Shown one piece after another: positions 1 through 64,000 of a DNA stretch of 64,000 nucleotides. A model generated the notes under the pieces. The model saw only the letters and a list, made by a program, of their open reading frames with translations, ran no database searches and was not told the origin of the DNA. The position numbers were made by a program, and so were the translations under genes. The stretch's first letter is position 1; the number at the start of each line of letters is the position of its first letter. The DNA lies in assembly GCA_000002445.1 (NCBI GenBank), contig CP000066.1:736001-800000 (forward strand), read 5' to 3'. Source of the stretch: Trypanosoma brucei (taxonomy: Eukaryota).

Positions 1-773
1 TAACCGGGATTACGAACCGTGCCTGCAATAAGTCCGGTGTACTGGCGGGAACCTCCTTCAATCACACGAAGTGCGTCGTCTGCATTACGCAACTCCCCTC
101 CAAAAACAAATTCATTTGGCTTCTTCCCATCAGCAGTTTTGTACTCGCGGAACCATTTAACAATGGTAGCCTTCAGCTCTTGTGGCACATTATTTAAAGA
201 CCCGTACGTACCGGTCGCATCGGGTCCAATGGCCTCCGTAATGACTTTCCAGTCGGTTTCCCCCTCGTCAATAAGTCCCAACAACCCGAGGACTCGAACT
301 GCCCTTACGGAACCAACTGCAAAGGGATTTGACGATAATTCAACGATATCAATGGGATCACCATCACCCCCACACGTCGTCAGTTGGTCCATTACTGAAG
401 GATCCTCCCATGTTTGTGGCGCAAAACCATAGTTGAAGGGGACATCACCATACTTGAAGAACCGCAAAGCATTGCCCTCTTTCTTTAATGTGTCTTGAGC
501 TATCGGGTTGTGCGGTTCTTCCTTCACGAGTTCCAATTTGGCACGCGTCCTTCTGGGAATCTCACATACAAATGTAATGACAGATGCATCAGGTGATGGA
601 TGTAGCGGAAGATCATGCCATGCCGAGCGCCTCGCAACGGATCCGGCCTCGCTGCTTGTGAAGTACATGCGCCACGCCCGCGTTCCCGCTGCTCCCACTT
701 CCTGCAATGCCCATGCGGGGAGCATAATGCCTGCTCCGGTCATCCCTTTAAACATAATTGATGTTGGGCGCAT
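1..773 (-). CDS. Soluble inorganic pyrophosphatase (family I). The C-terminus runs off the left window edge. It is absent from the ORF track because there is no in-window stop.
   Basis: Manual minus-strand translation gives MRPTSIMFKGMTGAGIMLPAW...SAWHDLPLHPSPDASVITFVCEIPRRTRAKLELVKEEPHNPIAQDTLKKEGNALRFFKYGDVPFNYGFAPQTWEDPSVMDQLTTCGGDGDPIDIVELSSNPFAVGSVRAVRVLGLLGLIDEGETDWKVI...VKWFREYKTADGKKPNEFVFGGELRNADDALRVIEGG. This aligns motif-for-motif with yeast IPP1 (FHDIPL, EIPRWTNAKLEI, NYGAFPQTWEDP, DNDPIDV, LDEGETDWKVIAI, EWFRIYKIPDGKPENQFAF). The ATG is at 773 and a ~40-aa N-terminal extension precedes the PPase core. Confidence 0.8.
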   Translation of the reverse strand, partial: MRPTSIMFKGMTGAGIMLPAWALQEVGAAGTRAWRMYFTSSEAGSVARRSAWHDLPLHPSPDASVITFVCEIPRRTRAKLELVKEEPHNPIAQDTLKKEGNALRFFKYGDVPFNYGFAPQTWEDPSVMDQLTTCGGDGDPIDIVELSSNPFAVGSVRAVRVLGLLGLIDEGETDWKVITEAIGPDATGTYGSLNNVPQELKATIVKWFREYKTADGKKPNEFVFGGELRNADDALRVIEGGSRQYTGLIAGTVRNPG

Positions 774-1198
774 ATTATAACCTGTATTGACAATACACAC
801 GTTTTCACCCCGACACTTTCCATAACCTGCTGCAGCGCGCAGCTTTGGAGATTCCCCTGTTCTTTCCGATGGGAATGAAAGAAGAAAAGCGGCAAAGGGA
901 GCAAAGAAGAAGAACTGGCACCAAGAGCTATGGTGAGAGCCATCAATATATTATTTTTTTTCCGATTTTCATGCTGGGTAACCCCAAAAACATCTGTTCT
1001 GTTTTTCCCTCATCCTCCTCCCTTTTGTTTCACACCATCCCATCATCACACACATTCTGAAACTATACAACACGGGACTATTGGTGACAGTACTTCAAAC
1101 GTCCACGAAACGCGTGGCGCTGCAACAAAACACAAATACGTGTTACTCCTTCTCCCTCTCTCTCTCTTACACACGCAGTCATGACTCCCAAAGCACCA

Positions 1199-1843
1199 TC
1201 ACCCCCTAAAGAACCCAATGATGCTTCCAGTGGCACGGCACATGTAAGAGCTCACCGTAGCAACTGCTGTTCGTAAGAAAGGCACAAAACTGAGCGCGTA
1301 CCACATCATGGATAGCACCTGAACAACCGCGAAGAATACAGCCAAAAAGCTCGACTTCCAATACAGAGTAAAAAAAAGTGTGAGCAGGAGAGATACGATA
1401 AATGCAATTCCAGCCTCCAACCGCTTTGCGCTAAAGAGAGAGTGTAGTTGTTGCTTGATACCCACAAGAAACATTGTGGAACCGAAGCAGAACATATTCC
1501 CGACGGTAAGGAAAAACGCAAATTTCTTAGGGAAGAGGGCAACCGTCGGAGCGAATAGTGCAGCAATGACTATAAAAACAATTCCCATCCCGAGTACCAT
1601 AAAAAAAGCCCAAAGTCGTTGAGAGTAGGAGAGATCCATCATCTCCCGCACATCTCCTATAAGTCCGGTATCCTCCGGTATATCCAAAACCTCAACCTCC
1701 GCTGGGGGCTCATCGGAAAACATCCCAAACGCCTGACGCTTCACACCGCCAAAAAAATTTCCCGCCGAGCTGAAGGCGGATCCAAAACTCTCCTGCGCAT
1801 TGCTCAGCATCATGGCTGCTAAACCAACAAGAGAAACCATCAT
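1199..1843 (-). CDS. SFT2/Got1-like vesicle-transport membrane protein
   Basis: ORF 1199..2035. The C-terminal 150 aa (LWAFFMVLGMGIVFIVIAALFAP...FAVVQVLSMMWYALSFVPFLRTAV) has the 4-TM SFT2 signature. The upstream 64 codons are Cys/Phe low-complexity read-through of a pyrimidine tract, so the start is placed at the MMVSLVGL ATG (1843). The start choice is uncertain by a few codons. Confidence 0.65.
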   Translation of the reverse strand: MMVSLVGLAAMMLSNAQESFGSAFSSAGNFFGGVKRQAFGMFSDEPPAEVEVLDIPEDTGLIGDVREMMDLSYSQRLWAFFMVLGMGIVFIVIAALFAPTVALFPKKFAFFLTVGNMFCFGSTMFLVGIKQQLHSLFSAKRLEAGIAFIVSLLLTLFFTLYWKSSFLAVFFAVVQVLSMMWYALSFVPFLRTAVATVSSYMCRATGSIIGFFRG

Positions 1844-1849
1844 AACAAT

Positions 1850-1935
1850 AACGATAAAAAAGAAAGATAAGAATAAAAAAAATAATAATAACGAGAATAG
1901 TAAAACAACAACAAATGAAAGATTATATGTAAACA
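1850..1935 (-). promoter_or_regulatory. Polypyrimidine tract (minus-strand sense) upstream of the SFT2-like CDS. It is a candidate trans-splicing / polyadenylation signal region.
   Basis: The + strand reads ataacaataacgataaaaaagaaagataagaataaaaaaaataataataacgagaatagtaaaacaacaacaaatgaaag (purine-rich), i.e. pyrimidine-rich on the coding strand immediately 5' of the start. In kinetoplastids such tracts direct SL addition to the downstream gene and polyadenylation of the upstream one. Confidence 0.5.
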
Positions 1936-2679
1936 AACCATCGGAAAATGGATAAGTACAACAACAATAACAATAAGAATACAGCGGGAACAAATGGAGA
2001 AAGAGGCACACCATGGTGCTCAATGCAAATTCCATTCAAAACACTCAATAATACAATAACAAAACAGACCACGCTGAAAGTATGTGGGTGAGCACACTAC
2101 AACAGTAGAGGTTGGTTCAGAAAAAAACTGTTGGAGGAAATCAAACACATCCCCACATAATGCAAAAACAACAATAATAATGATGTTGATGATAACAAAA
2201 CAAAGGGGAGGTTTCTCCTACTTTTTAAAATAATAGTTGATAGCCCACACACACACACACACACGCACCTGAGACTGAAGACTCATCCTTGGAAAAAAAA
2301 AACGATATGACACATCAAAGACAACAAACCGCCTTCGGAAATTCGTCAAACATCACCGCAATGTTTCCGAACATTTCAACCACAAATTGCCACAGCGATC
2401 AAAAATATGGCGGCCGTCCATTCCGAACACAACCGTTAATTTATTGCATCTGCAAACGGCTTCCAACACACGGATACCGTCACTCCCTCCCTCCCTCTCT
2501 CTCTCGATATTTAACCACCATCACATCGCAACACGGCCTTAGTTCTGACAGCATTCCCCTGCAGAATGGAAAACAGCAGAAACAGATATAAAAGAACACG
2601 TAAGTTAATCCCTCTTTTCTCTTGATTTAAAATAAAGGAAAAAAATGCGCGTCACCCACACCGCTATACTCATCTCTAG

Positions 2680-3582
2680 TTACACCATTTTGTAACTATA
2701 TAACCACGGCTGTGGCCCCTGCCGAACTCCATCAAATGACGGTGCCTCACGCATTTTATATCTTGATAACACTACGATAACTTCAGCGGGTTCATCAGAG
2801 CCCTCCGTATTAACATCCCCTCGAGTGTTTTGGGATAATTTCACTCGACGAAGGCACCGCATGAAATGCACTCGCCCACCCCTAACATTAAAATATGAGC
2901 AGTTCTTAATTAGAAGGGAGAAAGGAACCCCGTCAGCATGCGTATGAACACTGAAAGATGAATCAAGTTTACGTATCATTTGGAAGAGCTCCTGCGGTCG
3001 CACCTGAACCTCATCGTAGAAATGATTTGCATCGCGCTCGGAGTCTCTCAACGAGGAGGAATCGCCGACACCACTCCTCGACACGGTGTTTTGAATGGTG
3101 ATGACATCATTTTCCGCTACAAATTCTACCGGAAGCGGAGGTCCATATTTTAAAACGGCATCTCGTGCAAGAGAATCAAACCGTTGCTGAGCAATACTTT
3201 GTCCACTATGAGCATCCACGGTATCGTAACCGCAATGTTGCGCACGGGACAAATGCGAGCGTTCATTCCATTCGTTTGAAGTCGATGGTACCGTACGGCC
3301 GTAAGCGGTTTCATTTGCAAGCGCTTCACTCTGCTGCTGATGAAGCGCCTTAACATCTGCTGCGGTAAGTGGGCTTTGAATACCCAAAGCAGAGGAACCG
3401 TGTCGCCGCTTCCATTTTTCTTCTCTTCTCGTCGTTGCCGCCTGTTGTTTTAAAAATTCGTTCATGCAAACCCGGTGCGTCCATTGTTTTGTAGCTCTTC
3501 TGCCTGTGGAATTGACGACGGTGGCTAAACGGCGCTCGACACGTCGCTGCCGCCCGGTTGTAGCCAAAACTCCGCGAAACAT
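2680..3582 (-). CDS. Hypothetical protein (300 aa) with an Arg-rich N-terminus
   Basis: Clean 300-aa ORF with ordinary amino-acid composition and no homopolymer runs. The N-terminus MFRGVLATTGRQRRVERRLATVVNSTGRR resembles a mitochondrial presequence. No recognisable domain. Confidence 0.55.
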   Translation of the reverse strand: MFRGVLATTGRQRRVERRLATVVNSTGRRATKQWTHRVCMNEFLKQQAATTRREEKWKRRHGSSALGIQSPLTAADVKALHQQQSEALANETAYGRTVPSTSNEWNERSHLSRAQHCGYDTVDAHSGQSIAQQRFDSLARDAVLKYGPPLPVEFVAENDVITIQNTVSRSGVGDSSSLRDSERDANHFYDEVQVRPQELFQMIRKLDSSFSVHTHADGVPFSLLIKNCSYFNVRGGRVHFMRCLRRVKLSQNTRGDVNTEGSDEPAEVIVVLSRYKMREAPSFDGVRQGPQPWLYSYKMV

Positions 3583-4400
3583 ACCTCAGAACTGAAGAGT
3601 TGTATCGTGAAGAAACACACCATGAAAAGGATTTTTGTTGTTGTTGTTGTTATTTTTTTTTTCAAAAAGGAAAAAAAAGGAAAGGGAGAAGGAGAAGGAG
3701 GGGAAAGGAGGATCATAACAATGGACAAAAGGACCCACAGGTAAAGTTAAAACATATTAGCCTTAACGGAGCATAAAAGAGAATGGGAGAAAGGAAAAGA
3801 GTAAATTACAATGGAGTGCACAAAAGGCATTATCGTATCACTGATGTGCGGAGAGAGGTCCCGCCATGCCCTCCAGTCTATAATGTGCGCGGTCAGCATA
3901 AAAACACAACATATCACGCTCCAAAATAAAGATAGCAGTCGCGAACAAATAAATAGAATTAGGATTCTCGAGATTAGGCGAAACGCGTCAATATACTCAA
4001 CTCAGAGAAAATAAAGCCCCATCCTCCCTCCCCCTCCCTCTCTTCCCTTGCTAACGCGCAGCCAAGTCCAAATAATCACGTACGTATATCATGACGCGGT
4101 GGTAAAGATGAAGACCAGGCTTTTTTTTCGACGCAGCATGCAAAAGGGAAGAAAAAAAAAAAAAGAAACATCGCTCCTTCGGCACAACAACCAAATACAA
4201 AAAAGACAAGCGTGCCTCCGGGTGCGGTGTTCCAACTTCCTCCTTACACACTGCAAGCTGCGCGCACATGCAAGGGCGAGAAATACCGATATACATAAAT
4301 ATGAAAATGGAGCGAACCTACGATGAGAAGCGTAATGATGATGAATATCTCCTTTCTTGTAAAGTACAGGTAGCAGTGGTGTGATCCTCCCTAACATGCA

Positions 4401-6365
4401 CTAAGGAATCTGCGTCTCAGCTTTTTTTTTTACAAGTGGTATGTGTTCTGACTGCGACAATGCGTTTCGGGTTGAGACTTTAGTGATGCGGAGGGCCTCC
4501 CGCTCACGGGCGGACTGCACGAACCCAGTTGGATCCACCCGTAAGTGGGCAATCACCATCGAAATGATGAAAGCAATAAAAAAGAGAATTGCCAACAGCA
4601 ATAAAGTGCCTCGATTCATTCCTACGCCCAATTCATAGTCCTCGCCAGGTGATAACATCGCCGGGTCGGAGGAATTTGAAGATTGCTGCTGGTAGACAAG
4701 GTAAGAACTCATCATTCCTCGATCCTCATGATCAAGAGAATGGCAATGGTACACCACCTCACCGGGATAACTGGCGGCCCTCCAGCGCAGTACCGTCACA
4801 CCATCAAATATGGGAATTGTGTCACGAATGTCACCGGGAAAAATACCATAGTCTGACATGGACACATTTTGATGCATTCCTCCTTCTCGAGGTACAAAAC
4901 TAACGAACTTAAAGTGATTGACATGTGCGTGAAATGGATGAGGCATGGGATCGTTGGGGTCCCCGAAGATGTGGGCCTCCACGACCGCATTGAGAGGCAC
5001 CACAAAGCCGTGATATTTGTCGTAGTCGTGACCCTTTTGTCCCATAAAATGCTCATAATAACATGTGGTAGAATTCACGAGGGAAGAACAATCAGTACCC
5101 TGCCCTATAATATAGTACGATCCCTTACCTCGAAGGGTTAACTGCGAAAAGGAAATGGACCTCTTCACAGCAGCTCCCTTCGTGTTTAGGTAACGGACAC
5201 CGGTAAGGTTTGAGCGCACGGGAAACTCCACGAGCATCGGGTGCCTACTCACTGATGCAGCAACAGCAATGTAAAAAACTGTATCACCTGTTTCCACCAA
5301 GGAAACGGGAAATGTAGTCTTTTCCGTATAATTTCCATCACATTGAACCACCACATCGTAACGAGTGGCAGTGGTAAAGTACAACCAATGGGCAATAACC
5401 TCGCGTGACTTTGCAAGTGGTACGCCATCCGCAGCAACAATGTGGAACCGACACGCCTTCGGAAGACTGATGTTGAGGTGGCAGGAGCCGGCTGCGAATG
5501 CCATGCGAAAAAGTTTAGCCTCTCCGCTGTGGACTGTCACGGTGGGCTTATGTTGTCCATTGACGAAAAAGAGGTCTGAAGTTAACTCCAATTCTTTCCC
5601 CTTCCTGTTCATTATGCGAGGTCGTGAAGACATGTTGTTTCGTATGGCCTTGTCCACAAAATCCATAGTGCGACCGTCACATAACTTGGAGGCACGTAAG
5701 CGATAGAGGTGAATAAACAATGTAACTTGAGGCATGCTGAGCAGTGTGTCATCTCCCTTTACGTCATCCACAACTAAAGCACCGAACAAACCACCCATTA
5801 ACAAGAGGTGTGTGGAGCCATGAGCATGAGTGTGATACCAGTTTAGTCCGGGAAGGTGATCATCCGGAATAGGCAATCTATACCTAATGGACTTTTTGGG
5901 TTTCACTTCCTTGAAAACATCGTCGATATTTGGATCACCATGCACACCGTGGAAGTGAATGTTCGTTGAATTTACTCCATGGTAAGTGTACATGTTTTCT
6001 TCCCCATCTCCATAATCTTCGCTACCCAAGTCGTTAAACAGATTGAGAACGAGTTTCCCTCCAGGTTTGACATGTATAGTCGGCCCTGGAAGTTGTGGAA
6101 CACCATTGTAGACGTAAAGCCGTGTCTTATATGTAAACACGGCGCCTTTTCCAAACCCCTTCAATGGAATGGTCACCTCCACGGGACGGACGTTGAGGTT
6201 CAGCAGCGTGTCTCCTCCTGATGGAAAAATATCCGTTAATGGAACCAACTCTTCACATGCACGAGATATAACCACTAAGGGAAGGAGCAAATGCAAATGC
6301 AAATGCTGGAAGAAGCGGTTCAGAACCGCAGGCGCGGAGTGTTGGCCGGTGATTCGTCCATTCAT
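4401..6365 (-). CDS. Three-domain multicopper oxidase (Fet3/laccase-like) with signal peptide and C-terminal TM anchor
   Basis: All four Cu-ligand motifs are present: HFHGVHG, WYHTHAHG, HPFHAHVNHF, HCHSLDHEDRGMM. The start is placed at MNGRITG (ATG 6365), followed by the hydrophobic stretch LHLHLLLPLVVISRA. The C-terminus has the hydrophobic segment LLLLAILFFIAFIISMVIA plus a ~45-aa tail. There are many N-x-S/T sequons. The upstream 91 codons of the track ORF are low-complexity read-through. Confidence 0.85.
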   Translation of the reverse strand: MNGRITGQHSAPAVLNRFFQHLHLHLLLPLVVISRACEELVPLTDIFPSGGDTLLNLNVRPVEVTIPLKGFGKGAVFTYKTRLYVYNGVPQLPGPTIHVKPGGKLVLNLFNDLGSEDYGDGEENMYTYHGVNSTNIHFHGVHGDPNIDDVFKEVKPKKSIRYRLPIPDDHLPGLNWYHTHAHGSTHLLLMGGLFGALVVDDVKGDDTLLSMPQVTLFIHLYRLRASKLCDGRTMDFVDKAIRNNMSSRPRIMNRKGKELELTSDLFFVNGQHKPTVTVHSGEAKLFRMAFAAGSCHLNISLPKACRFHIVAADGVPLAKSREVIAHWLYFTTATRYDVVVQCDGNYTEKTTFPVSLVETGDTVFYIAVAASVSRHPMLVEFPVRSNLTGVRYLNTKGAAVKRSISFSQLTLRGKGSYYIIGQGTDCSSLVNSTTCYYEHFMGQKGHDYDKYHGFVVPLNAVVEAHIFGDPNDPMPHPFHAHVNHFKFVSFVPREGGMHQNVSMSDYGIFPGDIRDTIPIFDGVTVLRWRAASYPGEVVYHCHSLDHEDRGMMSSYLVYQQQSSNSSDPAMLSPGEDYELGVGMNRGTLLLLAILFFIAFIISMVIAHLRVDPTGFVQSAREREALRITKVSTRNALSQSEHIPLVKKKAETQIP

Positions 6366-7210
6366 TCCTTCAGGTTTATTTAATTTTCGGTCACAGCCAC
6401 ACACACAAAAGAAAACACAGGCACGTGTGTACGCTGCGGTGCCGTCCCTGGGGCTGTAAATCTTTTCTTCAAACCCCCCACTTTTATACGATGAGCTAGT
6501 CGGTGTACAAATATATATATATATATATAAGAATGCCCCACTAACAGAGCTGTGCATATGAGCAAAAAAGAAAAAACAAACAAACAAATGAATGAATAAA
6601 CCAAAGTGGAAGATGAAAACATATGAGAAGAGAAGCAAGGAAACAAATATTCACAACCAAACAGAAAGCGAAACAACATATAAAATAGACAAAACCCGTA
6701 TGTGTGTTTCTTTATTCCCCCCTTTTTCCCCCCTCCCCCTCCCTCCAATGAAAAAAAAAAACACCTCCACACATATCCTCCTTTTCAATGCACATGCAAA
6801 AAGACAGAGAGAGAGAGAGGGAAAAAAAAAGAGAGAAAAAGAAATAATGAATTTATACTCACTCATACGCCCACGCCAGCGCAATGGAAGTGCCCAACTG
6901 AATCCAGTCAACAACTAAATACAGAGGGAAAAAGAAGAAATGGGGGAACTGGCGGGGAGGGAGAAGGGGGGGGAAAAAAAAAGAATGCATCTCAGACAAA
7001 TCGAAAGAATTGAAATGCACCATACGCTACACAGCATACCGTCACGCTACAACAACAAAAAAAAAAAAGAAAAATCCTACCTATCATGCTTCCTCCCAAC
7101 CAAAAAACCAAAACATCAACAACGCAACGAAATGCAATAAAAGCGAATAACAGTAATGATAACTCCTTCGCTCTACTGCATGCAAAGAAGAACAAAACAA
7201 CAACATACAA

Positions 7211-7244
7211 CATCATTATCATCATCATCATCATCATCATCATA
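7211..7244. repeat. (CAT)n trinucleotide microsatellite
   Basis: catcattatcatcatcatcatcatcatcatcat in an intergenic spacer. Confidence 0.95.
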
Positions 7245-7317
7245 TAACTCCCTAAAACCGTACGCAACTGCACATTAACATGAACACCAACAGAAATGAC
7301 CCGATAATTCCACTACA

Positions 7318-7632
7318 CTACACGACTCGACTTAACTCCTCCAATTGCTCTACGGAACATCCCGTCCATTTGGGATGTGTAATGTCAACATCATTATTAA
7401 TAATCATTTGCTTATATTTAGTTTCATTCCTGCGGGCAATGGGATCACGCCAGTAGGGATATCCCGCCCACCAGCCATATTTGCGTTCCGTTTCCTCTGA
7501 GCAATGGCTCATGTGCTTCCATAAAAATATAATAGTGAAAATCCCAACCGCGGCATGCATCGGATATTCCTGAGTGAATAATTTCAGTTGGAAAACCGGT
7601 AGCCGGTCACACTTCCAACGAGTGTAAACCAT
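7318..7632 (-). CDS. Small hypothetical protein (104 aa), candidate membrane/mitochondrial subunit
   Basis: Non-repetitive ORF on the coding strand of the array, with aromatic/Trp-rich motifs (GWWAGYPYWRDP) and one hydrophobic segment (AAVGIFTIIFLW). A polypurine tract lies upstream on the + strand (polypyrimidine on the minus strand). No homolog recognised. Confidence 0.35.
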   Translation of the reverse strand: MVYTRWKCDRLPVFQLKLFTQEYPMHAAVGIFTIIFLWKHMSHCSEETERKYGWWAGYPYWRDPIARRNETKYKQMIINNDVDITHPKWTGCSVEQLEELSRVV

Positions 7633-8286
7633 TTTTCTGCGCTTGTATGCGTAGGCGCGCTTTTACTCTCTCTCTTTTTTTTTTATTCTTCTTCTTTTGT
7701 TTTTGTTGTTGTTTTTCAATACAAGAAACAAAAGGGCAACAACAACAAAAAAAAAAAGATGGGGTCTCCTCACAAGCGGGGGTCTCTCTGAGAAACTTAT
7801 CCTCTTTTAAAGAAAAAAAAAAAAGAAACAATTAGCAAGTAGTGTTATGGAAACAGCAAAAAAAAAAGTGGGGGAGAGATGGTGAAGACAATGGTACAAG
7901 TACAGAAATACACCCGTACACGTTATACACTCATATATTTTTATTCACTTATTTATTTACATTTGACAATGCGGAATCGCTGCAGAGAACGTGTAAGAAG
8001 GCATGTGATGGAACCCCCATCCATATCATCACTGTTATTTCTTCTGATACAAAAGAAAAAAAAAAGAAAAAAGAAAAGAAGGAAGAAAAGAGAATTTCAG
8101 CCTCCATTCCAATCCCAGAGAAATACAGTGGAGAGGTTAAATAGTAGAAGAGAAGTAATAACAAGCAATGCGAATGGGGAAGTCTCGCAGAGAGCGCGAG
8201 TGAAAGGTTCTAACATGACAAAAGAAGAAAAAAAGAAAGAAAAGAAAAAAGTAGTACATCCACAATTACATCGGAGTTCATCCATT

Positions 8287-9255
8287 CTAATCGGTCCACG
8301 TCATGCCGTCGACCGGAGTTTCTTCACACACTTCAAGTGCGCTGGTGGGAGCCCACGTGCCTCGTTTAAATGTACCCGTTTGAGCCATTTTCAGCGCTGG
8401 GTAATGCATAGATGCCGCTTCATCACAAGGCCTGTTCTTTTTGTTGAAGTGTCCCTCATAATAAACCCCATCAGGGAATATCCACTGGCCGTGTGTAAAG
8501 ACGCCATCATTCCACATGCCGCGATATTCGTTTCCGCCTACAAAGTGATATGTCCCATAACCATGCTTGCGTCCATTCTTCCAGTTGCCCGAGTAAATGT
8601 CACCATTGAGGTAAAAAAACATCCCGCGACCCTCACGCTTGTTCTCGAGGAATTCTCCCTTATACACCGTACCGTCTTTGTTCTTCATTAGTCCTCGCCC
8701 AACACGCTTACCGCGCACGTAGTCTCCATGATAGCATGGATGAAACCCGTATTCAATAATATATGAAATGATGTGACAGCCTATCTTATATCTGTCCGCT
8801 ACAGCCTTCACAAAGTTCTCACCAGCCACCACATCACCGAGCTTCTGCAGCTCCTTCTCCACAATTCTATCGCACTCACTTTTCCCCAAACTCACAAAAA
8901 TGTACCGCCCCCTTCCATGTTTCTTCCCTTCAAAAAACTCCCCATCATAGCGGTCACCATTAGCATAAATTGCCTTTCCACTTCCCGTGCGCTGTTGGAA
9001 CTCATCACGAAGCCCGGCATATATTCCCAGCGTGCATACGGAACGGACAAAGTTGCGGTCATAATTCATACCTTCCCCTTCCATTTCTTCACAAAAGGTA
9101 TCAGCCCATGCATCCACATCCGCCTCACGCTCATCCTCAGGCTTTTGCAGGTATGATTCCTCAAATTTCAACCATACAAACATCTCTGCAGCTTTAAACC
9201 CCGTCGTCTCATCAACCTCATCGTAGTTTATCTCCACATTCTTTTGCTTCGACAT
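8287..9255 (-). CDS. MORN-repeat protein
   Basis: At least 7 tandem MORN units with the Y-x-G-x-(F/W)-x-x-G-x-(K/R)-H-G-x-G pattern, e.g. YDGEFFEGKKHGRGRY, YKGEFLENKREGRGMF, YSGNWKNGRKHGYGTY, YRGMWNDGVFTHGQW. An acidic N-terminal region precedes them. Confidence 0.8.
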   Translation of the reverse strand: MSKQKNVEINYDEVDETTGFKAAEMFVWLKFEESYLQKPEDEREADVDAWADTFCEEMEGEGMNYDRNFVRSVCTLGIYAGLRDEFQQRTGSGKAIYANGDRYDGEFFEGKKHGRGRYIFVSLGKSECDRIVEKELQKLGDVVAGENFVKAVADRYKIGCHIISYIIEYGFHPCYHGDYVRGKRVGRGLMKNKDGTVYKGEFLENKREGRGMFFYLNGDIYSGNWKNGRKHGYGTYHFVGGNEYRGMWNDGVFTHGQWIFPDGVYYEGHFNKKNRPCDEAASMHYPALKMAQTGTFKRGTWAPTSALEVCEETPVDGMTWTD

Positions 9256-9285
9256 ATCTACCTGTTCAGTTTATATACTGGAATT

Positions 9286-9288
<3 letters not shown>

Positions 9289-9324
<36 letters not shown>

Positions 9325-9367
9325 AACTCCGTGTTGGAGGGATGAAACGTATATATATATATATATA
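9289..9367. repeat. Two (TA)n microsatellites separated by a 28-bp spacer, followed by (TTG)n at 9370..9397
   Basis: (at)16 at 9289..9320 and (ta)9 at 9349..9367, then tgttgttgttgttgttgctgttgtt. Confidence 0.95.
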
Positions 9368-10905
9368 ATGTATTGTTGTTGTTGTTGTTGCTGTTGTTAT
9401 TTCTTCTCTTTATTTTATTTCTTCTGGTGTTTCTCCTCTCCTCTTTGGTTCTATTTGGTTTAATTCCCTCACCTCCCTTTTCTTGCAAATGACATAATGG
9501 CGGTAAAGAAAGTTTAAAAGATTTGGTGGGGAGGAGGGGTTTTTTTAAAAAAAACAAAAAAGAGAGACAGAGAGAGACATAAAATCGGTTAAGTCTTTCC
9601 TCAGAGCGGAGTACCAAACACATTATTAAACAACTGACAAGAGGAATAATTCAACAAAACCAAAGAAAAAACAATAGTTCGATGCTAAATAACAACTTAA
9701 ATAAAGCAACAATTAATAAAAATTGTTGTTAGTATTATCACTACCGCGAGTGATTTATACACACAAATAAATAAATATCGCCGTACAGATGTCTGCAGCA
9801 GTAAACATTTGCCTTCACAGTGGCGTCGCTCAATATTTCAGTTTGTATGTAAATGCTATGAAAACTATGGCTTCAACTGCGGGTGTACTCTCTAAAAATT
9901 ATAAAACATGAGGCGCCATCATACACACACGCACACGCTCACACAAAAAGAAAAAAGAAAAAAGACGAGCATCCATTTCCTTTTTGCCTTTTACCAATCG
10001 TTAGAATTATGCCGCTATTTTCCTCTACAAACTAATGCAATCTGCTGCCAATGATAAGATATAAATATTAATATAAATGTATTTCTGATTTAGCTTTTAT
10101 CCTTCCTTCAAACTTGTGTGGCTCCAATACGCAGGTACGCATGGAATCTCATTGCAACGCTAACTTAAAGCAAAACCTAAAAAAATAAAAATAACAATAA
10201 TAATAATAATAATAACGGAAAGTAAATAGAGAAAATAATGAATAGATAATAGAAAAATGGAAGCAAGAAAAGGAATCAAACAAATAAGTACACTGCAATA
10301 TGTGATAACACGCATGTAAGCAAATACATTAATTAATATATGAACACGTGCTATTAAGCCAGAGTGAAGGATAATGTAGCAGCGGTTATGGTAGCGCATG
10401 AAAGTATTCGATTTCCCACCGCTTAGTGGAAGGAAAATTGGTCACAACATCCATTACTTTCACTTCCCCTACACTTCCCTTCTCACTCAAGCCTCCATCC
10501 ATTCTCTCTTTTCTTTTCTATTTTGTTTTTTTTTTTAAAAAAGAAAAAAAATATTATTTTGCTTTTTTGATTTAATATATTCTTTAACTCAGAAGTTATT
10601 TAAGTAACTCAAATAGTCCCTAGTTCATATCTCACTCCCCTGCGTTGGCGTCGGTGTTGTCTCGTTGCGTTTGTTAGTATGGCATTAACAAAGAAAAAAA
10701 AAAGAGGAGAAAAGAGTCAAAAGTGAGAAAAGGTGCTAAAAAAACAAAAAAAGAAAAGTGTTCCATACATTCGCGTTGCGATGTATGTTGTCTTTCCTCC
10801 TCTTCTCCTATCCCACACGAACACAAATATATAAACACAAAAGCACTTCTTTCACTCTCTCTTTCTCTCTTTCTCTCTTTCTTTTTCTCCTCACGCCGCT
10901 CCTCT

Positions 10906-12162
10906 TCAGTCCGTGTCTTCGCCTTCATCGTCTTCGGCATCTTCATTTCTTTCCTCTTTTGTATGTTCCTCTTCACCAAGTACGAAAGGACCAGCGACTA
11001 CCTTAAGAATACCTCCACGCTTCGCCATCTCAATTTTCATCATCTCAATCGCCTCCTTCATGCGAACAATTCCCTCCTCTTTCAGCTCCGTCTTTGCGCG
11101 TAACCGATATTTGGGTGGTCCAACAATTGTTACGGAAATGGGAATGAGTGGATCCTTTCCAGCCTTAAAGTCGCGGCCAACCAGTAAAACTTCCCGTAGC
11201 GCATTCACACCATCGCATTGAAAACATGTCATTTCAATATCAGCATGAATGGTTGCAATTTCTGTTCGCATGGTGTGCTCCAGCGTTGTCATGAGCACCT
11301 TTATTTCAGCTTCAGATATTTCCAGATCCCCGAGAATACCCTTCACATCTTTGGTTTGGTTCAGTTCATAGAGCCATTCCCATGCGTGTTTACCGGGTTG
11401 GCGACGGTACAAGGGGTAAGCAATTCTTTTCATAGCTTCCGCTGGGGGAACACCGCATTCATCCGCCACATGACACACAACAGACCGAACCTCATTTCCC
11501 TTGAAGAAACGGGCCTCACAGTCTTTCGCCTCCTTTAGCGTAACCTGTTTCTTGGAGAGATCAATGTAACCCTTGTCCTTATCGATACGAATAACCTGCG
11601 CTGCTTCGTTTTTACCTACTTTGATGACCTTACCGATGGCACGAATGCGAATCCTCGTGATTTCCGTGTATGGAATGATGCCTTCATGGTTGCCATACTC
11701 CAGTAGCTGCACCACAGCGGAAGTATCATTCACCTGAATAACCTTCACCCAAACAACATCACTCTCCTTTGGTAACTTTTCCTCATAAAAGTAAACATCA
11801 GCTCCATCCCATGTGGTTACGCCTAAGCAGGCACCTACGAACTTCTGCTGGCGCTTATTGAGGTCCTTAATCCATTGTTGCTTTGCTCCATCACCTTTAC
11901 TGACTACTTCTGTTCCGGCAGTGGCAGCTGCAGGCGACACAATTGCGGCTTTTTCCAACAATACCACCAAACTTTCAAATGCAGAAGAGTCCAGAGGTAC
12001 GCCGAAGGGTTCTGCGATGAGTAACTTCCTTCGGGATAAGTTGGCATGAAGGCGGAAATACTCCTTTGGAACTTGGAAGTACACGCCATCTGTTGTTTGG
12101 CAGCAGCACTTCGTTTTGTAGTCTACATTATCCGGACTCTCCACTATACCGTAAGCTGCCAT
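10906..12162 (-). CDS. eIF2alpha: Translation initiation factor eIF2 alpha subunit, kinetoplastid form with ~125-aa N-terminal extension
   Basis: The S1 domain [48 protein letters not shown] matches eIF2alpha (human [45 protein letters not shown]). The residue aligning to Ser51 is Thr at position 169. The C-terminus is an acidic tail. Confidence 0.9.
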   Translation of the reverse strand: [418 protein letters not shown]

Positions 12163-12199
12163 CTCTTCTTGGAATGATCAACCCTATTGCGCTGCGTGG

Positions 12200-12235
12200 C
12201 AGGAGATTTAAAAAAAGAAAAGGAAGGGATCTCGA
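12200..12235 (-). promoter_or_regulatory. Polypyrimidine tract (minus-strand sense) upstream of eIF2alpha
   Basis: + strand gatttaaaaaaagaaaaggaagggatctcg is purine-rich, 40-70 nt 5' of the eIF2alpha ATG on the coding strand. Confidence 0.45.
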
Positions 12236-13131
12236 ATATATAAATATGCATAGATACATACACATACAGGTGCGTGTATTTATGCGTATGTTTGTATTTG
12301 CTTTGCGTATGTTTATACTCGTAAATACAAGAAGGTGAAATAATAGACAAGCATCCAAGCAGAAAAATATCTGCAAAACAGAAACGTGAAATGGATGAAT
12401 CCGTAGCTGCTTTTTAAGATCCCGCGCACCTCATAATCAGAATACGCCCAGTTGTTAGTCAAAATATGATCATATGTAAACAAATATATCATATCAACTC
12501 ATGTGAATTCCTTGTATTTTCCTCTTCCTCTTTTTGGCCTTTGCGCCACGTACCTGCAGGTGATATTAACTTAATTTGCAGTTCTGCATATTTGAAGAAA
12601 CAAAAAACTTTTATGTCCTTCTAAAGCAAACAAATAGAAAGGAAAAGAAAGAGTTGACAGCAAATGGTAAAAAAAAAAAAAGAAAAAAAGAGCAGCAGCA
12701 GCAGATGAGCGACGATCACAGTAGAAATTTTATTTTTTTTTTTGAAAAAAAGAAAAGAGAAAAGATGTTTAAATACGAGTGAGAGCAACAGTTTCTCAAA
12801 CCATATAAGAAGAACTGCTCCATCTCCATCTCCATCTACACCTCCCGTACACCAGATGAGTATGTGTTAAAGTACGGGAAATGGAAAGGAAAGAAAAAAA
12901 AAAGAAAGAAAAAAAAATACATAAAGCGTTGTGAAAAAAAAAAAATCGTTCTGGGGACTACATGACTGAATCGACATTGAAAACAGAACAAAAGAAAAAG
13001 GGAGAGAATGAGAGGAGAATTGAAAGAAAAAAAACAGAAACTTTCAATAAAGAAAATGCGAGCACCCACACGACTAAAAAAGAACGTCAACACGCAACCG
13101 CCTTTTCATCACCACCCTCCCCGAGGAGTCA

Positions 13132-13180
13132 GATATATATATATATATATATGCACACACACACACACACAGACACACAC
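13132..13180. repeat. Compound (TA)n(CA)n microsatellite
   Basis: gatatatatatatatatatatgcacacacacacacacacagacacacac. Confidence 0.95.
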
Positions 13181-13535
13181 CTCTCCAAACTTACACCACA
13201 CGGCCAACAAATAAATTTTAAAAAAGAGGGGGGGAAAAAAAAACACAACTCAAATATTTTGGCTACTGTGGTGAAGAGCCGGAAACACTTCAGGTGAATG
13301 AAAGGAATTCAGAACAAAGAAACAAAAAAGGAGGGGAGCGGGATTGCGCTCAGCTGGAAGAGTTTAAGACGCAACTGTACAGAAAGAGGAAGCTAGCAAA
13401 AGTAAAAAAAAAACAAAAAACAAAAAAAACCTCAGCAATGCGTCAAAAAGATAAAAAGAAAACTTTTTAAAAAGTGCCCACACAGGCAAACCGTAGCAGT
13501 AACCAGCAAGCCACTAAATGCGACGGTACTGAACA

Positions 13536-13946
13536 TTATCTGACGGAGGACATCATTTTCTCCGGTATTCCGTCACGTTCAACAGAACCGCTGCCTTCAT
13601 TAAATTCCCGAGTAAAGCTGTCATTGGATTCATTGAAAAGCGCCTCGATGGCATCGCGATCATCCTGCCCGAGAAACGCCCCTCGCGCCGCTCCATCAGC
13701 TCTCCAATCGCTACCGGCACCTGCGGGACTTCCACCGATCCAATTGCCAAAAGAACCGCCCAAATCCTCTTCAGGTTCCTGCAATTTAATGCTGAGTTTG
13801 TCATGTTTCTCACGTAATGTTGACAATTCTGCCAACAAACGCGCCCGCACTAATTCCTCCCGAGCCGCATCAGCAGCCGCGTCGCCGCGGTCACCCTCTG
13901 ATCTCCTCTTCTGAAGGTTCCTTTCCTTCTGGGACTGCCTTCCCAT
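13536..13946 (-). CDS. Hypothetical charged coiled-coil protein (136 aa)
   Basis: A GC-richer, coding-like island within an AT-rich spacer. The minus-strand product is E/R/D-rich (REELVRARLLAELSTLREKHDKLSIKLQE). The overlapping + strand ORF is S/P-rich, typical of the antisense of a charged coding region. The strand was chosen by product plausibility and array polarity. Confidence 0.4.
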   Translation of the reverse strand: MGRQSQKERNLQKRRSEGDRGDAAADAAREELVRARLLAELSTLREKHDKLSIKLQEPEEDLGGSFGNWIGGSPAGAGSDWRADGAARGAFLGQDDRDAIEALFNESNDSFTREFNEGSGSVERDGIPEKMMSSVR

Positions 13947-14427
13947 CTTGAGTTAATGGCTTTTTTTTTTTTTTTATTTAAAAAAAAAAAAGAAGAAAAA
14001 AAGACAAAAACAAGACAAAAACAAATACAAGCAGAAAGAAGGAAGGAAGGAAAATAAATAGTGACAAAAAACAGCTCGCAAAAAAAGTGGATATTTAAAA
14101 ATAATAAGCTATTGAACAGGTATGAAACGCGAATAAGAATAAATGATAAGATAGAAGGCAGTTGCAAAGACACTACATGGACACTGGGAAGGCATCCGCT
14201 ATAACAGAACATCAGGGCATAGAGAAGGGAATAAAACCAACAGATAAAAATAAGCAAGTGAGTTAAATTCAAGGAAAATAAAAATAAAAAGAAACCCAAA
14301 ATATAAAGTGTATTTAAAAAAAAGAAAAGAAAAGAAAGAAAAAAAACAGGCAACGATAGCGCGGTATGGTAAAAGAAGAAATTTTTAAAAAAACTAAATG
14401 ACGAACAATAACAAACAATAATGAATG

Positions 14428-14457
14428 GAAATGGTAATGGTAATGGTAATGGTAATA
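14428..14457. repeat. (GGTAAT)n hexanucleotide repeat
   Basis: gaaatggtaatggtaatggtaatggtaat. Confidence 0.9.
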
Positions 14458-14803
14458 GTGTAAACAAGGACTAGAACCCATACTCCACCAAACCCCTCAG
14501 TAAAAGAAACAACTTTTACCGCACTCTTTCATAATTTGCACGCTCACATCCGCACTTTACTGCACAAGTGCAGCTAGTTAAGGTACACAATGTAAAATAC
14601 AATAAAAATGGCAAACGGGAAAGTTAACATAACCTCCTGCAGAACACAAATACAAGTAACTGGAGCAAAAACTTTGGGGCTAATGGTGACGTCAATAATA
14701 ATGACGATAATAGTAACGATACTAACAATAACATGTTTGGCGCCACTGGTGCTACTGTTAGCATCAAAGAGACGCATGAGTAGTGACATGCAACAAACTG
14801 TTA

Positions 14804-15811
14804 TTAGTTAACAACCCTAATAATGTCATTGGGATAAACATATGAAAAAGCAGCCGCCACATCCAGGCATGACAGCGCATTTACGAGAAATAGTGGCAGC
14901 CCTAATTCATCAAATACCCACAAACCTAACGAGCCCTCATGCACATCATGTCCCGCCTCTCTGAACTCTTCAGGTGTTCCCCATATCGTACACCAACAAC
15001 CAGACAAGATGCAGTAACGCCGAATGCAGTCCTCAATATCCTTTGGAAAAGTGGCACTTCGTGTGAGGACACTGACGGGGGTAAATTCCCGAAAGAATAT
15101 GAAAGCAGAGAAGTGGTTGATGTCATTAGTGCTTGTAATTCCGTTTCGTTTAACTTTGGGTTTGTACTTGGCAGACGTTGTGACGAATTCAGACAAGTTC
15201 ATGACACGACATCGCTCACCTCGATCATTATGAACCAGCACCGACGGTATGGCGCCCCCAGAACCAGCACCAGCAGAAAAGGCAGCAGAGAAGTCGCAAT
15301 GAAGATAAAGAGAAAGTGTGTTCATTCCCTTCATAAAATACCGCAACTCACCCGTGCTGAGCCAAAATGGAGATGTGTAATGACGTTCTTCCGCCAGTCC
15401 GACTGCCTCTTTCATTACCGTCACATCATCCGTTAAAGCCACGCCACGCATTGAGAGGGCGGAAGCAGTGAAGTCCACAGTTACAAGCGAGTCACCGCTG
15501 CTCATCCGCACCTTCCGCTCAAAAGGTCCATGAATTAATGCGGCTCGTGCGTAATCAACATTCAGAAATCCAGTCAGTAATTCTTCCGGAACCATTAAAG
15601 TCGGAAGAGACTTTGAGCACACGTTGAGGCGTAGTTGTTGCACTTGTGGCCAACTGAGTACATATTCCACATGCTTTTCTTGATGTTGTTGATGTTGTCT
15701 GAACGGCTCATCATGTGATGAAACATATGAATCCATTGATGCCTGTAATAAATCATGGGCCCAATTCGCCAGAGGCTTACAAAAAATGGTGCAACGACGC
15801 TTTTGATTCAT
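14804..15811 (-). CDS. Hypothetical protein (~335 aa)
   Basis: Long non-repetitive ORF. The start is placed at MNQKRRCTIF (ATG 15811) because the upstream 18 codons read through a T/A homopolymer. No recognisable domain. Confidence 0.6.
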   Translation of the reverse strand: MNQKRRCTIFCKPLANWAHDLLQASMDSYVSSHDEPFRQHQQHQEKHVEYVLSWPQVQQLRLNVCSKSLPTLMVPEELLTGFLNVDYARAALIHGPFERKVRMSSGDSLVTVDFTASALSMRGVALTDDVTVMKEAVGLAEERHYTSPFWLSTGELRYFMKGMNTLSLYLHCDFSAAFSAGAGSGGAIPSVLVHNDRGERCRVMNLSEFVTTSAKYKPKVKRNGITSTNDINHFSAFIFFREFTPVSVLTRSATFPKDIEDCIRRYCILSGCWCTIWGTPEEFREAGHDVHEGSLGLWVFDELGLPLFLVNALSCLDVAAAFSYVYPNDIIRVVN

Positions 15812-16279
15812 TTTATGTTGGTTATCTGCCGCACTCTTTTTTTTTTCAAAAAAAAAAAGTAACAACTATAATATTAAGGAGTATTATTAATATTACTACT
15901 ACTGTGAAATATTTAATGTATTCTGGTAAAACGTCGTCACTCACTTCATGAAAAGAACAAAACAAAAAAAACGGAAAAGGAACAAAATGTGAGCAAATGA
16001 ACGAATGAATGAGACAAGCGTAAAATAAACACGTTGCACAAACAGAGAGAACATGGAATCCAAAAATGTTTTTTTTCTGCTTTTATTTTTCTCTCTCTTT
16101 GCCGCGGAACCAATTTAAAAAAAAAAGTAGAATAGAAAAAACAGGAAAAGAACACGGAAAGAAAAAAAAAGACACAAACCTGAGAAAAAAAAAAAGAAAA
16201 AAAGAGAAAAGAGAAAGGGAAAAATAAATATATAAAAATCACAATGAAGTGGCGCCTGAATAACAACTGATAGCAATCC

Positions 16280-16309
16280 TTAATAATAATAATAATAATA
16301 ATAATAATT
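16280..16309. repeat. (AAT)n trinucleotide microsatellite
   Basis: ttaataataataataataataataataatta. Confidence 0.95.
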
Positions 16310-16517
16310 AATATCATCACTATCATAAGAGTAATAAGAAAGGATGCTGTGAGGACACGTTTTGTACAAGAAGGGAGAAACATAAACATAAACACGTGAA
16401 GGAAAATAATAACAACAATGAAGGAGTACCAACGTCAAAACATGGAGGCAACACACAATTCGTTTCAGATGCTTGCCGTGAAGATAAACAATTTTTTTTT
16501 AAATGGGTATATATTTG

Positions 16518-16548
<31 letters not shown>

Positions 16549-16958
16549 TTCGTACGCACAAATTGTGTTTCAATACGGATAATAAGAAAGAAAAAAATGA
16601 AGGAAAAAACCAATGACACTAATGTTATTTATATAAAGTACTTTCTCATATAATTTTTTATTTATAAATAATGGGGTATAAATATATAAATATATAAATA
16701 TGAGTATGAAAAGGGAGAAAAAAAAAAGAGGAGATGGATATGGATATGGAAGTGAGTGGAACTGTGAAAAGGTGGATGAAGTTGTTATGTTACGGGGCTT
16801 TTGCTTTTTCTCTATTTTTTTTTTTCGTTTTTGGTTTTGCTTTTGCTTTTTGTAGAAATTTGGTTCGAGTTTCTTTTCCTTTGCTTTTTTTTCTCGATGC
16901 TTTCTTTTTTCTTTCTTTTCTTTCTATTCCCTATTCCTTATATACTCTCCTCTCTTTC

Positions 16959-16989
<31 letters not shown>

Positions 16990-18957
16990 AATATATTTTT
17001 TTTTAAAGCACAAACTTCTAATGTCAAGCATACCGCCTTAAACAATCAATAGAAATAAATAAATAATAACGCCACATAATTTAAAAGAAAAAAAAATCAA
17101 AACTGCTCGTCATGGGGATCTCACGCCGGAATCCAAAACAAAACAAAACAAAAATTGGAAAAATAACGAGAAGTAAAAGACATGCGGCATTTATTTCCAC
17201 TTGGAAGCCGGGACTTTTCTTTTCCTTTCTTTACTTCCTTTGGGCCTCTGTTTTGTAATATATATTTATATATTTGTTTATTTATTTATTTATTTATTCC
17301 TCACAGTTCAAAATAATTTTTAAAAAATATTGGGACAAATAGGAAAAGATGATGAACATGAAGATGAAAAACGACGAAGGGGAAAGGAACGCAAAAAAAA
17401 AAAGGGAAAAAGGGAAAAAGAAACAAGGGATCAAGAAAAATTACACAGAACTCAAAAAATTAAAAAACAAAACATCAAATAAAAAGATACCGCCAAACAA
17501 ACAACCGAATGAATAAACAAACAAACAAACGCGCACAACACACACAAAAAAAAATTTTAATTCCCACTCACAACGAAATAAAGGCAACAACACACCTCAA
17601 CATCCAAGTTATTGTCACCACACACATAATTACACACGCACGCATATGCGTGCAAGCATCAAACAAAAAAAAGAACAAAACAGAGCGATTACGCTAGTTA
17701 TGCGACGGAATAACAGAATAAATACAGATATAAACATATAAATATAGAAATATAATAAATACAAAAATGTATAGAAATACGTATATGTGTTACTACCGTC
17801 ATCACATCATCATCATCATTATCATCATCATTTTATTATTGTTACATTTACAATATTTATTACATTGTTATTTTGTTGTTATTTTGTTGCGGTCCGCTTC
17901 GTCCAATCCCGTTTTCATCTTCATTTTCCTCCCTTTTTGCGTTGCAAATCAAATCCAACAGACCACTAATCACTCCATTCCATTCCATTCCACTTCTCTC
18001 ATTTCTATTTTTTAAAAAAAATAAAAATAAAAATAAAAAATAATATTTGCTCCTTATCTTTCAATCCCTCTTTTCATTCATATTTCTTTTTTCTCTTCTT
18101 TTCTTTTCTCTTCTCTTCTCTTCGTTTGTTTGTTTACCTTTTGTTTTTTGTTCTTTTTTTTTCCTTCTTTTGTTTTACAAATAATGAGCAAAACACAAAC
18201 ACAAGAAGAAAGTACATAATTCCTCTTTCTTTCCCCTTATGCACATGAGTGTCTCACATATATATATATATATATACACCACGTGAGTGTTTATAATAGA
18301 CGTAACGAATAGGGCAGAAAATAAAAATAAAAAAAAAAACAACAACGCAATAATAAAGTAATAAAGTAATATAATAATAGAAAAGAAAAAAAGTAGGAAA
18401 AGGAACGAAGGAAAGAAGGAAGGAAAAGGAACGAAGGATAGAAGGAAGGAACTATATAAACAAACATTTAAGTAGAATAAAAATAAACATAAACAATGAC
18501 ATAATGAGCAAAACTAAACTAAAACAAAGCCAAAAACAAAAAAAAGACACCAATTATAATAACATAATTAAAAAAATATATGAAAAAGAAAAAAAGGTAA
18601 AAGAGATAAATTGAGAACACATCAAACTTATTTCCTCCTCCCCCCACCTTTTTTTTTAATTCATTTTTTTTCTTTCTTTAATTTTTTTTTCACTTCAGTT
18701 TATTTTATTTTTGTATTACTGTTATTTCTTTTTTTTTCCTTCTTCTTCTAATTTGTCATATTGTTGTCATTGTTTCTTTTTGTTTTTCTTTTTCTTTTTC
18801 TTTTTTTTTGTTTTGACTTCACTCCATTCATAAGTTTGTTACGGGGAGGAAATGACATGGACAATAAAAATGGAAGAGAAAATGCAAACACTTGTACACG
18901 GTAGACTCAAAAACAAATCCCCGCGCCTCTTCTTTTTTTTTTCATTTGACACCTTCA

Positions 18958-19012
18958 TTTCAATTTCAATTTCAATTTTAATTTCAATTTTAATTTTAAT
19001 TTTAATTTTTTT
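18958..19012. repeat. (CAATTT/AATTTT)n minisatellite
   Basis: catttcaatttcaatttcaattttaatttcaattttaattttaattttaatttt read directly. An imperfect inverted copy lies at 19318..19392. Confidence 0.9.
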
Positions 19013-19317
19013 GTGAGTGTTTTGTGTGTGATTTTTTCGATTTCATTTAATTTTTTGTTTGTTTGTTTGATTGTTTATTTTAATCATTTATACAAATATG
19101 TTTTACTCAAATATTTTCCGTAGGAGTTTTTTTGCTATCCTCAATTTGTGTGTGTGTGTGTTTTTTTCTTTTCTTTTTTCTTTTCTTTTTAGGTGTTGTC
19201 CTCTCCTTTTGGTTTCTTTTCGTTGAATGATGTTTAGTTTCGCCACTTTCACACCTGTGATGACTGAAAGAAATAATTAATGTCACAACAATTGAATGAA
19301 ATCAAAAAATTAAAAAA

Positions 19318-19392
19318 ATTGAAATTGAAATGAAATTGAAATGAAATGAAGGAAATTGAAAAATCAAATGAAATGAAAGAACGACAGAGATG
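19318..19392. repeat. (GAAATT/GAAAT)n minisatellite, reverse complement of the 18958..19012 array
   Basis: gaaattgaaatgaaattgaaatgaaatgaaggaaattgaaaaatcaaatgaaatgaaag. Its reverse complement is catttcatttgatttttcaatttccttcatttcatttcaatttcatttcaatttc. Confidence 0.85.
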
Positions 19393-20577
19393 TGAAGAGA
19401 CAAATAAAAATTTTTTTTTGAAAAAAAAAGGTGGAAAATAAAAATAAAAAGTAACGACCGCAACTCTTTTCCTTTTCTTTTCATATACACCTTCAACTTT
19501 TGTTTTCTTATATAAAAAAGAAAAGAAAAGAAAATCTTGATTTTGTTTTTGACTTTTTTTTTTTGGTTCTTTTCAACCCTCTAATCTCTTTTTTTTTATT
19601 TTTTTGCTTCACATATATAAATAAATATATATAAATAAATATATATATACGTATAAATATCTTTCTTTATGCTGAGGTGTATATGCGCAAGAGTAAATAA
19701 AATTTTAAAACACGTGTAACTGCACAGTGAAGGGGGGAGGAGAAAAAAAAAATGCAAGTGAGAAATAAATCTCCTTTCGTTAAGAATTTTAAAAAAAAAA
19801 AAAAGTAAACAAGGAAAAATTATGGGCCAGCTGTGGCGCAATCTCTAGAATAAACAAAAAAAAACAAAAAAACAAAAAAAAAGAAACGAAACGAAAAATT
19901 ATTTCACCTTTCATTTATTTTCTGTTTGGTTGATTGGTTTCCTCTTTTAAGTTCCGCGTTCGTGACACTTCTTCTCTTTTCTTTTCCTCTTCCCTGCCCT
20001 CTTATTTTCTTTTTCTTCTTTTTTTTTTCGAATTTTATTGTTAATATCTTTCTTTCATTCGTTCGCTTTCTTATAATTTATTTGATCCATTCACCTCCCC
20101 ATCACTTGTAGTCATTAGTCCCTTTTATGTTTTTTTTTCATTTATTTAGTTATTTATTTACTTATTTATTTCCTCTTCTCCTAATTTTATTTTAGTCATC
20201 ACAAAACGTCATTTTATTTTTTTTTCCTTTCTTTCTTAATTTCTCCTCCCCTCTCCCTCTCCCTCTCCCCCTCCTCTCCACCGAAACCCCCAACCCGTTC
20301 CTTCGTTATTCGTTTCTTTTCTTCCTTTTTTTTTTTTTGCTTTTCCTCGTGTGCATCTCTCCCATCAATTTTTGTTACGTTTTGCTTTTTGCTTTTTGCT
20401 TTTTTTTTTTAAAGAAAAAGAAAACGTCGGGCCAAACACAAACACGCACACAAATGTATAGACTTATTGATTTATATTTATATATATATATATATACAAA
20501 AATAATAAAACAAACAAATATATAAAGCAAGCAAATAAAATAAAACAAAAAAATAATAATAATAATAATGTGACACT

Positions 20578-21297
20578 TCAACCAGCGGCACCGCGGGAAC
20601 CCGCATGAACGTATGGGGAACTGTTACTGGGCACAATATTTAATGGATTTGTGGAGTAACCAACTTTAAGCCATTTGCCATGGAATTCGTAACCACTCAT
20701 TCGCTCCACAGCTTCCTTCGCATCTTCCGCATGGCAAAAATATACAAAACCATAACCCTTCGACATATTGGTTTGCTTGTCGTAAATAATTCGCGCCCCA
20801 TCAAGTTCTCCAAAGCGGGAGAAAAGTTCATGAAGGTCCGTACTTGTCACATCAGGGGCGAGATAATTTACAATTAATTGCTTGCGATAACGATCATCTT
20901 GCAGAGGCACACTTCCAACGGGCATGGCATGATGTCTCAACTGCTGCTGCTGCTGTTGTTGTTGTTGTTGTTGCGGATGAATATTATAATTGAAGGAAGA
21001 AGAGGAGGAACCATTTGCCGTTTGATTGGGGTAGCCGCTCATAATACTTTGATCCACAGGTGTTACACGCATTTGAACATATTGCGGACTGGCAGCTGTG
21101 GATTGTTGAGTGATGAAACCGCCCTGTTCCTGTTGAATGGGGCCCTGGTAATGATACGGATATAATCGAGCTTGAGGCTCCGTAGTAGCAAAGGGATGAT
21201 ACGGCTGTTGAATCTGCCGTTGCATCATGGCATATTGCTGCCCGTATGGAATTTGCGTCAGCTGTGGCGAGGTCTGCGGGCTGTTGGGGTAGAACAT
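20578..21297 (-). CDS. RBP6: RNA-binding protein with Q/P/Y-rich N-terminal half, polyQ run and a single C-terminal RRM (RBP6-like)
   Basis: The RRM is LIVNYLAPDVTSTDLHELFSRFGELDGARIIYDKQTNMSKGYGFVYFCHAEDAKEAVERMSGYEFHGKWLKV (RNP2 LIVNYL, RNP1 KGYGFVYF). The N-terminus is Q-rich with an 11-Q run encoded by the (TTG/CTG)n repeat at 20941..20973. The symbol comes from recalled position between eIF2alpha and IAG-NH on T. brucei chr3 and is not verified. Confidence 0.75.
   Translation of the reverse strand: MFYPNSPQTSPQLTQIPYGQQYAMMQRQIQQPYHPFATTEPQARLYPYHYQGPIQQEQGGFITQQSTAASPQYVQMRVTPVDQSIMSGYPNQTANGSSSSSFNYNIHPQQQQQQQQQQQLRHHAMPVGSVPLQDDRYRKQLIVNYLAPDVTSTDLHELFSRFGELDGARIIYDKQTNMSKGYGFVYFCHAEDAKEAVERMSGYEFHGKWLKVGYSTNPLNIVPSNSSPYVHAGSRGAAG
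20941..20973. repeat. (CTG/TTG)n trinucleotide repeat inside the coding sequence (encodes polyGln on the minus strand)
   Basis: ctgctgctgctgctgttgttgttgttgttgttg lies within the RRM-protein CDS and gives QQQQQQQQQQQ. Confidence 0.95.
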
Positions 21298-22483
21298 ACA
21301 GCAGAGGGAATCAAATGGAAAATGATAACAATAGTATTAATAATAATAAACAGTAACTAATAATGTTAATAATAGTGGCAATCGTAGAAGCGATAGGTAG
21401 CGGAGGTACCCACAGTAATGGCAGTAATAATAATAACAATATATATAAAAATATAATATGTATATTTGTATTACCCTACTGCTCTTGGTCTTTTCTTCTT
21501 CTTCTTCTTCCGTTCTCTTAATATTTCAAAAGGTGTGTAATAGGAGTATAGGCGTGTTATTAACTGTATTGTTTTTTATTGTCTTTCCTGTTGTTCCTTC
21601 CGTGACTGGAGCTGCATATCAATACCGACAAAAAAAAAAGGAAAAGAAGGAAAAGAAGGAAAGAAGGAAAAAAGGAATGGCATAACGGAAAAGACTGGTG
21701 AATGAAGTTGAGTTTCCGCATATAAGTGAGACAGTTGGCTCCTACACATTTGTGATTATGTAAATTCATTTATTTTAGCTTTAAATTGTGTATATATTCT
21801 GAAGAATATAAAAATAAACAAATGAAATTAAATACGTAAATAAAAATACACTCGCACGAAACATGCCGAAACTATGAAAGCTCTCAATCGCGGCGCGGAA
21901 GTTGAAGGAAGAACTGACACAACTTCGCCTCCCCACCCCCCCCCCACACCCCATATTATTATTATTATTATTATTTAAAAAATATAAACAAAAGAGGGGG
22001 GTTTTCGCTGAGGGGTTGCACTGTCAGGTTTATGTGATGATTTAAAAGGAAAGCGAAAGCGAAAGCGAAAAAAAAAAAGAAAATGCGCGAAGCAGGAGGG
22101 AAATAACGTACAAATGAACAATTTATCGGCCACGATGGAACTAAACGGAAATTTTTTAAAGAGTAGCCATCATGTTAATGCCAAAGATAAACAAAACATT
22201 TTGCAACATAATAAAACGTCAAAACGGCAGAACACATATCCAACATGGCATTTGTGAAAATACAGAACGTAGTAGTAAAATACATGCACATAATTACGCG
22301 GGTCGTGGAAGGTGACAATGAAAAAAGAAAAAACAATAATCTGTCACATGAAGCTACTATGGATAGGGTAAGTGAAATTATAATCGTACAGAACGAGCGG
22401 AGGCAACAAAAAAAAAATAATCAAAATTCAGAGCTCCATGAAGGGGAAAAAATTTTTCAAAAAAAATAATAATAATATAAACC

Positions 22484-33603: not shown

Positions 33604-35304
33604 TCACTTCTTCTTCAATTTGCTCTCCTTTACCCAGTCCTTAATGACCTTCAGAATACTTTCAAATTGCTGTGAAACCTTCGGGTCATTGGCATGCTGC
33701 TGCACGCTCATATCTAACATTTTCATAACGTCAAATAACGAATCTGCCGGCTCCTGCCCAGCGAACACCTGCTGGAAGACACCAATGCAGGCCCCTTTCT
33801 TCCCCTCAATATACTCAGGAGCGCTGTCAAGACGCTCAAGAACATCAAACGCCTTCGCAGCATAGTAAAAGGCACACACCTTGTAGCAATCGTTAGCCAT
33901 GAGTTGAAGAATATTAAATGACTCGGCGCTGGTCTCCATCTTGAGGTAAATGTCCCAAGCCCGCTTTGCATGCTTGTTCATGATGTGTGCGCGCATAAGC
34001 CAACTCATGTAGCTGAACTCCGCTTTGACCTTCTCCGAACGCACTGCTGTGAGTGATTCCTCCGCCTCAGCAAAGCTCCCAGTTGCAGCGCATGCAATAC
34101 CATGAAGGTATAGAAAAGTGTCATCATTCAAGAAGTAGGGCTTAATGGAACGTAGGTAAATGAGCACATTGGGGAAGTCGCGCAAGATGAAGAAATACGA
34201 AGCCATGCATTGCCGACCTGGAATTGTATCGCACTCGGACTGTGCAGATCCTATGAGGTTAAAGTACTCACGCGTAGTCTTCAAATGCTCCTCTGAGTCC
34301 AACTTCTGTCCAATGAAGGCATTCACAACTGCTTTCAAAATGTACTCCGTTGAAGCCACAGGTTCAAGATCCTTAATCAGTTCATAGGCCTCCTCAATCT
34401 GCTCATGGCGCAGGTGATATATGACGAGATTCAGCCGAGCCTCTGGCACAACGTTGAGCAGTGGCGGAAGCACCTGAAGGGCGTCCTCGCCATTACGGAA
34501 GACAACCAAGTTATGCTTGACAATATCATTTTCTACATTGTAGGTGGAGCGCTGCAGGTCGATCAGCACACGCAGTTCCGCTTCAGCCGCTTTGCCATTG
34601 TACAGCCTGTAATGATTGCAGGACTTGAGATTAATGGCGGTGGCACTATTATTGTGCGATTGCAAATACACATTAAGCACTTCGAGACTAACATCATAAT
34701 AGTCCATCTTGTAGTAGCACATGGCCACGTAAACGTTCAGTGCGATGTACTCGCGGGTTTCGAGAAGTATGCGCTTATACACATCGATTGCCTCCTGGAA
34801 GTGACCGCGATAGAAATGAACAGCACCCAGCGATAGTTGATCCTCCACCGTTTCCTTCAGCTTCTGGTGATAGACAAGCAACTTGTCCTCATCATACGTC
34901 TTCTGAGCAATGTGAAACAGCAAGCGTGTCTGCAGTGAACAGTCCGGCCCCTTCAACGCACATTCCTCCGCCTCTGCGTAGGACCCGTTGACAAAATGGC
35001 AGCAACCCATGTGAATATAGTGCATTGGATCGCATCCATCAAGCGACAAGAGCTCCTTATATACATCGAGAGCTTTGGATACGTCATTCATGTGAAATGC
35101 ACTGTAGGCCAACCATGGGTTAATGGGGAGATCTCCCACTGGCTGGTTTGTTGTCTTATAAAACTCGAGAACGGTTGTGGCCTTGGAGAAGTCGCGTTGT
35201 TGCAGCGCTTCCTCAAGCTGATCAACAACAGATGTCTTTGTCTGCCCCACCTTCTGGAGAGGTGCGGCATTCTTACGCTTCACCCTCCCACTTGTAGACA
35301 GCAT
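33604..35304 (-). CDS. IFT56: Intraflagellar transport protein IFT56 (TTC26/DYF13 orthologue), TPR protein
   Basis: There is long-range collinear identity to human TTC26. Matching blocks include [165 protein letters not shown]. Confidence 0.85.
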
Positions 35305-36494
35305 CAGTCCGGTTCGTATTTATTAAGTGTAAATCCTTTATCTGCTGAATATCTCTACTATATCTTCCCCTTTATCCCCTTCACGATTTTTTTTCTCTTC
35401 TTACCTCGGTTAACTTTTGCTTTTTTTTTTCTTCTTAGCTTGCTTCCGCCCTCGCTTTTCCTCCCATGATGTAACGGAGTAGAGAGGTCGCAAGCACGCA
35501 GGGCGAGTTAGAAACAACAACAAAATTAAAAGAGGAGCATCAGTCACCGTAACGCAAAGGTTGTCACGCAACACAATGAAACCTTGGCTCAAACAGTTTC
35601 CCAGCAAATTAATATATGCATATACGTACCCCTGCGTACGTGAGTGGATGAGTGAGAGTGAGTAAGTGTGCCCGCGAAGAAAAAAAGAAAGGAAAAGAAT
35701 AACACAGAGCCATGGGTGTCCCCCTGCTCTGCGCAAACGATGACACATAAGCACGGCCCTTCTTCAGTGTGAACTCTCCTTGTCACGCTTCTCCATGGCC
35801 ACATGCACACGGTCCGTTGCATAACTCCGCATACTGCCGCCACATACACACACCGTAAAAGGAATAAAAGCCAAACCGCAGTAGCGTCCAATCAGTTCGT
35901 GGTCGCTCATCCGGCGCAAATTCATGCGCCCACGGGCCAATTCATAACGGGCACGCAGACGCCGCCCCAGTCGTGCAAGAAGCCGCATTCCATAAAAATA
36001 AACGGAATGTGCAGCTTCAAAAGGGAAGGAGAAAGCCCACTACTAGTATGCTGAAGTGGTCCCGTACACTACACCGCACGGGTGATAAAGGAAGGGCTTA
36101 TGTGTGAACACGTCAGTTTGACGTGCACGTGTATGCGTGTGTGCGTATGCGTGTGCGATCGAACGGGTAGTCTGCCTATTTGGTGGTTCGTTCCTATACA
36201 GGTTCCTGTTTGAATGCGTAAATGCAAAGTGATAAATTAAGTAAAGAATCTCAACAGGGCGCAAGGCGTAACGGATCAAATAACAATATCAAAACAGCTC
36301 GAGGTGGTGATGGCTTGCGTACGCATAGATATGTACGCGGCGATATGTGAAGAAAGGGAACGAAACGAAAGAAGGGTTACACACAAGCACCCTCACATGC
36401 ATAAAGGTGGATATGCATATGCACTCACTAACTGGTCCGCACGCCAAACAAAGAGAAAAGGCGTATGTGAAGGGACCTCGACTCCACGCGTGTC

Positions 36495-37475
36495 TCAAAT
36501 AATCTTGGGCCGTACGCAGTAGTGCGGCCCTTCCTCCACGTACTCCTCAACCGTAACACACATCTTTTTGAAGGTACTCAACTGGGAAAGAATCGCCCCG
36601 CCACAAACAGCAGCGTGAGCCGGATCCTTCACGGCGATGTATTGCGGTCCTTCTCTCTGCGTAACTGTGAGAGCATGTGTCATTGCTTCCCCAAGTACTC
36701 GCCCCACTCCCGTCATGCCTGAGGCTGCTCCAACAAGTACCCAACGATCCAGCGATGGGCACTCCAACAACGATTTTTGGTACATGTGCCGCAGAGCGTT
36801 TGGAGCGCTGGCTGTCGGTGCATTGTAAAGAAGTGCCTCACCCGCTTCCCGACATACAGACGGGCTGAGCGTCATTGGAAAGGTGCTCCCATCAGGAAGT
36901 GATATCTGTCGGGACACTGCAGGAGGCTCATCGCCAACAAAACATACCGTTGACTTGAGCGCGAGAAGCACCGGCTCACTGGCCTGCGGAATATGGCGGC
37001 GCAACACCGTGTCGGTATTCTTCGCTCCAACAGAGCGCACATCCTCGCCTAAAAATGACTGCGGAAACCCGTTCACCACCGGGACCGCACGAACACCCCC
37101 ATAGCCCACATCCACACAAACACCCGTCGTTTCTCCCGAGGAGAAAAGAGCCGTCGAGACGCTGTCCACTAGCGAAACGCGCTTAGCACCAAGGCATTCA
37201 AAGCAGCACTTCAGAAGCAGCTCGCGTTTCCTCCGCGGTAACCATGTGTCCGTCAGCAAACATAGCGTGAGCGCAGACCCAGCGGGGCATGTGTCTGAGA
37301 TCAACTCGGCAACATGTCTACCGAAGAGCACAATGTCTAGCGAATCATTAGCCGCGAAAGCTTGAGTTGGAGCCTCGTTAATATTGAACTCAAAGGCAGA
37401 GTTCTTATCAGCCTTTGAAATGCAGGTATGCTTCACTGTATGTGATCCATAATCAATTACACATGTAGCGTCCAT
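36495..37475 (-). CDS. Actin-like / actin-related protein (short, 326 aa)
   Basis: Actin-fold motifs in order: phosphate-1 VIDYGSHTVK; phosphate-2 GVCVDVGYGGVRAVPVVNG; adenosine motif RWVLVGAASGMTGVGRVLGE; and the C-terminal AAVCGGAILSQLSTFKKMCVTVEEYVEEGPHYCVRPKI (compare actin [38 protein letters not shown]). Confidence 0.7.
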   Translation of the reverse strand: MDATCVIDYGSHTVKHTCISKADKNSAFEFNINEAPTQAFAANDSLDIVLFGRHVAELISDTCPAGSALTLCLLTDTWLPRRKRELLLKCCFECLGAKRVSLVDSVSTALFSSGETTGVCVDVGYGGVRAVPVVNGFPQSFLGEDVRSVGAKNTDTVLRRHIPQASEPVLLALKSTVCFVGDEPPAVSRQISLPDGSTFPMTLSPSVCREAGEALLYNAPTASAPNALRHMYQKSLLECPSLDRWVLVGAASGMTGVGRVLGEAMTHALTVTQREGPQYIAVKDPAHAAVCGGAILSQLSTFKKMCVTVEEYVEEGPHYCVRPKII

Positions 37476-38599
37476 GTGATACTGAAATATATATATCGTT
37501 TATTAGGGGGGGAATGAAACTGTGCAACACGTTCAATGAAGGGGGAAATGGAAAAAAGGATATGCATAACGAGGCGCAAATGGGGTAACGTACAATAAAA
37601 GACATGCAAATGATGTCCACAACCACCGCACCGGCACTGAACATCAACTTAAGCGGGCTTACAACGGAAAAAAAAACGGGGAAGGCGAAAGACCATGGGG
37701 GGAAAGAAGGAAGAAAAGTGACAACGTGAAGCTGCTGCATGCATTTTATTACACAAGAGCGTGTGCGGGTGGATGCGTGTGTAATAGACTGAGGCGGCTA
37801 CTGAACTGTAACAAAAATCTTCACCAATTCCTCCCACCGACTTCACCTGCAGGGGGGTGGAAAGGGAAGGGGAAAGGGGAAAGAGCCGCGGTTGCGGACT
37901 CAGTACGTAAACGTCATATAAAAATGAGCCCCAACTGGGGAAGAAATAGAAAAAAAAAATGATAACAACAACAAATGAGAATAGTGACGAATCTCAACAG
38001 GTACACACACACATATATAAATATATATATATATATATATACGTGAAAATAATGTAGCGATAAACCCTCCCAAACATAAAGGCATGACAACGGTAAAAAG
38101 AGGAGAGCCACCTCAACCCCAGTCACTCAGCGCTGTTGTTATTGTTAACCGTTTGCCATCGTTGCACCTTTGCTTCATCCCTTCCTTTCTTTTTACCTTT
38201 TTTTTTCCTTTTCCGTCTCTCTCTCTCTCTCCTCGTCTCTCTTTGCTCTTGCTCCCTAAACATCTTGTGGGCGCTCCACTTCACTGTTTCTTCTCTTTTA
38301 CCTCACATCCAACAGGGAAGGTGAAAGTTCAATCACCCCTACTTTGGATCAAAAAAAAGAGGGGGAAAGGCTGCGCGACTTTACAGTTTGCACAGTCAAA
38401 CATATTTCCTCCTATTGACGCGGCAAACAATGGTCATACGGAAGTAATTAGCAATACATACCTCCAGAAGCAGTTAGGCATTGCAGTGCAAACGCCCACA
38501 TACCTCAAAAAACGTAAAAAAAAAAAAAAACATGAGCGTATAGAACAGGTCGTTTAGGTTTACGTAGAGAACGGGGAGCGATGGACCTCAAATATTATC

Positions 38600-39709
38600 T
38601 TAATGGGGAGATGTACGCCGGACACCATCAACAAATACACCAACACGGGACGTATATTCCGCAACGGCAGGTGCCCTTCCCTCAACAATGAACGTATCAT
38701 CAGCAACATTCGCCAATCGGTGCATGATGTCTTTGTACTGTTGAACTACTGGCGAATCCCCTTCTGCCGTCGTGGGCGTAGCGCTTTCAGCCCCAACACA
38801 CCGCCCCGTCAAGCCATCACAAGCGGGAGAGGAATACTGAGAACCCGCTGCAAGGGATGATTCCTCCATTAATGACATCACACGCTCACCATCACGGTTT
38901 ACGGTTCCCTCCCGCGTATCATTAAGTCCCACATTAGCTCCTGATGTCGCTGCCTCTTCCTCCCCAGGGTAGTTAAAAGTACTACTCCAATTCATCTTGG
39001 GTGTACGCCATGGTAACTCCTCGCGTGGGCACTTGCCATTCTTTGCGAAATATTCACCATATTTCAACGCACACTTCTGCAGTTGGTTCATCACCTTTGG
39101 AACGATACGTGTTGTGGTGAAGTTTATAACACTGTGCGGAATAGAGCCGCATGGATCGCTGCAGGTGATATACGACAGCAGGCAGCCCCCATCGCCAAAT
39201 GGTTGTATAAGGTAGCCGGTAATGATGGAGCGGGCGCGAACAAATTGTTTCTTTTCCGGGCAGTTCGGGTGTTTGACGGAGTGGTTGAAGATGACGAACT
39301 CACCATTGGTGAACTCCATCCACGAGCGAAGGTTGCAAAAGTCGCGGTTCTTTAATGGCCACGGCAGCTTTACGGCATAGTAGCCAATATCATTGTGTGG
39401 GCTCAAGGTCGCGATATTTTTACCTTCCAACATGTTCTCATCCCATGTCGCGCGGTATCCCGCATCGTGTAAGGTGTCGTAAAGATCTTCACACGTCACT
39501 CCTGGCATCTCTCGCTTCACACGCACGATATTAATTCCCGTGCTTTTGTCCTCAGGTGGCCGCGTTTCCACAAGCGTGTGAGAGTCGGAGTATTGCTTCG
39601 TCCATGCATTTGTTGAGAGGACCAACTCCTTAAACTTACGGAAATCGCGCAGTACCTGAAGTCTATACTTCTCTCCAGCAGACTCAACAAACACATCTTC
39701 TGTCGACAT
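38600..39709 (-). CDS. START (StAR-related lipid-transfer) domain protein
   Basis: The N-terminal ~230 aa have START/Bet v1-like features (YRATWDENMLEGKNIATLSPHNDIGYYAVKLPWPLKNRDFCNLRSWMEF...FVIFNHSVKHPNCPEKKQFVRARSIITGYLIQPFGDGGCLLSYITCSDPCGSIPHSVIN). The C-terminal ~130 aa are S/A/G-rich. The start is placed at MSTEDVF (ATG 39709). The upstream 46 codons of the track ORF are spacer-like. Confidence 0.75.
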   Translation of the reverse strand: MSTEDVFVESAGEKYRLQVLRDFRKFKELVLSTNAWTKQYSDSHTLVETRPPEDKSTGINIVRVKREMPGVTCEDLYDTLHDAGYRATWDENMLEGKNIATLSPHNDIGYYAVKLPWPLKNRDFCNLRSWMEFTNGEFVIFNHSVKHPNCPEKKQFVRARSIITGYLIQPFGDGGCLLSYITCSDPCGSIPHSVINFTTTRIVPKVMNQLQKCALKYGEYFAKNGKCPREELPWRTPKMNWSSTFNYPGEEEAATSGANVGLNDTREGTVNRDGERVMSLMEESSLAAGSQYSSPACDGLTGRCVGAESATPTTAEGDSPVVQQYKDIMHRLANVADDTFIVEGRAPAVAEYTSRVGVFVDGVRRTSPH

Positions 39710-41183
39710 TCTTATTAACAAAGACACACTCTCAATCACACGTACCTTAATGATATGGTAATAAGTCCTGGACAACCCCAAAGAGAGAGAGGGGGGTAAG
39801 TAACAGAATTTCACGAGAGAAAGATCTGCTTTTCTTTTTTTCTGCACCGCTTCCAGCCTTCGGTTTTCTTCCTGAAGTCTCCTGAGTTAAACAATAAAAG
39901 TAAAAAAAGGTGCAAAAGCAGGGGATAAAAAAGAGGAGAGCATTACCTGTGCGGTAAATATATAACAATCTTGTGCTCGAATACAGGGAAAGAGAATCGA
40001 ATACCGCCGCATAACAACAACCACATCAACATCAACGATGTCAGCAAACTGCACACGAACTTCCGAGCTTGCATTTATAAAAAAAAAAAAAAGAGTCGAA
40101 CAATGCAACGCAACACAGTGCAGAGCAGAGCATCATTACGAGTAATATACGAATAGCAAGACCGTTTTTCGAAGTCCACATGGCATTATATATATATATA
40201 TATATATACAAATGAATGAGTGAACGAATGAGAAGCAGTGGTTGAACATCCACACGTACTCTTTCTGATACTGTTTTTTTTTCCTTTTTCTCCCTTTAAA
40301 GTGCCTCACACTTGCCCTTTTTTAAAGTTCCCTTGTGCATTTTACCACACACACACCATCAGCCTTTACAGACATTTTCAACAACCGAAATGCGCGGAAT
40401 GTGCAATTTTTCTTCTTTGATTCATGCAAACGCAAACATTTTTTAGGGTGCATTTGTCGCTATCGTCATTGAAACCTTCACATATCTTCACAGACCCTTA
40501 CTTATTGACTAGGAGAATGGTAAACACTTAACTGTAAAAGTAGTAAAGGAAAGGAAAAGGAAAGAGAAGAAAAGAGAGAGAGAGAAAAGGGGGTACCGAA
40601 AAAGAATGCAAAAAATAATGGGAAAAATAAAGTTCACACACACACACACACACACGAAGTAAAGCCACACAACACTACCTGAAGTACATCCAGCGCCCTC
40701 CACCGTGCCGCATCTTCCTATTATCTTGCTTTCTCTATCATTATTCCACGTGAAGAATGATGATAAAGGTTAGTGTCGCTTTGTGGTAAACGGGGAGAGG
40801 GGGGAACAGAAAAAAAAAAGAAGGAATAAAAACGAGCAAAGAAGCGGTTTCAATCTTGCATTTCTCGCGTGTGCTTATGATTTGAATAAACACACATCTA
40901 TCTAACTTGTTTCTTCTTTTTATATTTCGAACCTCTTCTTCTTTCTTTCACACACGCACACAAGTACACGCATGCACATTGGACACTTCTTTCCTCGCAT
41001 TATTCAAAAAGTAAAAAGATTTATACTTACATCTGTCATTTCATGTAGATTTCCCTTCATCCGTCTCTCATACATACGGCCTTATCTTTCCCCTCCTTCC
41101 CCCCCCCACTTCTTGCTTCGCTGCTACTTTCTCTATTATTCCATCCTTTACATGCACATACACATACAAACTCACAAACATAT

Positions 41184-41231
<48 letters not shown>

Positions 41232-41461
41232 CATTTATTTATATTTGCGTGTATCAAGCTGATGGATCTTCTAAATGCCGCATACCACATCGTAAATACA
41301 CATGACGAATGGTAATAATAACAGCACCTCGACAGAGAGGAAGGGGAGAACAGGAAAAAAAAAGGAGGGAAGAACGCGGTGTCAAGTTTTAACTGAAACA
41401 AAAGAAAGAAGAAAAGGTACTCTCAGGCGTATACTCACACAATCATACGGGACGATATACC

Positions 41462-42268
41462 TCATGTCGGTGGATCGACGTCCAACCTTCCAACCACATG
41501 ATTGGAACCTAACTTTGCGTCACACCCCGAATGCACATGCATGGAGCCATCGAAACTGTTATCCACCCATATTCCCTTTCCACCCTGAGACACAAAAGCA
41601 CAATGCATGCCACATTCCCTCACCATATTCCCTTGCACAACAGGGTCACTGCCCTCCGTAACATATATCCCAAACTTCGATACATGTTCTACAGAATTCC
41701 TTTCCACAGAGCCCGATGATTGCCCTCGGAAGTAAAAGCCAAAGAGAACATCGCGGACACGATTGCGTGCAATGACTACCCTCGCATTGTTAGCGTGCAC
41801 GCCATTGACACGGCACTCATAAATGTCACAATCCTCCACCTCTCCCATTGAGCCGGTGGAAAAGTAAATGCCGTCACCACCCGATTCGCAGTGATGAATG
41901 CGTGAGCGTCTGACCGTCAATTTTGCCGCCTCCCCCACCCGAATTCCATCACATCCGTGATGAATGTCGCACTCTTCAATGACGGCATGTCCTTTGCGCA
42001 CATCTACGCGTCCACGCACCTGTAGGCCCTTCAAAGTGGCATTTGAACCAATAACAATACCATTTGTAACGATGGTTTCACTTTCAGTAAGGGACGCATC
42101 CCGCTCCGCTGTGACGGTGATGTCTTTAAATACTTTAGGCAGTTCCTCATAAAGGCCAGGTTTCAGGAGAACCGTGTCGCCATCCACAGCAGCGTTTATG
42201 GCCTCTGTTATGGAGCTGTAAGCCCCTTCCTCACCTGGATTGACAACGTGTGTTGTAGTTTCCATCAA
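41462..42268 (-). CDS. Right-handed parallel beta-helix (PbH1/pectin-lyase-fold) repeat protein (268 aa)
   Basis: A series of ~22-25-aa PbH1-like repeats, each with a hydrophobic-x-x-N/C-x-hydrophobic core and Gly: NGIVIGSNATLKGLQVRG, AVIEECDIHHGCDGIRVGE, LTVRRSRIHHCESGGDGIYFST, GEVEDCDIYECRVNGVHANN, VVIARNRVRDVLFGFYFRG, SVERNSVEHVSKFGIYVTEG, VVQGNMVRECGMHCAFVSQG. No signal peptide. Confidence 0.65.
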   Translation of the reverse strand: MMETTTHVVNPGEEGAYSSITEAINAAVDGDTVLLKPGLYEELPKVFKDITVTAERDASLTESETIVTNGIVIGSNATLKGLQVRGRVDVRKGHAVIEECDIHHGCDGIRVGEAAKLTVRRSRIHHCESGGDGIYFSTGSMGEVEDCDIYECRVNGVHANNARVVIARNRVRDVLFGFYFRGQSSGSVERNSVEHVSKFGIYVTEGSDPVVQGNMVRECGMHCAFVSQGGKGIWVDNSFDGSMHVHSGCDAKLGSNHVVGRLDVDPPT

Positions 42269-42754
42269 ATAACTCTAATGTGTAAAACTCCAAACTTTCG
42301 GGGGCACACAGGTTCTAAACAAATATGTTATTTCTTTACCTTTTTTTTAAAAAAAAAAAGAAAAATATATGAAGGAAGAAAAGGATCAACTACCTACCCG
42401 CTGTCGTTGTGGGTACTACGTATAAACGGTTTTTTTTTTGAAGAAAAAAAGAGGGAGAGAATATGATGAGAAAACAAACGGCAAAGGTGAAGAAGTATGA
42501 ACGATTGCATAAATGCATCAGCAGTGCAAGGATGAAGACACGAAGGTCCCCTACGTTACTGAGCGACACCGTCAAACAACGAATAAACTAATGATAATAA
42601 TAGTTTTGTGAAATATCGGTAAAACGTGTGTACCTGTAATGTAAAGGCCGTCAGAAACAAACTTTCCAACTAGCATAATTCATTCAGAGCGCGGTGTAAA
42701 ACAATTCATCATCGTACAGCTTCCAATTGTTGCTTCTGTGCAAACTCGGAGGAG

Positions 42755-45700
42755 TTATTCATCACACGCTTGTCGTAGCCACGCTGGCACGTTTGTCGTT
42801 TCAAACAACATAACCCTTTCCCCTTCACATTCGTCATGCAAAAGTCTGAGGGTGAGCGCAGCGACATGTAATCCCTCCTCTGCAGCGGCTTCATCCGTTT
42901 CTACTCCACAGATTCCCCACCCCTCAGCGGAGACGCTCTCCTTTAAACGGTATAATGATCCAGCCATCAACCCATCCGTGTCGGAGCTGCAAGTTGCCTC
43001 AACAGTCACAGACACCTCTGGGAGCGAGGCTGCCACAACTTCCATCTTGTATGATGTATAGAAGGTTGTGGACAAGAGGGGAATTGATGAAGGTCCCAAC
43101 GGGCACACGCGAAGAAAAATCCTCATCTCCAGCCGCACCGCTTTGGTGGGAATAGAGGATGAAAGGAGCAAAATAAGGCCGGAAGATGACGAGGAAAGAA
43201 GATACGCGAGTGTGTGCATTGGTCCCACGCGGGCCCGCTGTGCAACGGCCCGCGCATACGCATGCGTTGATGTCCCTGAAGGCTTATCCGCAACCGCCAG
43301 CATGCGAGGCAATACCGCCACGAGTGTGTTACACTCCTGTAAAGAACCCTGGGGCATCACAGAACGCAGTGCGAAGGTTTTTGAATTCTCCCTGTTCAAC
43401 TTCTTAGGGACACAACTGGGGTGAAGCCTGAAGTATGACTGAACAAATGCCTTCATCCCACCGTGACGGGCACTTTCAAAGGCAGCCAAGGCATCCTTTG
43501 TCCACTTGACGCGTATCTTGGCGGGACTCGAAGAAGGAAGTGGGGACATCAGTATCCGGTAGATGACATATCTGTTACTCAATGGTTTATCGTCTGGTGG
43601 GAGACGTCCATCAATTAAAAATCGCGTCAGGGAGAGGTACTCCGTCGCTATTTCATGGCTTTCATGTTTCTCCAGAGCATCGCATAGGCTACCCATGATG
43701 CCGTGCGCCTCAGCCGCTAGAAGACAAAGCCGCAACAGCCCCGCGGATCCCCATACGCAGTCTGGAAGTACGCTAAAGAATGTACCTGGTAATGAGCCCA
43801 ATGATGTACGCTGTGCTGCCCGAAGCAATGAAACACAAGAACTAAAATCAACATCCCCCTCAGCGCCTTGAAGAACACACTGAAGAGCATGATGCCAGTG
43901 CCCACCCTCAGCAAATCCCTGCAAAATGAACCGCCGCGACTTGAGTGAAGATGTGCCAAGCCCCAACGGCGCGCCCTCAGTGGAAGCGCACATGACTGCA
44001 TCGGGGGTGCGAGCGCAACGTAACGTTCTGAGAAACTTCTCCGGAACCTCACCATAGGTTTGAGCAACAGTCAACGCAGCCTCCCATGGGGACGATGGCG
44101 GCATCCCGCAGATAACAGAACAAAACAAACGGTGTATCGGTGGAAGCGCAATGGATGCAAACGATGTATAAAAGGCGAGTGCCTCCTTCCAACGCTTCGC
44201 ATCACGCAAGGCATAAATAGTTTGGAGACACGCATCCTGAAGAAACATATCCTCAGCTGTCGTGCGTGGAGGATCGCATGCAGCAATCATATCGACAACA
44301 TCAAGCGCACGCCACCACTGACCCGACCGGCGTGTAGCCTGCCCCAATGCAGAGGCTGTCATGAGCGAGGCGGTTTCATCCTCCCTGTGACTTTCTCGAA
44401 GGAGTTGAAAAAAGACTGAGTTCTTGCCTGCATCACTCAATAGGCGAAGAGCCGTTGGCAGTGTTTCCCGCCAATTTATATCACCACGCCCGATCGACTC
44501 ACTCATGGACCGTAACGCAGTCTCCCACACCAAACTGCGATCAGCCAAAAGCACATCACCGCACTCGTTTTGAAAAGCCAAGGCCTCTTCAGGGCTCCGA
44601 TGAAACAAAACCTGCCGAGAAGCGAAGTAAGCCTCTTCTCCGCCTATGTTCCACAGCACCCGCAATACAGCAGAGCAGTTGCGGGAGGAACCGCCAATTT
44701 TAGCGAGCGCCTCATGGCTCAAAGATGTGCCGCAGCATGCAACAATGTCCGACTGTGTACGAGAATCAACATCAGACATAAGCGACAGCATGTTTCCGAG
44801 ACTCGAGCTAAGCTTAAACAGGCGATACCTGTCGTCCACATCCTCACGATGTTTCACCTCAGTGAAAAGCTGCCGCAACAATTTAGTGTTTCCCTCAGCG
44901 CGGCACCTCTCACCCATACGAAGGATAGATGCAGGTGATACCTTTTTAAATGCCTCTACGGGAACTCCCTCATCCGTTCTAAAAATGAAAGGCCGCAGTC
45001 TATCGGAGACAAGAGGATCAAATGTCCGTCGGATAAAATCTCTTGCATCGATGTTGCCGCAGTGCGCTACATACCAATCCAGAGCGTAAAGAAAAACCCT
45101 ATATTCACGTGCAGTTTCCAATGCTTCTCCACCTCTCATAACACGTAATGCATTCTCCGCATGCATCTTGACACACTCGACCATATCTGGTCGGAAGCTC
45201 GCACCAACAAATGAAGAAGAAAGTACATAAACTATGCATAGCCGCAAAATATATTGTGTGTCTTCCCTCAACACAGACATGGCCCGCTTCTCCCGTAGCC
45301 ACTGAACATTCGATGCAAATGCCAGGACGCGCTTATGTTTATCCCCGTAATAAAGAACTGTAGCCAATAAAGCCGCACTGCGAATGTCCTCCCCCTCATC
45401 AATGTTGCCACAAATGGCAAGTGCCTTATGCCAAAATGACTGACAGTACGGCATCCGGCGCTCGTGCGGTAATGAAAGTGCATTGTTGAGTACCTCCAAC
45501 GCATGTATTGCTGAGCGACGACGGAAACCACTATGTGGGGCTGCGTAGAGTTGTGCCGACAACTCCTTAAGTGCCTTTGACCAGGCTGGCAACTGCGAAG
45601 TGAATAAAGATGAGTTGTTACTAACCTCCAGTTTTAATGGAGGCGATGGCGATAGAGGCACGGTTTCATTCATTGGTTCCATGTGTCTGCCATAAAGCTG

Positions 45701-45814
45701 AAAGAAAACATGTGAATCCGTTGCGATGTGGCAACACCGAGGGCCAATAAGTCGGCTCCCCGTAAATCGCCGCATTACTGCCGGCGCCATGTGTATTACT
45801 AGAGGCATACGCAT
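42755..45814 (-). CDS. Large hypothetical protein (~1020 aa), probably alpha-helical repeat protein
   Basis: The 1178-codon track ORF has a C-terminal ~1020 aa of complex, Leu/Ala-rich helical-looking sequence. The first ~159 codons (45815..46291) are F/L/S/C low-complexity read-through of the pyrimidine-rich spacer, so the start is placed at MRMPLVIHM (ATG 45814). No recognisable domain. Confidence 0.6.
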   Translation of the reverse strand: MRMPLVIHMAPAVMRRFTGSRLIGPRCCHIATDSHVFFQLYGRHMEPMNETVPLSPSPPLKLEVSNNSSLFTSQLPAWSKALKELSAQLYAAPHSGFRRRSAIHALEVLNNALSLPHERRMPYCQSFWHKALAICGNIDEGEDIRSAALLATVLYYGDKHKRVLAFASNVQWLREKRAMSVLREDTQYILRLCIVYVLSSSFVGASFRPDMVECVKMHAENALRVMRGGEALETAREYRVFLYALDWYVAHCGNIDARDFIRRTFDPLVSDRLRPFIFRTDEGVPVEAFKKVSPASILRMGERCRAEGNTKLLRQLFTEVKHREDVDDRYRLFKLSSSLGNMLSLMSDVDSRTQSDIVACCGTSLSHEALAKIGGSSRNCSAVLRVLWNIGGEEAYFASRQVLFHRSPEEALAFQNECGDVLLADRSLVWETALRSMSESIGRGDINWRETLPTALRLLSDAGKNSVFFQLLRESHREDETASLMTASALGQATRRSGQWWRALDVVDMIAACDPPRTTAEDMFLQDACLQTIYALRDAKRWKEALAFYTSFASIALPPIHRLFCSVICGMPPSSPWEAALTVAQTYGEVPEKFLRTLRCARTPDAVMCASTEGAPLGLGTSSLKSRRFILQGFAEGGHWHHALQCVLQGAEGDVDFSSCVSLLRAAQRTSLGSLPGTFFSVLPDCVWGSAGLLRLCLLAAEAHGIMGSLCDALEKHESHEIATEYLSLTRFLIDGRLPPDDKPLSNRYVIYRILMSPLPSSSPAKIRVKWTKDALAAFESARHGGMKAFVQSYFRLHPSCVPKKLNRENSKTFALRSVMPQGSLQECNTLVAVLPRMLAVADKPSGTSTHAYARAVAQRARVGPMHTLAYLLSSSSSGLILLLSSSIPTKAVRLEMRIFLRVCPLGPSSIPLLSTTFYTSYKMEVVAASLPEVSVTVEATCSSDTDGLMAGSLYRLKESVSAEGWGICGVETDEAAAEEGLHVAALTLRLLHDECEGERVMLFETTNVPAWLRQACDE

Positions 45815-64000: not shown

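Follow-up and report, generated by a model that had tools for sequence, protein, structure and literature searches.

A predicted membrane-anchored multicopper oxidase of Trypanosoma brucei with a prokaryote-type catalytic core

Described relatives and the T. brucei gene

Thermus thermophilus HB27 Tth-MCO (PDB 2XU9) and Campylobacter jejuni McoC (PDB 3ZX1) are soluble, periplasmic bacterial metallo-oxidases with a Met-rich hairpin or segment over the T1 copper, and Escherichia coli CueO (PDB 1KV7) is a cuprous oxidase. Fet3p of Saccharomyces cerevisiae (PDB 1ZPU) and its vacuolar paralogue Fet5p combine a signal peptide with a glycosylated three-domain ectodomain, one C-terminal transmembrane (TM) helix, and a short tail. 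The multicopper oxidase (MCO) of Trypanosoma brucei described here is like the yeast proteins in this layout.

The Trypanosoma cruzi orthologue (BCY84_15293) was named TcFet3 in a 2024 preprint (bioRxiv 10.1101/2024.04.12.589278), which mentions the T. brucei protein as TbFet3 and makes the same remark that an Ftr1 partner is missing. According to this preprint (bioRxiv 10.1101/2024.04.12.589278), trypanosomatids have neither Ctr copper importers of the canonical kind nor the chaperones Atx1 and Ccs, and the Fet3-Ftr1 system is likewise missing; genome-wide searches of T. cruzi with BLAST, PSI-BLAST, and Foldseek gave no Ftr1 homologue. TcFet3 mRNA was reported there to be 13-fold up in metacyclic trypomastigotes and 3-4-fold up with the copper chelator neocuproine, and to show no response to added Cu or BCS in epimastigotes (bioRxiv 10.1101/2024.04.12.589278). 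As far as its accessible text goes, the preprint consists of bioinformatics and mRNA levels only, and it files the protein under Fet3 with no remark on a prokaryote-type affinity. TcFet3 is the orthologue of the T. brucei MCO, with 56% identity and a common gene order (MORN gene, small ORF, MCO), and the qPCR primers published for TcFet3 have exact matches within this T. cruzi gene. Since the preprint anticipates the basic observation in T. cruzi, the novelty of our starting point is modest, and it will hold little surprise for a specialist.

Beyond this preprint, our literature search on multicopper oxidases or Ftr1 in trypanosomatids found nothing, and the literature searched held no enzymatic, localisation, or knock-down report on the T. 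brucei MCO, the only multicopper oxidase named for trypanosomatids in it. In TrypTag, the T. brucei protein reportedly gives only a weak or reticular cytoplasmic signal.

We analysed a 64,000-nucleotide stretch of T. brucei contig CP000066.1 (here, the window). The gene and its upstream flank are placed as follows.

4401..6365, minus strand: complete multicopper oxidase coding sequence, ATG start, 654 aa plus stop (100% identity and 100% coverage against XP_843880.1 / Q57ZM5)
6366..6640, minus strand: 5' flank, read from the sequence, with polypyrimidine tracts followed by AG (e.g., tract at 6561-6590, AG at 6550-6551)

The encoded protein is, over its full length, that of T. brucei brucei TREU927 (XP_843880.1 / UniProt Q57ZM5), which carries the database names "hypothetical protein, conserved" or "Multicopper oxidase." The ORF is a real, intact T. 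brucei gene for a multicopper oxidase with a predicted membrane anchor, and its trans-splice acceptor region probably lies within the 5' flank. An in-frame upstream extension to position 6638 (a 745-aa ORF from TTG) was rejected as coding, given that it is pyrimidine-rich and of low complexity and that the TREU927 protein starts at 6365. Gene identifiers Tb927.3.2860-2890, guessed from neighbouring genes, were also dropped; their literature matches were an ATP-synthase subunit and other proteins. An Rfam scan of the whole window gave no match.

Copper ligands and family placement of the catalytic core

The protein has three cupredoxin domains, which carry the copper ligands at the following positions.

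5763..6125, minus strand: cupredoxin domain 1, Pfam Cu-oxidase_3, aa 81-201 (E 6e-11)
5949-5957 and 5826-5834, minus strand: H137-x-H139 and H178-x-H180, inside domain 1 (motif reading)
5328..5597, minus strand: cupredoxin domain 2, Pfam Cu-oxidase, aa 257-346 (weak match, just under the cut-off)
4686..5048, minus strand: cupredoxin domain 3, Pfam Cu-oxidase_2, aa 440-560 (E 2e-18)
4923..4952, minus strand: D472-P-M474-P-H476-P-F-H479-A-H481, with the T1 His and two trinuclear-cluster His (motif and alignment)
4713..4748, minus strand: H540-C541-H542-SLD-H546-EDRG-M551, supplying T1 with Cys, His, and the axial Met, and the trinuclear cluster with two His (motif and alignment)

All four copper motifs (HxH, HxH, HxxHxH, and HCHxxxHxxxxM) are present, and no copper ligand varies among the 32 aligned relatives, some of which are bacterial. 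In a fold comparison, about 400 residues of the AF2 model could be superposed on three-domain MCOs at 2.2-2.7 Å. The original prediction had described the four Cu-ligand motifs as intact and the protein as probably a functional three-domain MCO. Our analysis agrees: with no variation at any Cu ligand, such an enzyme is very probable. A catalytically dead or structural MCO-fold protein, comparable to bacterial SufI/FtsP or the coagulation factors, is extremely improbable, as Bodo, Trypanosoma, Leishmania, and the bacterial relatives all retain the ten His, the Cys, and the axial Met without change. SufI is without the copper ligands.

For placement by sequence, a profile of the 18 orthologues was searched against the PDB. 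Scores were 104 bits (E 4e-29) for the Thermus MCO, 87 bits (E 6e-24) for McoC, about 53 bits (E about 1e-13) for CotA, and about 38 bits (E about 1e-9) for CueO, while Fet3 reached 30 bits (E 1.3e-6), the level of copper nitrite reductases. Domain 1 is the part of the protein most similar to the Thermus MCO. An hhalign comparison with CueO ran end to end (442 columns), whereas that with Fet3 covered domains 1-2 only. The best NCBIfam model was also CueO, at 60.5 bits, below the equivalog cut-off of 525. Fet3 ranks far under the prokaryote-type MCOs by both sequence and fold, and we conclude that the catalytic core belongs to the prokaryote-type MCO branch (Thermus MCO, McoC, McoA, CueO, and CotA). 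CotA and the bilirubin oxidases, however, had fold scores nearly equal to those of the metallo-oxidases, so that family placement alone does not fix the substrate.

Topology, tail motif, and gene neighbourhood

The features outside the catalytic core are predicted at both ends of the protein.

6258..6365, minus strand: putative N-terminal signal region, aa 1-36, with a long basic n-region ahead of the hydrophobic core LLLPLVVIS, which SRA follows (from sequence)
4539..4610, minus strand: predicted single C-terminal TM helix, about aa 586-609, mean Kyte-Doolittle hydropathy 3.2 (hydropathy; predicted helix 586-610)
4404..4538, minus strand: predicted cytosolic tail, aa 610-654, about 45 aa (from sequence)
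4431..4448, minus strand: E640-H-I-P643-L644-V645, tail motif ExxPL (orthologue alignment)

The Fet3-type domain organisation noted earlier for this gene is borne out, with a signal peptide, a glycosylated ectodomain, a single C-terminal TM helix, and a short tail, although the signal peptide calls for a qualification. Its hydrophobic core is present and the signal peptides of the orthologues are ordinary, but that of T. brucei is atypical, with a long n-region of about 25 aa ahead of the core; read from the sequence, the signal is plausible. The reported abundance of N-glycosylation sequons was also seen: eight N-x-S/T sequons occur, versus 3.3 +/- 1.7 in shuffled sequences (p about 0.014), and four of them are conserved (N132, N298, and N500 in 18/18 orthologues and N431 in 16/18). 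Six non-ligand Cys are invariant among the 18 orthologues, and together with the four conserved sequons they fit folding in the secretory pathway. The single C-terminal TM helix and the short cytosolic tail of the original prediction likewise stood, and the predicted anchor and the signal are kept in all orthologues, that of Bodo included. We infer a type I topology from these sequence features.

Compared with Tth-MCO and McoC, the T. brucei protein is about 200 aa longer. The trypanosome protein adds to them a eukaryotic signal peptide, the conserved sequons, the six extra invariant Cys, an insert that is not Met-rich, the TM anchor, and the cytosolic tail. Within the tail, the E, P, and L of ExxPL are invariant in 18/18 trypanosomatid orthologues, whereas the rest is unconserved; the motif is absent from the Bodo saltans protein. 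ExxPL resembles the acidic dileucine sorting signal [DE]xxxL[LIV], which suggests a role in endomembrane sorting.

The absence of an Ftr1-like gene from the window, as first described, was confirmed by a Pfam scan of 25 ORFs of at least 200 aa in it, which gave no match to FTR1, a ZIP transporter, or a ferric reductase. The long ORFs with a Pfam match all lie on one strand and have unrelated functions, which fits a trypanosome polycistron. Trypanosome polycistrons do not cluster genes by function. Gene order in them is therefore uninformative, and the argument drawn from a missing permease partner in the window carries no weight.

Surroundings of the T1 copper and the proposed function

Three further features bear on the substrate.

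5592-5594, minus strand: E258, aligned with Fet3 E185, not conserved (profile alignment, low confidence here)
5283..5285, minus strand: D361, D or E in 18/18 orthologues, in a domain-2 hairpin between predicted strands 350-356 and 362-369 (orthologue alignment)
5001..5144, minus strand: insert specific to kinetoplastids, aa 408-455, in which C426 and C435 are invariant and E438 nearly so (alignment)

The T1 axial residue, Met551, is invariant, and the verified Fet3 sequence has HCHIEWHLLQGL. In Fet3, the axial position is taken by a non-coordinating Leu. The original prediction had proposed an alignment check on the equivalents of Fet3 E185, D283, and D409, and the outcome was divided. D472 aligns with Fet3 D409 and with CueO D439 and is Asp in 17/18 orthologues; as CueO also has Asp there, this residue is not specific to Fet3. 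The E185 column, by contrast, is variable, reading E, E, E, Q, E, V, E, E, T, E, V, N, E, T, E, T, E, A over the 18 orthologues, with V in T. cruzi and Q in T. vivax, in a region of low-confidence alignment. D283 has no secure counterpart, the profile alignment with Fet3 ending ahead of it; on topology, D361 is possibly the counterpart of Fet3 D278/D283. D469 is invariant, E438 is present in 17/18 orthologues, and both residues are expected, with D/E361, to lie in loops near the T1 copper. The nonconservation of the E185 equivalent is a point against a metal-oxidase reading.

The likeness to CueO extends to M474, which aligns with CueO M441 as D472 does with D439, both CueO residues being ligands of the substrate copper, and to the insert, which aligns with the place of the CueO Met-rich insert. 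M474 is not conserved, being Met in three Trypanosoma sequences only, and CueO M355 and D360 fall in the nonhomologous insert region of the alignment. The T. brucei MCO also differs from CueO in being membrane-anchored and in having neither a Met-rich helix nor a Tat signal. The Met content of the insert is 2-4% in all orthologues, and this absence of a Met-rich segment, a feature typical of cuprous oxidases, speaks against a metal-oxidase reading, as does the nonconservation of M474.

The label "Fet3-like" given to the protein at the outset is apt for the domain layout, but not for descent or active-site detail, given the score of 30 bits, the axial Met551, and the variable E185 column. A Fet3-like ferroxidase for high-affinity iron uptake would oxidise Fe(II) at the surface and pass Fe(III) to an unrecognisably divergent Ftr1 or to an unrelated permease. 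The type I layout, the conserved D409 equivalent, the alignment of T. brucei E258 with E185, and an invariantly acidic residue in the hairpin that holds D278/D283 in Fet3 all agree with such a role. It is nevertheless decidedly unlikely, in view of the distance from Fet3 by sequence and fold, the axial Met in place of Leu, and the variation in the E185 column. In addition, the ExxPL motif would point to internal compartments over stable surface residence. Trypanosomatid iron uptake is also explained by a transferrin receptor, or by a ferric reductase with a ZIP transporter, and the latter route needs Fe(II) and not Fe(III). The choice of the name TcFet3 by the authors of the T. cruzi work speaks for this role; against it, an Ftr1 homologue was reported neither from T. 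cruzi (PSI-BLAST, Foldseek) nor seen in the window.

An oxidase of organic substrates, resembling laccase, bilirubin oxidase, or ascorbate oxidase and acting on phenols, catechols, haem breakdown products, or ascorbate in the endomembrane system or the environment, would be compatible with the absence of a Met-rich segment, and the T. cruzi preprint raises the possibility too. We regard it as unlikely, because the conserved D472, at -4 from the T1 His, and the invariant acidic cluster are features of cation-oxidising MCOs and because an insert at the T1-covering position of CueO would be expected to hinder bulky substrates. To our knowledge, fungal laccases, CotA, and bilirubin oxidase are without an acid at -4 from the T1 His.

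The best explanation, which we hold with moderate confidence, is a type I membrane glycoprotein whose prokaryote-type MCO ectodomain is a metal-ion (Fe2+ and/or Cu+) oxidase that works without Ftr1. The ectodomain would face the lumen or the cell exterior, preceded by a eukaryotic signal peptide and followed by a C-terminal TM anchor and a cytosolic tail with the conserved ExxPL. Copper would be loaded in the secretory pathway, presumably by a Cu P-type ATPase. A one-electron donor would be oxidised at the T1 copper (H476, C541, H546, and axial M551), the electrons would pass via the Cys-His bridge to the trinuclear cluster (H137, H139, H178, H180, H479, H481, H540, and H542), and O2 would be reduced to water there. 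The substrate would be a metal cation, Fe(II) and/or Cu(I), and not a bulky phenol. This substrate class is suggested because several of the closest relatives of solved structure are metallo-oxidases (judged by depositor title or from established knowledge), because D472 stands four residues ahead of the T1 His as do Fet3 D409 and CueO D439, because the conserved acidic D469, D/E361, and E438 are expected in loops around T1, and because the kinetoplastid insert lies where CueO has its T1-covering insert. Of the published observations, the rises in TcFet3 mRNA and the failure to find Ftr1 in T. cruzi agree with this explanation; the unchanged TcFet3 mRNA under added Cu or BCS and the weak or reticular TrypTag signal count against it. 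The enzyme's site of action would be the cell surface or an endomembrane compartment, with no Ftr1 permease taking part; it would thus be a functional analogue of Fet3 and CueO and not a Fet3 orthologue.

A more specific and more tentative proposal is a kinetoplastid organellar counterpart of the bacterial CopA-CueO pair. The CueO/Thermus-like MCO might be sorted by ExxPL to the endolysosomal or acidocalcisomal system and there oxidise Cu(I) (and/or Fe(II)) downstream of a Cu P-type ATPase, in copper detoxification and not in iron uptake.

The MCO has been conserved in Trypanosoma and Leishmania as well as in free-living Bodo, and knowledge of what it oxidises would reveal the point of contact between copper and iron handling in trypanosomatids. 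If it is a ferroxidase, an Fe(III) acceptor yet to be named is implied, or else a role in export and detoxification; if it is a cuprous oxidase, it would account for the tolerance of copper in macrophages and in the guts of insects. The bacterial-type core, which is without a close human homologue, is of some interest for selective inhibition.

Gene model, architecture and conservation

The window encodes an ATG-initiated open reading frame (ORF) of 654 codons, the product of which is identical over its full length to XP_843880.1 / UniProt Q57ZM5 of Trypanosoma brucei brucei TREU927, named "hypothetical protein, conserved" (NCBI) or "Multicopper oxidase" (UniRef) and encoded within a contig of chromosome size (1,653,225 bp). 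The features at this locus were as follows.

4401-6365, minus strand: multicopper oxidase (MCO) gene
4431-4448, minus strand: E-x-x-P-L tail motif (aa 640-645)
6366-6638, minus strand: 5' flank, in which gene models differ

The extension that lengthens the ORF to 745 aa, from a TTG at 6638, was not regarded as coding; it is pyrimidine-rich and of low complexity and resembles a trans-splicing region. Starts also differ among T. brucei-group models (TREU927, 654 aa; T. b. gambiense, 648 aa; T. equiperdum, 750 aa), and the T. equiperdum start probably takes in part of that pyrimidine-rich 5' flank.

The original prediction, a three-domain MCO with intact copper motifs, a signal peptide, many N-glycosylation sequons and one C-terminal transmembrane segment with a short tail, was correct wherever it was testable. 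Pfam matched Cu-oxidase_3 (aa 81-201; E, 6e-11), Cu-oxidase (aa 257-346; weak) and Cu-oxidase_2 (aa 440-560; E, 2e-18). All four copper motifs were present (H137-F-H139, H178-T-H180, H476-P-F-H479-A-H481, and H540-C541-H542-SLD-H546-EDRG-M551), and their ligand residues were invariant across an alignment of 32 relatives, including Bodo saltans and bacterial proteins. This invariance essentially excludes a copper-less structural protein. The eight N-x-S/T sequons exceeded the number in composition-preserving shuffles (3.3 ± 1.7; p about 0.014); N132, N298, and N500 were kept in all 18 trypanosomatid orthologues and N431 in 16. The N terminus carries a hydrophobic core (LLLPLVVIS) behind an unusually long n-region; in the orthologues the signal peptides are of the usual kind. 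One strongly hydrophobic stretch (aa 586-609), found in every orthologue and helical in the AlphaFold prediction, is followed by about 45 residues to the C terminus. With the alignment of 32 sequences as input, AlphaFold modelled the ectodomain confidently (mean pLDDT, 84.8; pTM, 0.80). Six cysteines that are not type 1 (T1) copper ligands are invariant (C229, C295, C305, C342, C426, and C435), a pattern consistent with disulfide bonds made in the secretory pathway.

Within the tail, E640, P643, and L644 (E-x-x-P-L) were invariant in 18 of 18 trypanosomatid orthologues and the remainder was unconserved; the next residue was V, I, L, or M in 14 orthologues and S or R in 4. The motif was not present in the Bodo saltans protein. 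It resembles acidic dileucine signals ([DE]xxxL[LI]), which bind adaptor complexes, and may thus act as a sorting signal to an endomembrane destination.

Orthologues (42 to 56% identity) were found throughout the Trypanosoma and Leishmaniinae that were sampled; Bodo saltans, a free-living bodonid, has a longer relative. Further relatives from Logan and EukProt assemblies (P0023, P0025, and P0027-P0033; 800 to 1,100 aa; E, 1e-58 to 1e-100) exceed the trypanosomatid proteins in size of architecture and may come from other euglenozoans. TcFet3 (BCY84_15293), named in a 2024 preprint on T. cruzi copper trafficking (bioRxiv 10.1101/2024.04.12.589278), is the T. cruzi orthologue, because both published TcFet3 qPCR primers match exactly within the T. 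cruzi Dm28c gene for protein P0006 (T. cruzi stretch L001, 2870-2889, plus strand, and 2964-2983, minus strand). Orthology is further supported by shared gene order: a MORN-repeat gene and a 104-aa small ORF lie upstream of the MCO both in the window and in T. cruzi (stretches L001 and L002, 1-3896).

A catalytic core of prokaryotic type

Beyond these proteins, the next relatives were bacterial or metagenomic "FtsP/CotA-like multicopper oxidases" (E, 1e-25 and weaker). A profile of the 18 orthologues was compared with PDB chains.

Table. PDB chains compared (chain; bits and E of the orthologue profile; third figure)
Thermus MCO; 104; 4e-29; 36.1 (27% identity)
McoC; 87; 6e-24; 33.1
CotA; about 53; about 1e-13; not listed
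CueO (E. coli) / CueO-type chain 6evg; about 38; about 1e-9; 33.7
Fet3; 30; 1.3e-6; 26.5 (rank 15, 18% identity)
Ascorbate oxidase; 24; 7e-5; 25.3

The Fet3 score was about level with those of copper nitrite reductases. The best NCBIfam model was the CueO equivalog (60 bits, far under its cutoff), and the profile aligned with CueO end to end (442 columns) and with Fet3 over domains 1 and 2 only (209 columns). On the basis of the profile scores, the fold ranking, the best NCBIfam model, and the end-to-end CueO alignment, the core falls in the prokaryote-type branch of the three-domain MCOs (CueO/Thermus/CotA) and not to the Fet3/laccase type. The Fet3-like designation thus held for the layout of signal peptide, membrane segment, and tail, but not for the core. 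Fungal bilirubin oxidase lies on the same branch, and we therefore make no claim of horizontal transfer.

Ferroxidase residues and candidate substrates

The Fet3 and CueO sequences used matched PDB chains 1ZPU_A and 1KV7_A at 100% identity; the usual numbering is chain index +21 and +28, respectively. Only one of the three Fet3 ferroxidase-specificity residues (E185, D283, and D409) appears securely conserved by alignment. D409, the Asp four residues ahead of the T1 ligand His413, aligned by BLASTP with D472 in D-P-M-P-H476, which occupies the column of CueO D439, a ligand of the CueO substrate copper; 17 of the 18 orthologues have D472, and all 18 have the nearby D469. M474 aligned with CueO M441 and was not conserved (N, I, V, T, or R in other orthologues). 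Fet3 D283 fell outside the reliable alignment. The D361 column was D or E in 18 of 18 orthologues and lies in a hairpin between predicted strands 350-356 and 362-369, which by strand order would correspond to the D278/D283 hairpin of Fet3. E185 aligned at low confidence with E258, in a variable column (T. cruzi, V; T. vivax, Q; other orthologues, T, N, V, E, or A). This agrees with the preprint, in which TcFet3 has all copper ligands plus "D278 and Y354, but not E185" (bioRxiv 10.1101/2024.04.12.589278). The variable E185 column counts against a Fet3-style Fe(II) site, and a true Fet3-style uptake ferroxidase working with an unrecognized permease seems quite improbable. At the T1 axial position the protein has Met551, in common with CueO; Fet3 has Leu there.

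A kinetoplastid-specific insert (about aa 408-455) aligned to the place where CueO has a Met-rich insert that covers T1. Unlike that element, it is not rich in Met (2 to 4% Met overall); it contains the invariant C426 and C435 and a near-invariant E438. Without a Met-rich segment, a CueO-like Cu(I) site seems less likely.

Thermus MCO, McoA, McoP, and CueO are metallo-oxidases, as is McoC by its depositor title; the top fold matches included exceptions, namely SufI, which lacks copper, and a Sulfurimonas enzyme with bilirubin oxidase as its deposited name. Four observations suggest a metal-cation substrate: metallo-oxidases (by depositor title or general background) make up the majority of the nearest solved relatives, the T1 His is preceded at -4 by a conserved Asp, several other invariant acidic residues lie in loops expected around T1, and the insert takes the position from which CueO screens T1 against bulky substrates. 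CotA and bilirubin oxidases score almost as high as the metallo-oxidases, and family placement is therefore not decisive for the substrate; a laccase- or bilirubin-oxidase-like enzyme thus keeps some probability, although we consider it unlikely. We lean slightly toward a type I membrane glycoprotein, the lumenal or exofacial MCO domain of which would oxidize a metal cation (Fe(II), Cu(I), or both) and reduce O2 to water. On this reading, a secretory-pathway Cu-ATPase would supply its copper, and it would act without Ftr1. The sequence evidence here does not separate a ferroxidase from a cuprous oxidase.

Prior description and genomic surroundings

The MCO gene already has an annotation, and the same Fet3 reading of its orthologue has appeared in print. 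Since TcFet3 is that orthologue, the idea of a Fet3-like oxidase without a permease is already published for the sister species T. cruzi. According to the preprint, the T. cruzi genome has no Ftr1 homologue, with negatives rechecked by PSI-BLAST and Foldseek; TcFet3 mRNA is 13-fold higher in metacyclic trypomastigotes, rises 3- to 4-fold with neocuproine, and is unresponsive to added Cu or BCS in epimastigotes; and the T. brucei homologue, "TbFet3," gives a weak or reticular cytoplasmic signal in TrypTag (bioRxiv 10.1101/2024.04.12.589278). The literature searched contained no enzymology, knockout, or dedicated localization study of the MCO. New for the family are the CueO/Thermus/CotA-type core, the single secure Fet3 specificity residue, the conserved Cys-containing insert, and the invariant ExxPL tail motif. 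The MCO, a modest variant at most, joins a bacterial-type core to a eukaryotic membrane anchor. For copper and iron biology in trypanosomatids it makes a sensible target, although not one very surprising to a specialist.

All long ORFs with a Pfam match in window 1-64000 were on the minus strand, and the window thus has the layout of a single polycistronic transcription unit. The matched genes were Got1/Sft2, MCO, MORN-repeat, eIF2-alpha, Tc-38 family, RRM, LRR, inosine-uridine nucleoside hydrolase, mitochondrial carrier, trypsin-like peptidase, TPR, actin-like, START-domain, beta-helix, phosphodiesterase, protein kinase, RTEL1-like helicase, and condensin subunit. As originally predicted, no Ftr1-like gene was present: Pfam found no FTR1 (PF03239), ZIP, or ferric reductase among the 25 scanned ORFs of at least 200 aa. 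To our knowledge, neighbors in trypanosome polycistronic units are not functionally linked, and this absence is therefore uninformative. An Rfam scan of window 1-64000 at gathering thresholds detected no RNA family. Three further regions were observed.

15900-20500: AT-rich gap (about 4.7 kb; GC, 0.26 to 0.29) between the Tc-38 family and RRM genes, without any ORF of at least 150 aa and with small tandem repeats (18098-18175, 18395-18451, and 18957-19009)
46300-48850: second AT-rich stretch (GC about 0.31) between 1,178-aa and 304-aa ORFs, with short ORFs only
41462-42268, minus strand: 268-aa right-handed beta-helix protein (Pfam Beta_helix, 6e-22; NosD "periplasmic copper-binding protein," 1e-11)

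The beta-helix domain looks bacterial, and its connection to copper is by family name only.
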